DNA from: an uncultured Gammaproteobacteria bacterium
Lineage (GTDB): Bacteria > Pseudomonadota > Gammaproteobacteria > Ga0077536
Length of the DNA stretch: 64,000 nucleotides
Reading direction: 5' to 3'
Assembly: GCA_938075585.1 (NCBI GenBank)
Contig: CALJHG010000004.1
Coordinates: 9,311 to 73,310, forward strand
Shown here piece by piece: positions 1-64,000 of this stretch. The stretch's first letter is position 1; every line of letters starts with the position of its first letter. The notes under the pieces were generated by a model that saw nothing but the letters and a program-made list of their open reading frames with translations, searched no databases and was not told the origin of the DNA. The translations under genes were made by a program, and so were the position numbers.

Positions 1-329
1 CTAGCTATTTCAACTAATCTTTTCGCGATTAGAGGACGAGCTACCGAGGTTCCAAGGAGGTATTCGCCCTCGTAAATTGCATTGGCTCTAAACATTGGGT
101 ACACAAAATCGGATACGAATTCATCGGTGAGATCATCAATATAGATCTCCTTTACCCCCATTTTTTCTGCCTTAGTCCTAGCAGGTTCGAGTTCCTCACC
201 CTGCCCTATATCTGCAGTGAAAGTGACTACTTCACAATTATATGTATCTTCAAGCCATTTAAGTATGACTGAGGTGTCGAGTCCACCCGAGTAGGCTAGG
301 ACAACTTTTTTAACTTTCTTTTTTGGCAT
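1..329 (-). CDS. argG: argininosuccinate synthase, N-terminal part (3' end lies outside the window)
   Basis: Reverse-complement translation from the ATG at 327-329 gives [28 protein letters not shown]...[28 protein letters not shown]. The [10 protein letters not shown]-loop is the type I ArgG signature. Absent from the ORF track because the frame is truncated at the window edge. Confidence 0.85.
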
Positions 330-397
330 CTGATCTTAGTATCCTTGATATTGGGAAGCGCATTTTGCCTAGCAATTAGCGTAACGTCCACCTTGAG

Positions 398-1135
398 TTA
401 GCATTTTCTATTTTTTTCCTTAACGATGTTCGTCAAAATTCGCACGAATTCTTGCGGTGCTTCAGTATGAGGCCAATGACCGGCACCCGTCACTAGGCAA
501 TGGTTATAACTTGGGAAATTCGAAGCAATACTTGCCTTATTTATATCCGTCACTCGACTGGAGTGCTCCCCAGTAACAAAGTACGAAGGTTTAAGAAAGG
601 TATTTGCAGGGGTGGGTACCCAGCCTACTATTGTCTTTATTTCATTGATTAGCGCGGATATATTTAGTCGCCACTTTAATTTGCCCTCAACGAATATCAA
701 GTTTTGAAGAATAAATTGTCTGGTTGTTTTATCTGTTATTCGAGGGGCTAGATATGAATCTGCTGAGGACCTAGAGCAAAGTTTTTCCTCAGGCATATTA
801 TTCATGGCATTCAAAATATCAGTATAACAATCAGGGTACGCTACCGGTGCTATATCAACAACTATTAACTCGCCAATTAGATCTGGTTCAGATAGTGCCG
901 CCGTCATGGCTACCTTTCCACCCATACTATGCCCGACAAGTGTTAAACCTGCGATACTCAATTTGGTGATTAATGAGTTCACATCATTTGCCATATCTGA
1001 GTAGCTCATCGTAGGCGCATGTGGAGACTTGCCGTGGTTTCTGAGGTCTACCACGAACACTTTGAACTCTTTTGATAATATTTTAGCTATAGCTGACCAG
1101 TTACGCCCAGACCCAAATAGGCCATGAAGAATCAT
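398..1135 (-). CDS. alpha/beta-fold hydrolase (YbfF-like esterase)
   Basis: 245 aa with an HGLFGSG oxyanion region and a GHSMGG nucleophile elbow. Confidence 0.7.
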   Translation of the reverse strand: MILHGLFGSGRNWSAIAKILSKEFKVFVVDLRNHGKSPHAPTMSYSDMANDVNSLITKLSIAGLTLVGHSMGGKVAMTAALSEPDLIGELIVVDIAPVAYPDCYTDILNAMNNMPEEKLCSRSSADSYLAPRITDKTTRQFILQNLIFVEGKLKWRLNISALINEIKTIVGWVPTPANTFLKPSYFVTGEHSSRVTDINKASIASNFPSYNHCLVTGAGHWPHTEAPQEFVRILTNIVKEKNRKC

Positions 1136-1193
1136 AATAGGTTCCCCTTTTCCGCTGCATTCGTAGTACAGGTTAATTGAAGTCTTCCTTTGG

Positions 1194-1655
1194 CTACAAT
1201 AAATGCTTTGGTATAAGCGCTTGATTTAGATACTCGGTAGGCCAAATATCTAGAATTGCGATATCTTCTTCTATTCCTTTCATCACGTCATAGTTACATA
1301 TCGACTCTTTTGACACCCACGCGTAAGCGAAATGTTCTTTATTCAGTATGATATTTCCTGCAGACCATAGATGCTTGAACAGATGAATTTCAAATTGACC
1401 GCCATAATATGTGTCTCTAACCGGACCGATATAGTCAATTTCTTTCACTAAATGGCCGGGACCTATTTCTTCACACATTTCTCTGAGCGCAGCCTCTCTT
1501 GGTGTTTCTCCATTCTCTATTTTCCCTGCCGGAACACCCCATTGACTGGCGCCAAGCGAGGCAGTTTTTGACCTGAGAAGCATTAACAGCTCATCATGCT
1601 CATTCAGCATTAAATTTAATGCAAACCTCTTAGTAGGTGGATAACCATTTTTCAT
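1194..1655 (-). CDS. NUDIX hydrolase
   Basis: Nudix box GETPREAALREMCEEIG. Confidence 0.8.
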   Translation of the reverse strand: MKNGYPPTKRFALNLMLNEHDELLMLLRSKTASLGASQWGVPAGKIENGETPREAALREMCEEIGPGHLVKEIDYIGPVRDTYYGGQFEIHLFKHLWSAGNIILNKEHFAYAWVSKESICNYDVMKGIEEDIAILDIWPTEYLNQALIPKHLL

Positions 1656-1800
1656 TGGCGCTGGCCTAATTTAGCTATATTTACTATAACGGACATCTTC
1701 CGCGTGATTTTTGTACAATCGGTGTATTCCATTTGTATGAATAACACATTCGCTACTATACTGGAATTAAATAGTAAATTAGAACAAATAAGGAATCCTC

Positions 1801-2979
1801 ATGTCTGACGCAGTTATCGTTTCTACAGCGCGTACCCCACTTTGTAAAAGTTGGCGCGGTTCTTTCAATATGACGCACGGCGCTGCCTTGGGTGGACACG
1901 TTGTTAAAAATGCTCTCGAGCGCGCCGGTGTTGGGGGACAGGAGGTTGAAGATGTAATCATGGGTTGTGCGAACCCTGAAGGGGCCACGGGACACAATAT
2001 AGCTCGACAAGTAGCTTTAAGTGCTGGTATGCCCGTCACAGTTTCAGGTATGACTGTGAATAGATTCTGTTCATCTGGTCTGCAAACAGTAGCGCTGGCT
2101 GCACAAAGGATAGTTTCAGGAGAAGCGGACTGCTTCGTGGCGGGTGGCGTGGAATCAATCTCGTGCGTGCAGAACGAAATGAATTCTCATTTTACTCGCG
2201 ATCCCGATTTAGAGGCGGCTAAACCGGAAATATACTGGAGTATGTTGCAGACTGCTGAGCAGGTAGCAAGCCGCTATGATATTTCTCGTGAGCAGCAAGA
2301 TGAGTACGGAGCAAATAGTCAGATCAAGGCTGCTGCCGCAAGAGAAGCTGGTAAGTTTGATGACGAGATAGTTCCTATGACTACCACGATGAAATTAGTC
2401 GATAAAGAGTCGGGCGAGGAGTCGACTAAACAGGTAACAGTGTCGCAGGATGAAGGGATTCGCCCCGGGACTACTTTTGAAAGTATCTCTCAAATTAATC
2501 CTGTATTTGAGGGCGGCTGTATAGCAGCTGGAAACGCGAGTCAGTTTTCTGATGGAGCGTCTGCTCAGGTAGTTATGAGTGATAAGCTCGCCAGTCAAAA
2601 AGGGTTGGTACCGATGGGAGTGTTTCGAGGATTTTCGGTAGCTGGTTGTGAGCCAGATGAAATGGGGATAGGACCTGTTTTTGCGATTCCGAAATTGCTT
2701 AAGCAGACTGGATTAACTATTGATGATATTGATTTGTGGGAGCTGAATGAAGCTTTTGCGTGCCAAGTTATTTATTGTCGTGACAAGCTCGGTATTGATC
2801 CTAACAAGCTTAACGTTAACGGAGGTTCAATAGCTGTAGGTCATCCATACGGTGTGACAGGTAGTCGACTAGTAGGGCATGCTCTGATCGAAGGAAAGCG
2901 TCGGGGAGCTAAATACAGTGTAGTAACTATGTGTATCGGGGGCGGAATGGGCGCAGCAGGTCTGTTTGAAATTTGCTAG
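1801..2979 (+). CDS. acetyl-CoA C-acyltransferase (thiolase)
   Basis: 392 aa. N-terminal STARTP motif, NEAFA, and a C-terminal [12 protein letters not shown] ... CIGGGMG thiolase signature. Confidence 0.9.
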
Positions 2980-3043
2980 GAGTCTTGTTTTTTCTCGCAA
3001 GCGTCGGTCGAGGCTGATTTGCCAAGCGATTTAGGAGCGGTCT

Positions 3044-4375
3044 ATGAGTATTAGTATTGTAAAAAATAGAACTAAAAGTATTTTTCTAGTGCTAGCTTCA
3101 TTTTTTTCTAGCTCGATTTGGGCTGACGTATCATATCAGGATGTGATTGATTGGGTATCAACTGATTCGGGAGAAGTAAGTACTGCTGAAGCCGGGCAAT
3201 ATGGGTATCCAGAACTCGACCAATTGCGACACTTGATTCCTCCTGGATACTTTGGCGAGTTCGATTTTCCAGAGCTTAGTATAGAGATCATGCAAACAAA
3301 TCGTTATCAAGCGCATGAGTTATATTTAAATGCGACTAAGAAATTTTCTGGACAGCCTTTTCTTAGTGAGGGAGGAGAGTTAGAAAATTACACCGCCGGC
3401 ATGCCTTTTAGCCGTGAGCAAATTTTGGAAGAAAGTAGTCAATCTGCGGGTTTGATGGTGGCTTACAACCAGATTCATCGTTGGCAAAACTTCGGCTATA
3501 AAGTTGATAATCTGACTTTTAATGTCGAGCCATCGCCTAATGGTAAGAAAGGGAATTTGGTCGAGTCTGTTATGTTAGGTGGGGGACATGTCGACAGAGA
3601 TTTCACCATGTTTTACCATCGAGTATATCTGTCGAAACTCGCGTCTAAGCCGAAGAATGGTTACGTGCTTGATGTGGATGGTAGTGACGAGTTGCTCTTC
3701 AAGGAATATGTAGGGTTCTCTGCCCCATTCGACATGGCTGGGATGAAGTTTGTGATTGAAAGACCACTGAAGCAAAGTCGTGGTGATCAGGTCAACTCTT
3801 ACCTACCTACGGAGAGAAGAGTAAGGCGGCTTTCTGCTCGGGAAAGGGCTGATAGTTGGGTGGGTACTAACTGGACTTTGGACGACTTCGAAGGCTTTTC
3901 TGGACTGGTTGTGGATAATGATTGGAGTTATGTGGGTCAAAAAGATATTTTACATGTGGCTAGTTCGAAAAATATTACACCGCTTTTGCACGGACCAGAT
4001 AGCCTAATCCCACTTGATCGCTGGCAGATTAGACCCGCATTTGTGGTGGAAGCTATACCAAAGTGGAAGGATCATCCCTACGGAAAGCGGCTGATGTTTG
4101 TCGATCAGGAGACTTACACCATCATGTTGACGATGGTTTTTTCTCGGGACGGTAGCCTCTGGAAATTATTTACCACGCAGTATCAATACAGTGATGACGT
4201 CGTCAGTCCGAGTCCCGCTCTATCTACCCCTAGATGGAGAAGCTCCGTTGCGATAAATATCCGAGATCGGAATGGTAGTGTCGGGGCCGCTACTGGACCT
4301 TCCGAGTATGTGGAGATTAAGCCTTCCAAAGTGCGTCGACTTTTCGATGTCTCTAACTTGACCAGCGGTCGATAA
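3044..4375 (+). CDS. secreted protein, possibly DUF1329 family (LolA-like fold)
   Basis: 443 aa with an N-terminal signal peptide (LVLASFFSSSIWA). Length and the RRLSARERAD...TLDDFEGFSG region resemble DUF1329 proteins. The family assignment is from memory only. Confidence 0.4.
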   Translation: MSISIVKNRTKSIFLVLASFFSSSIWADVSYQDVIDWVSTDSGEVSTAEAGQYGYPELDQLRHLIPPGYFGEFDFPELSIEIMQTNRYQAHELYLNATKKFSGQPFLSEGGELENYTAGMPFSREQILEESSQSAGLMVAYNQIHRWQNFGYKVDNLTFNVEPSPNGKKGNLVESVMLGGGHVDRDFTMFYHRVYLSKLASKPKNGYVLDVDGSDELLFKEYVGFSAPFDMAGMKFVIERPLKQSRGDQVNSYLPTERRVRRLSARERADSWVGTNWTLDDFEGFSGLVVDNDWSYVGQKDILHVASSKNITPLLHGPDSLIPLDRWQIRPAFVVEAIPKWKDHPYGKRLMFVDQETYTIMLTMVFSRDGSLWKLFTTQYQYSDDVVSPSPALSTPRWRSSVAINIRDRNGSVGAATGPSEYVEIKPSKVRRLFDVSNLTSGR

Positions 4376-4403
4376 CTTTTTTATCAGAAGCTAAGGATTT
4401 GGT

Positions 4404-5126
4404 ATGCAAGTAGCTATTATTATGGGGGTGGGGCCGGATAGAGGAATGGGTGCACAGTTGTGTCATCGGTTTGCCCAGAATGACCTACATATAGTGGTTG
4501 CGGGAAGAACCATGAGCAAATTAGAACAAGTTGCGAACAATATTGTAGCTGGGGGCGGCAGCGCCACGCCGATAGTGGCAGATACTACCAGTGAACTCGA
4601 CGTCGCTAATCTTTTCGAACAAGCTAGTAGAATCGGAGACTTGTCGTTGGCACTATACAACGCTGGGAATAATACCCCAGGTCGTATCGATGAAATGACT
4701 GTTGAGTATTTTGAGGAAGCGTGGCGAGTATGCTGTTTGGGTGGGTTCATTTTTGCTAGGGAGGCGCTAAAGTATATGAAACCGAAAGAGCAGGGAGCGA
4801 TACTCTTTACCGGGGCAAGCGCCTCGTTACGTGGCCGAGCAAATTTTGGAGCTTTTAATTCATCCAAATCTGCGCTGCGCGGGTTTGCGCAAGCACTTGC
4901 TAAGGAGTATGGGATTAATGGGATTCACGTCGGACACGTGGTGATCGATGGCGCGATTAATGGTGAAAAAGTCTTAACAAGATATCCAGATATAGCAGAG
5001 CAACTGGGTCAGGAAAGACTGTTGCAGATAGAATCGATCGTCGACGCCTTTGAATATTTGTGGAGGCAACCTAAGAGTGGTTGGACTTTTGAGGTTGACG
5101 TGCGGACCGCCGCGGAGCCTTGGTAA
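4404..5126 (+). CDS. short-chain dehydrogenase/reductase (SDR)
   Basis: N-terminal Rossmann glycine motif, NAG-like YNAGNN, and the catalytic FNSSKSALRG YxxxK region. Confidence 0.8.
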   Translation: MQVAIIMGVGPDRGMGAQLCHRFAQNDLHIVVAGRTMSKLEQVANNIVAGGGSATPIVADTTSELDVANLFEQASRIGDLSLALYNAGNNTPGRIDEMTVEYFEEAWRVCCLGGFIFAREALKYMKPKEQGAILFTGASASLRGRANFGAFNSSKSALRGFAQALAKEYGINGIHVGHVVIDGAINGEKVLTRYPDIAEQLGQERLLQIESIVDAFEYLWRQPKSGWTFEVDVRTAAEPW

Positions 5127-5178
5127 GCGCGAGCATCAATAGAAAACACCAAACTATTAAATAGGGAGCGATAAAAAA

Positions 5179-5628
5179 ATGGGATTACCTCAGGATATTA
5201 CTCCAGTTAATTCTGAGCTGATGGATACGCTTGTTCATGCGGCTCAGATGGACTGGATGCCACAGTTTGATGAACGCTCATTTATAAAAATTTTATGGAC
5301 CGGTTCGGAATCCGGAAGTTGGGCGGTAATTTTCCGTTGGTTAAAAGGATTTACCGCACCTCAGCACAAACACTTATCTGCGTCTCATACCTATATTCTG
5401 TCCGGTAAACTTCAAGTTCGGGATGGTACGTTAGATGCAGGGGACTATGTGTACGAGCCTAACGGAATGTTGCACGGTGCAACAACGGCTTTGGAAGACA
5501 CAGAATATCTATTCATTTGTAACGGATCTATTTTGTTTTATGACGATAATGGGTTTACTTCCTATTTAGGCTGGGAAGAGTTGGCTCGTATGAAGCATGA
5601 CCACGAGAGTAAACTTAAGAAAGCATAA
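5179..5628 (+). CDS. cupin-domain protein (ChrR C-terminal / DAD-like)
   Basis: 149 aa with a cupin-like pattern of His residues and beta-rich composition. Confidence 0.45.
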   Translation: MGLPQDITPVNSELMDTLVHAAQMDWMPQFDERSFIKILWTGSESGSWAVIFRWLKGFTAPQHKHLSASHTYILSGKLQVRDGTLDAGDYVYEPNGMLHGATTALEDTEYLFICNGSILFYDDNGFTSYLGWEELARMKHDHESKLKKA

Positions 5629-5710
5629 ACCTGTCTAATAAATGTGCTTTATTATTTTATGGTTAATCGCCAGACGTGCTTCGAGTATCGGTCATTTTTC
5701 TTGAGGAAGT

Positions 5711-6817
5711 ATGGAAACTCTTTATAACGTCGATGCCTCTTATTATGGGGCAAAAATCCGATCATACCTACAATATAAGGGTATACCCTTTACTGAGGTC
5801 TTGGGGGACAGAGTTGTGTTCTCGACTAAAATTTTACCCAATGTAGGGTGGCCAGTGATTCCGGTGATTCTGACAGAGTGTGGTAAGACGCTCCAAGATA
5901 CATCCGACATGATTGACCACTATGAGCTTGTCTATTCGGGAAAATCGGTGCTTCCCGAGACGGCGTCTGGTAAGGCGTTGAGTTATTGGTTAGAACTTAT
6001 TGGCGATGAATGGCTTAAGTTACCGGCGCTACACTATCGTTGGAGATATAATAGTGACTTTGCGGTACGTGAAATGGGACGGAATAATGATCCGTCTGCG
6101 ACAGCCGATGAACAGTTTCGGGTAGGAAAAAAAATAGCGAAAACTTTTCAAGATTGGTGCCCCATATACGGGATTACAGAGCATACCGGCTTATCTATAG
6201 AGACTGAGTATCTCATATTTTTGCAGCTCTTTGAAAAGCATCTCTCGGCATTTCCTTATTTGCTTGGTGGCCAGCCGTCCTTAGGTGATTTCGCATTTTT
6301 TGGTCCACTTTATGCCCATTTATACCGAGATCCTGCGTCTGGAGATTTAATGCGTGAGGCTGCTCCTGGAGTATGTGATTGGGTAATACGAATGAACAGT
6401 TTTAACTTACAACAACCGAGCGAAGGATGCGGTTGGGTTGATTTCGAGTCAATTCCTGACACGCTATCCCATTTACTGAACCATTTGTCGAGAGACTTCG
6501 TACCAGTGATTGCTGAAGAAGTGCAAGCTTTGCAATTGTGGCTCCAAAGTAGTAGCGACGTCATAATGCCGAGATATTTTGGCGATGGGGATTTCGTGAT
6601 AGGAGCCGGCGGTCCCCACGAAGTGAGCGAAAAGCGGAGACTCACCACATATGGGCAGTGGATGATGCAAAGAGTGTTGAACGTTTTTGAAAACTCTGGT
6701 GACACGGAGAGAAAAAAAATAACTCGTTTGTTTTCATGCTTCGGTGCGTGTAGGGTGCTCGATATCGTCATCTCTATTAAGTTAGGAAAGCGGAATTTCC
6801 AATTAGTTAGGGAATAG
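5711..6817 (+). CDS. glutathione S-transferase-like protein
   Basis: The N-terminus LYNVDASYYGAKIRSYLQYKGIPFTEV resembles a GST_N thioredoxin-like domain, followed by a long helical C-terminal domain. Confidence 0.45.
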   Translation: METLYNVDASYYGAKIRSYLQYKGIPFTEVLGDRVVFSTKILPNVGWPVIPVILTECGKTLQDTSDMIDHYELVYSGKSVLPETASGKALSYWLELIGDEWLKLPALHYRWRYNSDFAVREMGRNNDPSATADEQFRVGKKIAKTFQDWCPIYGITEHTGLSIETEYLIFLQLFEKHLSAFPYLLGGQPSLGDFAFFGPLYAHLYRDPASGDLMREAAPGVCDWVIRMNSFNLQQPSEGCGWVDFESIPDTLSHLLNHLSRDFVPVIAEEVQALQLWLQSSSDVIMPRYFGDGDFVIGAGGPHEVSEKRRLTTYGQWMMQRVLNVFENSGDTERKKITRLFSCFGACRVLDIVISIKLGKRNFQLVRE

Positions 6818-6868
6818 AACTTTAGAGTGCTTTAATTACTGAAAATATTATTAAGATAAGGTGTACCT

Positions 6869-7792
6869 ATGTCTATGTCAGATGGTCTTAAGCAAAGACT
6901 CGATAACATTATAAACAGCGAAAAAATTGTTTTATTCATGAAGGGGGATCGTAACGGACCTCAATGTGGATTTTCGGCGCGTGTCGTTGGGGTTTTGGAA
7001 GAGTTGACTGATAATTACAAAACTATCGATGTGCTCTCTGATCCGGATATTAGGAATGGAATTAAGGAATATTCCGAGTGGCCCACTATTCCTCAGTTGT
7101 ACATCGAAGGAGACTTTGTGGGTGGCTGCGATGTTGTTGAGCAACTTTCCAAAACTGGTGATTTAGTGAAATTGATAGGAGAAGGAGAACCTCTGTCGCT
7201 TCCAACGATCGTGATTACTGATTCTGCTGCAGAATCTATAAGAGACGTTTGTAAGCAGCACCCCGATCTGAATGTTCATTTAAACATCACGGATGATTGG
7301 GTTCATGAATTCAACCTGGCGCCTAATTCTGGTCATGAGATAGCAGTAGTAAATAATGGGATAGAGTTATTACTTAATCGCTCCACAGCTAAAAAAACTG
7401 ATGGGCTACGAATTGATATGGAACAGACATCTGAAGGAAGCGTCTTTAGCATTACAAATCCAAATGCGCCCCCTATGGTATCTCAAATGAATGTGCATGA
7501 ATTAAAACAGCTTCAAGAGTCTGGCGATACATTTTATCTTTTTGATGTCAGAGAACAAAGTGAGAGAGATATTGCACTTATTGTTGGCTCTCGGCTCTTA
7601 AGCGAGGAGAATATAAAATTTATTGATACATTGGACCGTAACTCGATTATGATTTTCCATTGTCATACTGGGGTACGCAGTCAGTCGGCGGCTGAGTACT
7701 TCAGAGATCAAGGTTTTACGCGAGTCTATAACTTATCCGGTGGCATAGATGCGTGGTCCGTAGAGATAGATGCTGAGGTAGCTCGATATTAA
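6869..7792 (+). CDS. monothiol glutaredoxin (Grx4, CGFS) fused to a cysteine-less IscA/HesB-like domain and a rhodanese domain
   Basis: Grx4 CGFS motif near the N-terminus (KIVLFMKGDRNGPQCGFSARVVGVL). The middle region TIVITDSAAESI...SITNPNAPP aligns with IscA (ITLSDSAA...KFTNPN) but lacks the three Cys ligands. The C-terminal rhodanese domain carries the active-site CHTGVRS. Confidence 0.75.
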   Translation: MSMSDGLKQRLDNIINSEKIVLFMKGDRNGPQCGFSARVVGVLEELTDNYKTIDVLSDPDIRNGIKEYSEWPTIPQLYIEGDFVGGCDVVEQLSKTGDLVKLIGEGEPLSLPTIVITDSAAESIRDVCKQHPDLNVHLNITDDWVHEFNLAPNSGHEIAVVNNGIELLLNRSTAKKTDGLRIDMEQTSEGSVFSITNPNAPPMVSQMNVHELKQLQESGDTFYLFDVREQSERDIALIVGSRLLSEENIKFIDTLDRNSIMIFHCHTGVRSQSAAEYFRDQGFTRVYNLSGGIDAWSVEIDAEVARY

Positions 7793-7861
7793 GCACGCAT
7801 TTCCTATGAATGCGTAAATTTTTAGAGCGAATAGAGACTTATTTTTTGGCTGATAGACTTT

Positions 7862-8383
7862 TTAGCCTTCGCATGGTTCTTGTCTTTTGCACACCCGGCC
7901 ATTTGCGTAAATGGTTTTTATAAAGTCGTCTCCTGAGAAGTAGCGTTGGCTTAACTCAGGCTCAGTAGCATTTTCAATCTCATTGACAAAACACGTATAT
8001 TCGTCCTCTTGTGTCTCACAAGAAAAATAAATAGTGTTAAATTTCTCTGAATTTGATGAGAGGACATAACCTTTAGAGCTTTTATCCCAACTTTTTACGA
8101 AACGCTCGCGGTGACATTCACATGCGAAACTACGCTCTGCATATTCGATTAATTTTCCGACCGTCATTTTAGGCACTTGATCTGTGTAGTCAGTATTTAC
8201 AATCCTAGCTGAAAGTAACGCTCGAGGGGTTGATTGGGTAGCCTTATTTTTCATTAGTGTGATTTCAGGCATTTTAGGAAGAGAAATAGAAGGTACCGTC
8301 ACACTAGAACAGCCGCTTAGGATTGTTATTACGAGCAGGAGCTTAGGAAACAAGCAGCAGCCAGTGTGCCATGATTTATTCAT
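7862..8383 (-). CDS. cysteine-rich lipoprotein, function unknown
   Basis: Signal peptide with lipobox LSGCSS. 173 aa. Its start codon directly abuts the TAG stop of the upstream gene. Confidence 0.5.
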   Translation of the reverse strand: MNKSWHTGCCLFPKLLLVITILSGCSSVTVPSISLPKMPEITLMKNKATQSTPRALLSARIVNTDYTDQVPKMTVGKLIEYAERSFACECHRERFVKSWDKSSKGYVLSSNSEKFNTIYFSCETQEDEYTCFVNEIENATEPELSQRYFSGDDFIKTIYANGRVCKRQEPCEG

Positions 8384-9274
8384 CTAACTACCATCCGTTA
8401 AAGTCTCCGAGAACTTTTTTCTTTCTAGTTGGAACTCAATACGAGCCATTATCAATTTGAGGATCTTTTTAACATGCCGCTCAAGCACGGATCCCTCACA
8501 ATAATCTGCGGGAGCATAAAAATCGATACGATTAGCATCTGCTAGAGTTTTACAGGCTTCCATTGATTTGTTTGCATCTTGACATTCCTCTTTATGAACT
8601 GCCACTGCGAACCCACCGTATTTCTTAACTACAGTCATACATGGCACATCTGTAAGTCCATCACCTAGGTAAAGCATGTTTTGGAACGGTATAGCACGTT
8701 CATTTTCGGGCATGTATTCATTCACAGTTTCTAGCGCGCCTTCTCTACCTTTATTTATTTTAAAGAGATAATGTGTTTTTGCGGTGTCGTTAATTACTAC
8801 AGTGGGGAAGCGTGCTACCTCATGATGGTCAAAATAGTATTGTGAAGCATAAATTTGTGAAAAATGTCTTTTTATACTTACCCCTTCAAGAATCTCATGC
8901 AGTCCTGCCGAGACGATATAATGTTTTATTTCGATTTGTCCTTCTGACGCGGTTTTAACATATTTATTAATGCGCTCGAACCAGTCGAAAACCCCAGGAT
9001 AATACTTGATTTCTTTTGCAAGATTGCGCAATGCGTCCCTGCTTAGGTGCGCTTTATTTGCTTCTATTTGCTCAACCAAGAGACGCATATAGGTTAATAT
9101 AGGGTCTGCGCCAGTATTTTTTACTTCTTCGTCTACTTGATCCCAAAATTGTTTTGGCTTGATGCCAAGCTCGGGAAGCACAGTGTATTCTTGCATAGGC
9201 TCAGGAGTGAGCGTTCCGTCAAAGTCGTATACTAACGCTATCACATTTTGTTTAAACTTAGTCGTTTTTTTCAT
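8384..9274 (-). CDS. HAD-superfamily hydrolase
   Basis: HAD motif I VYDFDGTLT, 296 aa. Confidence 0.65.
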   Translation of the reverse strand: MKKTTKFKQNVIALVYDFDGTLTPEPMQEYTVLPELGIKPKQFWDQVDEEVKNTGADPILTYMRLLVEQIEANKAHLSRDALRNLAKEIKYYPGVFDWFERINKYVKTASEGQIEIKHYIVSAGLHEILEGVSIKRHFSQIYASQYYFDHHEVARFPTVVINDTAKTHYLFKINKGREGALETVNEYMPENERAIPFQNMLYLGDGLTDVPCMTVVKKYGGFAVAVHKEECQDANKSMEACKTLADANRIDFYAPADYCEGSVLERHVKKILKLIMARIEFQLERKKFSETLTDGS

Positions 9275-9353
9275 TGCTTAAGATATCCACACCAATATTC
9301 CTACACGGCTCACTAAAGCTCTGATTTTTTATAGAATGTTTTAGCTTGAAGCA

Positions 9354-10025
9354 TCATATTCCGCATGTAATTAATTCTAGCACAAGGTCGGCCGCATCGA
9401 CGGTTGAAGCAACAATATGCTCAGGTAGTTTTCTGATGTCGGAGTTTGGCGCTACCAAGTCTGGGATCATAATCACATGTAATCCTGCCGATACTGCCGA
9501 CTTTACCCCAATCTCTGAATCTTCTAAAGCGATGCATTGGTTAGTCGGCACGTTGATTTTCCTAGCAGCATAGCGATATATATCAGGAGCAGGTTTGCCG
9601 TTTTGAACGTTATCGCCTCCCACAATGGTGTCAAAATAAGTCAGTAAATTAGTTGTCCGTAGTGATTCGATGGCGTGCTCGCGAACGGTGGAGGTCGCGA
9701 CTGCCATCGGGACAGACTCTTTTTTAAGCACTCCTAATAATGTCTCGATGCCAGGGTTAGCCACTAATTTGCCCGATTCTACTTTTCTTCCCCATCGTTT
9801 TTTGTACTCTTCATAGAATGCTTCCATCGGGAATGTTGCTCCCATACTGCGACGAATAGCATCTTTTAGCTGGACTGATGGCAGGCCCATCCATGTGACG
9901 TATGTCGCATCTGATATTGAAAATCCTAGCTTGGCTGCAGCTTCCTGCGCACATGCTCTGATCATAGGTTCCGAATTAATTAGAACTCCATCCATGTCAA
10001 AAACTACGCCCCGTAAAATTTTCAT
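9354..10025 (-). CDS. HAD-family phosphatase (beta-phosphoglucomutase-like subfamily)
   Basis: VVFDMDGVLINSEP motif I, and a GLHVIMIPD motif IV region. Confidence 0.8.
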   Translation of the reverse strand: MKILRGVVFDMDGVLINSEPMIRACAQEAAAKLGFSISDATYVTWMGLPSVQLKDAIRRSMGATFPMEAFYEEYKKRWGRKVESGKLVANPGIETLLGVLKKESVPMAVATSTVREHAIESLRTTNLLTYFDTIVGGDNVQNGKPAPDIYRYAARKINVPTNQCIALEDSEIGVKSAVSAGLHVIMIPDLVAPNSDIRKLPEHIVASTVDAADLVLELITCGI

Positions 10026-10049
10026 ATTCGACAGTTTATTCTCTTGTAT

Positions 10050-10589
10050 CTAGTCTATTAATTTGTTTAAGAGGTTTTGAGGCACGACCTCGACAATAAT
10101 ACTTTGTCTTACGGATCTATGGATAAAGCCCTCCGCCACCCCCTGATCAAGTAGCGTGAGAAGTGGATCGAAAAAGTTATCTATATTCAGAAGACCTATA
10201 TTCTGGCTAGCTTGACCCAGTTGCTTCCAGGCAAGGATCTCAAAAAACTCATCGTACGTTCCTATACCGCCCGGTAGGACTGCGAAACAGTCAGAGTTTT
10301 CGAGCATGAGAGATTTTCTCTCGAATATATCGCCGACCAATATATGCTGTCCAAACGTGCTAATGGTAGGCTGATTAGTAGTGAGAAACTCTGGGAGAAT
10401 TCCCAATGTCTCACAACCCTCTTTTCGAGCTGCTGCGATTAAGGTGCCCATTAAACCGAGCCCTCCCCCCCCATATATTAATTTAATACCTCTAGCGGCT
10501 ATTTCGCGGCCAATCGTATCGGTCGCGTTCTCGTAATTGGCGTTACCGCCAGAACTCGAGCCACAAAATATACAGATTGAGGTGATCAT
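10050..10589 (-). CDS. LOG-family cytokinin riboside 5'-monophosphate phosphoribohydrolase
   Basis: GGGGLGLMG and PGGIGTYDEFFE LOG/TIGR00730 motifs. Confidence 0.85.
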   Translation of the reverse strand: MITSICIFCGSSSGGNANYENATDTIGREIAARGIKLIYGGGGLGLMGTLIAAARKEGCETLGILPEFLTTNQPTISTFGQHILVGDIFERKSLMLENSDCFAVLPGGIGTYDEFFEILAWKQLGQASQNIGLLNIDNFFDPLLTLLDQGVAEGFIHRSVRQSIIVEVVPQNLLNKLID

Positions 10590-10613
10590 AAGTATTAATC
10601 TCGCTAGCGGAGG

Positions 10614-11255
10614 CTAGTAGGCCACCCAAATTAAGTTACTACCCTTAACTACCCACTGATCATCCATTAACCTAAGCGCTATAAACCTTCCACTGCTACA
10701 TTCTATTCCACATAGATGTTCAACATAGACTAGCGCATTTGTAATTTTGTAGTTATACCCTACCCTTGAAAATCTAAGTAAATCGCGCGCGCCGTCATAT
10801 GTGTCTGCGAACTCACGCCAGGCAGTTTTTACATCTGGCTGATCGAATATCACTTCCTGTTTTTTTTTGGGTAAAAGAACATATGGAACAGTTAGGTTTA
10901 GAACGGAGTTAAAATTGATTTTCGTACGATTGCGCTTTCCCCAGTCGATATAAGTCTCTTTTTCGATGTCGAGTACCTCTATAATTTTTTCAATCTCATT
11001 ATTTGGGCCAAGTTCTGAAATTAATCCTGAGGTTTTTTCTGCTATAACTACTATTTCTGTATGAGAGTCCAATCCATGATTGATAACAGAGGAATAAATT
11101 TCACTATCAGGCCAGTCCTCGAAGACAGGAGCAGAAAAAACAACCTCAGATATGGTCATAGCTATTGCTATACTGGCTGGTACTATTTTAGATTTTAAAT
11201 TTGGAATGATTAGTTTCCTTGATATGTCGACTGAGTAAATAATATTACACAACAA
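10614..11255 (-). CDS. hypothetical protein
   Basis: 213-aa ORF with no motif I recognise. Confidence 0.35.
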   Translation of the reverse strand: MLCNIIYSVDISRKLIIPNLKSKIVPASIAIAMTISEVVFSAPVFEDWPDSEIYSSVINHGLDSHTEIVVIAEKTSGLISELGPNNEIEKIIEVLDIEKETYIDWGKRNRTKINFNSVLNLTVPYVLLPKKKQEVIFDQPDVKTAWREFADTYDGARDLLRFSRVGYNYKITNALVYVEHLCGIECSSGRFIALRLMDDQWVVKGSNLIWVAY

Positions 11256-11393
11256 GACTTTTACAACTATAGGGACTCATATAGGGACTCAAACAATTTT
11301 ATGGCTTACTGTAATTATTATTCATGGTTGTATTGAATCGAGCTGCCAGTTTCAGATATTCTTGCTGAATATTTATATCTGAGAACATGTTAT

Positions 11394-12269
11394 ATGCTTT
11401 CGCCTCGATATTTTGTAACCAGTTTGTTGATTAGTTTATGGTGCTCAGTCGTCGCAGGGCAACAAAGCTTTGAGATGGTAGCAAGAAATCTTCACACCGC
11501 TATTTCGAAAGGTCCCACTGATCTGTTAAGTTTGAAGTATCCTCAAATTGGTATGGACGAGGCAGATGGGATACAGGACGCGCTCGTTCAGATCGAGCTA
11601 AAATCAAGAGAGATCGGAGGATATAAAGCCGGCTTTACTGGCTCAGATGCTCAGAAAAAGTGGGGTGTTTCGGATCCAGTATCAGCAGTACTTTTTGCAG
11701 ATGGGGAATTTCGGGGTTCGCCGGTCATAGACATGGCTGGGTACCAGAAACTTTTCATAGAGATGGAAATCGGTTTTGTACTTGCTAAAGAGATAACTCA
11801 ACCTATAGCATCCCTAAGGGACTTAATGGGGTATATCCAGTATGTGGTGCCGGTAATAGAGTTACCTGACTTGCCTTTTAGATCGTTGAAGTCTCTGACA
11901 GCTGCTGATTTGGTTGCTGTAAACATGGCTTCAAAAAATTGGTTAGTTGGACAACCTATCAATACTGAAATGCTTGCTGGCCAAGTTAGAGCGAAGTTAT
12001 ACCAGGATGGCGAACTTATTGATTCAGGTACTGTTTCAAGTCAAAGTAGGCTAGAAGCATTGTTATGGCTAGTGAATGAGAGATTAAAAAGGGGCTGGCC
12101 ACTTCAATCTGGGAATACACTTATCACTGGTGTGATGGGGAAAATCAACCCTGCTAAGCAGGCTTGCTATGTTGCCGACTACGGTGATTTAGTGCAGTCG
12201 ATTTCGTTTGAGATCGTTCATTTTGAAAAAAATAAAGTTAACGGAGTTTCATGTCACGCCGCGCAATAG
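11394..12269 (+). CDS. 2-keto-4-pentenoate hydratase-like (MhpD/HpcG FAH-fold) protein with an N-terminal signal peptide
   Basis: N-terminal hydrophobic signal (LLISLWCSVVAG). GYKAGFTGSDAQKKWGVSDPVSAVL resembles the hydratase/decarboxylase family. Confidence 0.4.
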   Translation: MLSPRYFVTSLLISLWCSVVAGQQSFEMVARNLHTAISKGPTDLLSLKYPQIGMDEADGIQDALVQIELKSREIGGYKAGFTGSDAQKKWGVSDPVSAVLFADGEFRGSPVIDMAGYQKLFIEMEIGFVLAKEITQPIASLRDLMGYIQYVVPVIELPDLPFRSLKSLTAADLVAVNMASKNWLVGQPINTEMLAGQVRAKLYQDGELIDSGTVSSQSRLEALLWLVNERLKRGWPLQSGNTLITGVMGKINPAKQACYVADYGDLVQSISFEIVHFEKNKVNGVSCHAAQ

Positions 12270-13041
12270 CGGCCATCTCTTCTATCGATACAGTGGTTGT
12301 GTCAATGAATGGTATTTGTTCTTCTATGAACAGTTTTTCTGCTCTCGCTATTTCCCACTGGCATCTTGATAGTGTGGAGTACTCTCCCTTAGGACGTCTT
12401 TCTCTCCGTATGCGACTGAGCTGTTCAGCCTCAATAGTTAAACCGTAAAGTTTACCACGGCATGAATCTAAACTTTTTGGCAAGGTTGAGCCCATTAAAT
12501 CGTCTTGGATCAACGGATAATTTGCGGCTTTTAAAGAATATTGCATTGCGAGGTATAGGCAGGTCGGCGTTTTCCCACATCTTGAGACACCGATTAGTAC
12601 GATATCGGCATCATGAAGATTCCTGAGGCTTAAACCGTCGTCATGGCCTAGGGTGAAGTTTAGAGCGTGCACTCGTTTATCATAAGCATTAGTGTCTCCG
12701 ATACCGTGCATTCGCCCCGCCTTGTGCGACGATTCAGTTTGTAGAGCCTCCTCCAGCGGCTCAACGAAAGTTCCAAATAAATCAAAAACATGAGCGCAAC
12801 TGTCTCTAATGATGGTTTGGGTAGTCATGTCAGTCAGTGTACTGAAGACAATTGGCTCAACCCCATTTTTTTTCGATTGGCGTATTGCCAGTACCGCCGC
12901 CTGAGCGGCCTTTTCGTTAGTCACAAAAGGTATATTAGTTCGGTTAAATTGGATACTTGGGAACTGGGTCAGCAGGCTGTCGCCCAAATTTTCGGCAGTT
13001 ATGCCGGTTCTGTCGGAAATAAAAAATACGTCTCTTTTCAT
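12238..13041 (-). CDS. ppsR: phosphoenolpyruvate synthase regulatory protein (bifunctional kinase/pyrophosphorylase, DUF299)
   Basis: VFFISDRTGITAENLG at the N-terminus, the GVSRCGKTPTCLYLA P-loop, and a divergent position next to ppsA. Confidence 0.9.
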   Translation of the reverse strand: MKRDVFFISDRTGITAENLGDSLLTQFPSIQFNRTNIPFVTNEKAAQAAVLAIRQSKKNGVEPIVFSTLTDMTTQTIIRDSCAHVFDLFGTFVEPLEEALQTESSHKAGRMHGIGDTNAYDKRVHALNFTLGHDDGLSLRNLHDADIVLIGVSRCGKTPTCLYLAMQYSLKAANYPLIQDDLMGSTLPKSLDSCRGKLYGLTIEAEQLSRIRRERRPKGEYSTLSRCQWEIARAEKLFIEEQIPFIDTTTVSIEEMAAIARRDMKLR

Positions 13042-13151
13042 TGAGTTTGGGCTTTGGGTTTACTTGGTTACAATGTAGTTAAATAATACACAAATTGATG
13101 TAGGTTTGCTTTCGATAAAAGCACAAAGTGATTAAGGATAATAAAATACTC

Positions 13152-15527
13152 ATGAAAGAATATATTGTGTCTCTTAAAAATGTAGGGATGAGAGATGTCG
13201 AGCGTGTGGGAGGGAAAAATGCCTCACTTGGCGAAATGATTCAGCACCTTGATGCCGCAGGAGTTCTGGTCCCAAGTGGTTTTGCTACTACCGCCGAGGC
13301 TTTTAGAGATTTTCTTGCTGAAGACGGATTGGCGGATAAAATTCGAGCTCTTTTGGAATCGTTAGATGTAAACGACGTAGCTAAGTTATCAGCGGTCGGA
13401 AAAACTATCAGAGACGCTATTATTGCCGCGCCGTTTTCTCCTGAGTTGCACAGCCAGATTGAACGCGCTGTTTTGGAAATGGAAAATGAAAATAATGGTA
13501 GTGAATTTTCTGTAGCGGTCAGATCGTCAGCGACGGCGGAAGATCTCCCTACCGCGTCTTTTGCCGGGCAACAAGAGACTTATCTCAATGTTAGTGGGTT
13601 AAAGGAAATAGTGAGACGAATAAAAGATGTTTACGCATCTCTGTTTAACGATCGGGCTATTTCCTATCGCGTACATCATGGTTTTGCTCATCACGAGGTA
13701 GCTCTTTCAGCGGGCGTACAAAAAATGGTTAGGAGCGATATAGGCTCCAGCGGTGTGATGTTTTCCTTGGATACGGAATCTGGGTTTGAGGATGTCGTTT
13801 TCGTGACGTCTAGTTATGGTTTAGGTGAAATGGTTGTTCAAGGAGCGGTTAATCCTGATGAGTTTTATGTTTACAAAAGAGGAATTATTGAAGGGAAAAG
13901 ATCTGTTCTTCGGAGTACTCTTGGTAGCAAGCAACTACAGATGACTTATGCCGAAAACGGATCTGGTGGAGAAGAAGTAATCACGAGTAAGGTAAGCGAA
14001 GCATTGCAGGCAGAATTTAGTTTAGAGGAACACGAAGTCGAAAAACTTGCGCATTTAGCCATGGAAATAGAGAAGCATTATGGGAGGCCGATGGATATCG
14101 AGTGGGCGAAGGATGGAAGAGACGGACAACTCTATATAGTTCAAGCTCGTCCTGAGACGGTGCAAAGCAGATCTGGTCGAGTTATGGATAGATATGAACT
14201 GAAAGGGACCGGACCTGTTTTAACTGAAGGGCGCAGTATTGGTCAGAAAATAGGCTGTGGTTCGGCTCGAGTGATTCTTAGTGTGGAGGACATGAATACC
14301 TTACAGGATGGTGAAGTGTTAATTACTGACATGACTGACCCCGATTGGGAGCCTGTTATGAAGCGGGCCGCGGCTATTGTGACGAATCGAGGTGGGCGCA
14401 CCTGTCATGCCGCCATTATAGCCAGAGAACTAGGTGTTCCAGCTATTGTTGGATGTAGTAACGCGACGGAGGTCGTTAAAACCGGCCAGATAGTTACCGC
14501 ATCTTGCTCGGAGGGGGATACTGGCGTCGTATATCAAGGAGATATAGATTTCACTCATACCGAGATTGAACTTGATTCCATGCCTGAAATTTCTACAAAG
14601 ATCATGATGAATGTTGCTAATCCAGACCGAGCCTTTACTTTTGCTGCCCTACCGAATAAGGGTGTTGGACTCGCCAGACTGGAATTTATTATTAATCGGA
14701 TGATTGGCATTCATCCAAAAGCATTACTGGAGTTTGACAGCATCCCTGAGGAGTTGCGCGCTACGATTCTACCGGCGATAAAAGCCTATGGCACTCCTAG
14801 GGAATATTTTGTTAAGCGGCTAATAGAAGGCGTGGCAACTATCGGCGCTTCTTTCGCCCCTGAACCGGTTATCGTGCGTTTGTCCGACTTTAAATCGAAC
14901 GAATATGCCAATTTGATTGGAGGACATCTTTACGAGCCCGAGGAAGAAAATCCTATGATTGGATTTCGCGGCGCATCGCGCTATATATCGGATTCATTTC
15001 GAGAATGTTTCGAGATGGAGTGCGAGGCGATGAAGTACGTGCGAGATAAAATGGGTTTGAGAAATGTAGAAGTTATGGTTCCATTTGTTCGAACCATTGA
15101 TGAGGCTAGACAGGTCACAGCATTGCTCGCAGAGAACGGTTTGGCTCGTGGTGTGGACGGATTGCGCGTAATTATGATGTGTGAATTGCCTTCAAATGCC
15201 ATTTTGGCCGAGGAATTTTTGGAATACTTTGATGGTTTTTCTATAGGCTCTAATGATCTTACTCAGCTTACATTAGGATTAGACCGAGACTCTGCATTAG
15301 TTGCGGATTGTTTTGACGAGAGAAATGAAGCGGTCAAATATTTAATTAAACGGGCTATTGATGCCTGCAAAAAGGCTGGAAAATATGTCGGCATTTGCGG
15401 TCAGGGCCCGTCGGATCATCCAGATTTGGCAGAATGGCTAGTCGAGCAAGGGATAGAGAGCATGTCCTTGAATCCAGATACTGTAGTTGAGACTTGGTTA
15501 AACTTGTCTGACAAAACACAGAATTGA
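13152..15527 (+). CDS. ppsA: phosphoenolpyruvate synthase
   Basis: [17 protein letters not shown] at the N-terminus and the phospho-His region [21 protein letters not shown]. The ORF track begins at a GTG at 13128. The ATG at 13152 matches the E. coli N-terminal spacing better. Confidence 0.9.
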
Positions 15528-15548
15528 TGGGTCAACCTCTGCAAAATT

Positions 15549-16400
15549 TCATTGCAGCCCCTCAAAAAGCATGGAGAAGTCTGTGGCCCGAATATCTTTT
15601 GTTAGTGCGCCGACAGAAATATAATCAACTCCCAATGATTTAAGAGCAGCCAAATCATTTAACGTGATCCCTCCTGAGAGCTCTATTAATGCTTTTTTGT
15701 CTACTAATTTCACCGCTTCCTTTATTTGAGGGACGCTAAAATTATCTAGGAGTACCATGTCAACATTGTTATCTAAGGCCTCTTTTAGCTCACGAATCGA
15801 TTCCACCTCAACTTCAATTTTGATAGCTTGGTTAGAAATCCTAATAGTTTGAACCGCATTTGAGATCGACCCGCTGGCCGCAATATGATTTTCTTTTATT
15901 AAGATGGCATCATAAAGGCCTAAACGATGATTGTGCCCGCCACCGCACCGAACTGCATACTTTTGCGCTAGTCTAAGGCCCGGAATAGTTTTTCGTGTAT
16001 CCAGTATTTTTGTATTCGAACCAATCATCGCAGATGAAAAATTATACGTGGCCGTTGCCGTTGCCGATAAGGTTTGTAGGAAGTTAAGTGCTGTCCTCTC
16101 GCCTGTTAATATACTTGCCGCCGGCCCTATTAATTCACAGACTATTTGATTCTTCGTTATAGCATCCCCATCTTTTGCATGCCAGATGATATTAATGTTT
16201 CGGTCCAATGAGTCGTAAACTTCATCAAACCAAGGGCTGCCTGAGAGTACGGCTTCGTGCCGCACTAAGACTTGTGCATTTGCTCGCTTACCCTTGGGTA
16301 TAAGCGCCGCGGTGATGTCTCCAGAACCTATATCTTCTGCTATGGCATATTTGACGGTTTGTTTTAGTTCTTGTTTTAAGGACTCGCTTAAGTTTTTCAT
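15549..16400 (-). CDS. nadC: nicotinate-nucleotide pyrophosphorylase (quinolinate phosphoribosyltransferase)
   Basis: 283 aa. Typical NadC C-terminus (LLDNFS...IELSGGI) and the conserved RKTIPGLR. Confidence 0.9.
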   Translation of the reverse strand: MKNLSESLKQELKQTVKYAIAEDIGSGDITAALIPKGKRANAQVLVRHEAVLSGSPWFDEVYDSLDRNINIIWHAKDGDAITKNQIVCELIGPAASILTGERTALNFLQTLSATATATYNFSSAMIGSNTKILDTRKTIPGLRLAQKYAVRCGGGHNHRLGLYDAILIKENHIAASGSISNAVQTIRISNQAIKIEVEVESIRELKEALDNNVDMVLLDNFSVPQIKEAVKLVDKKALIELSGGITLNDLAALKSLGVDYISVGALTKDIRATDFSMLFEGLQ

Positions 16401-16418
16401 GTAATAGTTTTAATTCTT

Positions 16419-17759
16419 TTAAGAAGCTTTAGTGAGTTTAAATACTATCGGGGACAAAAGTAATAATGCTATGAGATTTGGAAGAGCCATAAGTCCGTTA
16501 AAAATATCTGCGATAGCCCAAATTATTTCCAGTTTTACCATGGCACCAATCAATATTGCTATGATCCAAAGGGTTCGGTAGGTGAAAATAATACGACTAC
16601 CAAACAAATACTCCGCACAGCGCTCCCCATAATAACTCCAGCCGATTATTGTTGTGAAGGCAAAGACCGCGAGACATACGCTGATTAATAGGCCACCAAG
16701 CGGGCCTATGCCAGTCGTAAAGGCAAGAGCGCTAAGCGACGCCCCCTGCTCGGCGCTATCCCATGTTCCTGTCATTATTATCACGAACGCTGTTAAAGAG
16801 CAGACGCAGATGGTATCTATAAAAGTCCCTAACATGGCTATTTTACCTTGTTTTGTCGGATTGTTAGTACTTGCCGCAGCGTGAGCGATAGCAGCGCTAC
16901 CCAGACCTGCCTCGTTCGAAAAGATTCCTCTTGCGAATCCCCAGCGCATCGCTAGCCATATGGATACACCCATACCTGACTCTGTCTCAAAAGCGCTCTC
17001 GATAATTAGGCGTATCGCTCCAGGCAGTGCGGTTATATTACTTACGATAATAAAAATTGAAAAAGAAATAAAAACTAAAGCCATCAGGGGTACCACCATG
17101 CCTGCGAAGGTCGCGATTCTTTTTATACCGCCAATGATTACGATCCCAGTGAGTGTTGCTATAAACAGACCCGTCAACCATTTATCTATTGCAAAGCTCG
17201 AATGCATGACATCTGCTACGGAGTTGGATTGCACCGTATTTCCTATTCCAAAGGCGGCTATCATCCCAAAAAAAGCAAATAATATTGCCAGCCAATGCCA
17301 CTCTGGTCCTAGTCCTTTTTGAATATAATACATGGGACCGCCCATATATCGTCCTGCACTGTTAATCTCTCTGTAGTGGACGGCTAATACCGCTTCTGCA
17401 TATTTGGTTGCCATACCAAATAGTGCAATAACCCACATCCAAAAGACTGCACCAGGCCCACCGAAATGAATCGCGGTCGCTACTCCGGCAATATTTCCGG
17501 TCCCAATTGTTGCAGAGAGTGCGGTCATTAGAGCGTTAAATGGTGAAATATCACCGTTTTGTCCACCAGTTTTCTCTCTACTTTTCGCTAGAAGTCTAAA
17601 ACTTGAACGCAACTGCAACCAAGGCATGAACTTCAGGCCAACCGAAAGGTAAACTGCAACGATCGCGAGTAATGGAATTAGGAGGTATTCGCCCCAAACT
17701 AGGTGACTTATTTTAGTTAGTACACTTTCAGCGATTGAACTGAAACTAACAGTTTCCAC
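16419..17759 (-). CDS. alanine/glycine:cation symporter (AGCS family)
   Basis: 446-aa polytopic membrane protein. GDISPFNALMTALSATIGTGNIAG is the AGCS family signature region. Confidence 0.85.
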   Translation of the reverse strand: METVSFSSIAESVLTKISHLVWGEYLLIPLLAIVAVYLSVGLKFMPWLQLRSSFRLLAKSREKTGGQNGDISPFNALMTALSATIGTGNIAGVATAIHFGGPGAVFWMWVIALFGMATKYAEAVLAVHYREINSAGRYMGGPMYYIQKGLGPEWHWLAILFAFFGMIAAFGIGNTVQSNSVADVMHSSFAIDKWLTGLFIATLTGIVIIGGIKRIATFAGMVVPLMALVFISFSIFIIVSNITALPGAIRLIIESAFETESGMGVSIWLAMRWGFARGIFSNEAGLGSAAIAHAAASTNNPTKQGKIAMLGTFIDTICVCSLTAFVIIMTGTWDSAEQGASLSALAFTTGIGPLGGLLISVCLAVFAFTTIIGWSYYGERCAEYLFGSRIIFTYRTLWIIAILIGAMVKLEIIWAIADIFNGLMALPNLIALLLLSPIVFKLTKAS

Positions 17760-18346
17760 TATAATATTTTCCCATGTTGTTTTTTTATTATAAGTTCATT
17801 GCCGGTTTGCGCGAATGTTAGGCGCTCTAGGAAGCTCATGCCGAGTAGAGCATGCATGTCACCCAATGAAGGCACTATTACCGCTCGGACATCATGTTCC
17901 TCTATTTGCCCTAATTGTAGACTTATTATATTTGCTGACCAGCCTTTTGTTTGGCCGTTAGCTGTCATGATAGTGACCTTTCTTTTTTTCTTTATACCCG
18001 CTTTTATCGCAAGTTTTTCAGAAACGACTACATCAGTGGCGCCAGTATCCACCAAAAACTGGACTAATTGGCCGTTTATTTTCCCCCTCGCTATGTAGTG
18101 GCCGGAGCGACTTTTCAAGAGACGAACTCCAATGTCTCCAGTTTTAGTTTCAAATGCACTCGTCTCGTGGAACGTGTTTTTTTTGTGAGTAGAATACTGC
18201 GAAAATAACCAAGTTAGCATACCTAACAATAGTGCGAAGGCCGCTAGGTACATTATAAATCCGAACCGTTGTGTCGACATAGTGTGATTATAAAACGAAT
18301 TGACGCCAGCATGTTTTTTTTGTTCGTCAAATGTTAGTCTAAACAA
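17759..18346 (-). CDS. retropepsin-like aspartic protease, membrane-anchored (TIGR02281 type)
   Basis: N-terminal transmembrane helix followed by FLVDTGATDVVVS (D-T/S-G-A catalytic motif). Overlaps the symporter stop by 1 nt. Confidence 0.75.
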   Translation of the reverse strand: MFRLTFDEQKKHAGVNSFYNHTMSTQRFGFIMYLAAFALLLGMLTWLFSQYSTHKKNTFHETSAFETKTGDIGVRLLKSRSGHYIARGKINGQLVQFLVDTGATDVVVSEKLAIKAGIKKKRKVTIMTANGQTKGWSANIISLQLGQIEEHDVRAVIVPSLGDMHALLGMSFLERLTFAQTGNELIIKKQHGKIL

Positions 18347-18413
18347 CGCCTGTGAGAATGATTTCTAAACTAAGTGGCTATATTCCCAGTGATATAATAA
18401 AAGGTCTTAAAGA

Positions 18414-19400
18414 GTGAGTAATATCTCGAACGAAAAAACTAAAAACACAGAGTTCGAACCAACTCGAGCGATACGCAGTCTGACGGAAGATGTGGAAAAC
18501 AGTATGTTAGACGCGCCTCGGTCTCTACCAGCGAAGTATTTTTATGATGAGCGAGGCTCATTGTTATTCGATAAAATATGCGACTCTCCAGAGTACTATC
18601 CTACTCGTATAGAAAGCGCCCTTTTAAAGGAGGTCGCTAAAGATGTGATAAACACATCTCGTCCTGACCATATTTTGGAGTTAGGAAGCGGCACCTCGAG
18701 GAAGACGAGACACCTTTTCGACGCTTGCTCTTTATCCCAGTGCTTTCCAGAATATATCGCGGTCGACGTTTGTGACGAAATACTAGTTGAAAGCAAAAAC
18801 GCTTTGGAAAAAGAATATGGATGGTTGAAAGTAAATACAGTAGTTGGAGATTACACGGGTGGGTTGGGAAACCTGCCTAGGAGTCACGCTAAAAATTTAT
18901 TCGTGTTTCTGGGCGGGACTATCGGTAATTTTAGTCCCAAAGAGGCGAATATATTTTTGTCCGAGATTAAAGAGGTTATGACTCCGCAGGATTTACTATT
19001 AATCGGTGCTGACAGAGTGAAAGAGCCGGATATATTGCATGCTGCCTATAACGATGATGAGGGAATTACGGCTGAGTTTAATCTAAATTTGTTAGAAGTA
19101 CTAAATCGAGAACTCGATGCTGATTTTAATGTCTCTAAGTTTGAGCACTATGCATATTACAATCCTTTACTATCGCAGATTGAAATGCATCTCGTGTCCA
19201 TGCGCGAACAGAAGATTCGAATGAAGAATCTCGATAAAGAGGTGCATTTTTTAGAGGGAGATCATATTCTTACCGAGATAAGCCGAAAGTTCACCAGAGC
19301 TGAACTTGAAAATCTTCTGATTAATGCCGGTTTTGAAATTGAAAAGCATTACGAGGCAGAAGAGATGAAATTTTCGCTTGTCCTAGCTACTACTGACTAG
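18414..19400 (+). CDS. EgtD-family SAM-dependent N-methyltransferase (histidine/aromatic amino-acid betaine synthase-like)
   Basis: Strong EgtD-specific motifs: KYFYDERGSLLFDKICDSPEYYPTRIE, ELGSGTSRKTRHL, FLGGTIGNF, AYNDDEGITAEFNLNLL, and FEHYAYYNP...IEMHLVS. Confidence 0.8.
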   Translation: MSNISNEKTKNTEFEPTRAIRSLTEDVENSMLDAPRSLPAKYFYDERGSLLFDKICDSPEYYPTRIESALLKEVAKDVINTSRPDHILELGSGTSRKTRHLFDACSLSQCFPEYIAVDVCDEILVESKNALEKEYGWLKVNTVVGDYTGGLGNLPRSHAKNLFVFLGGTIGNFSPKEANIFLSEIKEVMTPQDLLLIGADRVKEPDILHAAYNDDEGITAEFNLNLLEVLNRELDADFNVSKFEHYAYYNPLLSQIEMHLVSMREQKIRMKNLDKEVHFLEGDHILTEISRKFTRAELENLLINAGFEIEKHYEAEEMKFSLVLATTD

Positions 19401-19421
19401 GCTGCTAAAGGGCTTTCGCAA

Positions 19422-19985
19422 GTGACTACGCTTAGATTACCCTGCGATGGATGGTTGGATGGGATACCTAGAATCAAGTCGCCAAATTTTGATGCCAGAC
19501 CAGTTGGAGCATTTCCAGAACTAATAGTTATTCATGCGATCAGCCTGCCGGAAGGTAAATTTGGCACAAATCTTGTGGAGCATCTTTTTACTAATAAATT
19601 ACCCAATGATTTAGATCCGAATATTAGTGAGCTACGAGGGACGAGAGTGTCCGCACATTTCTTTATAGATAGGTCGGGACATGTAACTCAATTCGTCTCT
19701 GTAATCTGTCGCGCGTGGCATGCGGGTGTGTCCATATGGGAGGGGAGAGCTGCTTGTAATGACTTCTCGATCGGGATTGAATTAGAAGGTTGTGATTATT
19801 TACCTTTTGATGGGAAACAGTACTCCGCGTTAGCACTTTTGATTAATAATTTAGTAGCCCATATACCTACCTGCAGTTGGGATTCTGTGGTGGGCCATAG
19901 CGATATAGCGCCGTCTCGGAAAACTGATCCTGGTCCATTTTTCAATTGGGGAATGTTGCAGAAGGAACGTGTCCGCTTATCTTAA
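19422..19985 (+). CDS. ampD: 1,6-anhydro-N-acetylmuramyl-L-alanine amidase
   Basis: VIHAISLP, HFFIDRSGHVTQFV, and RAWHAGVS.WEGR...NDFSIGIELEG AmpD motifs. Confidence 0.85.
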   Translation: MTTLRLPCDGWLDGIPRIKSPNFDARPVGAFPELIVIHAISLPEGKFGTNLVEHLFTNKLPNDLDPNISELRGTRVSAHFFIDRSGHVTQFVSVICRAWHAGVSIWEGRAACNDFSIGIELEGCDYLPFDGKQYSALALLINNLVAHIPTCSWDSVVGHSDIAPSRKTDPGPFFNWGMLQKERVRLS

Positions 19986-20684
19986 ATAGTCTCTGATTTT
20001 TAGTAAATTTCTTCCATTTGGTTGGCACACAAGCACTGAATCTTGTTCGTACCAGTCGCCTAAAACGATTCGCTGGAGCGTTTTACAGTCGGCCTTAAAT
20101 ACATGGGTATTTGGTCTATGCGTGTGTCCGTGTATTAGCAGAGAAACTTCATATTTGCTCATAATCGTCTCAACCGTCTTTTGCTCAACATCCATAATCT
20201 CATTATCTTTTTTACGCATTGATGCGCTAGTTTTAGCTTGAGTTCTGTACGCAATTTTTTTTCGAATATAAAGTGGTATTAGTAGAAAAATTTGGATTAT
20301 CAGGGGGTGCCGCACTATTTTTCTAAATAGCTGATATTTAGTATCTTTAGTGCATAATAGATCACCGTGAGTAATTAATGTTTTAGTCCCGTAGAGATCA
20401 ATGAGTGCGTAGTCGGAGAGTAACTTGGCTCCTGTTTTCTCACAAAAATTTCGTCCGATGAGAAAATCCCGATTGCCGAGAGCAATGTATAAAGCCACAC
20501 CGTTATCAGACACAGCGCGGAGGGCAGCTAGGATATCAGGGTGAGGAGGGGTGTTATCATCATCTCCTAGCCACAAGTCGAAGAGATCTCCCAATATGTA
20601 AAGCGCTGCACATTTTTGTTGCGCAAATTTGAGGAACGCGAGAAAAAGTTCAACTTTCTTTTCTCGCTTATCGCTTAAGTGCAC
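19977..20684 (-). CDS. lpxH: UDP-2,3-diacylglucosamine diphosphatase
   Basis: ALYILGDLFDLWLGDDD, GNRDF and HGHTHRP calcineurin-like motifs. ppiB lies immediately upstream, as in the E. coli ppiB-lpxH operon. The GTG at 20682-20684 is the only canonical start, but the open frame continues upstream (…TTIFVSDVHLS) through the conserved DxH metal motif to a TAG at 20745-20747. The true N-terminus is probably upstream. Confidence 0.8.
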   Translation of the reverse strand: MHLSDKREKKVELFLAFLKFAQQKCAALYILGDLFDLWLGDDDNTPPHPDILAALRAVSDNGVALYIALGNRDFLIGRNFCEKTGAKLLSDYALIDLYGTKTLITHGDLLCTKDTKYQLFRKIVRHPLIIQIFLLIPLYIRKKIAYRTQAKTSASMRKKDNEIMDVEQKTVETIMSKYEVSLLIHGHTHRPNTHVFKADCKTLQRIVLGDWYEQDSVLVCQPNGRNLLKIRDYLR

Positions 20685-20736
20685 ATCAGATACAAAGATA
20701 GTGGTAACGCGCGCAGATGTATTGCCTTCTATCAGG

Positions 20737-21240
20737 TTAGTCTCCTAAAACAGACGCTTTAATGACCTCGATAGGTGTTACAGGCACGTCTTGATGACCA
20801 CCAGCCGATCCAGTTTCAACAGCTTTAATGGCGTTAACCGTGTCCATGCCATCTGTAACTTTTCCAAATACGCAATAGCCCCAGCCGCTTGGGGTTTCGC
20901 TTGTATGATTTAAGAACTCATTATCTTTTACATTGATGAAGAATTGAGACGAAGCTGAATGTGGGTCATTGGTTCTAGCCATAGCTACTGTGCCTGATAC
21001 GTTGCTTAGACCATTATTAGCTTCATTTTGAATAGGAGCATTTGTTGCTTGTTCCTGCATATTTTTGTTCATTCCCCCCCCTTGGATCATGAACCCGTCA
21101 ATCACTCTATGGAAGATGGTACCATTATAAAAATTATTTTCGACGTAAGCTTGAAAGTTCGCGGAGGTGCTAGGTGCTGCTGTTTCATTAAGCTCTATGA
21201 TGATGTCACCCATAGTGGTTTCGAATTTTACAGAAGTCAT
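20737..21240 (-). CDS. ppiB: peptidyl-prolyl cis-trans isomerase B (cyclophilin)
   Basis: 167 aa. Cyclophilin motifs [14 protein letters not shown] and SQFFIN. Confidence 0.9.
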
Positions 21241-21425
21241 ATGGTGTCCTAAATTTTTATCGATTGTAGATCAGTTAATTTGTTATTATACATTGTACCT
21301 AATTAGACGTAATGTCGCTAAAAGTAGGGGGGAAACTGATTTCCGTGTGCGTAAAAAGTCGCATACTAACTAAAACTCTTTATATTGTTAGACCATTTTT
21401 TTTGGATAGGTTGATAGCAATGTAA

Positions 21426-21454
21426 TTGACGGTATGCCTTAGCGTTAGTATCAT
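21426..21454 (+). promoter_or_regulatory. candidate sigma70 promoter of the tRNA Pro-Arg-His-Lys operon
   Basis: TTGACG (21426-21431), 17-nt spacer, TATCAT (21449-21454), then a GC-rich CCCGC discriminator typical of stringently controlled stable-RNA promoters. tRNA-Pro begins about 30 nt downstream. Confidence 0.45.
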
Positions 21455-21485
21455 CCCGCAATCGTTTTTGCTGGGAATCATGACT

Positions 21486-21562
<77 letters not shown>

Positions 21563-21679
21563 ACTTGAGTGGTTAAAAAGTCATGATTTTAAACATTTAG
21601 GCATTTGCAAGTTCAATTGCTTACGCTTAATGTGGTGATCGGGAGTTTTATAACGTTTCCGCGCAACGGTTGGATTAAT

Positions 21680-21756
21680 GCGCCTGTAGCTCATTTGGAT
21701 AGAGCATCGGCCTTCTAAGCCGAGGGTAGCAGGTTCGAATCCTGCCAGGCGTGCCA
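21680..21756 (+). tRNA. tRNA-Arg (anticodon TCT)
   Basis: Anticodon loop cttctaa and GGTTCGAATCC T-loop. Closely resembles E. coli argU. Confidence 0.9.
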
Positions 21757-21817
21757 GTTTGTGGAACGGTTGTATTAGCTAAATGGTTGTCGAGAATGAG
21801 AAATTATAGATAACAAT

Positions 21818-21894
21818 GGTGGGCGTAGCTCAGCTGGTAGAGCACGGGATTGTGATTCCTGAGGTCGTGGGTTCGAACCCCATCGTCCACCCCA
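21818..21894 (+). tRNA. tRNA-His (anticodon GTG)
   Basis: Near-identical to E. coli hisR, including the extra 5' G(-1): GGTGG..GGATTGTGATTCC..GGTTCGAA..CCACCCCA. Confidence 0.95.
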
Positions 21895-21950
21895 ATCTAT
21901 TGCGATAACTAGTTGCTATATACCCCTATGGGGTGGTAAATTTTTTTAAC

Positions 21951-22026
<76 letters not shown>

Positions 22027-22099
22027 AATTTTCAAGGCTGAGCGAATAATTTTGGTTATTCTTTCTTCTTCCGAAAAATCCCCGGTTAGTACTTTGAGG

Positions 22100-22810
22100 A
22101 TGGACTCTGACTCTCCTTATGTTTTTGTTTGCGATCATGCTGGTTGGCAGGTGCCTGCTAGCCTAGAAGGGCTTGGTTTAACCAAGAGAGATTTGAAGCG
22201 CCATATAGGCTGGGACATTGGCGCTCTCGCAGTGGCTAGGAAGCTTTCTAATATCTTAAGCGCGCCTTTAATTTGGCAAAATTATTCTCGCTTGGTTATC
22301 GATTGTAATCGAGTACTGGATCACCCGGGACTGATTGCGGTTGAAAGCGACAGAACAATCATTCCTGGAAACATGAATGTCACCAAGGATGGTATCCGCA
22401 GCAGGATTCGCGAAGTGTATCAACCGTATCACGGGACGATTAAAAAACTACTAGATGCGAGAAAGTCGAGAAGTACGCCCACTATTCTCGTGTCAATTCA
22501 TAGTTTCACTCCGGTATTCCGTGGAATCAAAAGAGCGTGTGAACTCGGAGTTTTGTTTGGTTCGGATGCGCGATACGCACGTACGTTCTTAAACAGTACC
22601 AAAGCCAATTTTGATTTTTTAGTAATGGCGAACGAACCATATAGGGTAGATGAAAAAGATTGTACCATTCCTATGCATGCTATAATTAGAGGAAATCTGA
22701 ACGTACTTTTAGAGATCCGACAAGATTTAATTGTGAGTGGTGCGCAGCAGGAACTTTGGGTGAGTGGTTTAGCCGGAGCGCTAGAGGATGCTACGTCACA
22801 AATTTTGTGA
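22100..22810 (+). CDS. N-formylglutamate amidohydrolase-family protein
   Basis: YVFVCDHAGWQVP and IHSFTPVF motifs of PF05013. The ORF track start at 22016 lies inside tRNA-Lys. The ATG at 22100 (MDSDSPYVFVCDHAG) is the plausible start. Confidence 0.7.
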   Translation: MDSDSPYVFVCDHAGWQVPASLEGLGLTKRDLKRHIGWDIGALAVARKLSNILSAPLIWQNYSRLVIDCNRVLDHPGLIAVESDRTIIPGNMNVTKDGIRSRIREVYQPYHGTIKKLLDARKSRSTPTILVSIHSFTPVFRGIKRACELGVLFGSDARYARTFLNSTKANFDFLVMANEPYRVDEKDCTIPMHAIIRGNLNVLLEIRQDLIVSGAQQELWVSGLAGALEDATSQIL

Positions 22811-22871
22811 TCTCGTTACAGTTGAACACCCAATCACTATACCTAGACTAAGTATAGAGACGATTTATATA

Positions 22872-24056
22872 CTAGGTCTTAGGATCATAACCTGCTTCAT
22901 TGGGGAACCCTTTAATATCAGGGGCAGGGTAGTAACGTTTCTCGCCCAAGGCATCCACACGATCAAAAAAATCTTGATCTGCGGCTAGTCCCATTACTTC
23001 GCCAATATCCCGAAGGTTCATTGCTTGTCGAAACATGTTCCAGGAGTCTGGGTGTAGGTTTATCGCAGTGGCTAAAAACTTATCGCCTTCCGCTTCCTTC
23101 CCATTCAGACGTAAGTAAACGCCGAGGTGGAAGTTGGCATGAGCTAAGGCTATTGATTTAGATGGCAATTGCATGTGTCGCTTGGCAGCATCGGTATCAT
23201 ACGCATTTTCTGCGATAGCCCCATTTATCGCCCAATCTTTTACAGCATCCAGATAAGTTGTTTGCGCTCTTGAAGCCAAATCTAGCGCCTCGTCCGTTTG
23301 AGAGAAGTCTTGTCTGTTCATAGAACGAAATGCATCGTGAGATCCCGCGGTCTCACTCGGTCTTACTATTTTCCCGAATTCATCAATCCATACCGCATTA
23401 GGAACATTTACCATATTGTAGAGATCTGCCACCTGATGGGTTTGATCAATAAGACAAAGATAGCTCGGGTTAGCTTCGTCTATGAATTCTCGCGCTGTTT
23501 CCGCACCTCTGCTTTCTTGAGCGACTGCGATAATTAGAAAGTCATCGTTTCCAACTTCATCATACATAGCTTGCCACACGGGCAAGTCATGTCTGCATCC
23601 TCACCAGGACGACCAGGTTGTTAAAAAGATACGTTTTCCCCGATAGTCCGAAAGTGAGTGAAACTCTCCATCGAGATCTGGCAATCTGAAGTCCGGCGCC
23701 TCGAGAGAAGTGAGTTTTTCTGATCGCTCTTTATATCCTGCTCCCAGCAACCATGTTTCTCTCGTTTCGTCATATAAGACAGGTTTCTCCATTAAGCGCC
23801 AAAATTGCGACACATTTAGATGCTTATTCTCTAGGAACCCTGTTTCGGTATCACTCGGATATGGGATACATTTCTCGTCTTGACACAAGCCTTCAGGCTT
23901 CATAGTCCAACCGAGCTTTTGCTCAACATCTTTCCTAGTTAACCAAAGATCGTTATCTTTTATTTGCGCGTTAACAGCTAGAGTTTGATGTTCGTGAATA
24001 ACTGTGACCATTTTCATATCCTTGGGCGTGATAATTGGGTTAACTGTACTCTTCAT
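22872..24056 (-). CDS. candidate selenoprotein: AhpC/TSA-redoxin family thiol-disulfide oxidoreductase with N- and C-terminal extra domains, in-frame TGA (Sec) at 23601-23603
   Basis: ORFs 23601..24056 and 22872..23585 are in the same frame, separated only by a TGA. The junction reads ...APDFRLPDLDGEFHSLSDYRGKRIFLTTWSSW-[TGA]-GCRHDLPVWQAMYDEVGNDDFLIIAVAQE... This is one continuous redoxin domain, with TGA at the first Cys of the WCxxC-type motif. A SECIS-like hairpin sits 14 nt downstream. Confidence 0.6.
23565..23591 (-). promoter_or_regulatory. SECIS-like mRNA stem-loop downstream of in-frame UGA
   Basis: On the mRNA, UGA is followed by ggaugcaga, then cauga-CUUGCC-CGUGU-GGCAAG-cuaug. This is a perfect 6-bp upper stem with a 5-nt loop containing GU, a 3-4 bp lower stem with one mismatch, and an apical loop about 20-25 nt after UGA. 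Core at 23570..23586. Confidence 0.45.
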
Positions 24057-24120
24057 CGTGTCCTCACGTGAGTATATCGATAATCATAGCTAAAACAACT
24101 GAAATTCATGGCGTATCCTG

Positions 24121-25488
24121 CTAACCGTTATTTTTGTCTGACACCAAATCAATATCTTCATCAAGTGGCACCTTTGCTCTTAATTGTAAGCGTGCATCGT
24201 CATCGCCTATTTGTATGTGTTCCATATTCGCCATCTCGCTTTTTGTTTTAGTCGATAGGGTCGCGAATCTTTGGACCTTTCCTGCTAATCCTTGATTTCC
24301 AATCAGGGCTGTTCTCAAACTATTCCAATGATTCCCCACAGCCTTTAACGAATTGCCAAGCTTATCCGTTCGATTACTGACTTCACAAACAGCGTTATAT
24401 ATTTCCATGGCTTTGTCGCCGAGTTCGGTGGCATGGTTACTTGTGCTGTATAGAGTCCATACAGCTGAAATGACCCGCAGAATAGGGATCAAAGTGGTAT
24501 GCGATACTAATATGACATTTTTTTCGTATCCATAGCTAAATAGTCCCCTGTCATGTTTGAGTGCTTCAATGAATGCTGGTTCAATGGGCATAAATAGGAA
24601 GGTGAAATCAGGACTTTGGACATCCGCTATACTCGGGTAATCCTTTCTGGACAGATCGTCTATATACTTTTTCACCGCAGCCACATGAGCAGTCATTGCA
24701 ACCATGGTCTCTTCATCGGTTTTTGCTGAAATAGCCCGATCATAGTCGAGTAGGGTCATTTTACTATCTATGATAAATCCCCCACCATTTGGCAGGTAAA
24801 TAATAAAGTCGGTTTGCTTCTTTGCTCCTCCGTCGGAGCTGAAGCTGTCTTGTTTGGTATAGTGGGTGACCTCGACTAACCCACTCATTTGCAAAGTCCT
24901 TTCGAGCTGGGCCTCGCCCCACGCTCCTCGATATTGGGAGTTACCTTTTAGAGCAGCGGTTAAATTTTTTGCATCTTCGCTCAGCGCTGAACCTACTTCA
25001 GCATACTTTTTTATCTCCGAAACCAAATTAGTATTTCCCTTAATCGCTTCAGTGTGTACTTCATTGACTCTTTTTTGGAAGCTCTCAATTTGATCTTTGA
25101 AAGGTCTGAGCATTGCATTCAGTGTGGACTGGCTAGAATCTGAAAAGCTTTTTCCTTTTTCCTCAAAAATTTTGTTTGCTAAATTCTCGAACTCTTTTTT
25201 AAGACGAGCCTCAGATTGCTCGAGCAACTGGACTTTATCTTCGTTGGCTTTCTGTTTTTCCTCTATTTGCGTTTGAAGGCGGATATTTTCCTGACTGAGA
25301 GCCTTATTTTCTAAAATATAATTATCTATTTCCGAGTGTAGCCGAGCTATCTCTTTCACTAGTTCATCATGCTTTTGAAGGTTAGCATCCATCCCTAAAA
25401 CTTGGGCCCTCCGGATCAATATGTATCCGACTATTGCCAATAGGCCCATAGCGCCGAGAAGAATGAACTCGATTACCGTTTCTTCCAT
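24121..25488 (-). CDS. rmuC: DNA recombination protein RmuC
   Basis: N-terminal transmembrane helix, long coiled-coil, and a C-terminal RmuC nuclease-like domain (FLFMPIEPAFIEAL). 455 aa. Confidence 0.85.
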   Translation of the reverse strand: MEETVIEFILLGAMGLLAIVGYILIRRAQVLGMDANLQKHDELVKEIARLHSEIDNYILENKALSQENIRLQTQIEEKQKANEDKVQLLEQSEARLKKEFENLANKIFEEKGKSFSDSSQSTLNAMLRPFKDQIESFQKRVNEVHTEAIKGNTNLVSEIKKYAEVGSALSEDAKNLTAALKGNSQYRGAWGEAQLERTLQMSGLVEVTHYTKQDSFSSDGGAKKQTDFIIYLPNGGGFIIDSKMTLLDYDRAISAKTDEETMVAMTAHVAAVKKYIDDLSRKDYPSIADVQSPDFTFLFMPIEPAFIEALKHDRGLFSYGYEKNVILVSHTTLIPILRVISAVWTLYSTSNHATELGDKAMEIYNAVCEVSNRTDKLGNSLKAVGNHWNSLRTALIGNQGLAGKVQRFATLSTKTKSEMANMEHIQIGDDDARLQLRAKVPLDEDIDLVSDKNNG

Positions 25489-25531
25489 TTTTTACTCTAT
25501 AGATTGACGCCAAAAATTAGCATGTTTGCAC

Positions 25532-26593
25532 TTATGCTATCGCTTGTAGAACCATATTGATAGGTGTCTCGGCAACTCTATTGACGCTAGAAAACCCTGC
25601 TTCTCGAAGTACGTCAGCAATACGTTTTTCGCCAGCTTGCGCCCCTAGACAGAGGCCCACTTCCTGCGAGCGAGACACGGGGACGCAAATGGTCGTGGAG
25701 AAACCGTACATTATTCCTGAAAAAAGATTCATATTCTCTTTTAGACTATCAGCCGCGTTTGGTTCAACTACCATAAACGTGCCTCCTGGCTTCAGCGATT
25801 TTTTTATGTGCCTTGCTGCGCCCACCGGATCACCCATGTCATGCAGTGCATCGAAGATACAGACCAAATCGTAATCTTTTCCTGGAAATTCTTTCGCGAG
25901 AACTTGCTCAAATAGGACGTTTGTTATTCCTTTTTCCTTGGCTTCGTTTCGAGCAGACTCTATGGAAGCTCCATGGAAATCAAATCCGTGAATTTGTGAC
26001 AGCGGGTATGCCTCGCCCATCAATAATGATGAGGCGCCTAATCCACAGCCTATGTCGGCAACTTTCCCACCTGATTTGAGAGTAGGTTCCACGCCCTTCA
26101 GCGAAGGTATCCATTCGGAGGTGAGAGAGGATGCGTAGCCTGGGCGGAAGAATCTATCCGTCCCGCAAAAACAGCAAGAATGGTGATCTTCCCAAGGCCG
26201 GCCCTCACCTGATTTGAATATGTCGATTGCCGTATCGTGAGTCGCATATTGAGCAACTACAGCTTGAAAAAATCCTTGCATACAGGTGGGTTCGCCTTCT
26301 CGAGAAAAAATGGCCGCTTGTTCGGGAGTCAAATCAAAAGTGTCTGCTTCTGCGTTATATTCGATGTAACCCATGGCCGCATTTGACGATAACCATTCCC
26401 TAAGATAGCGGGCATCGACATCAGTTTTTTTCGCTAACGCCTCGTGCTTACAGGGCCCTAGTTCCTCCATAGCCCGGTAGATACCAGTCTGATCACCTAT
26501 GTAAGCCATAAGCAATCCGACAGCGCCAGCGGCATTTCCCATGACGCGACCTTGCAATTCTTGAAGTTTTTTTTCGTTGTATGATGGTGTCAT
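25532..26593 (-). CDS. class I SAM-dependent methyltransferase with an N-terminal winged-helix/dimerisation domain
   Basis: VADIGCGLGASS SAM-binding motif I and an acidic motif II (CIFDALHDM). Confidence 0.7.
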   Translation of the reverse strand: MTPSYNEKKLQELQGRVMGNAAGAVGLLMAYIGDQTGIYRAMEELGPCKHEALAKKTDVDARYLREWLSSNAAMGYIEYNAEADTFDLTPEQAAIFSREGEPTCMQGFFQAVVAQYATHDTAIDIFKSGEGRPWEDHHSCCFCGTDRFFRPGYASSLTSEWIPSLKGVEPTLKSGGKVADIGCGLGASSLLMGEAYPLSQIHGFDFHGASIESARNEAKEKGITNVLFEQVLAKEFPGKDYDLVCIFDALHDMGDPVGAARHIKKSLKPGGTFMVVEPNAADSLKENMNLFSGIMYGFSTTICVPVSRSQEVGLCLGAQAGEKRIADVLREAGFSSVNRVAETPINMVLQAIA

Positions 26594-26847
26594 GATTCTC
26601 GTTCCCCTAGCTTGATTGGTATTATTTAGAATATAACGTAACCAAATTCAATAGGAAATGGAATAAACCCCTATTTTATAGGTAAATTGGGGGGGGTGTT
26701 AAGACTGTATCCTTAAACATATAATAGTAGTGGAGTGTCGGTCGCCTTGAGATTTTTTTGGTGAACGCCAAAACGGATTTATTGAATTGTTTTTGGCGTA
26801 ATTTTAAAAGAACAGGCACTATATTTTGTTGTCGGTACTTTAGATAA

Positions 26848-26933
<86 letters not shown>

Positions 26934-26985
26934 TCTATGGTATGCCATAACGTAATTGTTTGAACGAACTTAGAGCAAAGTAGTA

Positions 26986-28302
26986 ATGCAAATTTCTTTA
27001 GAAAATACGTCCGCTTTAGAGCGCCGATTAACTGTAACGGTCCCTGAGGAGGCAATAGTTGATAAGGTTAAGTCGAGACTTGATGAGCTCGTGAGAACTG
27101 TTAAGGTTGATGGCTTCAGAAAGGGTAAAGTACCGATGTCTGTTGTGACTCAACGCTTTGGGCCCCAGGCGCGTGACGAAGTGGTGAACGAGTTATTGCA
27201 GAGTAGTTTTAGTGAAGCGCTTGGTAAAGAGGACCTACGTCCCGCAGGTCAACCGAAAATAGACGAGGTCGCCACGGCAAAGGGACAAGGGTTGAAATAT
27301 TGCGCACTATTTGAGGTTTTTCCATCTATAGAGCCGGCTGAGCTCAGTGGAATCAAAATTACAAAAGCATCGTGCGAGATTCAAGATAACGATTTAGAAA
27401 CCGTAATAAGTCAGTTGCGGGACCATCACAAGGTATGGAGTGAAGTCGATCGACCGTCTCAAGATGGTGATCAACTAGCTATAGATTTTAAAGGCTCTAT
27501 TAATGGGGAAGTTTTTGAAGGAGGCACTGGATCGGATTTTGAGGTATCGCTGGGCTCTGGGACTATGATTGAGGGCTTTGAGTCTGGATTAATTGGACAA
27601 TCCAAAGGTGATAAGCCGGTTTTAGACCTGAAGTTTCCCGATGAGTATCAAAACAAGCCTTTGGCGGGGAAAGATGTAACCTTCGAAATTGAAATCAAAA
27701 AAATTTCGGAAAGTAAGCTGCCTGAATTGGATGAAGTCTTTTTTGAAAAATTCGGCGTAAAAGACGGTGGGGAGGAAGCTTTTAGGAAGCAAGTTCGGGA
27801 AAACATGGAGAAAGAAAGCAAAAAAGCGGAAGCGTTGAAATTCCGCAATGAAGTGATGGAAAAAGTTATGGAAGTCAATACTTTTGATATTCCAGAGGCA
27901 CTCATTTTGGATGAAATAGGACGTCAGAAACAGCAAATGGCGCAAGATATGATGATGCGAGGACTTAACCCAGCAGAAGAATCGGAGGAGTTTGATAAAC
28001 TTGTTCGAGAGAGAGCGTCTGGTAGCGTTAAAATGGGTCTTTTGATGGCTGAAATTATTAAACGGCATGAGCTAAAAGCCGAGCCAAGTAAGGTTAAAGA
28101 GATGATAGAGAATATGTCGGCAGGCTATGAAGATTCCGAAGCGGTTACCAAGTGGTACTATGATAATCCGGAGCATATGAAACAAGTCGAGGGAGCATGC
28201 TTAGAGGAAGTAGTGGTAGATTGGCTTGCGTCTCAGGCTGAGGTGGTTGATGAGACGATCTCGTTTGACGCACTTATGAATCCGGTGCAGACTACAAAAT
28301 AA
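26986..28302 (+). CDS. tig: trigger factor
   Basis: 438 aa. N-terminal ribosome-binding domain (GFRKGKVP), a central FKBP domain, and the tig-clpP-clpX-lon synteny. Confidence 0.95.
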
Positions 28303-28318
28303 GAAGAGGCAGTATTTA

Positions 28319-28969
28319 ATGGGTATAGAACTTTCTGATTTTTCTAATAGTGAGGCTCCGCGTGCTTTAAACTTAGTTCCTATGGTAGTGGAGCAAAGTG
28401 CTCGTGGCGAGCGAGCATATGATATTTACTCGCGGCTGCTCAAGGAGAGAGTCATATTCTTGGTAGGCCCAGTCGAAGATTATGTTTCCAACGTTTTAGT
28501 AGCTCAGCTTCTGTTCCTTGAGTCTGAAAATCCTGACAAAGACATACATCTTTATATTAATTCGCCAGGCGGTTCCGTCTCAGCGGGTCTTGCGATTTAT
28601 GACACGATGCAATTTATTAAGCCGGATGTGAGCACAATGTGTATTGGACAAGCTGCCAGCATGGGTGCACTTTTGCTTGCGGGTGGCGCAGCCAAAAAAC
28701 GCTACTGCTTAACCCATTCGCGGATGATGATCCACCAGCCGCTTGGTGGATTTCAGGGGCAAGCCTCTGATTTCGATATCCACGCTAAAGAAATTTTAAA
28801 GGCTAGAGAGCGATTGAATCAGATATTAGTAAGTCATACGGGTCAGCCACTAGAAAAAATTGAAGCCGATACCGATCGTGACCGATTTATGAGCGGCGAG
28901 GAAGCACGAGACTATGGCTTGATAGACGAAGTATTGCTGTCGCGCGATAATTCAAAAGAGGTGGTGTAA
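28319..28969 (+). CDS. clpP: ATP-dependent Clp protease proteolytic subunit
   Basis: Ser-His-Asp triad context: [25 protein letters not shown]. Confidence 0.95.
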
Positions 28970-28973
28970 GCAT

Positions 28974-30251
28974 ATGAGTGATGGTGACGAGACTAAGACA
29001 GAAACCGATAAGCTCCTTTATTGCTCTTTCTGTGGAAAAAGCCAACACGAAGTAAAAAAGTTAATCGCCGGCCCGTCAGTATTTATTTGCGACGAATGTG
29101 TTGAGCTTTGTAATGACATTATACGCGAAGAAATACAAGAAAAATCATCGAGTAAAGAGGGCGGTAAACTACCTATTCCGGCGGAGATTAAAGAAAATTT
29201 AGATGACTATGTTATCGGGCAGAAAGATGCAAAAAAGATCTTATCTGTCGCAGTGTATAATCACTACAAAAGACTAGACACTAGGGTGAGACAAAACGAT
29301 ATTGAGCTTGCGAAAAGTAACGTGTTGCTAATTGGGCCTACTGGCAGCGGCAAAACTTTACTTGCCGAGACTTTGGCACGACTGCTCAATGTTCCTTTCA
29401 CTATAGCCGATGCTACAACGTTAACCGAAGCGGGTTATGTCGGCGAAGATGTGGAAAACATTATTCAGAAGTTATTGCAGAAATGTGACTATGATGTGGA
29501 GAAGGCACAAACCGGAATAGTCTATATTGATGAGATCGACAAGATTTCTCGAAAGTCGGATAACCCATCTATAACTAGGGATGTTTCAGGAGAGGGAGTG
29601 CAGCAAGCTCTTCTCAAATTAATTGAAGGTACTGTCGCGTCGGTCCCTCCTCAAGGAGGGAGAAAACATCCTCAGCAGGAATTTTTACAAGTTGATACCA
29701 GCAATATTTTGTTTATTTGTGGCGGTGCGTTCGCAGGTCTGGATCGAGTTGTAAGAGATCGATCGGAAAAAAGCGGAATGGGTTTTTCAGCAGATGTGAA
29801 AGGTGAAGCCGAGAAGAAAACGTCGTCGGAATTATTTGGACAGATTGAACCCGAAGATCTGGTTAAATACGGCTTGATCCCTGAATTTGTCGGACGATTG
29901 CCGGTGCTTGCAGTATTGGATGAACTTGATGTTGAGCAACTAGTTCAGATACTTGTAGAGCCCAAAAATTCTTTAACTAAGCAATACGCGAAACTATTCG
30001 AAATGGAGTCTTGTGAACTCGAGTTTCGAGATGATGCTCTTAAGGCTGTTGCCGAAAGAGCGCTAGAAAGAAAGAGTGGTGCCCGCGGATTGCGCTCCAT
30101 ACTTGAAAAAAATCTTTTAGACACCATGTATGAATTACCGTCGCTTGAAAACGCGACAAAAGTTGTAGTGGATGAGAGCGCGATAAATGGCGAAGGAAAT
30201 CCATTGGTGATATATGAGAATGCGGATGTCTCAAAGGCGGCGTCCGATTAG
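28974..30251 (+). CDS. clpX: ATP-dependent Clp protease ATP-binding subunit ClpX
   Basis: N-terminal zinc-binding CSFCGK...CDEC, Walker A GPTGSGKT, and the IGF-like loop region. Confidence 0.95.
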
Positions 30252-30366
30252 CTAGTTCTGTAGCCATGAACTCTTTAGCGTAGCTATAGTGGCAACTGGT
30301 TGCGTTACTGGCATTCTAAGTAACTGAATTTTAGGCGCATGAATAGTGCTTGAGGAGAATGACAGT

Positions 30367-32760
30367 ATGAGTGAACAATTTGCGGTATTACCTTTGCGAG
30401 ATGTGGTTGTTTATCCGCACATGGTTATTCCTTTGTTCGTCGGCCGCGAAAAGTCGATAGAGTCTCTCGAGCGTGCAATGGAAGATGATAAACAAATCTT
30501 TTTGGTCGCCCAGAAAGATGCTGCTGAGGACGCACCTGTTGTAGATGATATTCACGCAATTGGAACAGTCTCCAACATACTGCAATTATTGAAGTTACCC
30601 GACGGGACGGTCAAGGTTTTAGTCGAAGGCGTGTATCGCGCAAAAATTGAGAGTTTTGTGGATGCAGACAATGTATATGTAGCGACAGTGTCTGAAGTAG
30701 AAGTCGCGTATCCAAATGATGCGGAGTGTGAGGCTCTCTCTAGATCTCTCATGGCCCAATTTGATCAATATTCGAAACTGAATAAGAAAATTCCACCTGA
30801 AATTATTTCGTCTCTTTCTAGTATCGATGATCCATCGCGGTTGGGAGATACGATAGCCGCACATATGGGGATTAAGCTTGCTGATAAGCAAACTGTGCTT
30901 GAGATGGCCCCTTTATCGGAGCGGTTGGAGTACCTCATTGGGTTAATGGAGGCCGAGATAGATTTATTGGAAGTTGAGAAGCGGTTGCGTGGACGCGTTA
31001 AAAAGCAAATGGAGAAAAGTCAGAGAGAGTATTACCTGAACGAGCAAATGAAAGCTATACAAAATGAGCTGGGTGAAACTGACGAGGGTGTGAGTGAGTT
31101 TGACGAACTTGCTAAGAAAATTGATGCTTCAGGTATGCCGAAAGATGTGAAAGAGAAAGCGGAGGGAGAGTTGAAAAAACTCCGCATGATGTCTCCGATG
31201 TCCGCGGAAGCTACTGTAGTGAGAAACTATATAGATTGGATGATATCAGTTCCTTGGAAGAAAAGATCGAAGATTAGCAAAGAACTGGTTGAGGCTGAGG
31301 CTATCTTAGAAGAAGATCATTATGGGTTAGAAAAAGTAAAAGAACGAATTCTTGAATATCTAGCTGTTCAGAAACGAGTGAAGACAATGAAAGGTCCGAT
31401 ACTATGCCTTGTAGGGCCGCCCGGAGTTGGGAAGACATCATTAGGGCGTTCAATTGCGCGTGCTACTAATCGGAAGTTCGTTCGAATGTCTTTAGGCGGC
31501 GTTCGAGATGAGGCCGAGATACGAGGCCATAGAAGAACATATGTAGGCGCAATGCCCGGAAAAGTCATCCAAAACATGTCCAAGGTCAAAACAAAAAACC
31601 CATTATTTTTATTTGATGAAATCGATAAAATGGCGATGGATTTTAGGGGCGACCCTGGTTCGGCATTACTCGAGGTGCTGGATCCTGAGCAAAATAACGC
31701 GTTGAGCGATCATTATTTGGAGGTAGATTACGATCTTTCGGAAGTTATGTTTGTAACTACCGCAAATAGCATGAATATCCCATCTCCATTATTGGACCGG
31801 ATGGAAGTAGTAAATATTTCTGGTTACACCGAAGACGAAAAAGTTAGTATCGCGCTCAAATACTTGGTTCCTAAGCAGATAGATAATGCGGGTTTGAAAT
31901 CTAAAGAAATCAAATTTTTAGATTCTGCTATCCGAGGAATCATACGATTTTATTCTCGTGAGGCAGGAGTGCGAAACTTGGAAAGACAAATAGCTAATAT
32001 TTGTCGAAAAGTCGTGCGTGGTCTGCTTACAAAACCGTCTTCCAAAACTATAACTATTTCTGAGAAATCGTTGGAGAAATACCTCGGTGTTAAAAAACAT
32101 CGGTTTGGTGTCAGTGACGATGAAAACAGAGTAGGTCAGGTCACTGGTTTGGCTTGGACCGAGGTTGGAGGAGATTTGTTGACCATCGAGTCTGCTGTAA
32201 TGCCTGGTAAAGGGAAAGAGATTTATACCGGCAGCCTGGGCGATGTTATGCAAGAATCTATCAAAGCTGCGATGACAGTCGTCAGAAGCCGTGCGAGTTC
32301 TCTCGGTATTAGTCCAGAGTTCTACAGTAAGAGTGACGTACACTTCCACGTGCCAGAGGGCGCCACACCAAAAGATGGACCAAGTGCAGGAGTTGGTATG
32401 TGTACTGCTATGGTATCAGCTCTAACAAAAATACCTGTGAAGTCCTCTGTAGCTATGACTGGTGAAATAACATTGCGAGGTGAGGTCTTGCCAATTGGTG
32501 GACTCAAAGAAAAGCTCCTGGCCGCTTTGCGTGGAGGAATAAAGCAGGTTCTGATCCCGGCAGAGAATGAACGGGATTTGAAAGACATACCTGCAAAGAT
32601 CACTCGTGCACTCGAAATCCTGCCGGTACGATGGATTGATGAAGTTTTTGAATTAGCGTTACAGGAGACCCCTGCTCCTATTGTTGAGAAGGATAGGCCC
32701 GATAATGTCGATGATGTATCAAAACCGAAAAGAGACGAGGAGAGTTTGCAGCGACACTAG
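30367..32760 (+). CDS. lon: Lon protease (endopeptidase La)
   Basis: N-terminal [24 protein letters not shown], Walker [10 protein letters not shown], and the catalytic PKDGPSAG. The ATG at 30367 has a GAGGAGA Shine-Dalgarno 8 nt upstream. The ORF track uses an in-frame GTG at 30346. Confidence 0.95.
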
Positions 32761-32883
32761 TTTTTTTACGAAAAATCTGCAGATATGCGAAGCATCGCTT
32801 GACGCTACTGAGGTCGCTTGATATAAAACGTTTTAAACCCTTAATAATTAAACCATCACTGATTATGGCGAAGGAAACCACTT

Positions 32884-33156
32884 ATGAATAAAGCTGATTT
32901 AATTGATGCGGTCGCGCAAGATACTGATATGTCAAAGGCTTCCGCCACGCGGGCGGTAGATTCTGTAATTGACACTATTACAGGCTCCTTGAAAAGCGGC
33001 GATCAGGTTACCTTAGTCGGATTTGGAACGTTTATGGTTCGAGACAGGGCTGCTCGCAGCGGACGTAACCCACAGACTGGTGAAACTATTCAGATAAAGG
33101 CGTCCAAAGCTCCCGCATTTAAAGCAGGCAAAGCGCTGAAGGATGCGGTAAACTAA
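32884..33156 (+). CDS. hupB: DNA-binding protein HU-beta
   Basis: 90 aa. [11 protein letters not shown]...[20 protein letters not shown] signature. Confidence 0.95.
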
Positions 33157-33181
33157 CGAGTACCCCACTAGAGAGAAGTTT

Positions 33182-33257
33182 GGGTGCTTAGCTCAGCTGG
33201 GAGAGCGACGCCCTTACAAGGCGTAGGTCGGGGGTTCGATCCCCTCAGCACCCACCA
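33182..33257 (+). tRNA. tRNA-Val (anticodon TAC)
   Basis: Matches the E. coli tRNA-Val(UAC) scaffold: GGGTG.TTAGCTCAGCTGGGAGAGC...CCTTACAAGG...GGTTCGATCC..CACCCACCA. Confidence 0.9.
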
Positions 33258-33269
33258 AAAATAGTCGTC

Positions 33270-33346
33270 GGAGTGGTAGTTCAGTTGGTTAGAATACCGG
33301 CCTGTCACGCCGGGGGTCGCGGGTTCGAGTCCCGTCCACTCCGCCA
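33270..33346 (+). tRNA. tRNA-Asp (anticodon GTC)
   Basis: GGAG.GGTAGTTCAGTTGGTTAGAATACC.GCCTGTCACG..GGGGGTCGCGGGTTCGAGTCCCGTCC..TCCGCCA, near-identical to E. coli tRNA-Asp. Confidence 0.95.
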
Positions 33347-33466
33347 TTTCTTAATAAATAGAAATGTAGTGCTCTACATCATAAATGTAGTGTTATTAGG
33401 CTATAATATTTTCTTTGTACTAGGATTCTTCCTATTCATTAAATTAGCCGGAGAGTATTTAAGCAT

Positions 33467-35374
33467 ATGCTTCAATCTATTCGAGATCGGTCTCAGGGAC
33501 TTGTTGTAGGCGTTATTGTCGGCTTGATTTCACTGACATTTGTGCTAGTGGGTATTCAGAGTTATTTAGAGGGCGGTTCGAAGGTTCCGGTAGCGGAAGT
33601 GGACGGACACGAAATTCATCTTACTGAATTTCAACAGAATCTGCAGCGCTTCCGTCAAAGAGCGCAGTCAATAATGGGCGACTCATTCAATCCACTTGAT
33701 TGGGATAGACCAGAGATCAAGCGACGAGTAGTAAACGAATTGGTAGATAATCACATAACAGCTGAGCACGCAAAAAAACTGTGGTTGAGAGTCGGTGATG
33801 CTCAAGTTGCCGAAGAATTGCAGTTAATTCCTGCATTTAAGGATGACGATGGAAAGTTTTCTCGGACCATGTATGAACAAAGAACGAGACTGTTAGGGTA
33901 TTCAGAATTGGCTTTTGAGGAGCGGATGAGGGACGAGCTTGTGCGTTCTCAGCTTTATGCCGGTGTGGGAGGATCAGAAATTATCGCTGATAACGAGTTG
34001 AGAATGATCCATAGACTTGTTGAGCAAGAAAGAGATATTGGTTATGCAATCGTGCCGGGAAGTGGGTATGAGAACATGGTAAATATCAGTGAAGTTGAAG
34101 TTTCTGGATATTACGATGAGCATAGCTCGAGGTATCGGGAACCAGAAAAAGTTTCATTGGAATATATAGAGGTATCGGCGTCTTCCCTAGCTTCCAGTAT
34201 CGAATTTTCCGAGCAGGAATTGCGGGATCAGTATTTGACTGATGCTGGTCAGTATACTGCCGCTGAAGAAAGAGACGCTGAATATATTCTTGTGCCCTTA
34301 TCTAATTCGGCTGGTGAGGACGAGCTTCAGAAAGCCACATTAAAATTATTAGAAGTCTCTGAGCGTTTTAGGCAAGGCTCCACAATAGAAGAGATAAAGA
34401 ATGAGTATGGTCAAGATACTGAATTTAATGTTCAAGCCAGTAGAACAGGCTTGTTCGGGAAAGGGATTATGGCTCAGTCGTTTGAGGACGGTGTCTTTGG
34501 CTTGACTGTAGGACAATTTAGTGAGCCAATTCGGACTGATTTTGGTTTGCACATAATTAAGCTGTTAGAGATTGTACCTGCTAGAACAAAATCTTTTGAA
34601 GAAGTGCAGTCTGATGTTGAGAACTCAATGAAAGAAGTCGAGGCTCAGAAACTCTTTTTCGAGATTGCTGAAGAATTTTCAACACTAGTGTATGAGAATC
34701 CGCAAGACCTTGTTACGACGGCAGAGGTACTCGATTTAGAGGTTAAGAAGCTTGGTTTTTTAAATCGTGAAGCTTTGACGGTATTATTTTCGGAACAGGC
34801 AGTCACAGCCATTTTTGACTCTGAAGTTATCCTGGAAAAGATGAACTCTATGCCTATCGAGCTTCCAGATGGCCGCCTCGTCGCTTTTCGTAGTGCTGGT
34901 TACAAACCGTCTCGAGTGCCGCCTTTGCTGGAGATTAGTAGTAGAGTGGAGGAAGATTTAATCACTAGCCGTCTTCGAGATGTTGTTGAGCAGAAGGCTT
35001 TAGAACTAATTGGGCTCGTTAAGGCTGGACAGCCCATGTCAGAAGTGATTGCTCAGGAAGGCCTTGATTGGAAAAATGTTGTTGGAGCTAAAAGAGACTC
35101 CGCCGAAGTTAATCGAGCTATAATTAACAAGGCTTTTAGTGCAGTTACTGATGAATCTGGGGTAGCTTATCTTAGTGTCCCGGTTGGGGTGTCTGATAAC
35201 GCGGTTGTAAGGGTGTCGAATGTATTGTTCCCGACAGATGATGACTTAGATCGAGAGTCGCAGTTGGTATTGAGACAGCAGATGGAAGAGGAAAAGAAGG
35301 CTAGTAGTTGGGCAACCTATGTGCGAGGTATTAGGCAGCAGGCGCAGGTAGAGATACATTACGAACGGCTTTGA
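33467..35374 (+). CDS. ppiD: periplasmic chaperone / peptidyl-prolyl isomerase PpiD
   Basis: 635 aa. N-terminal transmembrane anchor, SurA-like domains, a parvulin domain (FSEPIRTDFGLHIIKL), and the conserved position after hupB. Confidence 0.9.
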   Translation: MLQSIRDRSQGLVVGVIVGLISLTFVLVGIQSYLEGGSKVPVAEVDGHEIHLTEFQQNLQRFRQRAQSIMGDSFNPLDWDRPEIKRRVVNELVDNHITAEHAKKLWLRVGDAQVAEELQLIPAFKDDDGKFSRTMYEQRTRLLGYSELAFEERMRDELVRSQLYAGVGGSEIIADNELRMIHRLVEQERDIGYAIVPGSGYENMVNISEVEVSGYYDEHSSRYREPEKVSLEYIEVSASSLASSIEFSEQELRDQYLTDAGQYTAAEERDAEYILVPLSNSAGEDELQKATLKLLEVSERFRQGSTIEEIKNEYGQDTEFNVQASRTGLFGKGIMAQSFEDGVFGLTVGQFSEPIRTDFGLHIIKLLEIVPARTKSFEEVQSDVENSMKEVEAQKLFFEIAEEFSTLVYENPQDLVTTAEVLDLEVKKLGFLNREALTVLFSEQAVTAIFDSEVILEKMNSMPIELPDGRLVAFRSAGYKPSRVPPLLEISSRVEEDLITSRLRDVVEQKALELIGLVKAGQPMSEVIAQEGLDWKNVVGAKRDSAEVNRAIINKAFSAVTDESGVAYLSVPVGVSDNAVVRVSNVLFPTDDDLDRESQLVLRQQMEEEKKASSWATYVRGIRQQAQVEIHYERL

Positions 35375-35499
35375 TGGGCTGTCCTGCGGTTAACGGTCAC
35401 TAATTCGATCTAATTACGAGCACAGAAGTGAATGAATGAGAAACAATTTGCTTACAATCAGCGCCTCGCCCTCATTTCTTTATGGTTTAGTTAAGTACG

Positions 35500-36765
35500 T
35501 TAGGAAAGTGGCTTTTCGCGATTAGGTAGGTCACTATTCTTATCAAATACAGCACTATCGAACTTATCAATGATGGCCGCACCAACGCTATCTCCAGATA
35601 CATTTACTGCAGTTCTGAACCGGTCTAATAACCAGTCTACAGCTAGTAGTAGGCTAATACCCTCCAAGGGAAGATTCACTGCAGACAGTACAATGATCAT
35701 TGTGACTAGACCTGCCTGAGGGATACCAGCTGCCCCTATTGCAGCAAGTGTCGCAGTTACAAAAATAACAGTTTGTTCGTAAAAACCCATTTCGATGGCA
35801 TAGACTTGTGCGATAAACATGACGGCGACTGCTTCATAGAGAGCGGTACCGTCCATATTTACCGTAGCTCCCAAAGGGAGTACAAACCTAGTTGAACGGG
35901 CAGATATGCCAGCCTCTTGGGCACAGCTCATTGTTATTGGCAGTGTGGCTGACGAACTAGCTGTGCCAAATGCTGTCATTATGGCGCGCGACATGGCTGT
36001 TATGTAATCAAGACCCCGGCCAGTAAGTATTTTTAACAGGCAGACGAGAAATATAAAATGACACGCCAGGCCCAAAATCACTGTAAGCACATATGCGCCA
36101 ACGCCTGATATCTCTTCTAATAGCGCTTGCCCACCCCCCGTTTCACCTAATCTAGACGCGATTAGCGCAAAAATTCCGACTGGGGCAAAATACATTATCC
36201 AATTTATAAGTGTCATCATGACGTCATTGATGCCATTGAAAAAATTGATGACCGGTCGTCCGCTTTCACCAACGGTGGTCAGCGCTGCGCCGAATATCAG
36301 AGAGAACACTATGATAGGAAGGAGTTGCATTTGTGAGGCAGCCGCTATCAAATTTGGGGATACCATGGTTAGAATAATGTCAGAGAAAGTTATAGGATCT
36401 TTCCCTAGAATTTCGCTTGCCGCGTCCATATCGATGTTAGAAGCTATCCCGTCACCAGGCCGTATTAAGTTGACGACTACAAGTCCGATGATTACTGCAA
36501 CAGCGGTTGTGGAAGCATAATACCCCACGGTAGAGCCGCCAATTGTTCCTAGTTTTCTAATATCTCCGAGAGATGCAACTCCGGATATAACGGCGGCTAC
36601 GATCAGCGGTATTATTGTCATTTTGAGTGCATTTAAAAACAAAACGCCTAGCCAGGCTATGGATTGCATTTTTGAGCCGAATACAGCACCCGCAGCAATA
36701 CCTAAAGTAACCCCTAGAATTATTGCCCAGAGAAGAAATTTGTCGTGGCTAAATTTAGCCGCCAT
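35500..36765 (-). CDS. dicarboxylate/amino acid:cation symporter (DAACS family, GltP-like)
   Basis: 421-aa polytopic membrane protein with DAACS motifs in the GATVNMDGTALYEAVA and ISLLLAVDWLLDRFRTAVNVSGDS regions. Confidence 0.85.
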   Translation of the reverse strand: MAAKFSHDKFLLWAIILGVTLGIAAGAVFGSKMQSIAWLGVLFLNALKMTIIPLIVAAVISGVASLGDIRKLGTIGGSTVGYYASTTAVAVIIGLVVVNLIRPGDGIASNIDMDAASEILGKDPITFSDIILTMVSPNLIAAASQMQLLPIIVFSLIFGAALTTVGESGRPVINFFNGINDVMMTLINWIMYFAPVGIFALIASRLGETGGGQALLEEISGVGAYVLTVILGLACHFIFLVCLLKILTGRGLDYITAMSRAIMTAFGTASSSATLPITMSCAQEAGISARSTRFVLPLGATVNMDGTALYEAVAVMFIAQVYAIEMGFYEQTVIFVTATLAAIGAAGIPQAGLVTMIIVLSAVNLPLEGISLLLAVDWLLDRFRTAVNVSGDSVGAAIIDKFDSAVFDKNSDLPNREKPLS

Positions 36766-36779
36766 GTGAATTGCTCCGC

Positions 36780-37565
36780 TTAGACATCGGCCATTCCCAT
36801 AATGTTAAAGCCGCAGTCTACATAGGTGATTTCTCCGGTTACAGCGGATGCCAAATCAGAGCATAGAAATGCACCTACATTACCAACTTCGTCGGTCGTG
36901 ACGTTACGTCTTAGTGGAGCGTTTTCTTCGACGTAGGTGAGAAATTTACGCAAATCCTTTACACCTGACGCTGCCAGAGTGCGGATTGGTCCAGCCGAAA
37001 TGGCGTTCACTCTAATGTTATCAGGGCCTAAGTTCTCAGCCATATAGCGAACGTTAGCTTCTAGACTGGCCTTCGCAAGACCCATTACGTTATAGCTGGG
37101 CATTGTTCTAACTGCGCCCAAATAACTAAGTGTAAGCAGAGCCCCGCTACCATTTTGCATTAACGGTTTGAGCGCCTTCCCTAAGGCTGCAAAGCTGTAG
37201 GAGCTTATCTCGTGCGCGATTCCGAACCCTTCACGCGTAACACTATCTAGATAACTGCCCTGTAGTTCTTCGCGAGGCGCATAAGCTAACGAATGCACCA
37301 TTATATCTAAGCTTGGTCCCCAGGCTTTTTCTATACTTTTCGCAACATTCTCGATATCACTATCATGTGCAACATCACACTGCATTGTAAGTGTCGATCC
37401 TAGGTCCTCAGCGAAACCTTCTACGCGAGGCTTTAATCGATCATTTTGATAGGTAAGGGCGACTTCCGCTCCTTCTCTAGCCATCGCTTGCGCTACACCC
37501 CAAGCTATTGATTTATTACTAGCAACTCCTACTATCAGAGCGCGTTTACCATTAAGTATTCCCAT
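36780..37565 (-). CDS. fabI: enoyl-[acyl-carrier-protein] reductase (NADH)
   Basis: [28 protein letters not shown]-terminus and the Tyr/Lys catalytic region ([14 protein letters not shown]). 261 aa. Confidence 0.9.
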
Positions 37566-37679
37566 TAGTCATTCCTGTTTTATTGTTCGACTTAATCTTT
37601 AGAACTAGTGTACTGCCCGTCAACCCCGTCTATAATCTCAGGTTAGAATCGTTTTATAAACTAAATTCTGGATTTTGCG

Positions 37680-39809
37680 ATGATTATGAGGAGTTTTAGA
37701 TCACTTTTAGCAGCGTGTCTTGCTCTCCTATGTGCCTGTAGCGATAGTGGATGGAATAATCCCTATCCTTCGACGGACGACTCTGAAAATATTTTTTATG
37801 GCTCGTTTTCTGAGCGACCAAAGCATTTAGACCCCGTTTCATCGTACAGTGAAAATGAAGCAGTTTTCACAGGTCAAATTTATGAGCCTGTTTTGCAGTA
37901 TCACTTCTTTGATAGACCTTATAGGCTAGAGCCCCTTACGTCGGAAACTGTCCCCGAACCGATATATTACGATCAAGATGGTAGTGATTTGGGAAGTGAT
38001 CCACTTGCAGAAGATGTTCACGAGGTGGTTTATAGAATCAAAATCAAGCCTGGCATTCTATTTCAGCCGCATCCATGCTTTACGTTGGATGAAAAAGGAA
38101 ACTACCTTTACCATAAATTATCCACGCAAGAGATTGAAAGTAAGACTAAGTTGTCGGATTTTAGTTCCACTGGTACTCGGGAATTAATCGCGGCTGACTA
38201 CGTTTATCAGATTAAGCGTCTGATGCACCCGAAATTGCATTCGCCCATAGCTGGATTTATGACTAAGTATATTAAAGATCTTGGTCAGTTCGGGAACCGT
38301 CTTCGAGAAGCCTCCGTCGAATCAAGCAGGACTTTAGATTTAAGGGCGCACGAATTTCTGGGTGCCAAAATAGTCGATAAATATACTTACGAGATCCGAC
38401 TTAGTAAAAAGTATCCTCAGTTTAAATATTGGCTAGCTATGTCTTTTTTTGCTCCTGTCCCATGGGAAGCAGATGCTTTTTTTAACCAGCCTGGGATGAA
38501 GGAACACAATCTATCACTAGATTGGTATCCGGTTGGTACAGGCCCATATATGTTAACTGAAAACAATCCCAACCGACGGATGGTGCTTGAAAAGAACCCA
38601 AATTATAGGGGCGAGCTATTCCCAGGTACCGATGAAAGCGACAAAGAGTCATTAATGCCTTATATCGATCGGGCATATTACAGTTTAGAGAAGGAGTCTA
38701 TCCCTGGTTGGACTAAGTTTCTTCAGGGTTACTACGATGCGTCTGGAGTGGTGTCGGATAGTTTTGACCAAACTATCCAGTTTAATACTCGGGGCGAGGC
38801 CAGCTTGACTGAAGAAATGAAGGATAAAGGCATTAATCTGGTGACCGCGGTTAGGAGTTCCATATCTTATATGGGATTTAATATGGTTGATCCCGTAGTT
38901 GGTGGTACTTCAGAACAATCGTTATTGCTCCGGAGGGCAATTTCTATTGCTATTGACTACGAAGAACTCATTTCAATTTTCGCGAATGGGAGAGGGACTG
39001 CGGCGCAAGGTCCAATCCCTCCAGGTATCTTTGGCTATGTAGAAGGTGAAAACGGAATTAATCCGTATGTTTACAAATGGACCGGTAGCCAAGCTAAGCG
39101 TCAAAAACTAGAAGTTGCTAAAGATCTGTTGTTCAGAGCGGGCTATGAGAATGGCGTAAATATCAATACAGGTGAGCCTCTTACTTTATATTTCGATACG
39201 GTATCGTCGGGACCCGGCAGTAAGGTGATGCTGAATTGGTATCGGAAACAGTTCAATAAGCTAGGAATAGATTTGGTTGTAAGAGCTACTGACTATAATC
39301 GCTTTCAGGAAAAAGTTCGCAAAGGGACAGTTCAAATATTTTCTTGGGGATGGAACGCTGACTACCCTGATCCGGAGAATTTTTTCTTTTTATTATATGG
39401 CCCTAACGCAAAAATTGTTTCGCAGGGAGAAAATGCGGTAAATTATCAAAACAAAGAATTCGACGATCTCTTTGTTCGTATGCGTTCTATGGCTAATGGT
39501 AGTGAGAGACAAGAAGTAATAAATAGAATGTTAGAGATAGTGCGCAGGGACGCACCGTGGGTCTGGGGCTTTCATCCCACAAGTTACACCCTAAGCCATA
39601 GTTGGTATGGTAATGCGGTCCCTAACCTGATGGCTAGGAATACGTTGAAATATAAAACTATAGAAGTGTCGAGACGCTCTCAAAAACGAAATGAATGGAA
39701 CCGCCCTATCATATGGCCTTTGTTAGCGATCACTTCTTTAATTATTTTCGCTTTTATTCCGGCCTGGTATGTTTATATCGCCAGAGAAAGGGCTCGGCTC
39801 GGTGAGTAG
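37680..39809 (+). CDS. ABC transporter substrate-binding protein, family 5 (YejA-like), with a C-terminal transmembrane anchor
   Basis: 709 aa. N-terminal signal/lipoprotein-like LALLCACSDS, a family-5 SBP core, and a C-terminal hydrophobic helix IIWPLLAITSLIIFAFIPAWYVYIA. Confidence 0.75.
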   Translation: MIMRSFRSLLAACLALLCACSDSGWNNPYPSTDDSENIFYGSFSERPKHLDPVSSYSENEAVFTGQIYEPVLQYHFFDRPYRLEPLTSETVPEPIYYDQDGSDLGSDPLAEDVHEVVYRIKIKPGILFQPHPCFTLDEKGNYLYHKLSTQEIESKTKLSDFSSTGTRELIAADYVYQIKRLMHPKLHSPIAGFMTKYIKDLGQFGNRLREASVESSRTLDLRAHEFLGAKIVDKYTYEIRLSKKYPQFKYWLAMSFFAPVPWEADAFFNQPGMKEHNLSLDWYPVGTGPYMLTENNPNRRMVLEKNPNYRGELFPGTDESDKESLMPYIDRAYYSLEKESIPGWTKFLQGYYDASGVVSDSFDQTIQFNTRGEASLTEEMKDKGINLVTAVRSSISYMGFNMVDPVVGGTSEQSLLLRRAISIAIDYEELISIFANGRGTAAQGPIPPGIFGYVEGENGINPYVYKWTGSQAKRQKLEVAKDLLFRAGYENGVNINTGEPLTLYFDTVSSGPGSKVMLNWYRKQFNKLGIDLVVRATDYNRFQEKVRKGTVQIFSWGWNADYPDPENFFFLLYGPNAKIVSQGENAVNYQNKEFDDLFVRMRSMANGSERQEVINRMLEIVRRDAPWVWGFHPTSYTLSHSWYGNAVPNLMARNTLKYKTIEVSRRSQKRNEWNRPIIWPLLAITSLIIFAFIPAWYVYIARERARLGE

Positions 39810-40776
39810 TTATCTTACTAGGCGAATCCTATATGCTTTTCCAATTTTAATTGGAGTGAACTTTATTACGTTTGTCTTATTTTTCGTAGTGAATTCACCT
39901 GACGATATGGCTCGAGTGCATTTAGGTAACCGTTATGTTACCGAGGACTCTATAAGCAATTGGAAATCAGAGCGAGGGTACGACAAACCCTTGTTTATTG
40001 CCCTAGATAGTGCTGGAAAAAAAGTTTTTACGGAAACCATATTCTTTGACAAGACGGTGCGACTGTTCACTTTTGATTTTGGTCAGTCGGATAGCGGCCG
40101 CGATATAAGCTATGACATTTCTGAGCGCATGTGGCCTAGTCTGTTAATTAGTTTACCGGTTTTGTGTCTGGGTTTACTTTTCACTTTGAGCTTCGCCTTA
40201 TTAATTGCTTTTTTTCGAGGAACCTATATTGACTCATCAGCAGTGATATTATGTGTTTCGATGATGTCGATTTCGGGATTATTTTATATAATTGGGGGAC
40301 AGTATCTACTCAGTAAATTACTCCAGATCGTTCCTATCTCAGGCTTTGACGATGGTATCGCTTCGATAAAATTTTTAATATTACCAATACTAATTGGGGT
40401 GGTTGGTGGGTTAGGGCATGGGACTCGTTGGTACAGAACTATTTTTTTAGAGGAAATACATCGTGATTATGTGCGAACCGCAAGAGCGAAAGGATTATCT
40501 GAGAAAGGTGTTCTATATCAGCATGTGTTGAGAAATGCTCTGATTCCTATTGTAACGGGCGTGGTGGCTTTATTGCCTTCTCTTTTTCTAGGCAGTTTAA
40601 TCACCGAAGCTTTTTTTGGTATACCAGGTCTAGGTAGTTATACGATAGACGCTATTCAGTCTCAAGACTTCGCAATAGTTCGAGCGATGGTATTTTTGGG
40701 TTCAGTGCTTTATATCTTGGGACTTATTTTGACTGATGTCGCATATACCTTGGTTGATCCTCGGATAAGACTGTAA
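39802..40776 (+). CDS. ABC transporter permease (YejB/DppB-like)
   Basis: Typical N-terminus LTRRILYAFPILIGVNFITFVLFF and an EAA-like loop (YVRTARAKGLSEKGVLYQHVLRNAL). Probable GTG start at 39802, overlapping the SBP stop by 8 nt. The ORF track starts at 39769. Confidence 0.8.
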   Translation: MSSYLTRRILYAFPILIGVNFITFVLFFVVNSPDDMARVHLGNRYVTEDSISNWKSERGYDKPLFIALDSAGKKVFTETIFFDKTVRLFTFDFGQSDSGRDISYDISERMWPSLLISLPVLCLGLLFTLSFALLIAFFRGTYIDSSAVILCVSMMSISGLFYIIGGQYLLSKLLQIVPISGFDDGIASIKFLILPILIGVVGGLGHGTRWYRTIFLEEIHRDYVRTARAKGLSEKGVLYQHVLRNALIPIVTGVVALLPSLFLGSLITEAFFGIPGLGSYTIDAIQSQDFAIVRAMVFLGSVLYILGLILTDVAYTLVDPRIRL

Positions 40777-40787
40777 CGAGTCTTTGT

Positions 40788-42188
40788 ATGGAGCTAGTAA
40801 TACTAAAAACCGACGCCCTATTTTTTATTTTGATCGCTTCTTTACTGGCGTATATTTTTTATGCATCTAAAAAAGAGCACTTAGCTCGTCCTTGGCGCAC
40901 TGTTCTCAAAAAACCTATGGCAGCCTCTGCCTTAACTATCTTAGCCTTCTATTTGATGGTCGCTATCCTTGATTCAATACATTTCCACCCAGAAATAGAA
41001 GGGAGTTCTTCTGATACACTCGTATATAGTTCGCAAGTTGTTAGTCTATTAGATGAAGTTCTAAAACCTATTAACAAAAACACCGAGACTACTTATTCCG
41101 CACCTTTTGCGATTTACTCCTATGCGAAAGAAAGTCGGGAGAGTGAAACGGGCCAGATTATCCGAGACTATCCGCGTCTTATGCATGCTGGTAGTCACTT
41201 GTCAGATACATCTGAAGTAAGATCTGACCTCATCATGCGGTCCTTAGGTGCTCTCGGTTATTGGGTATTTGCCATGGCTATTTTATGTTTGATTCTAATT
41301 AGCCTGAGAGTAGTCAAATTAAAATCAATGGTCTCGGACTGGCAAAATTTAGGCACTTTTTTCCGACCTTCACCAGCGCAAGCGGCAGCGATAACCTTCG
41401 CAGTGGTCTGCTTGTTGATAAGCCTGATCGCCACAGTAGGGCCCTACTACCATATTCTGGGAACAGATAAAGTAGGTAATGATGTTCTATTCCAGGGGGT
41501 CAAAGGCATACGCACAGGACTGCTAATAGGAACTCTGACGACTTTAATTATGCTTCCTTTTGCGATTGTTTTGGGGGTAGCGGCTGGATACTTTAGGGGA
41601 TGGGTAGACGATGCTATTCAATATCTTTATACAACTCTGTCATCTATTCCGGGAGTCTTACTTATTGCAGCAGCAGCATTGATGTTAGAAGTCTTCATGA
41701 CAAACAACGCTGGTGATTTCGAAAGTGTGACTGCGAGAGCTGACCTTAGGTTTCTGTGTTTATGTCTCATTCTCGGAGTTACCGCTTGGACTGGCCTTTG
41801 TAGGTACTTGCGAGCCGAAACATTGAAACTGAAAGAGTCAAATTATATTGAGGCCTCAAGAGCCTTTGGTGTGTTAAGTTGGTCAACCATTAGTCAGCAT
41901 GTACTGCCAAATCTTATGCATATTGTTATGATTTCGATTGTACTAGATTTTAGTGGTCTGGTGCTCGCAGAGGCAGCGTTAACTTACATCGATATTGGGG
42001 TAGATCCCAGCATGGAGTCTTGGGGGAATATGATAAACGGTGCGCGCCTAGAGCTAGCCAGAGAGCCGGTTGTCTGGTGGTCACTTTTTACTGCTTTTCT
42101 TTTTATGTTTATTTTAGTCTTAGCGGCAAATGTTTTTGCGGACTCAGTTAGAGACGCTTTTGATCCTAGGATAAGAGAGCTAGATTGA
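40788..42188 (+). CDS. ABC transporter permease (YejE/DppC-like) with an approximately 190-aa N-terminal extension
   Basis: DppC-like core (LFQGVKGIRTGLLIGTLTT...ASRAFGVLSWSTISQHVLPN), preceded by one transmembrane helix and an extra periplasmic segment. Confidence 0.8.
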   Translation: MELVILKTDALFFILIASLLAYIFYASKKEHLARPWRTVLKKPMAASALTILAFYLMVAILDSIHFHPEIEGSSSDTLVYSSQVVSLLDEVLKPINKNTETTYSAPFAIYSYAKESRESETGQIIRDYPRLMHAGSHLSDTSEVRSDLIMRSLGALGYWVFAMAILCLILISLRVVKLKSMVSDWQNLGTFFRPSPAQAAAITFAVVCLLISLIATVGPYYHILGTDKVGNDVLFQGVKGIRTGLLIGTLTTLIMLPFAIVLGVAAGYFRGWVDDAIQYLYTTLSSIPGVLLIAAAALMLEVFMTNNAGDFESVTARADLRFLCLCLILGVTAWTGLCRYLRAETLKLKESNYIEASRAFGVLSWSTISQHVLPNLMHIVMISIVLDFSGLVLAEAALTYIDIGVDPSMESWGNMINGARLELAREPVVWWSLFTAFLFMFILVLAANVFADSVRDAFDPRIRELD

Positions 42189-42271
42189 TGTTTATTTGTA
42201 AAGCTTTTGGGTAGAAAAAGCGTGGTTGCTAAAAATGATTGATTTGATACTTCAAAAGGAGGGATTACTTT

Positions 42272-43900
42272 ATGTCTACACCGTTGCTTGAAGTCACAGA
42301 TCTATCGGTTAGCTTTGGCAGCGAAAATGTTCGAGAGCCTGTATTGAATCGTGTGAGTTTTTCAATCTCTCGAGGAGAGACGGTTGTACTGGTTGGCGAG
42401 AGCGGCAGTGGCAAATCACTCTCTGCAATGTCTATTGTGAGACTACTTCCGCATGCTGCGAGGATCGATTCAGGTTCTATTTTATTAAATGGTCTGGATC
42501 TGTTTAAACTAAGTGAAAGGCAAATGCGGAATATTCGGGGCGCATCGGTAGGTATGGTTTTTCAAGAACCGCAGTCCTCTCTGAACCCAGTCATGACTGT
42601 CGGCGCACAGATAGCGGAGTCCGTAAGGAGGCATCAAGGAATTCGCGGGAAAAAATTAACGGAGCGTGTGTGTGAATTGATGGACGCGGTGGGAATTAAC
42701 GAACCGCATGAGAAGAGCCGCCAATATCCGCACGAATTTTCAGGTGGAATGAAACAACGCGTGATGATTGCGATAGCGTTAGCTGCCAATCCTGAATTAT
42801 TGATTGCAGATGAGCCGACTACCGCATTAGACGTGACTATTCAGGCGCAAGTATTGGAGTTATTGAAAGCTATTCAGGCTAAACAAAATATGGGTATGCT
42901 TTTTATCACCCATGATTTAGCTGTTGCCAGGCAAATTGCGGACAGAATAGTTGTACTGAAAGAAGGCCAAGTGGTCGAGACGGGAACGAATGAGGTGTTC
43001 TATAAAGCTCCCAGCCATCCGTATTCAAAGGCTTTGTTTGACGCAATTCCTAGTTGGGATAAACGACTTCAGGAAGGCTTAGCGCCCTCCTTAGATGCGA
43101 GAGCGACATTATTGACAGTCGAGAAGCTACGGGTCTGGTTTCCCGTTCGATCGGGACTTTTTGAAAAGAAGATGCCTCCTAATAAAGCGGTAGACGGTGT
43201 AGATTTAGAAGTTTATGAGGGAGAAACGCTCGCTTTGGTTGGAGAATCTGGCTCTGGGAAGACCACGCTGAGTAAGGCTGTATTGCAGCTACTTAGACCT
43301 ACAGCTGGGAGTGTGCATTATGCTGATAAAGATCTGTGTCAGATCGACTCTAGACAGCTGCGAAGTATTCGTGCAGATCTGCAAATCGTTTTTCAAGACC
43401 CTTATTCATCAATGAATCCAAGGATGCTTATTTCGGATATTATTAAAGAGGGAATGAATGCACAGAATGTGGGTGACTCAATTAAGGATAGGGATGATAG
43501 GGCTGCTCACCTAATGGAGCAGGTGGGCCTAGAAGTGGGTCATCTAAAACGGTATCCGCATGAATTTTCTGGAGGGCAGCGGCAGAGGATATGTATCGCG
43601 CGTGCTTTAGCAGTGGAGCCGAAAGTTCTAATTTGTGATGAGCCAACGAGTGCGCTTGATGTATCGGTGCAAGCGCAGATCTTGAGGTTGTTGAGGGAGC
43701 TTCAAGATAATCTTGGGCTTACGTACCTTTTTGTCACTCATAACATAGGAGTTGTTGCGTATATGGCGCACAGAGTCGCAGTCATGTATCGAGGACAGAT
43801 AGTTGAAAATGGGTATGTACAACAGGTGTTACAATCGCCAGAACATGAGTATACTCGAGCGCTTCTTCAAGCGGTCCCTAGGTTGGATAACAACTCATAA
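42272..43900 (+). CDS. ABC transporter ATP-binding protein with two fused ABC domains (YejF-like)
   Basis: Two Walker A motifs (GESGSGKS, GESGSGKT) and two LSGGQ-like signatures (FSGGMKQR, FSGGQRQR). 542 aa, as in E. coli YejF. Confidence 0.9.
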   Translation: MSTPLLEVTDLSVSFGSENVREPVLNRVSFSISRGETVVLVGESGSGKSLSAMSIVRLLPHAARIDSGSILLNGLDLFKLSERQMRNIRGASVGMVFQEPQSSLNPVMTVGAQIAESVRRHQGIRGKKLTERVCELMDAVGINEPHEKSRQYPHEFSGGMKQRVMIAIALAANPELLIADEPTTALDVTIQAQVLELLKAIQAKQNMGMLFITHDLAVARQIADRIVVLKEGQVVETGTNEVFYKAPSHPYSKALFDAIPSWDKRLQEGLAPSLDARATLLTVEKLRVWFPVRSGLFEKKMPPNKAVDGVDLEVYEGETLALVGESGSGKTTLSKAVLQLLRPTAGSVHYADKDLCQIDSRQLRSIRADLQIVFQDPYSSMNPRMLISDIIKEGMNAQNVGDSIKDRDDRAAHLMEQVGLEVGHLKRYPHEFSGGQRQRICIARALAVEPKVLICDEPTSALDVSVQAQILRLLRELQDNLGLTYLFVTHNIGVVAYMAHRVAVMYRGQIVENGYVQQVLQSPEHEYTRALLQAVPRLDNNS

Positions 43901-43976
43901 TCTCATTTGTTTTGAGGTTGTTTTTAAGTAGTTTCGCTACCTGACTCGAATTCTTAAGGTTTTCTTTTTTGAACTA

Positions 43977-45353
43977 ATGAACCGTATTCAAATAAAATCA
44001 GATTTAGCGAATATTCTTGTTGTTGGCTTACCTTTAGTCGTCAATAATCTATCGAGTATTGCTGTCAACATCGCGGACACCCTAATGGCTTCGCAATTAG
44101 GGACTACTCAGTTAGCTGCAGTTGCCATTGGTAGTGGCGTCTGGATTGCTCTATTCTTACTTGGGTTAGGAATAATTATGGCGGTCGGACCGACGGTTGC
44201 GCAGCATTTCGGCGCCAGGCGGTTTCAGCTAATTGGGCATGAAACAAGGCAAGGACTTTTACTGGGCGCCCTGTTATCTTTTATCGTAATAGTTATCATG
44301 CGCTCTATCGAACCTTTATTGTTGTGGATGCGAATTGATGCTGAGGTTTGCCGACTCGCACAGGATTATTTGAGTGCGCTTAGTTGGGGTGTGCTAGCAG
44401 CGTATGGGTATCATACGCTCAAGCAAATGTCCGAAGGAGTAGGGCGCACCATACCAATTATGATAGTTATGGGAGTGATGCTCCCCATAAATATTGGTAT
44501 TAATTATGTTTTAATGTTCGGTAAGTTAGGGTTTGACCCCCTAGGTGCGGTCGGTTGTGGCTTTGGAAATGCGTTGAGCTTTTGGCTTATGTTTTTGATG
44601 TTGGCAGGCTATACTTTAACCTCTCGGCATTATAAGAAATTTGGCATAACGTGCGGAAAACTTAGGGTCGAGTGGGAAGTTTTTAGCCGTCTGATATTAC
44701 TAGGCTTGCCGATAGGGATGTCACTCTTCTTGCAATCAGGACTGTTTACCACGGTTGCGCTACTGATGGCTTCATTAGGCACAGTTGCTGTTGCTGCGCA
44801 TCAGATTGTCTTAAGTTATTCTGGTCTAGTTTTCATGATACCTCTTGGGCTTGCGATGGCATTGACAGTATGTGTGGGGCAGGCGGTGGGTCGTGGTGAC
44901 ACCTCTGGTGCAGGACGAATAGGCTATGTGGGAATCGTAACATGTATGGTTCTTTCTTCTATTTCAGCAATCACTACTTTCTATTTTGGCCCGGTGATCG
45001 CTTCGATTTATACGCAAGACAAAGCGGTATTGGAGCTTTCGGTCATGCTGTTTAAGCTGGCGGCACTCCTGCAATTAGGAGATGGCGTTCAAGTTGCAGG
45101 CGCATTCGCTTTGCGTGGTTTGAAGGACACTCGAGTACCCTTGATTTTGAATGCCATCAATTATTGGGGCTTCGGATTTGTCGCCGCGTATGTACTGGGG
45201 ATCGTTTTCAAGTTTGGTGCTCAAGGTGTTTGGACTGGACTTTCTTTTGCGCTCTTAAGTGCGGCATTCCTCATGGTGGGCAGGTTCGTTTTTTTAATTA
45301 GAGTGACACAGGCGAAAGCCTTGAAGAGAAGTCACTTGGGTAGTAATCAATAA
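43977..45353 (+). CDS. MATE-family multidrug efflux transporter (NorM-like)
   Basis: 458 aa, 12 predicted transmembrane helices, and MATE-like duplicated halves. Confidence 0.8.
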   Translation: MNRIQIKSDLANILVVGLPLVVNNLSSIAVNIADTLMASQLGTTQLAAVAIGSGVWIALFLLGLGIIMAVGPTVAQHFGARRFQLIGHETRQGLLLGALLSFIVIVIMRSIEPLLLWMRIDAEVCRLAQDYLSALSWGVLAAYGYHTLKQMSEGVGRTIPIMIVMGVMLPINIGINYVLMFGKLGFDPLGAVGCGFGNALSFWLMFLMLAGYTLTSRHYKKFGITCGKLRVEWEVFSRLILLGLPIGMSLFLQSGLFTTVALLMASLGTVAVAAHQIVLSYSGLVFMIPLGLAMALTVCVGQAVGRGDTSGAGRIGYVGIVTCMVLSSISAITTFYFGPVIASIYTQDKAVLELSVMLFKLAALLQLGDGVQVAGAFALRGLKDTRVPLILNAINYWGFGFVAAYVLGIVFKFGAQGVWTGLSFALLSAAFLMVGRFVFLIRVTQAKALKRSHLGSNQ

Positions 45354-45863
45354 ACCTAAATAAGTTCATTGAGAGCGTTAGCCGGTCCTGTTGGAATGAG
45401 TATACTGTAAGGTAATCGAAGTAATACGGTGTGTCTAACACACTGCTAACAAATACGAATATCTCTTCTCAGGTCGAAAGTGACAAACCCTTGAATTGAT
45501 TTTTCTTCTTTTACGACTTTTTGTTAGAACCAGGCTACATCAAATAATTTCTTAGCTTTAATGTTTAAATGAAAATATTTGGTATGCCTTTTGAGGAGGC
45601 GATAGGTGATTTTTTCGGAGCATTTATTAGCTTCTAGTGAACATCATCGTGAGGCAAATATGTCACGGGAGGCTCAATACTATACCCGGCCTCTCTCAGG
45701 CAAAGGTTTTTATTGCTTCTAGCCACCATAACACCAAATGATTTGACAGATACAATTTCAGAAATTGGCGATATTGTCATAAAGTGCCGGTTCTCTTCCG
45801 GATTATAGATAGTGCCCTTCACCAATGAGGCTGATTTTTCATCGGAGTTTGATTTTTCCGATA

Positions 45864-46391
45864 CTACTTTTTACGCCTCTCTACATTCAGAGCGACTAAA
45901 TTGGATTCTATATCTTTCCCAGCGTTCATTAGGTTAATTTTTTTATCAATTTTCACGAGTCTGCCATCTTTACCAATATAAAAAGTCCATCTTTTGGCAA
46001 ACCCAATCACGGACTTAACCCCATACCGGTTTGCAACTAGGCCACCAGGGTCACTTAATATAGGGAAATCGGCGTTATTTTTTCTAGCGAACTTTGTATT
46101 TGTTTCATGATCGTCGGTACTTGCCATAAAGTATGCCACTTCGAAATCTTTTAGTATTGGACCACTCTCACGGAGGGATTTACATTCGATTGTTCAGCCT
46201 CCGGTAAACGCTTTCGGAAACCAGGCGATAACCACTGCGGAACCTATGTAGTCACTTAGCCTATGAGTTTTGCCATCCGAACCGATCATTTCAAAGTTTG
46301 GGGCGAAATCACCGACAGCAACGGTATCTTCTGCCCACGTCGGGTTTGTAATATTTAGGGCCGCTAAAACAAAGGCGATTATGTTTTTCAA
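45864..46391 (-). CDS. candidate selenoprotein: periplasmic peroxiredoxin (Prx/Bcp-like) with in-frame TGA (Sec) at 46194-46196 in place of the peroxidatic Cys
   Basis: ORFs 46194..46391 and 45864..46139 are in one frame. The junction reads ...GDFAPNFEMIGSDGKTHRLSDYIGSAVVIAWFPKAFTGG-[TGA]-TIECKSLRESGPILKDFEVAYFMASTDDHETNTKFARKNNADFPILSDP... The universal Prx PxxxTxxC motif reads PKAFTGG-U, with a resolving Cys four residues later. N-terminal signal peptide. SECIS-like hairpin 16 nt downstream. Confidence 0.6.
46162..46177 (-). promoter_or_regulatory. SECIS-like mRNA stem-loop downstream of in-frame UGA
   Basis: On the mRNA: UGA-acaaucgaauguaaau-CCCUC-CGUGA-GAG(U)GG. A 5-bp stem with one bulged U and a 5-nt loop CGUGA, 16 nt after UGA. 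The loop shares CGUG with the hairpin at 23570..23586. Confidence 0.4.
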
Positions 46392-46468
46392 ACTACTTTA
46401 CCTCTAAGATTGTTCAAATTTTTTGCATAACTTAGGTCCGCCATACACGCTGACACCTACCGCGTTGC

Positions 46469-47824
46469 TTAAGAACTGGGCTCTCTCATAGTAACCCATT
46501 CTTCAGCACTGGTCGGATGAATACCAATAGTACTATCAAACATAGCTTTTGTAGCACCAGCTTTTAAAGCGATTGCTAACCCTTGGATGCTCTCTCCTGC
46601 ATCGGGGCCCACCATGTGAGCTCCTATAACCTTATCGTTCGCTTTATTAACGACGAGTTTCATTAGTGTCTTTTCTGTATTTCCCGAAAGCGTATTTTTA
46701 AGCGCGCGAAAAGAAGATTTAAAAACACTAATTTCTGAAAAATTTTGTCTCGCAGATTCTTCGGTGTAGCCGACGCATGCGAGATTAGGCTGACTAAATA
46801 CCGCGCACGGAATGTTTTCATAGCTAACTGGACGACTGCGATCTTGATATAGGTGCGCGACTAGAGCCATCCCTTCTGCCAAAGCCACTGGCGTTAAATT
46901 GACTCGATTGGTTACATCGCCAATAGCGTAAATTGACTCGACATTCGTTTGATAATTGCTGTTGACTATAATGGCATTAGCGGCATCAGTTTCTACACCA
47001 CATGAGTCAAGTCCAAGATTTGAAGTGAGAGGGCTCCTGCCAGTCGCGTACATAGCTGCGTCTGTTTTGATCATCTGCCCATCTTTCAGTTTCACATGTA
47101 GTCCGTCAGCATTTTTCTCAATTGCGCTAATATCATTATCAAACTGGAGATTTACCCCTTTATTCCCCATTTCTTCCGATAAAAACACTCTCGCGTCTAG
47201 GTCGAATCCGCGTAGAAACATGGAACCACGATAAATTTGCGTAGTTTCGCAACCGAGCCCATTGAATATTCCAGCGAATTCTGTAGCAATATACCCGCCG
47301 CCAACTACTAAAACTTTTTTAGGAAGTTGTTTTAGGAAGAAAGCCTCATTAGAGCTAAATACATGCTCGTTCCCAGGGAACTGAGGTATAAATGGTTCAC
47401 CGCCCGTTGCTATCAGGATTCTATCTGCACTGTAGACGTGACCGCCTACCGAAACTTCATGAGGACCAACTATCGTAGCGTGGTCAAGAAGTATTTTTAC
47501 ACCAGAATTTTCCAGTAGCCTTTGGTAGATTTTATTGAGACGCTCGATCTCTATATTCTTATTTTCTACTAAGCGAGCCCAGTTGAAATTAGCTTCTTTT
47601 ATACCCCACCCATAACCCACTGTATCATCGAATTCCTCGCGCATATGGGCCGCATAAGAAAATAGCTTCTTAGGAATGCACCCAACATTGACGCAGGTCC
47701 CTCCGAGGCTGGCCTTTTCCGCAATAGCTACTTTAACACCCAAATCAGCTGCGAAGCGAGAAGCTCTGACTCCACCAGATCCGGCTCCAATGGTGAATAG
47801 ATCAAAGTCATATTTTTTTTTCAT
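46469..47824 (-). CDS. gor: glutathione-disulfide reductase
   Basis: FAD motif GAGSGG, redox-active disulfide GGTCVNVGCIPKK, and C-terminal IGIHPTSAEEWVTMR, matching E. coli Gor. Probable start MKKKYDFDLF at 47824. The ORF track extends to an upstream ATG at 47920. Confidence 0.85.
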   Translation of the reverse strand: MKKKYDFDLFTIGAGSGGVRASRFAADLGVKVAIAEKASLGGTCVNVGCIPKKLFSYAAHMREEFDDTVGYGWGIKEANFNWARLVENKNIEIERLNKIYQRLLENSGVKILLDHATIVGPHEVSVGGHVYSADRILIATGGEPFIPQFPGNEHVFSSNEAFFLKQLPKKVLVVGGGYIATEFAGIFNGLGCETTQIYRGSMFLRGFDLDARVFLSEEMGNKGVNLQFDNDISAIEKNADGLHVKLKDGQMIKTDAAMYATGRSPLTSNLGLDSCGVETDAANAIIVNSNYQTNVESIYAIGDVTNRVNLTPVALAEGMALVAHLYQDRSRPVSYENIPCAVFSQPNLACVGYTEESARQNFSEISVFKSSFRALKNTLSGNTEKTLMKLVVNKANDKVIGAHMVGPDAGESIQGLAIALKAGATKAMFDSTIGIHPTSAEEWVTMREPSS

Positions 47825-48027
47825 AATGAATGTGGTTCCTTCGACTAGAGCTGAAAAATAAAGGTGCGATATGTGAATGCAGTTTAAAGGGTCAAATATA
47901 TTATTATCAATTGTTTTCATCGAGACAAGAGGTGAGGCGGAGTAAGTGGCTTAGTATGTGCTTGCGATTTTTAAATTTTTTTACCTGTGCTAGGTTATAT
48001 AGATAAACTGTAACAATAGGGACTAAT

Positions 48028-48942
48028 TTGGTGGGTGATAAGATAGAGATAGTGGAAGTGGGTCCGCGAGACGGCTTGCAAAGTCAGTCGGAACTGATTC
48101 ATACGGATGTGAAGCTTCAGCTGATTAATAGGTTGATAGATGCGGGAGTAAAACGGATAGAAGTGGCGAGCTTTGTTAACCCTGCGCGCGTGCCTCAAAT
48201 GGCAGATGTTGATGAATTGATACCTAAACTGAAAAAATCAGAAAGTACGAGCTATATAGGCTTGGTGTTAAACGAGAGAGGCTTGGAGCGAGCACTAGAT
48301 ACTGAGCTAGATGAGATAAATGCGGTGATCGTTACTACAGACACGTTCTGCCTTAAAAATCAGGGCAAGAAAGCGGTCGAGATGCTAAAAAGTGTAAAAC
48401 GTATGGCTCAACTTGCACAAGGTGCGAATAGGTTTTTCGGCGTTACTATCGGGGCGAGTTTTGGTTGCCCTTTTGAAGGAGAAGTACCGCCCAGCAAAGT
48501 TTTAGGACTAGTTAATACTTTGGTGGACATGGGAGTGAGTGAAATAGCCCTTGCAGATACTATTGGAGCAGCTGTCCCTTCTGATATTAGGCGTGTCGTT
48601 GATACGATTGGGAAGGCAATCCAGGATACGCCATTGAGGATGCATTTTCATAACACCCGAAATACCGGTATTGCGAATGTTGCAGCTGCTATTGATTCAG
48701 GTGTAAGGATTATTGACGCGAGCTGCGGTGGAGTAGGTGGTTGTCCTTTTGCCCCGAGGGCCACAGGCAACGTCGGTACCGAAGATGTATTATATATGCT
48801 CCATCGAATGGGTTATTCTACTGGGATTGATGTCCAAAAAATTATTGAGGTGTCAGGATGGCTAGAAGGGCCACTCAAGTCGGAGACGCCGGCCATGATT
48901 TCTAAAGCAGGACTCTTTCCTCCTGAGCTATCATCAATATAA
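48028..48942 (+). CDS. hydroxymethylglutaryl-CoA lyase
   Basis: IVEVGPRDGLQ motif and TIM-barrel DRE-family signatures (HFHNTRN, GGCPFA). Confidence 0.85.
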   Translation: MVGDKIEIVEVGPRDGLQSQSELIHTDVKLQLINRLIDAGVKRIEVASFVNPARVPQMADVDELIPKLKKSESTSYIGLVLNERGLERALDTELDEINAVIVTTDTFCLKNQGKKAVEMLKSVKRMAQLAQGANRFFGVTIGASFGCPFEGEVPPSKVLGLVNTLVDMGVSEIALADTIGAAVPSDIRRVVDTIGKAIQDTPLRMHFHNTRNTGIANVAAAIDSGVRIIDASCGGVGGCPFAPRATGNVGTEDVLYMLHRMGYSTGIDVQKIIEVSGWLEGPLKSETPAMISKAGLFPPELSSI

Positions 48943-48953
48943 TTAGCCGATAT

Positions 48954-49925
48954 TTACTTTATGGCTTTATAGAGCTTAGCTACAGCTTTCAGCCAGGTTT
49001 TTACCGGTTTGATCGGCATTCCCGCATAGGTGCCCGGTTCATTGATGTTTTTTGTGATACCGCCTTTCCCAAGTACGGTCACGTCGTCGGTTACTGAGAC
49101 ATGTCCTACTGTACCCACTTGACCAGCCAGCGTGACCCGGTTTCCTAAGGAAGTACTGCCTGACACTCCTACCTGAGATACAATAAGACAGTCTTTGCCA
49201 GTTGTGACGTTATGGGCCATCATTACTAGATTATCAATTTTAGTTCCTTCTCCTATTCTAGTCTCACTGAATCGCGCCCGGTCAATCGTTGAATTGGCAC
49301 CGACTTCAACTTTGTCTTCAAGAACCACATGCCCCAGCTGAGGAATTTTGAGGTGTGATTGGTCACGGGTCAGGTAGCCGAAGCCGTCTCCCCCTAAAGA
49401 GACCCCAGGTTGCAAAATGCACTCATTGCCCAAGATTGTGTCCTCTCTCAGCGTACAATTAGGGTAAATAATACAATTTTCACCAATTGTACATCTATCC
49501 ATGATCACACTATTTGGAAATACTTTACTTCCTCTTCCGATATAGACATCTTGTCCTATTACAACGTTGGCACCAATAGTGACACAGTCTTCGATATTTG
49601 CGCTTTCGTCTATAGTAGCAGTAGACGCAATCATTACGGTCTGTGATAGTTGAGTGGGGGAAAAAAAACTGGCGATCTTAGATATGACGTATTCAGGATC
49701 ACTGGTAATTAGATTCGTTTTCCCTGAGACAATGGAGTCCTTAGTTACAACAAAAGCTGGTATGTTAGACTTTGAAGCTTCTTCACAATATTTTCTATCT
49801 TTAATAAATGCTAGGTGATCAGTAAGGTTGTCGGATAATCCACAAACACCGCAAACAGTTAGCGAGGTTTCACCAATACTTTCTAATTTATACTGCGTTT
49901 TTATTTCCGAAATCTTATAATGCAT
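48954..49925 (-). CDS. UDP-3-O-(3-hydroxyacyl)glucosamine N-acyltransferase-like protein (LpxD family, left-handed beta-helix)
   Basis: Hexapeptide-repeat core with an LpxD-like N-terminal domain. 323 aa. Confidence 0.6.
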
Positions 49926-50063
49926 GTGGATTCCTTTTTACACCTGATCTCTAACTCTTGTCAGCGTCATTATCACGAAAATAGCATCGAACTTTAGTTT
50001 GTTTTTACCTTTCCAAACTGTTGTCGTTATAATAGTAAAAATCCACAGTTTCAAGGGATTATT

Positions 50064-50939
50064 TTGAAGAAAAGAAAAACCAAGAAAAAGACTCGATTGC
50101 AGTCACACGAAAGCGAGAGCAGGAATAGGGCTGTAAGGCAACCTAATTGGCTGCTATTCGCTATTGCTGCACTTGGACTTATTGTTACCGGTGTTTTACT
50201 TTGGGGTTCCTTTAACCAAACTGTTTTGCCTTACTGCAGCACATCTTCAGGTTGCGACGTGATACAAAAGAGTGCTTGGTCACAGTTCCTCGGAGTACCT
50301 TTAGCTGCATGGGGCGGGCTTACCTATGCTGTATTATTGATTTGTTCGCTGGATTGGTTAGGGCAACGTGCGTCCCGTAAAATTTCAGTATTTATTGCAT
50401 CTGCAGGTTTTTTTATTAGTTGCTATTTAACTGCTGTGGGATACTTTTATCTACACGCCTTTTGCCAGTACTGTCTTATATCCTTGGTTTTGATAGCTTC
50501 TATTTTTATAATTTCACTTCGGGATAACAGAAGACGAGAACGGCGTTGGTTTTATTTCGGTGGTGCGGCAGCTATATTTGTTGTTTTGATAATGCAAAGC
50601 GCTAATGGCGATAAAGCACTATTTGGATCGCGTGAGGATCCTGAATTAACCGCTCTTGCCAATCACCTTTCCGAGCAAGGTTTTACGTTTTATGGAGCGA
50701 GTTGGTGTAATGCTTGCCAAGAGCAAAAGAAATTAGTCGGCGGATCGTCGGAGTATCTCCCATATGTGGAATGCTCAAAATACGGCCAAAATGGGCCGAG
50801 CACTACCGAATGTCAGTTGCAAGAAATTCGTAATTATCCGACTTGGCTCATTAATGGTCGGAGGTTTGAATATGTGCTATCGGTAGAGAGATTGAAAGGG
50901 CTCTCGGGCTTTAAGTACGAGCAAGCTGACCCTAAATAG
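50064..50939 (+). CDS. vitamin K epoxide reductase (VKOR) homologue fused to a C-terminal thioredoxin-like domain
   Basis: Membrane domain with a loop Cys pair (CSTSSGC), the TYA motif, and an in-membrane CQYC active site. Then a soluble domain with WCNAC (FYGASWCNACQEQKKLV). Confidence 0.75.
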   Translation: MKKRKTKKKTRLQSHESESRNRAVRQPNWLLFAIAALGLIVTGVLLWGSFNQTVLPYCSTSSGCDVIQKSAWSQFLGVPLAAWGGLTYAVLLICSLDWLGQRASRKISVFIASAGFFISCYLTAVGYFYLHAFCQYCLISLVLIASIFIISLRDNRRRERRWFYFGGAAAIFVVLIMQSANGDKALFGSREDPELTALANHLSEQGFTFYGASWCNACQEQKKLVGGSSEYLPYVECSKYGQNGPSTTECQLQEIRNYPTWLINGRRFEYVLSVERLKGLSGFKYEQADPK

Positions 50940-51004
50940 GTAGAGATGGAAAGAGAGTTTTTGCAAGTTTTTATGTTGTATGCGGTTAAAATTTAGGAGT
51001 TAGT

Positions 51005-52381
51005 ATGAGTACTCGTATCGAACGCGATAGTATGGGTGAACTTGCGGTCCCGTCGCAAGCATTGTATTCGGCCCAGACGCAACGGGCGGTGATGAACTTC
51101 CCTGTTAGCGGTTTAAGAATGCCGCTAAGCTTTGTTCGGTCTTTGCTACTAGCAAAATCTGCAGCTGCAAAGGCTAATGTGACACTCGATCAGATACCGG
51201 CGTCGATAGGGGAGTCCATATGTGACGCGGTTAAAACATTGTTAAAGTCTGATGATTTATTAGTGCATTTCCCTGTTGATGTTTTTCAAACTGGATCAGG
51301 TACTAGTTCTAATATGAATGCAAACGAGGTGCTGGCAACAATTTCTAGTGAGTTAGCTGGAGAAACTGTTAGCCCTAATGATCACATTAATTGCGGCCAG
51401 AGCAGTAACGATATCATTCCGAGCGTAATACATATTAGCTCGTCATTAGAAATCCACGAAAAGCTCCTGCCCGCTTTAGAGCATCTTGTAGACGTCATCA
51501 AAGTTAAGGCGCTAGAAGTTCAGGATTACGTGAAAACTGGACGTACTCATCTGATGGATGCGATGCCAGTCAGGCTTAGCCAAAGTCTCATGAGTTGGGC
51601 TTCTCAATTAGAGGAGCAAATCGAGGCTATCAAGCGACTTGAGAAGCCGCTTCACTGTCTAGCACAAGGGGGCACAGCGGTTGGGACAGGAATCAATGCA
51701 CATCCAAGCTTCGCGACCGAATTTAATAAAGAGCTGAGCAAATTAACAGAAATTTCATTCACGCCCGCGAGTAACTTTTTTAATTATATTGGTACGCAAG
51801 ATGTGGCAGTTTCCTTGTCAGGCCAATTAAAGTCTCTTGCCGTATCAATGATCAAAATTGCAAATGATTTGCGGTGGATGAATTCTGGTCCATTAGCTGG
51901 TCTAGGTGAGATTGAGCTAGAGGCGTTGCAGCCAGGGTCTTCGATCATGCCCGGCAAAGTAAATCCAGTTATTCCAGAAGCTGTGGCAATGGTTGGTGCT
52001 CAAGTTATCGGGAATGATGCCACCATTACTGTTGCTGGCCAGTCTGGAAATTTTGAGTTGAATGTTATGCTCCCAGTGATTGCTCATAATCTGCTCGAGA
52101 GCATTGCTATCCTCAGCTCAGTGAGTGTGTTACTTGCTGATAAAGCAGTCAAGACTTTCAAGGTAAATGAGGACAAACTTAAGGAGGCTCTTTCGAGAAA
52201 TCCAATTTTGGTTACCGCGCTTAATCCGATAATTGGTTACCTGAAGGCTGCGGAGATCGCAAAGACTGCTTATAGGGAGCGACGCCCCGTAATTGACGTT
52301 GCGGAGGAACTGACAGATCTTTCTAGGACGGAGTTGGAAAAGTTACTCGATCCTGAGAAGCTTACTAAGGGTGGAATTTAG
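51005..52381 (+). CDS. fumC: class II fumarate hydratase (fumarase/aspartase family)
   Basis: ERDSMGELAVPSQALYSAQTQRA, FQTGSGTSSNMNANEVLA, and the lyase signature GSSIMPGKVNP. Confidence 0.8.
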   Translation: MSTRIERDSMGELAVPSQALYSAQTQRAVMNFPVSGLRMPLSFVRSLLLAKSAAAKANVTLDQIPASIGESICDAVKTLLKSDDLLVHFPVDVFQTGSGTSSNMNANEVLATISSELAGETVSPNDHINCGQSSNDIIPSVIHISSSLEIHEKLLPALEHLVDVIKVKALEVQDYVKTGRTHLMDAMPVRLSQSLMSWASQLEEQIEAIKRLEKPLHCLAQGGTAVGTGINAHPSFATEFNKELSKLTEISFTPASNFFNYIGTQDVAVSLSGQLKSLAVSMIKIANDLRWMNSGPLAGLGEIELEALQPGSSIMPGKVNPVIPEAVAMVGAQVIGNDATITVAGQSGNFELNVMLPVIAHNLLESIAILSSVSVLLADKAVKTFKVNEDKLKEALSRNPILVTALNPIIGYLKAAEIAKTAYRERRPVIDVAEELTDLSRTELEKLLDPEKLTKGGI

Positions 52382-52422
52382 CTATTTCACTAGAATACCG
52401 CGCTATAAGAAATGATCCTGAT

Positions 52423-52460
52423 GGGCGCACCATTGTTGGCTGCTGCCCGTTTTGTTTGTT
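52423..52460 (+). terminator. candidate rho-independent terminator after fumC
   Basis: GGGCGC-acc...-GC(U)GCCC stem followed by GTTTTGTTTGTT. Confidence 0.35.
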
Positions 52461-52615
52461 GACCCCAGTAAACAGACATTTTGCAAAATTCTCTGGTTTA
52501 CAGCACTTCAATCGAGTGGAATAGAGTCGACAAAAATCAACACCATATAAAACACCAAACAATGTAAGTTACTGTTATTAAATGACTAAACGAGGGGCAA
52601 GTAGTATTGACCGTA

Positions 52616-54295
52616 CTATTCGTCGGTGACACATCCCTCTGATGCGGTTTTCACGGTATTAATGTACTTGAAGAGTGTACCTTTCGAGGCTTTGAAAGGA
52701 GGTGCTGTCCATTTCAGTTTTCGTTTTTCTATTTCTGCGGCATCTACCATAATATCAATTCTATTCTGCTCCCCGTCTAGAACTATTACATCTCCATTTT
52801 CTACTAAGGCTATCGCCCCTCCTTCTTGGGCTTCCGGAACTACATGCCCAATAATAAAACCGTGAGATCCTCCCGAGAAACGACCATCTGTTATTAAAGC
52901 GACATCTTCTCCTAAACCGGCCCCCATTATAGCAGACGTGGGGGTAAGCATTTCAGGCATCCCAGGTCCTCCCTTTGGTCCTTCGTATCTTATGATGATA
53001 ACGTCCCCTTTCTTGATCTCCTCGTTCTCTAAACCCCTTAGCATATCTTCTTCGCAGTCATATACTCGAGCGGGTCCCTCAAACCGCAGACCTTCTTTTC
53101 CTGTTATCTTTGCCACCGACCCACCTGGCGCTAAATTACCTTTAAGTATTCGAATGTGTCCTGTTGATTTTATCGGTTGTGACAAAGGCCGTATTATCTG
53201 CTGATTTGGTTCTAAACCTTTCAATGACACTAAATTGTCTTCTAAAGTACGGCCTGTAACCGTTAGGCACGAGCCATCAATAAGACCTTCATCAAGAAGT
53301 AGTTTAAGAACACCAGGGGTTCCACCTACCTTATGCAAATCTTCCATCACGTATTGGCCACTAGGCTTCAAGTCAGCCAGAAAAGGCACTCTATCACTTA
53401 CATTTTGAAAGTCATCGACGCTAAGAGGGATATCGACAGATCGAGCCATTGCGATAAGATGTATAACAGCATTCGTTGATCCGCCGAGTGCGGATACAAC
53501 GACCATCGCATTTTCGAACGCTGCGCGCGTCATAATATCACGAGGTTTGATATCTTCTTCTAACAGTTTTTTAATTGCTATTCCAGCTTGTTTACATTCT
53601 TCAAGCTTTTGCGGGTCTACGGCTGGCACGGAGGAACTGTATGGTAAGCTCATGCCCATAGCCTCAATCGCAGAGGCCATCGTATTCGCGGTATACATGC
53701 CTCCGCAAGCGCCGGCTCCAGGACACGCTTTACGCACAATTTCTCCCCGTTGTTCATCCGAAATAGTCCCAGCTAGGTATTCCCCATAGCTTTGAAAAGC
53801 AGAAACTATATCCAACGCCTTTCCTGCCGAGAAACCGGGCTTTATAGTTCCACCATAGATCATTAACGACGGCCGGTTAACCCTCCCCATCGCTATAAGA
53901 CAACCGGGCATATTTTTATCACACCCTGGAATAGAGATATTTGCGTCATACCATTGTCCGCCCATGACAGTCTCAATTGAGTCAGCAATGAGATCACGCG
54001 ATTGTAACGAAAAGCTCATACCTTCAGTACCCATAGACATACCGTCACTCACTCCAATAGTATTGAATTGTAGTCCGACTAAACCGGCTTCCTGAACGCC
54101 TTGCTTTACCTTTTCACCTAGGCTGAGTAGATGCATGTTACATGGGTTGCCTTCGTACCACATGCTTGCAATACCGACTTGCGCTTTATTCAGATCGCTT
54201 TTGGTCATACCGGTCGCATGTAGCATCGCCTGAGAGGCACCTTGCGCTCTGGGTTGGGTTATGCGCTCGCTAATTTTATTAAGTTTTTTTGTCAT
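52616..54295 (-). CDS. ilvD: dihydroxy-acid dehydratase
   Basis: 559 aa. CDKNMPG and SGGS ... HGF IlvD/EDD family motifs. Confidence 0.95.
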
Positions 54296-54483
54296 TTTGC
54301 AGGCTCCCCAAGCTCAGTCCTATTAAAATAAAAATGGATCTAATGATACCGCTTAAGGTTAAAATGGTCGAAGGATTTTCGAGAGTTGGTCTGCTAAATT
54401 TATTTAAAAGGAATTTGTCGATCGATAAAAAGCCCTAAATAGGACAAAATATATTTAATGAAGATAATTGAAACAACTAATTA

Positions 54484-55821
54484 ATGATGGAAAATGGTAA
54501 ATTTTTTCAAGAAGCAGATGCTACTGTCTCTTTGTTAAGACAGGTGTCCCCTTATTTTTTGCAGCATCGCGATAGCCTGTTTGTTATTCATTTAGACGGC
54601 GGCGTGGTTGAACGTCCAATTCTTCAGAATTTAGTGCGCGATCTAATGTTGCTCTCCGCCGTGGGGATAAGAATTGTTGTTGTGTTTGGGGCAGAAAGTC
54701 AAATAGCGACTCGTTTTGGTGAGAATAATATTATCCCTCCAAAAGTGAAAGATTTTACAGTTTTCGATGCGAATTGTATGAAACATGTTAAAGAAGTCGT
54801 AGGGGCTATTCGACTTTCTATAGAATCAAGTTTTTCTTATGTTAGGGAAGGCGCGCCGATGCGAATGGGGGCAGCTGCTAAGATCAGTAGCGGCAATTTT
54901 GTTTTGGCAAAAGCTAAAGGAGTTATCGACGGTCAGGAAATGATGTTCAGCGGTGAGCTAAGGTCTTTAGACAATGAAGGGATATCTCAGCGTTTAGACC
55001 GAGGTGAAATCGTACTGGTGCCGCCAGTTGGACCTGGGTCTTCAGGAGAACTCTTTAATCTAGACTCTCGCTTGTTAGCATCTGAAATTGCGATTAAGTT
55101 TCAGTCGCATAAACTAATTTTTTTGCATGAGGAAGAGGAAATCTCTTACGACGGAAGCGTTGTAAGACAGATAGGCGTGAAGCAGGCCGAGTTAGCTCTA
55201 ACTACGAAACAAATTGAGGGAGAGTTAAGTAAATATTTGCCCATTGGTACTCGGTGCTGCCGTAAAGGAGTTGAAAGAGTTCATTTCATTAGTTATCTGA
55301 CTGATGGTGCGATATTGAGAGAACTTTTCACCCGTGATGGCGTAGGTACTATGCTTAGCGACGTTCCATTTGATAATTTGCGATCGGCGACGCGAACTGA
55401 TATTGCAGAAATTTTAGAATTGATCAAGCCGATGCAGGAACAAGGAATGCTACTAGGTCGGACCTACGACGATCTGCTCAAAGATTTGGATGATTTTGTA
55501 GTTATCGTTCGGGAAGGCATTGTTGTAGCGACTGCGGCTCTTCATCAACATGCGGAGCTTGGGCAGGGAGAAGTCGCGTGCGTGGCGGTCCACCATGATT
55601 ATCGCGGTGATGAATTTGGCGATATGTTACTGGGCGAATTGGAGTCGCGAGCCCGTATAAAAAATTTAAAAAACTTGTTTGTTTTAACTACGCATGCTGC
55701 AGATTGGTTTGAAGAGCGAGGATACTCCCTCGGGGTAAAAGCTGATTTACCGGAAGTAAGGCTTGAGACTTACAGTGATGAGAGAAACTCTACCGTATTG
55801 ATCAAAAGCATTAGTAATTGA
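54484..55821 (+). CDS. argA: amino-acid N-acetyltransferase (N-acetylglutamate synthase)
   Basis: 445 aa. Amino-acid kinase-like N-terminal domain plus a C-terminal GNAT domain, same length class as E. coli ArgA. Confidence 0.85.
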   Translation: MMENGKFFQEADATVSLLRQVSPYFLQHRDSLFVIHLDGGVVERPILQNLVRDLMLLSAVGIRIVVVFGAESQIATRFGENNIIPPKVKDFTVFDANCMKHVKEVVGAIRLSIESSFSYVREGAPMRMGAAAKISSGNFVLAKAKGVIDGQEMMFSGELRSLDNEGISQRLDRGEIVLVPPVGPGSSGELFNLDSRLLASEIAIKFQSHKLIFLHEEEEISYDGSVVRQIGVKQAELALTTKQIEGELSKYLPIGTRCCRKGVERVHFISYLTDGAILRELFTRDGVGTMLSDVPFDNLRSATRTDIAEILELIKPMQEQGMLLGRTYDDLLKDLDDFVVIVREGIVVATAALHQHAELGQGEVACVAVHHDYRGDEFGDMLLGELESRARIKNLKNLFVLTTHAADWFEERGYSLGVKADLPEVRLETYSDERNSTVLIKSISN

Positions 55822-56326
55822 TCTTGTCTTCAACACCGTGGCCTTGAAAAGGGATCAGCATCTTACGATCGAACTCAGTCACTATAGTTCCGTCAGATTT
55901 TTTCCCCCAGGTTCTGACTGTAACTATACCTGTATTTTGTCTGGATTTAGATTCACGTTTTGCTAGGACTTCTGACTCGGCGTATAACGTGTCTCCAACA
56001 AATACTGGAGCCGTTAACGATATTTGATTCCAACCGAGGTTAGCTATCGCTTTTTGGCTGATATCAGTTACAGTCATCCCAACAATCACAGCAATGGTGA
56101 AAGTGCTATTAACCAAAGGTTGGCCGAATTCTGACGCTTTAGCATATTCTGCGTCAAAATGAAGAGGATGGGTATTCATTGTAAGAAGAGTGAACCATTG
56201 ATTATCGGTTTCGGTTATTGTTCTACCCGGTCGATGTTCGTATTTATGCCCAACCTCGAATTCCTCGTAATATCGCCCAAACGTCTCACGAAACACGTCT
56301 TTACTTATTTCTTTAGGACTATGCAC
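55811..56326 (-). CDS. MaoC-like (R)-specific enoyl-CoA hydratase/dehydratase (hotdog fold)
   Basis: 171 aa. Hotdog-fold MaoC motifs (TITETDNQWFTLLTMNTHPLHFD). Confidence 0.75.
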   Translation of the reverse strand: MHSPKEISKDVFRETFGRYYEEFEVGHKYEHRPGRTITETDNQWFTLLTMNTHPLHFDAEYAKASEFGQPLVNSTFTIAVIVGMTVTDISQKAIANLGWNQISLTAPVFVGDTLYAESEVLAKRESKSRQNTGIVTVRTWGKKSDGTIVTEFDRKMLIPFQGHGVEDKINY

Positions 56327-56342
56327 TTCACACTCCCGACGG

Positions 56343-58604
56343 TTAGCTTACCGGTACAGCTGCGTTTTCCTTGATATCAATACTAATTTCATTTTTAACG
56401 AGTGAAATTAAAACGTGACCTCCCTTAACTAACTTTCCGAAAAGCAATTCTTCTGCGAGAGGCCTTTTAATTTTTTCTTGTATTAGTCTACTCATCGGCC
56501 TTGCACCCATTTGTGGGTCATAACCATTTTGAGTCAACCACCGTCTCGCTGGGTCATCGATTTCTATAGTAACCTTTTTCTCATCTAGCTGAGTCTCCAG
56601 TTCCACAATGAATTTGTCAACGACATGGTTTATCGTTTTTTCCTCAAGCGGGGAGAATTGGATTATTGCGTCGAGACGGTTACGAAACTCTGGACTGAAT
56701 AGCCTTTTGATTTCCCCAGTCACGTCAGCAGCATGGTCTTGTTCTGTAAAGCCCACTGAGTTTCTGCTCATTTTCTCCGCGCCAGCATTGGTAGTCATAA
56801 CTATTATTACGTTACGAAAATCAGCCTTTCTGCCATTCGCATCAGTGAGTGTGCCATGATCCATTATTTGGAGCATTATATTGAATACGTCAGGATGTGC
56901 TTTTTCCATCTCATCAAGTAAGACGACGGCATGTGGTTGCTTGGATATTGCTTCGGTTAGAAGTCCGCCGGTATCGTATCCAACGTAACCGGGTGGCGCT
57001 CCAATAAGACGGGAAACAGTATGTCGTTCCATGTATTCAGACATGTCAAATCGAATTAAATCGACGCCCAAGATTTTAGCCAGCTGCCGAGTGACTTCGG
57101 TTTTACCCACCCCAGTAGGACCGGCGAATAGGAAAGATCCGATTGGTTTATCAGTATTTCCTAGTCCGGAACGCGACATTTTAATCGCCGATCCAAGAGA
57201 AGAGATCGCTGTATCCTGACCAAATATAACCATCTTTAAATTACGTTCTAAATTTTTAAGCACATTGTGGTCAGAGGTAGAGACCGTCTTTGAAGGTATA
57301 CGTGCAATTTTGGCTACTATATCTTCGATCTCACCTACATTGATGGTTTTGCGCCTTTTACTCGGTGCGAGTATTTGCTGTCTTGCTCCCGCTTCATCGA
57401 TAATATCAATGGCTTTATCTGGCAAATGTCTATCATTAATGTACCGACTTGTTAGCTCTACAGCTGAGCGCAGGGCCTGGTTTGTATACCTGACGCTATG
57501 ATGCTCTTCGAATTTACTTTTAAGTCCCTGTAGGATCTTCACTGCTTCTTCTTCTGTGGGCTCACCAACATCTATTTTTTGAAACCTACGAGCAAGTGCC
57601 CTATCTTTCTCAAAAATACCTCTATATTCCTGATAAGTTGTAGAACCTATACATTTGAGCCCACCGGAGGCTAGCAACGGCTTGATAAGGTTAGAGGCGT
57701 CCATTGCGCCACCGGAGGCCGCACCCGCTCCAATAATAGTATGAATTTCATCGATAAATAGTATCGCACCATCTTCTTCATCCAGCTCAGTTAAAATAGC
57801 TTTGAGTCTTTTTTCAAAGTCTCCGCGATACTTAGTTCCTGCAAGTAAAGAGCCGAGATCAAGAGAGTAGATAATAGATTTAGCGATTACCTCTGGAATG
57901 TCTCCGTCAAATATTCTTTTTGCTAAACCTTCAGCAATCGCAGTTTTCCCCACTCCGGCCTCTCCAACGTACAGAGGATTGTTTTTTCTTCGTCGACAAA
58001 GTATTTGTATTGTTCTTTCAAGCTCTATTTGACGGCCTATTAAAGGATCTATTTTCCCTAACGCCGCCAGATCGTTGAGATTTGTCGTGTAAGACGCGAG
58101 CGCGCTCTTTTTCGATTCGCTAGGACTATTCTCTTCTTCTGTAGAAGCCGTCCCTTCATTATCTAAGTCTGAATCAGGCATATTTCCATGGGATATACAG
58201 TTGACTACATCCAGTCGAGTCACGTTCATCTCGTTGAGCAAATATACGGTATGTGATTCGCGCTCACCAAAGATAGCAACTAAAACATTGGCACCAGTCA
58301 CTTCTTTTTTACCCGACGATTGAACGTGAAACACGGCGCGCTGTAAGACTCGCTGGAACCCAAGAGTTGGCTGTGTATCTTTTTCTTCAATCTCAGGGAG
58401 TAATGACGAGTTCTCCTCAATAAATTTTTCGAGCTCATGTTCCAGCTTATTTAAATCAGCGTCGCATGCCAATAGAATATTCATGGCAGTCGGGTTGCTG
58501 ATTAGCGCAAGCATAAGATGCTCGACGGTCATAAATTCGTGACGATTTTCTCTGGCTACTTTGAACGCAGTGTTGAGGGTTGATTCTAGTTCTTTACTGA
58601 GCAC
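56343..58604 (-). CDS. clpA: ATP-dependent Clp protease ATP-binding subunit ClpA
   Basis: 753 aa. Two AAA+ modules ([16 protein letters not shown]), an N-terminal Clp-N repeat, and the adjacent upstream clpS. Confidence 0.95.
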
Positions 58605-58625
58605 TGTTCATTCCTTCTCTGTATA

Positions 58626-58946
58626 TTATGGTGCTAATTCGAGGGTACATAAAAGTGGATGTTCGTTCTCTTTAGAATATGAGTTCACTTGCATTACTTT
58701 TGTCTCGGCTATCTCGTGAGTGAAAACACCGCAAACGCCTTTGCCCTTTGTGTGTACTTCTAACATGACGTGTGTCGCTAGGCTCCGGTCGAGTTTGAAA
58801 AATTTTTCAAGTACATGTACGACAAACTCCATTGGCGTGTAGTCATCGTTTAACAGCATAACACTATACATGGGGGGTTTTTTTAACTTTGGTTTAGCAG
58901 ACTCAACGGCCAAGCCACCTTCGTCTTCGTTGCTATATTCTGACAT
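58626..58946 (-). CDS. clpS: ATP-dependent Clp protease adaptor ClpS
   Basis: 106 aa. Conserved [20 protein letters not shown]...[12 protein letters not shown]. Confidence 0.95.
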
Positions 58947-59095
58947 TTTCTAACAAATTCCTAATAATGCTGTAAAAATCATATACTGTAACGACAAGTA
59001 CTGCGATAACTTTTGTTAATCTATTTTAGCAACAGATTTTCATACAATATTTATACGCTGAGTTAAATATTTCGGCTCAATTTCGCTCTCAACTC

Positions 59096-59124
59096 TTGAC
59101 AAATGGTGCAGTGCAACGTATTTT
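59096..59124 (+). promoter_or_regulatory. candidate sigma70 promoter for aceB-aceA
   Basis: TTGACA (59096-59101), 17-nt spacer, TATTTT (59119-59124), about 145 nt upstream of the aceB start. Confidence 0.35.
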
Positions 59125-59269
59125 ATGCGGGCAAATTTCAGGATAAAATTTTTCACAGCCTCGGATGTCCGGTTATTGTCGCTCAACTCTCAGGGAATGC
59201 AAACCTTAAGTTAAGGAGAGCTTAGATTGCGATTTTCTTACGTTGACGTTGTGTTAAAGAATATGACAA

Positions 59270-60859
59270 GTGAGACACAAAATGGGGTGTGACCTTAAAC
59301 TAATTGCTGGGCTGCAGAACACTTATGAGTCCATATTAACGCCGGATTCAATGGGCTTTTTGAGTGCGCTATTCAATAAGTTTGACGCTGATGTTGACAG
59401 GTTGTTGGACAGACGCGCTGACCGTCAAAAAAAGTTGGATGGTGGCGAATTACCTGACTTTCTGAGTGAGACAGCAGGTATTCGTCAATCTGATTGGAAA
59501 GTTGCTGAGATACCCCCGGCCCTCCGAGATAGGCGCGTTGAAATCACGGGTCCGGTAGATCGTAAAATGGTTATTAATGCGCTTAACTCCGGCGCAAATA
59601 CGTATATGGCTGACTTCGAAGATTCCTCCAGTCCTACGTGGTCCGTGATGATGGACGGTCAAGTGAATTTACGAGACGCGGTTTCAGGAACTATTAGCTT
59701 CACCAATGATTCCGGGAAAGAGTATCGATTGAATTCCGAAACCTCGGTACTTTTAGTTCGTCCCAGAGGCTGGCATTTGAAAGAAAAACATTTGGATTTT
59801 GGGGGCAAGGCTCCATCCGCTGCCCTAGTTGACTTTGGATTATTCCTTTTCCATAACGCAGAAAAGTTGTTGGCTAAAGGTGTTGGTCCGTATTTCTATC
59901 TTCCAAAAATGGAAAGTCATTTAGAGGCTCGCCTTTGGAATGAAGTATTTAATTTCTCCCAAGACTATTTAGGTATACCAAGAGGCAGTATCAGAGCGAC
60001 AGTTTTAATTGAAACTACACCGGCCGCGTTCGAGATGGATGAGATATTATGGGAACTGAGGGAACATTCTGCTGGTCTAAACTGCGGTCGGTGGGATTAT
60101 ATTTTCAGTTTCATTAAATGTTTTAGAAACCACCCTAACTTTGTCCTGCCTAACAGAAGCGAAGTGGGCATGACGGAACACTTCTTAAGTTCTTACTCCC
60201 AATTATTAATCAAAACCTGTCATCGACGAGGTATTCATGCAATGGGTGGCATGGCAGCTCAAATACCGATTAAGAATGATGAGGACGCCAATAATACAGC
60301 CTTCGAAAAAGTGCGCTCAGATAAAGAAAGAGAGGCTAAAAATGGTCACGATGGCACTTGGGTCGCCCATCCGGGCTTAATACCAGTCGCAAAAGATGTC
60401 TTCGATGCGTATATGCCAAATGCTAATCAAATAGATAAAACTCGGTCTGATGTTGCAGTATCACAATCGGATTTACTCCGAGTGCCTGTCGGAACTATTT
60501 CAATTGACGGTTTGGAAGCAAACATCACGGCTGCTCTACATTACACTGAGCAGTGGATTTCGGGTTTGGGTTGTGTCCCTCTAAATAATCTAATGGAAGA
60601 CGCTGCGACTGCAGAGATCTCCCGTGCCCAAATTTGGCAATGGATCCACCACGAGAGGGGAGTTACTAATGATGGACAAAAAATTAATGAAGACCTATTC
60701 AAGTTGTTACTTAATGACGAGTTGGTGAAGATAAAGACAGCTTTAGGAGACTCTTATACAAATACGCGATTTACTGAAGCTGCGGAATTGATTGCGCGGA
60801 TTGTTACTGATAAACAATTAGCTGATTTCCTTACATTAGAGGCCTACAGCCTTATTTAA
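59270..60859 (+). CDS. aceB: malate synthase A
   Basis: [32 protein letters not shown] matches E. coli AceB. About 529 aa. GTG start at 59270, with an alternative ATG at 59282. Confidence 0.9.
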
Positions 60860-60879
60860 TATTTAGTTGGAGAATATAC

Positions 60880-62166
60880 ATGTCATCGTTTGAAGAGCAG
60901 GCCGCACAATTAGAATTGGATTGGAGTGAAAACTCTCGATGGAAAGGGGTTACTCGTCCTTATAGTGCCGCGGATGTGGTACGACTTCGTGGCAGTGTCG
61001 GAATAGAGCACACGTTGGCTACCCGAGGAGCGCACAAGTTATGGGAACTCGTTAATACTGAGGATTTCGTTCCGTGCTTAGGTGCACTGACGGGTGGGCA
61101 GGCTGTTCAACAGGTGAAAGCTGGAATTAAAGCAATTTATTTATCCGGCTGGCAAGTTGCTGCTGACGGCAATACCTCTAAAACTATGTACCCAGATCAA
61201 TCTTTATACGCGGTCGACTCAGTGCCTACAATGGTTAAAAGAATAAATAATGCCTTTAGTCGAGCAGATCAAATTCAATGGCACAAAGGCGGAAGTGAAA
61301 TAGACTTTTTCGCTCCCATTGTGGCGGATGCTGAGGCAGGCTTTGGTGGTGTTTTAAACGCTTTTGAGTTAATGACTGCAATGATCGAGGCTGGAGCTGC
61401 TGGAGTACATTTCGAGGATCAGCTGGCCTCTGCAAAAAAATGTGGTCATATGGGCGGTAAGGTTCTGGTGCCGACTCAAGAGGCAGTACAAAAGTTGGTT
61501 GCCGCGAGACTTGCGGCCGACGTTGCGGGAGTTCCCACTATAGTTTTGGCGAGGACGGATGCGAATGCCGCTGCATTGCTAACTAGTGATGTAGACAGCA
61601 ATGATCATAAATTCCTTACTGGTGATAGAACGCCTGAAGGCTTTTATGTAACGAATGCCGGTATTGATCAGGCGATTGCTCGAGGGTTAGCCTATGCGCC
61701 TTATGCGGATCTGATTTGGTGTGAGACTGCAGTGCCGGATATGGAAGAGGCTCGCCAATTTGCTGAAGCGGTCAAAAAGGAGTACCCCGATCAACTCTTG
61801 GCCTACAATTGTTCGCCGTCATTTAACTGGAAGAAAAACCTTGATGATGCCTCGATTGCTAAATTTCAGCGAGAGTTAGGCGCAATGGGATATAAGTATC
61901 AGTTCATTACACTCGCGGGTATACATAACATGTGGTACAACATGTTCGATTTGGCAAGTCACTATGTGAAAGATGGAATGACAGCGTACGTCGAAATGGT
62001 TCAAGAAAAAGAATTTTCGGCAGCTGATCGTGGATACACTTTTGCTAGTCACCAACAAGAGGTCGGCGCAGGGTATTTCGATGACGTAACTACCGTTATC
62101 CAAGGCGGGCAATCGTCTGTTACTGCTCTGACCGGCTCTACCGAAGAAGAGCAGTTCGACCAATAA
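60880..62166 (+). CDS. aceA: isocitrate lyase
   Basis: ICL signature [13 protein letters not shown]. 428 aa. Confidence 0.95.
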
Positions 62167-62180
62167 GCCCTAGTTAGCCT

Positions 62181-63314
62181 TTACTTCAGCATCCTTGAAA
62201 GGATGCTGAAGTATAGGTCTTTTAGTTCGACTATTTCGGTTAATACGATATTTTCATTTACTTTGTGAATGGAATTGTTGAGCGGCCCTAACTCGATTAA
62301 TTCCGTCCCTAACGGTGCGATAAATCTTCCGTCAGATGTTCCGCCTCCGGTAGAAAGCTCTGTTTCAATATTTAATCTGTCGCGAATTGCCGCCTTCACG
62401 TTTTCAGTCAGCCTGCCTTCGGCGGTTAAAAACGGATTCCCAGATAATCGCCAATTAATTTCATAGTCCAGAGAGTATTTGTCAAAAATTTGTCGGGTGA
62501 TCTGTTTTAGTGATTCAGCAGTGTGCTCGGTTGAAAATCTAAAATTAAATTGACATTCCATCGTACCGGGTATGACATTTTCCGTACCAGCCCCCGCCCT
62601 TAAATTAGAAATTTGCATTGAGGTGGGGGGGTAATACTCGTTTCCGGCATCCCATTCATAGGTCGCAAGCTCATCAAGTGCAGGTAAGGCATGATGAATA
62701 GGATTTTTTGCGTCGGTAGGATAGGCGACGTGCCCTTCGATTCCTCTCACCCTTAACACAGCATTAAGCGAGCCTCTCCGACCAATTCTGATTGTATCGC
62801 CTAGATTAGCTTTGCTACTTGGTTCACCTACAATACAATAGTCGATTCTTATGTCGGTTTCGTTTTTAATATGTTCGACAATCCTAATTGTCCCATCTGT
62901 GGCAACGCCTTCTTCATCAGAAGTAAGTAAAAATACTATTTTGCCAGTGCTATCAGGGTACTTGGAGGTAAATTCTTCTACTGCGACGACCATAGCCGCA
63001 AGACTCGCTTTCATGTCAGCTGCTCCGCGTCCATATAGACGTTCATTTCTTATGGTTGGTTCGAACGGGGGTGACGTCCAGTCTGTTATATCGCCGGGAG
63101 GTACCACATCGGTATGGCCAGCAAACGCAAAACATGGCGCGCCTGAACCTTTTGTCGCTAGTAAATTTCTAACATTATTTGCATTTATAGGAGTCAACTG
63201 GAAACCACAGGCTTCCAATCGGGAACCTATTATTTCCAGGCACCCCTCGTCTTTGGGTGTGATTGACTGACGTCTTATCAACTCCATCGTTAGTTCTAGG
63301 ACTTTATTTTTCAT
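62181..63314 (-). CDS. dapE: succinyl-diaminopimelate desuccinylase
   Basis: 377 aa. M20 peptidase motifs (GHTDVVP, SDEEG) and a DapE-like N-terminus MKNKVLELTMELIRRQSITP. Confidence 0.9.
   Translation of the reverse strand: MKNKVLELTMELIRRQSITPKDEGCLEIIGSRLEACGFQLTPINANNVRNLLATKGSGAPCFAFAGHTDVVPPGDITDWTSPPFEPTIRNERLYGRGAADMKASLAAMVVAVEEFTSKYPDSTGKIVFLLTSDEEGVATDGTIRIVEHIKNETDIRIDYCIVGEPSSKANLGDTIRIGRRGSLNAVLRVRGIEGHVAYPTDAKNPIHHALPALDELATYEWDAGNEYYPPTSMQISNLRAGAGTENVIPGTMECQFNFRFSTEHTAESLKQITRQIFDKYSLDYEINWRLSGNPFLTAEGRLTENVKAAIRDRLNIETELSTGGGTSDGRFIAPLGTELIELGPLNNSIHKVNENIVLTEIVELKDLYFSILSRMLK
62184..62211. terminator. bidirectional rho-independent terminator between aceA and convergent dapE
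   Basis: Perfect 12-bp inverted repeat CTTCAGCATCCT-tgaa-AGGATGCTGAAG, then a T-rich tract. It overlaps the last codons of dapE. Confidence 0.5.
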
Positions 63315-63352
63315 AGATTTTATATATTTTTTCAGGTTCGATTGCGGTATGT

Positions 63353-63658
63353 CTATGGAATGTGAGTCTCGATGCTTAAGGCATGAATATCAGTTTCCAT
63401 CAGACTGGCCAAGGCACCATACACTAATTTGTGGCGCTCGATCAGACTTATACCTTCAAATTGATGGGTACTTATAACTACTTTAAAGTGCCCTTTTCCT
63501 TCACGAGATCCAGCATGACCGACATGCAAATGGCTCTCGTCGACTATTTTTAATGAGTCTGGGGACAATTCGGTTTCCAAGCGTTTCTGAATCAGCTCAA
63601 CTCTCTGCGACGCCATGTTGCTATTGCTCAAAATACTAACTTCCTTAACTTCGAACAC
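63353..63658 (-). CDS. BolA-family protein
   Basis: IVDESHLHVGHAGS..GHFKVVISTHQFEG...ERHKLVYGAL...IHALSIET pattern of the BolA/YrbA family. Confidence 0.75.
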   Translation of the reverse strand: MFEVKEVSILSNSNMASQRVELIQKRLETELSPDSLKIVDESHLHVGHAGSREGKGHFKVVISTHQFEGISLIERHKLVYGALASLMETDIHALSIETHIP

Positions 63659-64000
63659 TCACTTTAACTAACTTGTGAAAAATCATCATTTTAATGAATA
63701 ATTAACTGATTATTATAGCATAAAGCGTTAAACTATTGAGGGTAAGATTTCAAGGTTACTATAGTTTTGCAAAAGAAAATAAATACTTCTGAACGGCGAT
63801 TTCTCGACAAGCATTGGCGACAAATGTTTTTGTTCTCTTGTCTTCGAAAGCAGAGAGGAGATGTCTTTAAATCTCCGGGTTTTTTTTACAGTTTTAGGGG
63901 GTAGCAGAGTTTCGATGGATGAGTCACCCGATTTTGCACCTTCTAATGCGTTTGCCAAAGTAGAGGGTACTCTTCTAACAGAAGCGCCTAAGGACCTTTA

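Follow-up and report, generated by a model that had tools for sequence, protein, structure and literature searches.

The closest described system to the locus studied here is the selenoprotein family 'Prx-like (UGC-containing)' (pfam00578, motif UGC), which was reported with 46 selenoprotein sequences from 15 GOS samples and 855 Cys homologues (Zhang and Gladyshev, 2008, PLoS Genet 4:e1000095, PMC2398784, Table 2), and for which the supplement of that work includes, under the header '#Prx-like UGC-containing', reads with both WSSWUGC and WASWUGC (PMC2398784). The UGC-containing family is also listed in a 2026 review (PMC13188914), and a curated NCBIfam equivalog model, NF041054.1 (WAxxUGC_long), is available with the description 'ResA-like WAxxUGC motif-containing protein'. 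In the literature, where the family was published as 'Prx-like (UGC-containing)', we found neither the name 'WAxxUGC' nor an experimental study of any UGC-family member.

Proteins of the TlpA/ResA/DsbE(CcmG) type (PDB 1jfu, 2f9s, 3gl3) are extracytoplasmic, and combine a TlpA-like thioredoxin fold and its cis-Pro loop with a C-x-x-C centre. Engineered and peptide C-X-C catalysts, such as the Cys-Gly-Cys mimic of PDI, are synthetic peptides or variants for ER oxidative folding. Peroxiredoxins carry the active-site motif P-x-x-x-T/S-x-x-Cp. The bacterial SECIS, in turn, is a stem-loop that lies inside the ORF, a short way past the UGA, and whose apical loop contains G/U.

In this work, we analysed a gene with an in-frame TGA in a 64-kb stretch of DNA (the window) from an uncultured gammaproteobacterium. 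Our results indicate that this TGA is genuine and that, almost certainly, it specifies selenocysteine (Sec) in a thioredoxin-fold protein. The family and the exact protein sequence are not new, having been in print as a selenoprotein since 2008: the window protein has the same U-G-C and the same pfam00578/cd02966 assignment as the published family, in which Sec and Cys forms both exist, and nothing of substance differs between them. To the published set, the window adds a complete gene, the N-terminal domain and the genomic context in an uncultured gammaproteobacterium. The biological gain is small, the family having been catalogued since 2008 and being covered by a curated NCBI model; what is obtained is a correct selenoprotein gene call where automated gene callers make two ORFs, with the Sec codon recognised from the raw sequence. 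The remaining interest lies in the biochemistry of a natural U-x-C (CxC-type) centre, and in an annotation gap that affects members with the W-S-S-W variant of the motif.

Reading frame and genetic code

The gene occupies 22872..24056 on the minus strand, from an ATG at 24056 to a TAG at 22872-22874, and comprises 394 sense codons without frameshift, the sole internal stop being the TGA at 23601-23603 (codon 152). One half of this frame is the minus-strand ORF 23601..24056 (151 aa), and the other is 22872..23585. A first-pass annotation, made by a model from the letters alone, had stated that both ORFs share a frame interrupted by this TGA only and that the read-through protein has about 390 residues; re-reading the frame gave the same picture. 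The site reads ...RGKRIFLTTWSSW-TGA-GCRHDLPVWQ..., with the local sequence ...YRGKRIFLTTWSSW-TGA-GCRHDLPVWQAMYDEV..., and the GGA TGC codons that follow the TGA yield the U-G-C of the motif T-W-S-S-W-U-G-C-R. The predicted Sec codon (residue 152) stands where WCxxC has its N-terminal nucleophilic Cys, and the TGC at 23595..23597 encodes Cys154, the putative resolving cysteine of the U-G-C centre, which is invariant in the family alignment and equivalent to the second Cys of CxxC. The tblastn matches of the complete gene in 80 loci cover query residues ~9-394, and run across the TGA.

The true start may be the ATG at 24011 (Met16) rather than that at 24056; this is more likely by homology, because homologues open with MVT(I/V)L, which matches Met16. 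The ATG at 24011 is preceded by AAGGA with a 7-nt spacer, and the ATG at 24056 by GAGGA at 24065-24061. Regarding the genetic code, TGA terminates 6 of the 34 long ORFs within the window. The code is therefore standard, with TGA as an ordinary stop rather than a sense codon in this genome, and an altered code was rejected on these grounds.

Conservation of the TGA among relatives

A scan of the GTDB species representatives (one genome per species) yielded 496 relatives, of which we kept the best 80 loci. The homologous codon was TGA in 79 of these 80 loci and TGC in the other one (L023), and TGA was also found at the homologous codon of locus L088. The nucleotide context in the 79 TGA loci was always W-[A/S]-S-W-TGA-GGN-TGY-CGN, and their taxa include Gamma-, Alpha- and Betaproteobacteria, Rokubacteria/Methylomirabilota, Chloroflexota/Dehalococcoidia, SAR324, Verrucomicrobiia and Ca. 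Cybelea. Across the related loci, the protein sequence is conserved on both sides of the TGA; the nearest genome among the best 80 loci, an uncultured gammaproteobacterial MAG (L001), displays 92% identity and is syntenic with the window. The dN/dS values were 0.25 against L001 and 0.13 against L002 upstream of the TGA, and 0.09 and 0.08, respectively, downstream of it. These low ratios on each side of the TGA show that purifying selection acts on both halves of the gene and maintains them as coding sequence. The conservation of the TGA, the dN/dS values and the standard code therefore in effect rule out a sequencing error, a pseudogene or a code reassignment, and bear out the original proposal that the TGA is a recoding site.

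A protein search retrieved 994 homologues. The closest protein-database matches (60-90% identity) are all fragments of 220-238 residues starting just past the TGA (MPVWQ..., MWQ..., MYDEV...), and gene callers have therefore split these genes at that point. Uniformly split orthologues had been named beforehand as an outcome that would speak against recoding; the database fragments proved to be gene-caller splits, the frame being continuous over the TGA at the DNA level. Among the best 120 matches, the full-length ones share 42-53% identity with the window protein, have 350-395 aa, and all but one of the 86 carry W-[A/S]-S-W-C-G-C. The exception, P0055, shows W at the Sec position in the database; because its DNA has a TGA at that codon together with the full hairpin described below, this W is the gene caller's choice. 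Nine Cys homologues were read at the DNA level, and all of them have TGC or TGT at the Sec position. The earlier suggestion to check whether homologues carry CxC or CxxC thus has a clear answer for the best 120 matches, in which the genuine full-length Cys homologues have C-G-C in 85/85 cases and never CxxC.

Family assignment

The best NCBIfam match of the window protein, by far, is NF041054.1 (E 2.7e-79), which aligns to protein residues 39-379 over profile positions 8-352 of 354; this is an end-to-end match to a model with the same three-domain architecture and motif, and the window motif, W-S-S-W-U-G-C, differs in having Ser where the model name has Ala. With Cys in place of Sec, the score was 267 bits, below the trusted cutoff of 300. 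Two other gammaproteobacterial WSSW members scored 290 and 295, and five WASW members (Sec or Cys) 299-324. Because their scores fall below the cutoff, the WSSW members scored are divergent sequences that would not be named automatically by the NCBI pipeline, and the three scored members of this gammaproteobacterial W-S-S-W-U-G-C clade are likely to stay mis-annotated. The read JCVI_READ_1095963304198, from the 2008 set (PMC2398784), is identical to window residues 89-382 at 294/294 positions, before its low-quality end.

By Pfam, the protein matches AhpC-TSA over residues 119-231, spanning the TGA (E 8e-16), and Redoxin (E 2.5e-12), the two together covering residues 119-232. The label 'AhpC/TSA-redoxin' given to the protein in the first pass holds as a description of this Pfam match; as an identity it does not, the fold being nearest to TlpA/ResA/DsbE and not to peroxiredoxins. 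A peroxiredoxin reading (AhpC/TSA, BCP/PrxQ) was considered and rejected, given that the Prx active-site motif is missing and TlpA-like structures rank first. No Pro precedes Sec by four residues (L-T-T-W-S-S-W-U). Three positions ahead of Sec/Cys, 84 of the 86 full-length homologues have Ala (W-A-S-W-C), Ser being confined to the WSSW clade. The PrxQ and BCP models of NCBIfam reach only E ~1e-3, and structural matches to Prx rank below those to TlpA-like proteins. We file the protein solely under the UGC-containing selenoprotein family, because CxxC and the extracytoplasmic location (TlpA/ResA), as well as the Prx active-site motif, are all missing.

Domain architecture

Structural models were considered for P0005, which at 53% identity is nearest to the window protein among full-length Cys homologues, and separately for window residues 1-116. 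The AlphaFold model of P0005, from a 70-sequence alignment, is confident (pLDDT 93.9, pTM 0.91), and implies, for this 53% identical homologue, that the three domains would form one compact body.

The N-terminal beta-rich domain (residues ~1-112; 23721..24056, minus strand) has invariant Gly56, Cys58 and Cys63 within the motif KPEGLCxxxxCxP, in which Cys58 is encoded at 23885-23883 and Cys63 at 23870-23868; no close solved relative of its fold was found. It is followed by the thioredoxin-fold domain of TlpA/ResA/DsbE-like type (residues 119-231; 23364..23702, minus strand), which contains the U152-G-C154 centre and a cis-Pro loop at N217-V218-P219 (Pro219 at 23402-23400). In the comparison of the family profile with PDB sequences, 'WasWc.GCRadlP' aligned on 'WATWCpPCREEIP' (3kcm) and 'WasWcG.CRadlp' on 'WASWCGPCRQSFP' (3gl3), and the conserved N-V-P aligned with the cis-Pro loop of solved TlpA/DsbE-type structures. 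According to this alignment, Sec152 therefore corresponds to the nucleophilic N-terminal Cys and Cys154 to the resolving Cys, with one residue missing between them. The C-terminal helical domain (residues ~250-394; 22875..23309, minus strand), delimited by the helices of the P0005 AF2 model and by invariant columns, has the conserved motifs HPDSW and RVDALGxxRYYPxPD. It includes one TPR-like repeat at residues ~300-340; profile positions 287-327 match consensus TPR proteins, and homologues give faint TPR matches in Pfam.

No signal peptide or membrane helix was detected, the maximum Kyte-Doolittle mean over 19 residues being 0.71 for the whole protein and 0.37 for the N-terminus, and homologues open directly with the soluble beta-rich domain. 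The protein is thus predicted from its sequence to be cytoplasmic, with three domains. This architecture is essentially that of the first-pass annotation: an N-terminal domain of about 110 aa (~112 residues precede the AhpC-TSA match), a redoxin domain that continues over the TGA, a helical C-terminal domain claimed at about 130 aa (~145 mostly helical residues by our count), no signal peptide, and a TGA at the first Cys of WCxxC with spacing shorter by one residue, as the profile alignment to solved TlpA/DsbE-type structures likewise shows.

In comparison with TlpA/ResA/DsbE(CcmG) proteins, which share its TlpA-like thioredoxin fold and cis-Pro loop, the window protein has U-G-C instead of C-x-x-C, that is, a centre one residue shorter with Sec for Cys. 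Unlike these extracytoplasmic proteins, it has no signal peptide or membrane anchor, and it has additional N-terminal (C-x4-C) and C-terminal TPR-like domains; furthermore, no cytochrome-c-maturation or Sco neighbours were found. The C/U-Gly-C spacing is the same as in the C-X-C catalysts, which are synthetic, whereas the window protein is a natural bacterial selenium protein, predicted to be cytoplasmic.

A candidate SECIS element downstream of the TGA

Within the 60 nt after the UGA, a SECIS-like hairpin is predicted at 23564..23592 (minus strand), with the sequence ACAUG-A-CUUGCC-CGUGU-GGCAAG-C-UAUGU. Its lower stem pairs 23592-23588 with 23568-23564; the upper stem, which starts 15 nt past the A of the UGA, pairs 23586-23581 (CUUGCC) with 23575-23570 (GGCAAG); and the apical loop, CGUGU (23580-23576), has 5 nt and contains G-U. 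The stem thus lies 15-16 nt past the UGA and the apical loop ~20 nt downstream, a position which we take to fit both the fdhF element of E. coli and the search models published for bacterial SECIS elements. Folding of the 71-nt stretch gave an MFE of -20.3 kcal/mol (z -2.3). Rfam gave no SECIS-type match to the hairpin at its gathering threshold, nor when E values up to 10 were allowed.

The 60 nt following the UGA in the window and in 79 TGA loci were aligned without gaps. An upper stem joining columns 19-23 to columns 29-33 was predicted by RNAalifold, and its five core pairs form in 80/80 Sec forms. Covariation is seen at two pairs: among distinct sequences, pair 19:33 is C-G in 51, U-G in 21 and U-A in 5, and pair 18:34 is C-G in 42, U-A in 11, U-G in 5 and unpaired in 19. 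The loop G (column 25) is invariant across the 80 Sec sequences, and U occupies column 26 in at least 90% of them; the lower stem, as it appears in the window, is clade-specific. The window itself displays a compensatory double synonymous change, TTG (Leu)...CAA (Gln) in place of the CTG...CAG of most genomes, with pair 19:33 kept.

Because the stem consists of the codons for D-L-[P/S]-[V/G]-W-Q, conservation at the protein level had to be separated from that at the RNA level, and this was done by contrasting Sec with Cys forms, the DNA-level Cys sample being nine loci. The five core pairs are present in 80/80 Sec forms versus 3/9 Cys forms at the DNA level (Fisher p 1.4e-7), and the Leu codon is YUG in 80/80 Sec versus 5/9 Cys forms, the others being CUA, CUC, CUU and CUC (Fisher p 5e-5). 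Moreover, the peptide DL[PS][VG]WQ occurs in 80/80 Sec forms versus 26 of the 86 full-length sequences of the Cys set, which includes P0055, really a Sec form (Fisher p 9e-25). The constraint therefore tracks the TGA and not the protein, and the element appears to be built from the D-L-P/S-V-W-Q codons, with the peptide fixed in Sec forms and relaxed in Cys forms. Part of the hairpin conservation could be protein-level, through the overlapped peptide; the contrast between Sec and Cys forms, with its nine Cys loci, argues against this. On the basis of position, pairing and the contrast between forms, the hairpin is a candidate bacterial SECIS, with the constraint expected for one.

Alternative explanations

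Three other accounts of the TGA were weighed. If the gene had decayed into a pseudogene, or if the TGA had arisen by mistake in sequencing or assembly, no full-length protein would be made; in line with this, gene callers split the locus, the close database matches are all C-terminal fragments, and the window shows no Sec machinery. As to the latter, tRNA scans and the naming of 20 large ORFs, which are housekeeping or transport genes, revealed no tRNA-Sec, selA, selB or selD in the 64-kb window, and the sequences flanking 60 related loci likewise gave no tRNA-Sec or Sec genes. Decay or error is nevertheless extremely improbable in view of the same TGA in 79 of the 80 best related loci, which come from independent genomes, of the exact match between the window protein and a GOS Sanger read of 2008, and of two gene halves with dN/dS <=0.25 in a frame of 394 codons that shows no frameshift or other stop. 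Translation might instead end at the TGA, giving a 151-residue N-terminal protein and a separate 237-residue protein from a TTG at 23585. TGA is a normal stop codon in this genome and this TTG lies 15 nt downstream of the TGA, as such a division would have it. Yet the cut would fall at the active site of the thioredoxin fold, between beta-1 and helix alpha-1, the frame is conserved over the TGA in every locus, the Cys homologues are single proteins of 360-390 aa, and the bases before the TTG form the hairpin and offer no Shine-Dalgarno; we consider two separate products very unlikely.

A different decoding of the UGA, as Trp or Cys by near-cognate read-through or through a reassigned code (table 4 or 25), would be compatible with the W that the database shows for P0055, and with the Sec machinery not being seen in the 64-kb window. 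The DNA of P0055, however, has the TGA and the full hairpin, and read-through, unlike Sec insertion, does not require a conserved hairpin past the UGA. In addition, TGA is employed as a stop by the long ORFs mentioned above, only two in-frame TGAs of the window look coding and both lie beside a redox motif, and all non-TGA homologues have Cys, the hallmark Sec/Cys pair, so that such a decoding is scarcely credible. Insertion of Sec, by comparison, is very probably what the locus encodes: we are highly confident that the gene is functional and that its product is a cytoplasmic selenoprotein with three domains, a member of the family 'Prx-like (UGC-containing)', also termed 'UGC-containing TlpA family' or WAxxUGC_long, with the UGA read as Sec.

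Proposed mechanism

We infer that Sec is inserted in the organism of the window. During translation, the UGA at 23601-23603 would be read as selenocysteine, with a SelB-type factor recognising the hairpin 15-16 nt downstream, inside the D-L-P-V-W-Q coding sequence. In the folded protein, Sec152-Gly-Cys154 is expected to sit at the N-terminus of helix alpha-1 of the TlpA/ResA-like thioredoxin fold. By analogy, the protein may work like a TlpA/ResA-type thiol-disulfide oxidoreductase. The catalytic cycle, substrate and reductant proposed here are conjectural, and are modelled on TlpA/ResA-type proteins and on other Sec/Cys redox pairs: the Sec152 selenolate would attack a substrate in oxidised form, such as a disulfide or a sulfenate, Cys154 would resolve the adduct to yield an intramolecular selenenylsulfide, and this bond would be re-reduced by cellular thiol systems, possibly via the invariant Cys58/Cys63.

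The U-G-C couple is probably less reducing than that of thioredoxin, as expected because U-G-C, one residue shorter than CxxC, gives a smaller ring, and by analogy with a C-G-C peptide; the disulfide of the CGC peptide has an E0' of -0.167 V versus -0.270 V for thioredoxin (bioRxiv 10.64898/2026.01.27.701630). Rather unlikely, in our estimation, is the more specific proposal that the U-G-C centre, the Cys58-x4-Cys63 pair of the fold-orphan N-terminal domain and a client-binding TPR-like domain together make up a cytoplasmic selenium redox relay, with a chemistry unlike that of characterised TlpA/ResA-type reductases. If such a relay existed, the protein could act, for instance, as an oxidase/isomerase of high potential, or could sense a specific oxidant.

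Gene neighbourhood and a second in-frame TGA

ORFs within ~4.5 kb of the gene were clustered for 84 loci, and no conserved gene partner emerged among them. Antisense shadow ORFs lying over the selenoprotein gene itself make up the two largest neighbour clusters; after these come clusters for a luciferase-like monooxygenase (16 loci), an acyl-CoA dehydrogenase (12) and an MFS transporter (10). Only L001-L005 are syntenic with the window.

When all six frames of the window were scanned for TGA codons with a long open stretch on either side, 12 sites were obtained, only two of which lie in coding-looking sequence beside a redox motif, namely 23601-23603 and 46194-46196. The presence of a second TGA at a redox-Cys position in the same window lends indirect support to the use of Sec by this organism. 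Downstream of 46194, the sequence folds no better than its shuffles (z +1.29). This second site (FPKAFTGG-U-TIECK) is the one that the first-pass annotation described separately as a Prx, and is located just downstream of a glutathione reductase gene.

Genomic context of the Sec and Cys forms

The selenoprotein gene lies in a tRNA-flanked locus, bordered on one side by a Pro-Arg-His-Lys tRNA cluster (21486-22026, plus strand) and on the other by a tRNA-Leu gene (26849-26933, plus strand), which also encloses an N-formylglutamate-amidohydrolase-family gene (22016-22810, plus strand) and rmuC (24121-25488, minus strand). In two uncultured gammaproteobacterial genomes (loci L001 and L002), the selenoprotein orthologue is bordered by this same tRNA arrangement, and the window is therefore syntenic with both. 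Two genes upstream of the selenoprotein gene, a SAM-dependent methyltransferase with an N-terminal Rv2258c-like winged-HTH domain is encoded (25532-26593, minus strand); its top NCBIfam matches, at an E of about 1e-10, were weak, fell far short of the cutoff and corresponded to the methyltransferase portion of ArsM-fusion selenoprotein models, probably reflecting generic methyltransferase similarity. The window also contains an ORF matching the ergothioneine-synthesis enzyme EgtD (L-histidine N-alpha-methyltransferase; 18414-19400, plus strand; TIGR03438, 343 bits, above the cutoff of 291) and a 195-aa ORF with a retroviral-type aspartyl protease domain (17759-18346, minus strand; PF13975 gag-asp_proteas, E 2e-26), which is adjoined by an AgcS-family amino-acid carrier gene (16419-17759).

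Among loci carrying Cys at the Sec position, from Myxococcota and others, three (L082, L083 and L086) display an AraC-family regulator gene (AraC_N and HTH_18 domains) immediately upstream and divergently transcribed, and a fourth (L085) harbors a DJ-1/PfpI-HTH_AraC gene on the opposite side, just downstream. These AraC-type neighbours may constitute a regulatory link of these Cys-form loci that is absent from the Sec-form loci, including that of the window.

Family model scores and concealed Sec forms

Against the NCBIfam model NF041054 (WAxxUGC_long), the window protein and two other gammaproteobacterial members with the W-S-S-W-U-G-C motif obtained 267-295 bits, all three slightly below the 300-bit trusted cutoff, and the five W-A-S-W members scored reached 299-324 bits. 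Because the scored W-S-S-W members fall under this cutoff, automated annotation is likely to leave the genes of their clade split or without a name.

One UGC-family protein in the databases, P0055, has Trp in place of Sec (WASWWGC); at the DNA level, the gene (locus L088, JGI 3300061559 Ga0526514_059792) has a TGA followed by the complete SECIS-like hairpin, indicating that the gene caller took the TGA as Trp. Full-length 'W' forms of this family in protein databases can thus be concealed Sec forms.

A second TGA-interrupted redoxin

A second redoxin ORF broken by a TGA (46194-46196) is located at 45864-46391 on the minus strand. The encoded protein is BCP/Prx-like, has a hydrophobic N-terminus and contains the motif FPKAFTGG-U-TIECK. 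A 70-nt segment spanning this TGA and the sequence that follows it folded no better than shuffled sequences (z +1.29). Directly upstream of the ORF lies a glutathione-disulfide reductase gene (46469-47920, minus strand; TIGR01424, E 2e-181).

Follow-up and report, generated by a model that had tools for sequence, protein, structure and literature searches.

Two hairpins with CGUG loops at SECIS distance from in-frame UGA codons in two thioredoxin-fold redox genes of an uncultured gammaproteobacterium

The DNA analysed here, referred to as the window, is a stretch of 64,000 nucleotides from an uncultured Gammaproteobacteria bacterium (GCA_938075585.1 CALJHG010000004.1:9311-73310), and it is ∼95% identical over 21 kb to contig CALSND010000008.1 (L001) from the MAG of an uncultured marine gammaproteobacterium. 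Two genes on its minus strand are each open except for a single in-frame TGA, and in each a short hairpin lies inside the coding sequence downstream of that codon. The features are as follows, the assignments to Sec and to SECIS being predictions.

22872..24056, minus strand: gene 1, 394 codons, putative UGC-motif TlpA/ResA-like (Prx-like) selenoprotein with the active site WSSW-U-GC
23601..23603, minus strand: in-frame UGA of gene 1, predicted to be read as Sec (residue 152), at the catalytic Cys position
23564..23592, minus strand: candidate SECIS hairpin 1, with lower stem ACAUG/UAUGU, a 1x1 internal loop, upper stem CUUGCC/GGCAAG and loop CGUGU
23586..23570, minus strand: upper stem-loop of hairpin 1, in which 23586..23581 pairs with 23575..23570 around the loop 23580..23576
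45864..46391, minus strand: gene 2, 175 codons, putative BCP/PrxQ-type peroxiredoxin selenoprotein with the motif P-KAF-T-GG-U (PxxxTxxU)
46194..46196, minus strand: in-frame UGA of gene 2, predicted to be read as Sec (residue 66), at the peroxidatic Cys position
46160..46179 (core 46162..46177), minus strand: candidate SECIS hairpin 2, CCCUC-CGUGA-GAG(U)GG, with the closing stem CUC/GAG and the loop CGUGA at 46172..46168

The placement of both elements given in the initial annotation was recovered. Read on the minus strand, the UGA at 23603..23601 is followed by c-auga-CUUGCC-CGUGU-GGCAAG-cuaug at 23591..23565, with the upper stem beginning 14 nt and the loop 20 nt after the UGA, whereas the UGA at 46196..46194 is followed by CCCUC-CGUGA-GAG(U)GG at 46177..46162, with the stem at 16 nt and the loop at 21 nt. 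Its description of 5-nt apical loops that share CGUG, lie within coding sequence and stand at SECIS distance (loop starts 20 and 21 nt after the UGA) is likewise accurate. Of the 52 long ORFs of the window, 8 end at a TGA, which in one case is the Sec UGA of gene 1, and the genetic code is accordingly standard.

The frame of gene 1 is open except for the single TGA, and its product matches the Pfam domains AhpC-TSA (PF00578, 58.5 bits) and Redoxin (PF08534, 47.2 bits). When scored with C substituted for U, it matches NCBIfam NF041054 (ResA-like WAxxUGC motif-containing protein) at 267 bits over profile positions 8–352 of 354, below the cut-off of 300, and is thus a close relative that lies under the equivalog threshold. 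With the UGC-containing Prx-like/TlpA selenoproteins (PMC2398784, PMC13188914) it has in common the AhpC/TSA-Redoxin fold, a U-G-C active site after W-x-x-x, and an equal length and architecture; the gammaproteobacterial clade of gene 1 carries WSSW-UGC, as opposed to WASW-UGC. A literature search for the WAxxUGC motif found no papers. A scan of a genome collection gave 80 related loci, of which 79 have TGA at the codon aligned with the UGA of gene 1 and a single one has TGC, these relatives not being phylogenetically independent. The U-G-C motif with TGA is present in the 79 relatives, which come from Gamma-, Alpha- and Betaproteobacteria, Methylomirabilota/Rokubacteria, SAR324, Verrucomicrobiia and Dehalococcoidia, and Cys is aligned with the UGA in the full-length database homologues P0005, P0008, P0022 and P0078. 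Coding sequence 3′ of the UGA is under purifying selection (dN/dS = 0.09).

Gene 2 is similarly open except for one TGA, which is placed in the sequence F-P-K-A-F-T-G-G-U, and its product matches Pfam AhpC-TSA (PF00578) at 93.7 bits; full-length Cys homologues of 50–60% identity read WFPKAFTGGCTxEC at this site. When metagenomes were scanned with the C-terminal part of gene 2, at least 80 loci were obtained, and among the matches listed, which are not phylogenetically independent, the peroxidatic codon is TGA in at least 54 and TGC or TGT in about 20. Close orthologues do not occur among these listed matches and were collected by a protein search with the C-terminal fragment together with contig look-ups; all 11 of them (L164–L174; 77–94% identity) have TGA at this codon. 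Purifying selection again extends 3′ of the UGA (dN/dS = 0.07–0.2). Motif, PF00578 domain and peroxidatic Sec are those of the Prx selenoprotein family PxxxTxxU (PMC13188914; PMC2398784), of which PrxU (NCBIfam NF040737) is the named example. An identification of gene 2 as PrxU itself was rejected, as the NF040737 score is merely 41.5 bits against a cut-off of 270, and BCP/PrxQ-type enzymes are closest. Unlike PrxU, the gene 2 product has a signal-peptide-like N-terminus and a Cys four residues past U (U-T-I-E-C); the hydrophobic N-terminus resembles the signal peptides of the Cys homologues, and from this likeness the product is probably exported. The neighbours of gene 2 are a pyridine nucleotide-disulphide oxidoreductase (glutathione-reductase-like) gene and a MATE transporter gene, an arrangement kept in the close orthologues. 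Directly downstream lies a DUF427 gene that is a true pseudogene, with a TAG, a frameshift and a TAA.

Within the 63 nt that follow the UGA of gene 1, hairpin 1 is the minimum free energy (MFE) structure at −14.6 kcal/mol (z = −2.0; 9 of 200 shuffled sequences fold equally well), and folded alone it reaches −11.6 kcal/mol. Hairpin 2 is also contained in the MFE structure of the corresponding 63 nt of gene 2, at −5.8 kcal/mol (z = +1.15; 176 of 200 shuffles as good), and this native region is less stable than 92% of its synonymous recodings. Alone, hairpin 2 folds with −3.3 kcal/mol at 37 °C and −7.85 kcal/mol at 4 °C. Its helix is interrupted after just 3 contiguous pairs by a C.U mismatch or bulged U (46164), below which 2–3 more pairs form. 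Thus the folding check that the initial annotation proposed is favourable as far as both hairpins being part of MFE structures, but hairpin 2 gains no thermodynamic support from it.

The conservation of hairpin 1 follows the presence of the UGA. Its inner 5 bp are paired in 74 of 74 distinct Sec forms at an invariant spacing and without gaps, and the sixth pair forms in 52 of the 74, with 8 C-G to U-A double changes, whereas the lower stem is not conserved beyond the close clade. Among 73 distinct Sec-form 48-mers, the loop is CGUGU in 62, GGUCU in 9, AGUUU in 1 and AGGUU in 1, such that GU occupies loop positions 2–3 in 72 of the 73 and lies one position later in the exception, AGGUU. The stem is encoded by Asp-Leu-Pro/Ser-Val-Trp-Gln, and the exchange of Pro for Ser retains pairing by way of a G.U wobble. 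At the synonymous level, the Leu codon is NUG in every Sec form, and the Leu and Gln codons covary (CUG-CAG 44, UUG-CAG 23, UUG-CAA 5, and no case of CUG-CAA, which would mismatch; Fisher p = 0.008 without correction for phylogeny). In the four Cys forms of gene 1, 3, 4, 4 and 5 of the 6 hairpin pairs are left and one form is without the loop GU, P-to-A, V-to-I and Q-to-H replacements having disrupted the stem or this GU.

A corresponding pattern is observed in the gene 2 family. The Sec-form consensus is a 7-bp hairpin, (G)UCGCUC[CGUGA]GAGCGG(C), in register with hairpin 2 of the window, and as a 19-nt consensus hairpin it folds with −9.6 kcal/mol. The spacing is invariant over 53 aligned Sec forms with no gaps, and 95.4% of the cells of the helix are paired, versus 25–68% when the partners are slid. 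Compensatory changes occur at 3 pairs and amount to 17 double-change cells; the closing pair is swapped from C-G to G-C in 9 sequences, in which Leu CUC becomes CUG together with a change of Glu GAG to Asp GAC. The loop Arg is encoded by CGU in 49 of the 53 Sec forms, mostly in sequences with G+C-rich codons, and the loop GU is thereby preserved; the remaining Sec forms have CGG (3) or the loop AGGUC (1, L157). Among the metagenome matches listed, the inner 5 bp all form in 50 of 53 Sec forms versus 4 of 19 Cys forms, the latter having mostly Ala at the loop Arg position and mostly SLA/SFA-E-N/S-G as the peptide. Over the two families, most Cys forms are without the stem, the loop GU or both. 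Hairpin 2 of the window is one of three defective Sec forms, with UCG/AGC altered to UCC/AGU, which produces the C.U mismatch or, if the register is shifted, the bulged U; all 11 close orthologues carry this UCC/AGU form. Among synonymous recodings of hairpin 2, 5.5% retain at least 6 of the 7 pairs, and 1.1% retain the GU as well.

Hairpins of this type are infrequent in the window. In the 128 kb of both strands, three 5-nt CGUGN-loop hairpins with at least 6 of 7 flanking pairs occur, two of which are hairpins 1 and 2, and of the 2,315 TGA trinucleotides only the two candidates have a CGUGN hairpin loop 20–28 nt downstream. The frequent occurrence of CGUG hairpins in coding sequence of this genome, which had been named as a possible objection to the initial annotation, is therefore not seen in the window. 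The third hairpin, with a CGUGU loop at +6980, is G.U-rich and lies in a glutaredoxin-rhodanese gene, 12 nt past the Cys codon of its CGFS motif; it was rejected as a chance occurrence since its spacing is wrong and it has no UGA. A scan of the window for TGA-joined ORF pairs left only genes 1 and 2 as plausible. A loose descriptor (stem of at least 5 bp, early G in the loop) returned 32 open-frame TGAs, all of which except that of gene 1 resemble out-of-frame noise, and it failed to detect hairpin 2, which has fewer than 5 contiguous pairs; a generic descriptor is thus neither specific nor sensitive here. Rfam gave only tRNAs over the whole window at gathering threshold and nothing relevant in a permissive search of both hairpin regions, and evidently holds no matching bacterial SECIS model.

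The bSECIS model (Zhang and Gladyshev, bSECISearch; summarised in PMC13188914, Fig. 2A) is characterized by a loop of 3–9 nt, an upper stem of 4–16 bp, a G in at least one of loop positions 1 and 2, with G or U as the usual next base, a UGA-to-loop spacing of 16–37 nt, and an MFE of at most −7.5 kcal/mol. Both hairpins lie in the coding region within 40 nt past an in-frame UGA that is aligned with Cys, and their 5-nt loops, the G at loop position 2 followed by U, and the spacings of 20 and 21 nt fit this model. Hairpin 1 agrees with it in every respect, including the 6-bp upper stem and the −11.6 kcal/mol. Hairpin 2 agrees in loop, G and spacing but not in its energy at 37 °C, and against the 4–16 bp of the model its stem is made of 3 contiguous pairs, a mismatch or bulge, and 2–3 pairs; the family consensus has 7 bp and passes the energy threshold. 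As its MFE is above −7.5 kcal/mol, hairpin 2 would probably be missed by a bSECISearch-type filter.

In E. coli, the SECIS of fdhF/fdnG contains a 17-nt upper stem-loop within the ORF that is bound by SelB and has a 5-nt loop with an essential G-U; it starts 11 nt after the UGA, its loop contains G23/U24, and U17 bulges from the 5′ side of the stem (PMC8659212). Hairpin 1 resembles it in the 17-nt length of its upper stem-loop, and hairpin 2 in a single unpaired U in the stem. The two differ from it in starting 14 and 16 nt after the UGA, with GU at positions 25–26 and 26–27, respectively, and in the bulge, which is absent from hairpin 1, while hairpin 2 has its unpaired U in the 3′ strand of the stem rather than in the 5′ strand as in E. 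coli. The E. coli fdhF loop is AGGUC, not CGUGN, and this AGGUC form is carried by one relative of gene 2 (L157). The CGUGN loop, common to two unrelated families across phyla, could be a preferred SelB motif that differs from the E. coli loop.

In agreement with these comparisons, both elements are very likely bacterial SECIS hairpins that direct Sec insertion at the UGA in two thioredoxin-fold redox enzymes, a reading drawn from sequence and its conservation. In the bacterial pathway (PMC13188914, PMC8659212), the complex of SelB, GTP and Sec-tRNA(Sec) would bind the apical part of the in-ORF hairpin, and the hairpin would tether this complex such that, with the UGA in the ribosomal A site, Sec is inserted and termination does not take place. 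The features that fit such a mechanism are the 5-nt loop with G-U at positions 2–3, the fixed spacing of 20–21 nt, and a hairpin that is conserved only together with the UGA and has decayed where Cys is present. By analogy with E. coli and the general bacterial system, we infer the binding of SelB, the role of the loop GU and the identity of the residue as Sec, which in both products would replace the attacking Cys.

A different account holds that the hairpins are by-products of conserved peptides (DLPVWQ in gene 1, SLRESG in gene 2), in which case selection would act on amino acids and Sec insertion, if any, would depend on some other signal. When gene 1 is recoded synonymously with the codon usage of the window, 22% of the recodings retain all six pairs of hairpin 1 and the loop GU, because the peptide D-L-P-V-W-Q nearly dictates the pairing; hairpin 1 is thus largely hard-wired by DLPVWQ. 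The Cys form L163, which also reads DLPVWQ and has 5 of 6 pairs, and the lack of a thermodynamic signal for hairpin 2 in this genome point in the same direction. The window by itself does not separate constraint on the RNA from constraint on the protein, so it is the cross-species data that argue for selection on the RNA, and these disagree with the by-product account at several levels. The peptide motifs are themselves tied to Sec, as illustrated by the inner stem of gene 2 (kept in 50 of 53 Sec forms but in 4 of 19 Cys forms) and by the P-to-A, V-to-I and Q-to-H changes with which the gene 1 Cys forms break the stem or the loop GU. Synonymous sites track the structure (every Leu codon is NUG, CAA is confined to sequences with UUG, and the loop Arg is CGU in 49 of 53), and the closing-pair swaps from C-G to G-C alter the Leu codon and exchange Glu for Asp jointly. 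We consider it improbable that the peptides account for the hairpins. The argument of the initial annotation, that two UGAs at Cys positions followed by like hairpins amount to a Sec-decoding signal, is upheld by the comparative data as to its conclusion, but the recurrence within one genome carries less weight than was given to it, hairpin 1 being largely dictated by its peptide.

The UGAs might also be decoded or suppressed without selenium, for instance by a near-cognate Trp or Cys tRNA, with the hairpins merely slowing the ribosome or hindering RF2. Hairpins directly after stop codons can stimulate read-through generally, and the searches for Sec machinery are compatible with such a scheme: neither the window nor the flanks of 60 related loci (L001–L060) yielded a tRNA-Sec, and no SelA, SelB or SelD was found by Pfam among 20 of the 52 long ORFs of the window. 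Against this stands the observation that the UGA invariably coincides with the catalytic Cys and that homologues without it have a Cys codon there, a signature of Sec/Cys exchange; moreover, both families are catalogued selenoproteins, and loop GU and spacing are those of the SelB-type model. Selenium-free decoding is accordingly rated lower still than a peptide by-product. That genes 1 and 2 are pseudogenes, or two ORFs each that are divided by a true stop codon or an error in the sequence, would agree with the fragments and hypothetical proteins produced by public gene callers (P0001–P0004, P0242–P0251), but this reading is effectively refuted. The same TGA is found in dozens of independent assemblies, dN/dS past the UGA is 0.07–0.2, and each gene has a single lesion, at the active-site codon, as opposed to three in the neighbouring true pseudogene. 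The initial annotation was therefore right to dismiss two coincidental pseudogenes, with the TGA kept across relatives under dN/dS of 0.07–0.2.

The data support the selenocysteine reading in the form of family-typical SECIS elements in two known selenoprotein families, of which both the mechanism and the families are established, and no new question arises from them. Both families were described from marine metagenomes in 2008 (GOS table, PMC2398784), and the novelty is low for that reason. The sole point that is mildly unusual is the very weak, clade-fixed hairpin 2. It is possible, though we put this forward tentatively and lean somewhat against it, that the gene 2 element is a working SECIS with an unusually weak hairpin that has become fixed in a clade of A+T-rich marine gammaproteobacteria.

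For annotation, the consequence is that public callers split both genes into fragments that are often unnamed or hypothetical, and each should be represented as a single selenoprotein with an active-site Sec. The two genes further provide two deeply sampled examples of in-ORF bacterial SECIS elements for which Sec forms can be set beside Cys forms, and this comparison reveals an RNA element that shapes the peptide it lies in (DLPVWQ, SLRESG) and that decays after replacement of Sec by Cys. If the weak hairpin 2 does work, energy-filtered SECIS finders (−7.5 kcal/mol) would systematically miss selenoproteins in such genomes, and the SelB of this lineage would either accept or induce a marginal hairpin, or depend on a low growth temperature.

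The gene for the UGC-motif TlpA/ResA-like selenoprotein (gene 1) lies in a region marked by several tRNA genes, the nearest of which form a cluster ∼850 bp downstream of its 3′ end:

21486..22026, + strand, tRNA cluster Pro-Arg-His-Lys
26849..26933, + strand, tRNA Leu, beyond the Pro-Arg-His-Lys cluster
33182..33346, + strand, tRNA Val-Asp, following tRNA Leu

This tRNA order is kept in the related loci L001–L005, demonstrating synteny between the window and related marine gammaproteobacterial MAGs and SAGs. The window also carries a gene of a family with a role in ergothioneine-type pathways:

18414..19400, + strand, EgtD-like histidine-specific SAM methyltransferase (PF10017, 344 bits)

Besides the hairpins of gene 1 (CGUGU) and gene 2 (CGUGA), a third hairpin of this loop type, and the sole other one in the window with a CGUGU loop, is found at 6972..6992 (+), inside an ORF (6869..7792, +) that encodes a glutaredoxin-rhodanese fusion with a CGFS active site. 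It comprises 8 pairs, of which five are G·U wobbles, and lies 12 nt past the UGU codon (6965..6967) of the CGFS Cys. As this hairpin is not accompanied by a UGA and its spacing falls below the SECIS range, it is probably a chance occurrence.

Beside the PxxxTxxU peroxiredoxin selenoprotein gene (gene 2), a DUF427 (PF04248) gene at 45449..45852 (−) is a pseudogene. In close relatives the DUF427 gene is placed between the peroxiredoxin and MATE genes, and encodes 136 aa in L167–L170. The lesions in the window copy are:

45636..45634, − strand, in-frame TAG replacing a Trp codon
a few codons past the TAG, − strand, frameshift
45526..45524, − strand, TAA

A Cys form of the gene 1 family is present in Myxococcus qinghaiensis (JAKCFA010000023.1, 1001..2110), where the codon is TGC (Cys) rather than TGA and the hairpin is degraded to 4 of 6 pairs with a Gln to His change. 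The NCBI name of this protein is ‘ResA-like WAxxUGC motif-containing protein’, and hence the family name covers Cys forms too.

Among the Sec-form (TGA) relatives of gene 2, that of Ga0070680_100313223 (∼605) exhibits the loop AGGUC in place of CGUGA on an unchanged stem; AGGUC is the loop sequence of E. coli fdhF as well. The loop sequence is evidently variable within the G[G/U] rule of the bSECIS model. Two neighbouring gene 2 paralogues, at 2358 and 2997, occur on the single metagenomic contig Ga0111538_10002137; one of them has TGA and the full hairpin, and the other has TGC, the peptide SFAENG and a stem that lacks the GU loop. A Sec form thus stands beside a Cys form within one genome.

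Follow-up and report, generated by a model that had tools for sequence, protein, structure and literature searches.

A peroxiredoxin gene interrupted by an in-frame TGA

The window analysed here is the whole 64,000-nucleotide stretch of gammaproteobacterial DNA. Its ORF listing contains two minus-strand open reading frames, 46194..46391 (65 aa, TTG start) and 45864..46139 (91 aa), that lie in the same frame. Translation of 45864..46391 gave a single 175-codon frame whose sole internal stop is the TGA at 46194–46196, in the context AWFPKAFTGG*TIECKSLRESG. The initial annotation had described two same-frame ORFs split by one TGA, and it proved exact in both coordinates and frame. The TTG start is retained in the close relatives L009–L011. 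The N-terminus of the read-through product, MKNIIAFVLAALNITNPTWA followed by ED, contains one K, a hydrophobic core and T-W-A at positions −3 to −1, and a hydrophobic, non-conserved N-terminal extension is present in all of the 14 full-length homologues aligned. With this predicted N-terminal signal peptide, the protein is probably exported. The features of the locus are listed in Table 1.

Table 1. Features of the peroxiredoxin locus, and the second UGA-containing gene, in window coordinates.
Feature	Position	Strand	Description	Basis
Complete CDS, probable selenoprotein	45864..46391	−	175 codons + TAG stop, TTG start; BCP/PrxQ-like peroxiredoxin with U66, export predicted	frame, PF00578, model, dN/dS
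Shine-Dalgarno-like AGAGGT	46400..46405	−	8 nt upstream of the TTG start; putative function	read from sequence
Predicted Sec-type signal peptide	46332..46391	−	residues 1–20, predicted cleavage before ED	sequence features
UGA codon 66, probable selenocysteine	46194..46196	−	peroxidatic position of PxxxTxxU	aligns with invariant Cys; TGA at 27/80 loci; kept in 6 assemblies
Codon 70, TGT (Cys)	46182..46184	−	candidate resolving Cys, four residues after U66	invariant in homologue alignment and in all motif contexts of the 80-locus scan
SECIS-like hairpin within the CDS	46161..46179	−	5' arm 46173–46179, loop CGUGA 46168–46172, 3' arm 46161–46167; codons S72-L-R-E-S-G77	
Glutathione-reductase-like (gor-like) flavoprotein disulfide reductase	46469..47920	−	upstream, 77 nt from the peroxiredoxin start	Pfam Pyr_redox_2 / Pyr_redox_dim
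ResA-like WAxxUGC protein, probable second selenoprotein gene	22872..24056	−	UGA 23601–23603; 394-aa read-through	PF00578, NF041054, hairpin

All public gene callers split the peroxiredoxin locus, and only an 87-aa fragment, named 'peroxiredoxin Q/BCP', is reported. A JGI protein of 175 aa from a 911-bp contig (P0141) shares a 90% cluster with window 45864..46127(−). It was considered as a Cys variant of the peroxiredoxin and ruled out, the residue at position 66 being W. This W66 is best explained as a code-4 (TGA = Trp) gene call on a short contig.

The order of the gor-like gene and the peroxiredoxin gene is kept in relatives, and the two genes may be co-transcribed, judging from their arrangement. 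A functional link between them is not obvious because the reductase would be cytoplasmic. On the other side, a MatE gene is convergent with the peroxiredoxin gene, and the 510 bp between them (45354..45863) gave no convincing ORF and no Rfam match. This interval includes an indel of about 211 bp (45621..45831) that is present in the window and in L010 and absent from L009 and L091. Short direct repeats, TGATTTTT(T/C)CG, were seen at 45607 and 45850; the indel itself lacks clear terminal repeats and occurs only once in the window. Promoter and terminator scans around the peroxiredoxin gene returned counts at the level of shuffled sequence. A VKOR-family gene at 50064..50939 (+) has a TTG start and encodes 291 aa, while its orthologue in the relatives L091–L093 is called at 337 aa; the start may have been miscalled or the N-terminus may be different. 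The VKOR neighbourhood is redox-rich, with the gor-like and peroxiredoxin genes, and elsewhere in the window lie a GST-like gene (5711..6817) and a glutaredoxin-rhodanese fusion (6869..7792). At 17759..18346 (−), adjoining a Na/alanine symporter gene, lies a gene for a small protein whose domains are of the retropepsin-like aspartic protease type (PF00077 RVP, PF13650, PF13975).

The read-through product has the sequence and predicted fold of a BCP/PrxQ-like peroxiredoxin

When the stop was replaced by Cys, the read-through product matched the Pfam AhpC-TSA profile PF00578 over positions 1–123 of 124, scoring 93.7 bits (cut-off 26; E 1.1e-26). No NCBIfam model reached its cut-off with this protein. 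The nearest ones were BCP (the E. coli Bcp equivalog NF006960; 73 bits, cut-off 140) and PrxQ (NF053650; 68.7 bits, cut-off 260), and the selenoprotein model PrxU (NF040737) scored 41.5 bits, below its equivalog threshold of 270. BCP/PrxQ is the closest subfamily, yet the peroxiredoxin is not an equivalog of it.

In an alignment of 14 full-length database homologues (49–57% identity), the column of the stop is Cys in 14/14 sequences, and P59, T63, R134 and C70 are likewise invariant. The initial annotation had placed the TGA on the catalytic residue, with a resolving Cys four residues later. The alignment bears out both positions, and C70 may indeed be the resolving residue. In BCP/PrxQ proteins of the 2-Cys type this residue is expected at +5; here the Cys lies at +4 (U-T-I-E-C) and is invariant in the family.

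An AlphaFold (AF2) model built on the homologue alignment had a mean pLDDT of 91.1 and a pTM of 0.83. The pLDDT was 52–56 for residues 1–20 and at least 90 afterwards, and residue 66 directly precedes a helix formed by residues 68–80. Foldseek searches of the PDB with this model returned Bcp1 (3drn), BcpB (5epf), AhpE, PrxQ and Prx1 as top matches, all with a probability of 1.00 and a target-normalised TM of about 0.8. The PDB sequence search agrees with the fold search, with 3drn at E 9e-19 and 35% identity. Together, the PF00578 profile, the PxxxTxxU motif, the catalytic Arg and the thioredoxin-like Prx fold of the model indicate that the protein is a peroxiredoxin. These data agree with the initial proposal that reading through the TGA yields one Prx fold preceded by a signal peptide, the latter being predicted from the sequence.

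The TGA codon is conserved and the downstream codons are under purifying selection

The protein encoded by the neighbouring MatE gene was located on 22 public contigs, and six independent assemblies (ENA, one NCBI MAG and Logan) span the peroxiredoxin locus. The TGA is present in all six, at more than 99.8% identity, which serves as a proxy for resequencing. Seven population SNPs were found inside the ORF, five of them synonymous. We then scanned for the peroxiredoxin at the species level, using one genome per species, and obtained 80 loci. The three close gammaproteobacterial relatives (L009–L011; 95, 94 and 85% protein identity) all carry the TGA. Between the window gene and that of the 85% relative, dS is 0.86–1.05, close to saturation, and dN/dS is 0.08 for codons 1–65 and 0.066 for codons 67–175. 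Against L009–L011, dN/dS is 0.03–0.14 across both halves (0.06–0.14 for codons 67–175), with dS up to about 1. The low dN/dS after the TGA shows that the downstream part is translated and under selection.

At the peroxidatic column, TGA was found in 27 of the 80 loci, which comprise the three Gammaproteobacteria and members of Acidobacteriota/Vicinamibacteria, Planctomycetota and Verrucomicrobiota. TGC or TGT was found in 53 copies from 51 loci, two of which also bear a TGA copy, and in 2/80 loci the motif was not found. In the two loci with both forms, L027 (2540, 3127) and L071 (884, 1498), the Cys-type and Sec-type copies lie about 600 bp apart on MAG contigs and look like a paralogue pair (Sec, selenocysteine). 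These contigs are labelled Bifidobacteriaceae, and their sequences group with the Acidobacteriota type. In a rough neighbour-joining distance tree of the 80 loci and the window, the Cys forms L016/L032 and L067/L068/L079 nest within a mostly-Sec group. In the same tree, the gammaproteobacterial Sec clade does not group with the Cys forms found in K189A and Pseudomonadales MAGs, which are also marine Gammaproteobacteria. The topology hints at Sec-to-Cys reversions and possibly at horizontal transfer.

A hairpin downstream of the UGA co-varies in the Sec forms

In the window, the sequence after the UGA can form the hairpin CCCUC-CGUGA-GAG(U)GG. Its 5-bp stem begins 16 nt after the UGA (14 nt in the 7-bp register of the family) and its CGUGA loop 21 nt after it. 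The initial annotation had claimed a stem-loop with a CGUGA loop at 16 nt. The element exists, but in the window sequence alone it is less convincing than that claim implied: the 71-nt fold has −7.7 kcal/mol, its z-score is +1.35, and of the 200 shuffles 189 gave a fold at least as good. The 36-nt core has −3.7 kcal/mol and contains either a C.U mismatch (3+3 bp) or 5 bp with a bulged U. The bacterial SECIS (bSECIS) model has a 3–9-nt apical loop, a G in the first two loop positions followed by G/U, and 16–37 nt between UGA and loop (PMC13188914, Fig. 2). The window hairpin fits this geometry: its 5-nt CGUGA loop has a G in second place and a U after it, and lies 21 nt after the UGA. For stability, the same model sets an upper stem of 4–16 bp and a minimum free energy of −7.5 kcal/mol or lower (PMC13188914). 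The family consensus has 7 bp and about −11 kcal/mol. The hairpins of the window and its three relatives are the weakest of the family, so that the window copy is only borderline for stability, and its energy reaches −7.5 kcal/mol or falls short of it according to how much flanking sequence is folded.

A loose scan of the window (TGA, 17–26 nt, a CGUGN loop on a stem of 3 bp or more) returned 3 matches, where 3.2 are expected from shuffled sequences, so that the hairpin motif has no predictive power by itself. Even so, two of the three are the two Sec codons described in this work.

Comparative data make the window hairpin credible where the single sequence does no better than chance. A hairpin occupies this position in every Sec-type locus, typically GUCGCUC-CGUGA-GAGCGGC with about −11 kcal/mol, whereas no common structure was found there in the Cys-type loci. 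In an alignment of the 27 Sec-type sequences, 94% of the cells of the 7-bp helix are paired, and this value falls to 32–65% in slid registers. At four of its seven pairs both partners have changed in compensation (G-C to A-U, C-G to G-C, C-G to U-A), the covariation score of the helix was reached by 0/500 shuffles, and RNAalifold independently predicted the same 7-bp helix. Third-position entropy at the codons Leu-Arg-Glu (+7 to +9) is 0.2–0.5 bit in the Sec forms versus 1.65–1.77 in the Cys forms, while the codons flanking the hairpin are equally variable in both sets. That these synonymous sites are frozen only in the Sec forms shows that selection acts on the RNA and not on the peptide alone. 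The peptide KSLRESG is common to the Sec forms because the RNA hairpin is under selection. The close relatives have TGA rather than TGC or TGT, together with a hairpin conserved with covariation, and the comparison that had been proposed in the initial annotation thus speaks for its selenoprotein reading.

A second UGA-containing redox gene and the genetic code of the window

The pattern is repeated in a second gene, as had been noticed initially. At 22872..24056 (−) the context of the TGA is FLTTWSSW*GCRHDLP, which reads as the motif W-S-S-W-U-G-C. The read-through product matched PF00578 (E 8e-16) and nearly the whole of the curated selenoprotein model NF041054 (WAxxUGC_long), with 267 bits and E 2.7e-79; this score is just below the 300-bit cut-off, the query having Cys in place of Sec. 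A hairpin, CUUGCC-CGUGU-GGCAAG (23570–23586), forms 6 bp and starts 14 nt after the UGA, so loop type and spacing are alike in the two genes. Gene callers split this gene as well, into pieces of 151 and 231 aa, neither with a Pfam match. A read of the Global Ocean Sampling (GOS) set, JCVI_READ_1095963304198, matches it exactly over the aligned length. Two UGAs at redox-Cys positions within 64 kb, each with a hairpin of the same type, argue that the organism decodes Sec.

No selA, selB, selD or tRNA-Sec was seen in about 84 kb (the window and 10 kb on each side). In the window and 29 loci, Rfam found only tRNAs and ARAGORN no tRNA-Sec. The absence of sel genes says little, because 84 kb is a small part of a genome that is probably larger than 2 Mb. 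In the window, TGA is the ordinary stop of 7 of the 54 large ORFs. A release-factor gene (Pfam PCRF/RF-1) followed by lysS lies about 5 kb left of the window start (4739..7234 in L089/L090). Pfam shows PCRF/RF-1 domains only, and from its position and length we read the gene as prfB (RF2). The TGA stops and the release-factor gene indicate that the code is not reassigned. The release-factor gene is called at 325 aa, a length that would fit a programmed +1 frameshift, as prfB usually carries.

Interpretation of the locus

We consider it very probable that the locus is one gene, encoding a 175-residue pre-protein in which UGA codon 66 is recoded to selenocysteine. The conservation of the UGA and of the hairpin and the purifying selection downstream support what had at first been annotated as a candidate selenoprotein. 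Recognition of a hairpin by SelB and Sec-tRNASec is the standard route of bacterial Sec insertion. By analogy, SelB-GTP-Sec-tRNASec would bind the hairpin with the CGUGA loop inside the coding sequence, and the complex would deliver Sec when the UGA occupies the ribosomal A site. Removal of the signal peptide on export would leave a mature BCP/PrxQ-type protein about 155 residues long. Sec66 would attack the peroxide, aided by P59, T63 and R134, and Cys70 could resolve the selenenic acid to a selenenylsulfide, which a thiol reductant would presumably recycle.

Other explanations of the interrupted frame were weighed against this one. In a pseudogene, a Cys codon would have mutated to TGA and the downstream part would be left untranslated; a single base change (TGC or TGT to TGA) is enough, and the public calls, with the locus always split and an 87-aa fragment as the only product, fit such a decay. 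But the TGA persists across species at dS of about 1, the 109 codons after it remain in frame at the low dN/dS given above, and the same TGA, accompanied by a co-varying hairpin, recurs in 27 loci from four phyla. All this makes a pseudogene very improbable. The two pieces might instead be separate functional polypeptides, an exported peptide of 65 aa and a C-terminal fragment of 87–91 aa, since both are ORFs with possible start codons. Neither holds a complete Prx fold, however; in the model one compact domain runs across the junction, the separate pieces would lack the catalytic residue, no Shine-Dalgarno sequence or conserved start was found after the TGA, and the Cys homologues are single chains. 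This arrangement is extremely improbable. A sequencing or assembly error at the TGA codon draws on the general prior that metagenome assemblies contain errors, while the codon is identical in six independent assemblies (ENA, NCBI, Logan) and in three other species, and we give it next to no weight. The same negligible weight goes to a genome-wide reassignment of UGA to Trp or Gly (code 4 or 25). The W at position 66 of P0141 would agree with it, but TGA ends 7 of 54 large ORFs, the release-factor gene read as prfB lies in the flank, the position is an invariant catalytic Cys in the homologues and never Trp or Gly, and no in-frame TGAs were seen at the Trp or Gly positions of housekeeping genes.

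A further reading is a SECIS-dependent recoding of the UGA in which a tRNA-Sec-like tRNA charged with Cys inserts Cys or, as a variant, a low-level near-cognate read-through. Such Cys-inserting systems have reportedly been described, by Mukai et al. in 2016. The hairpin and the conservation of the UGA would look identical in that case, and the roughly 84 kb covered showed none of the Sec machinery. Such systems are rare, on the other hand, and both the peroxiredoxin family and the family of the second gene are curated or published as selenoproteins. Moreover, the Cys forms use TGC or TGT, and a UGA with a hairpin would bring no obvious benefit for inserting Cys. We therefore regard Cys insertion as quite unlikely, and it is equally unlikely that the lineage decodes UGA without the canonical Sec machinery.

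With UGA 66 read as selenocysteine, the gene is a new, mis-annotated member of an already catalogued marine selenoprotein family. Biologically it holds nothing unexpected. Sec in place of Cys at the peroxidatic position of a Prx has been known since 2001 and the family has been in marine catalogues since 2005–2008. It does give a marine Sec-peroxiredoxin a genomic anchor, in an uncultured gammaproteobacterial lineage of the surface ocean whose genome is apparently small. Public gene calls consistently mishandle it, as an 87-aa fragment or with Trp under code 4, and mishandle the second selenoprotein too. The 27 TGA loci, the 51 TGC/TGT loci and the co-varying hairpin are a good seed for a curated family and a SECIS model. 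More tentatively, the proteins with AFTGG-U-TxEC-KSLRESG might constitute a separate, exported subfamily (U-x3-C) of the BCP-like selenoperoxidases, one for which no curated model exists, with the Sec codon and the SECIS travelling as a unit and SLRESG fixed by the hairpin in four phyla; the separation of the gammaproteobacterial copy from the Cys-type copies would fit horizontal transfer. This proposal is possible but, in our estimate, doubtful.

Comparison with known systems

The closest fold and sequence matches are the BCP/PrxQ proteins (E. coli Bcp, NF006960; S. solfataricus Bcp1, 3drn; M. tuberculosis BcpB, 5epf), which have a Prx fold of monomer size and the same catalytic P, T and R residues. 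They carry Cys rather than Sec and have no signal peptide, whereas the window protein has U66 and a predicted signal peptide. Where their resolving Cys lies in helix alpha2 it is at +5, and in the alignment with 3drn the C70 of the window protein lies one residue before it. PrxU of Eubacterium acidaminophilum (Sohling et al. 2001; NF040737) is the characterised precedent for Sec at the peroxidatic position of PxxxTxxU, and a 2026 review that cites it places Prx (TxxU) among the experimentally supported prokaryotic selenoproteins. It belongs to a different Prx subfamily, as the score of 41.5 against 270 bits indicates, and comes from a strict anaerobe. It is not known to have a signal peptide or a Cys at +4. 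As for the hairpin, the SECIS elements of E. coli fdhF and fdnG and the bSECIS consensus (PMC13188914) also lie within the coding sequence downstream of the UGA and have a small loop with G and U at positions 2 and 3. The window hairpin differs from fdhF and fdnG in sequence and in its short stem, which has 7 bp across the family and, in the window, either 3+3 bp around a mismatch or 5 bp and a bulged U.

The Prx selenoproteins of the GOS and Sargasso Sea catalogues share the Pfam family, the TxxU motif and the surface-ocean habitat with the window gene. The GOS selenoproteome lists 'Prx, pfam00578, TxxU' (253 sequences) and 'Prx-like (UGC-containing)' (46 sequences) (Zhang & Gladyshev, PLoS Genet 2008, PMC2398784). 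The latter is the equivalent of NF041054 and the counterpart of the second gene, 22 kb from the peroxiredoxin. The exact window peroxiredoxin was not found among the GOS supplement sequences searched. Its reads JCVI_READ_1090630 and 1576641 give WFPKAFTGGUTAECKSLRESGE.. against WFPKAFTGGUTIECKSLRESGP.. in the window (PMC2398784), in line with the initial annotation, which had not taken the class to be new. Each GOS entry is one read that lacks genome context, whereas the window gene is seen in the 64-kb context of a gammaproteobacterial MAG lineage. Since family and motif are already in GOS, this kind of protein is known, and the signature of the subfamily has been in print since 2008.
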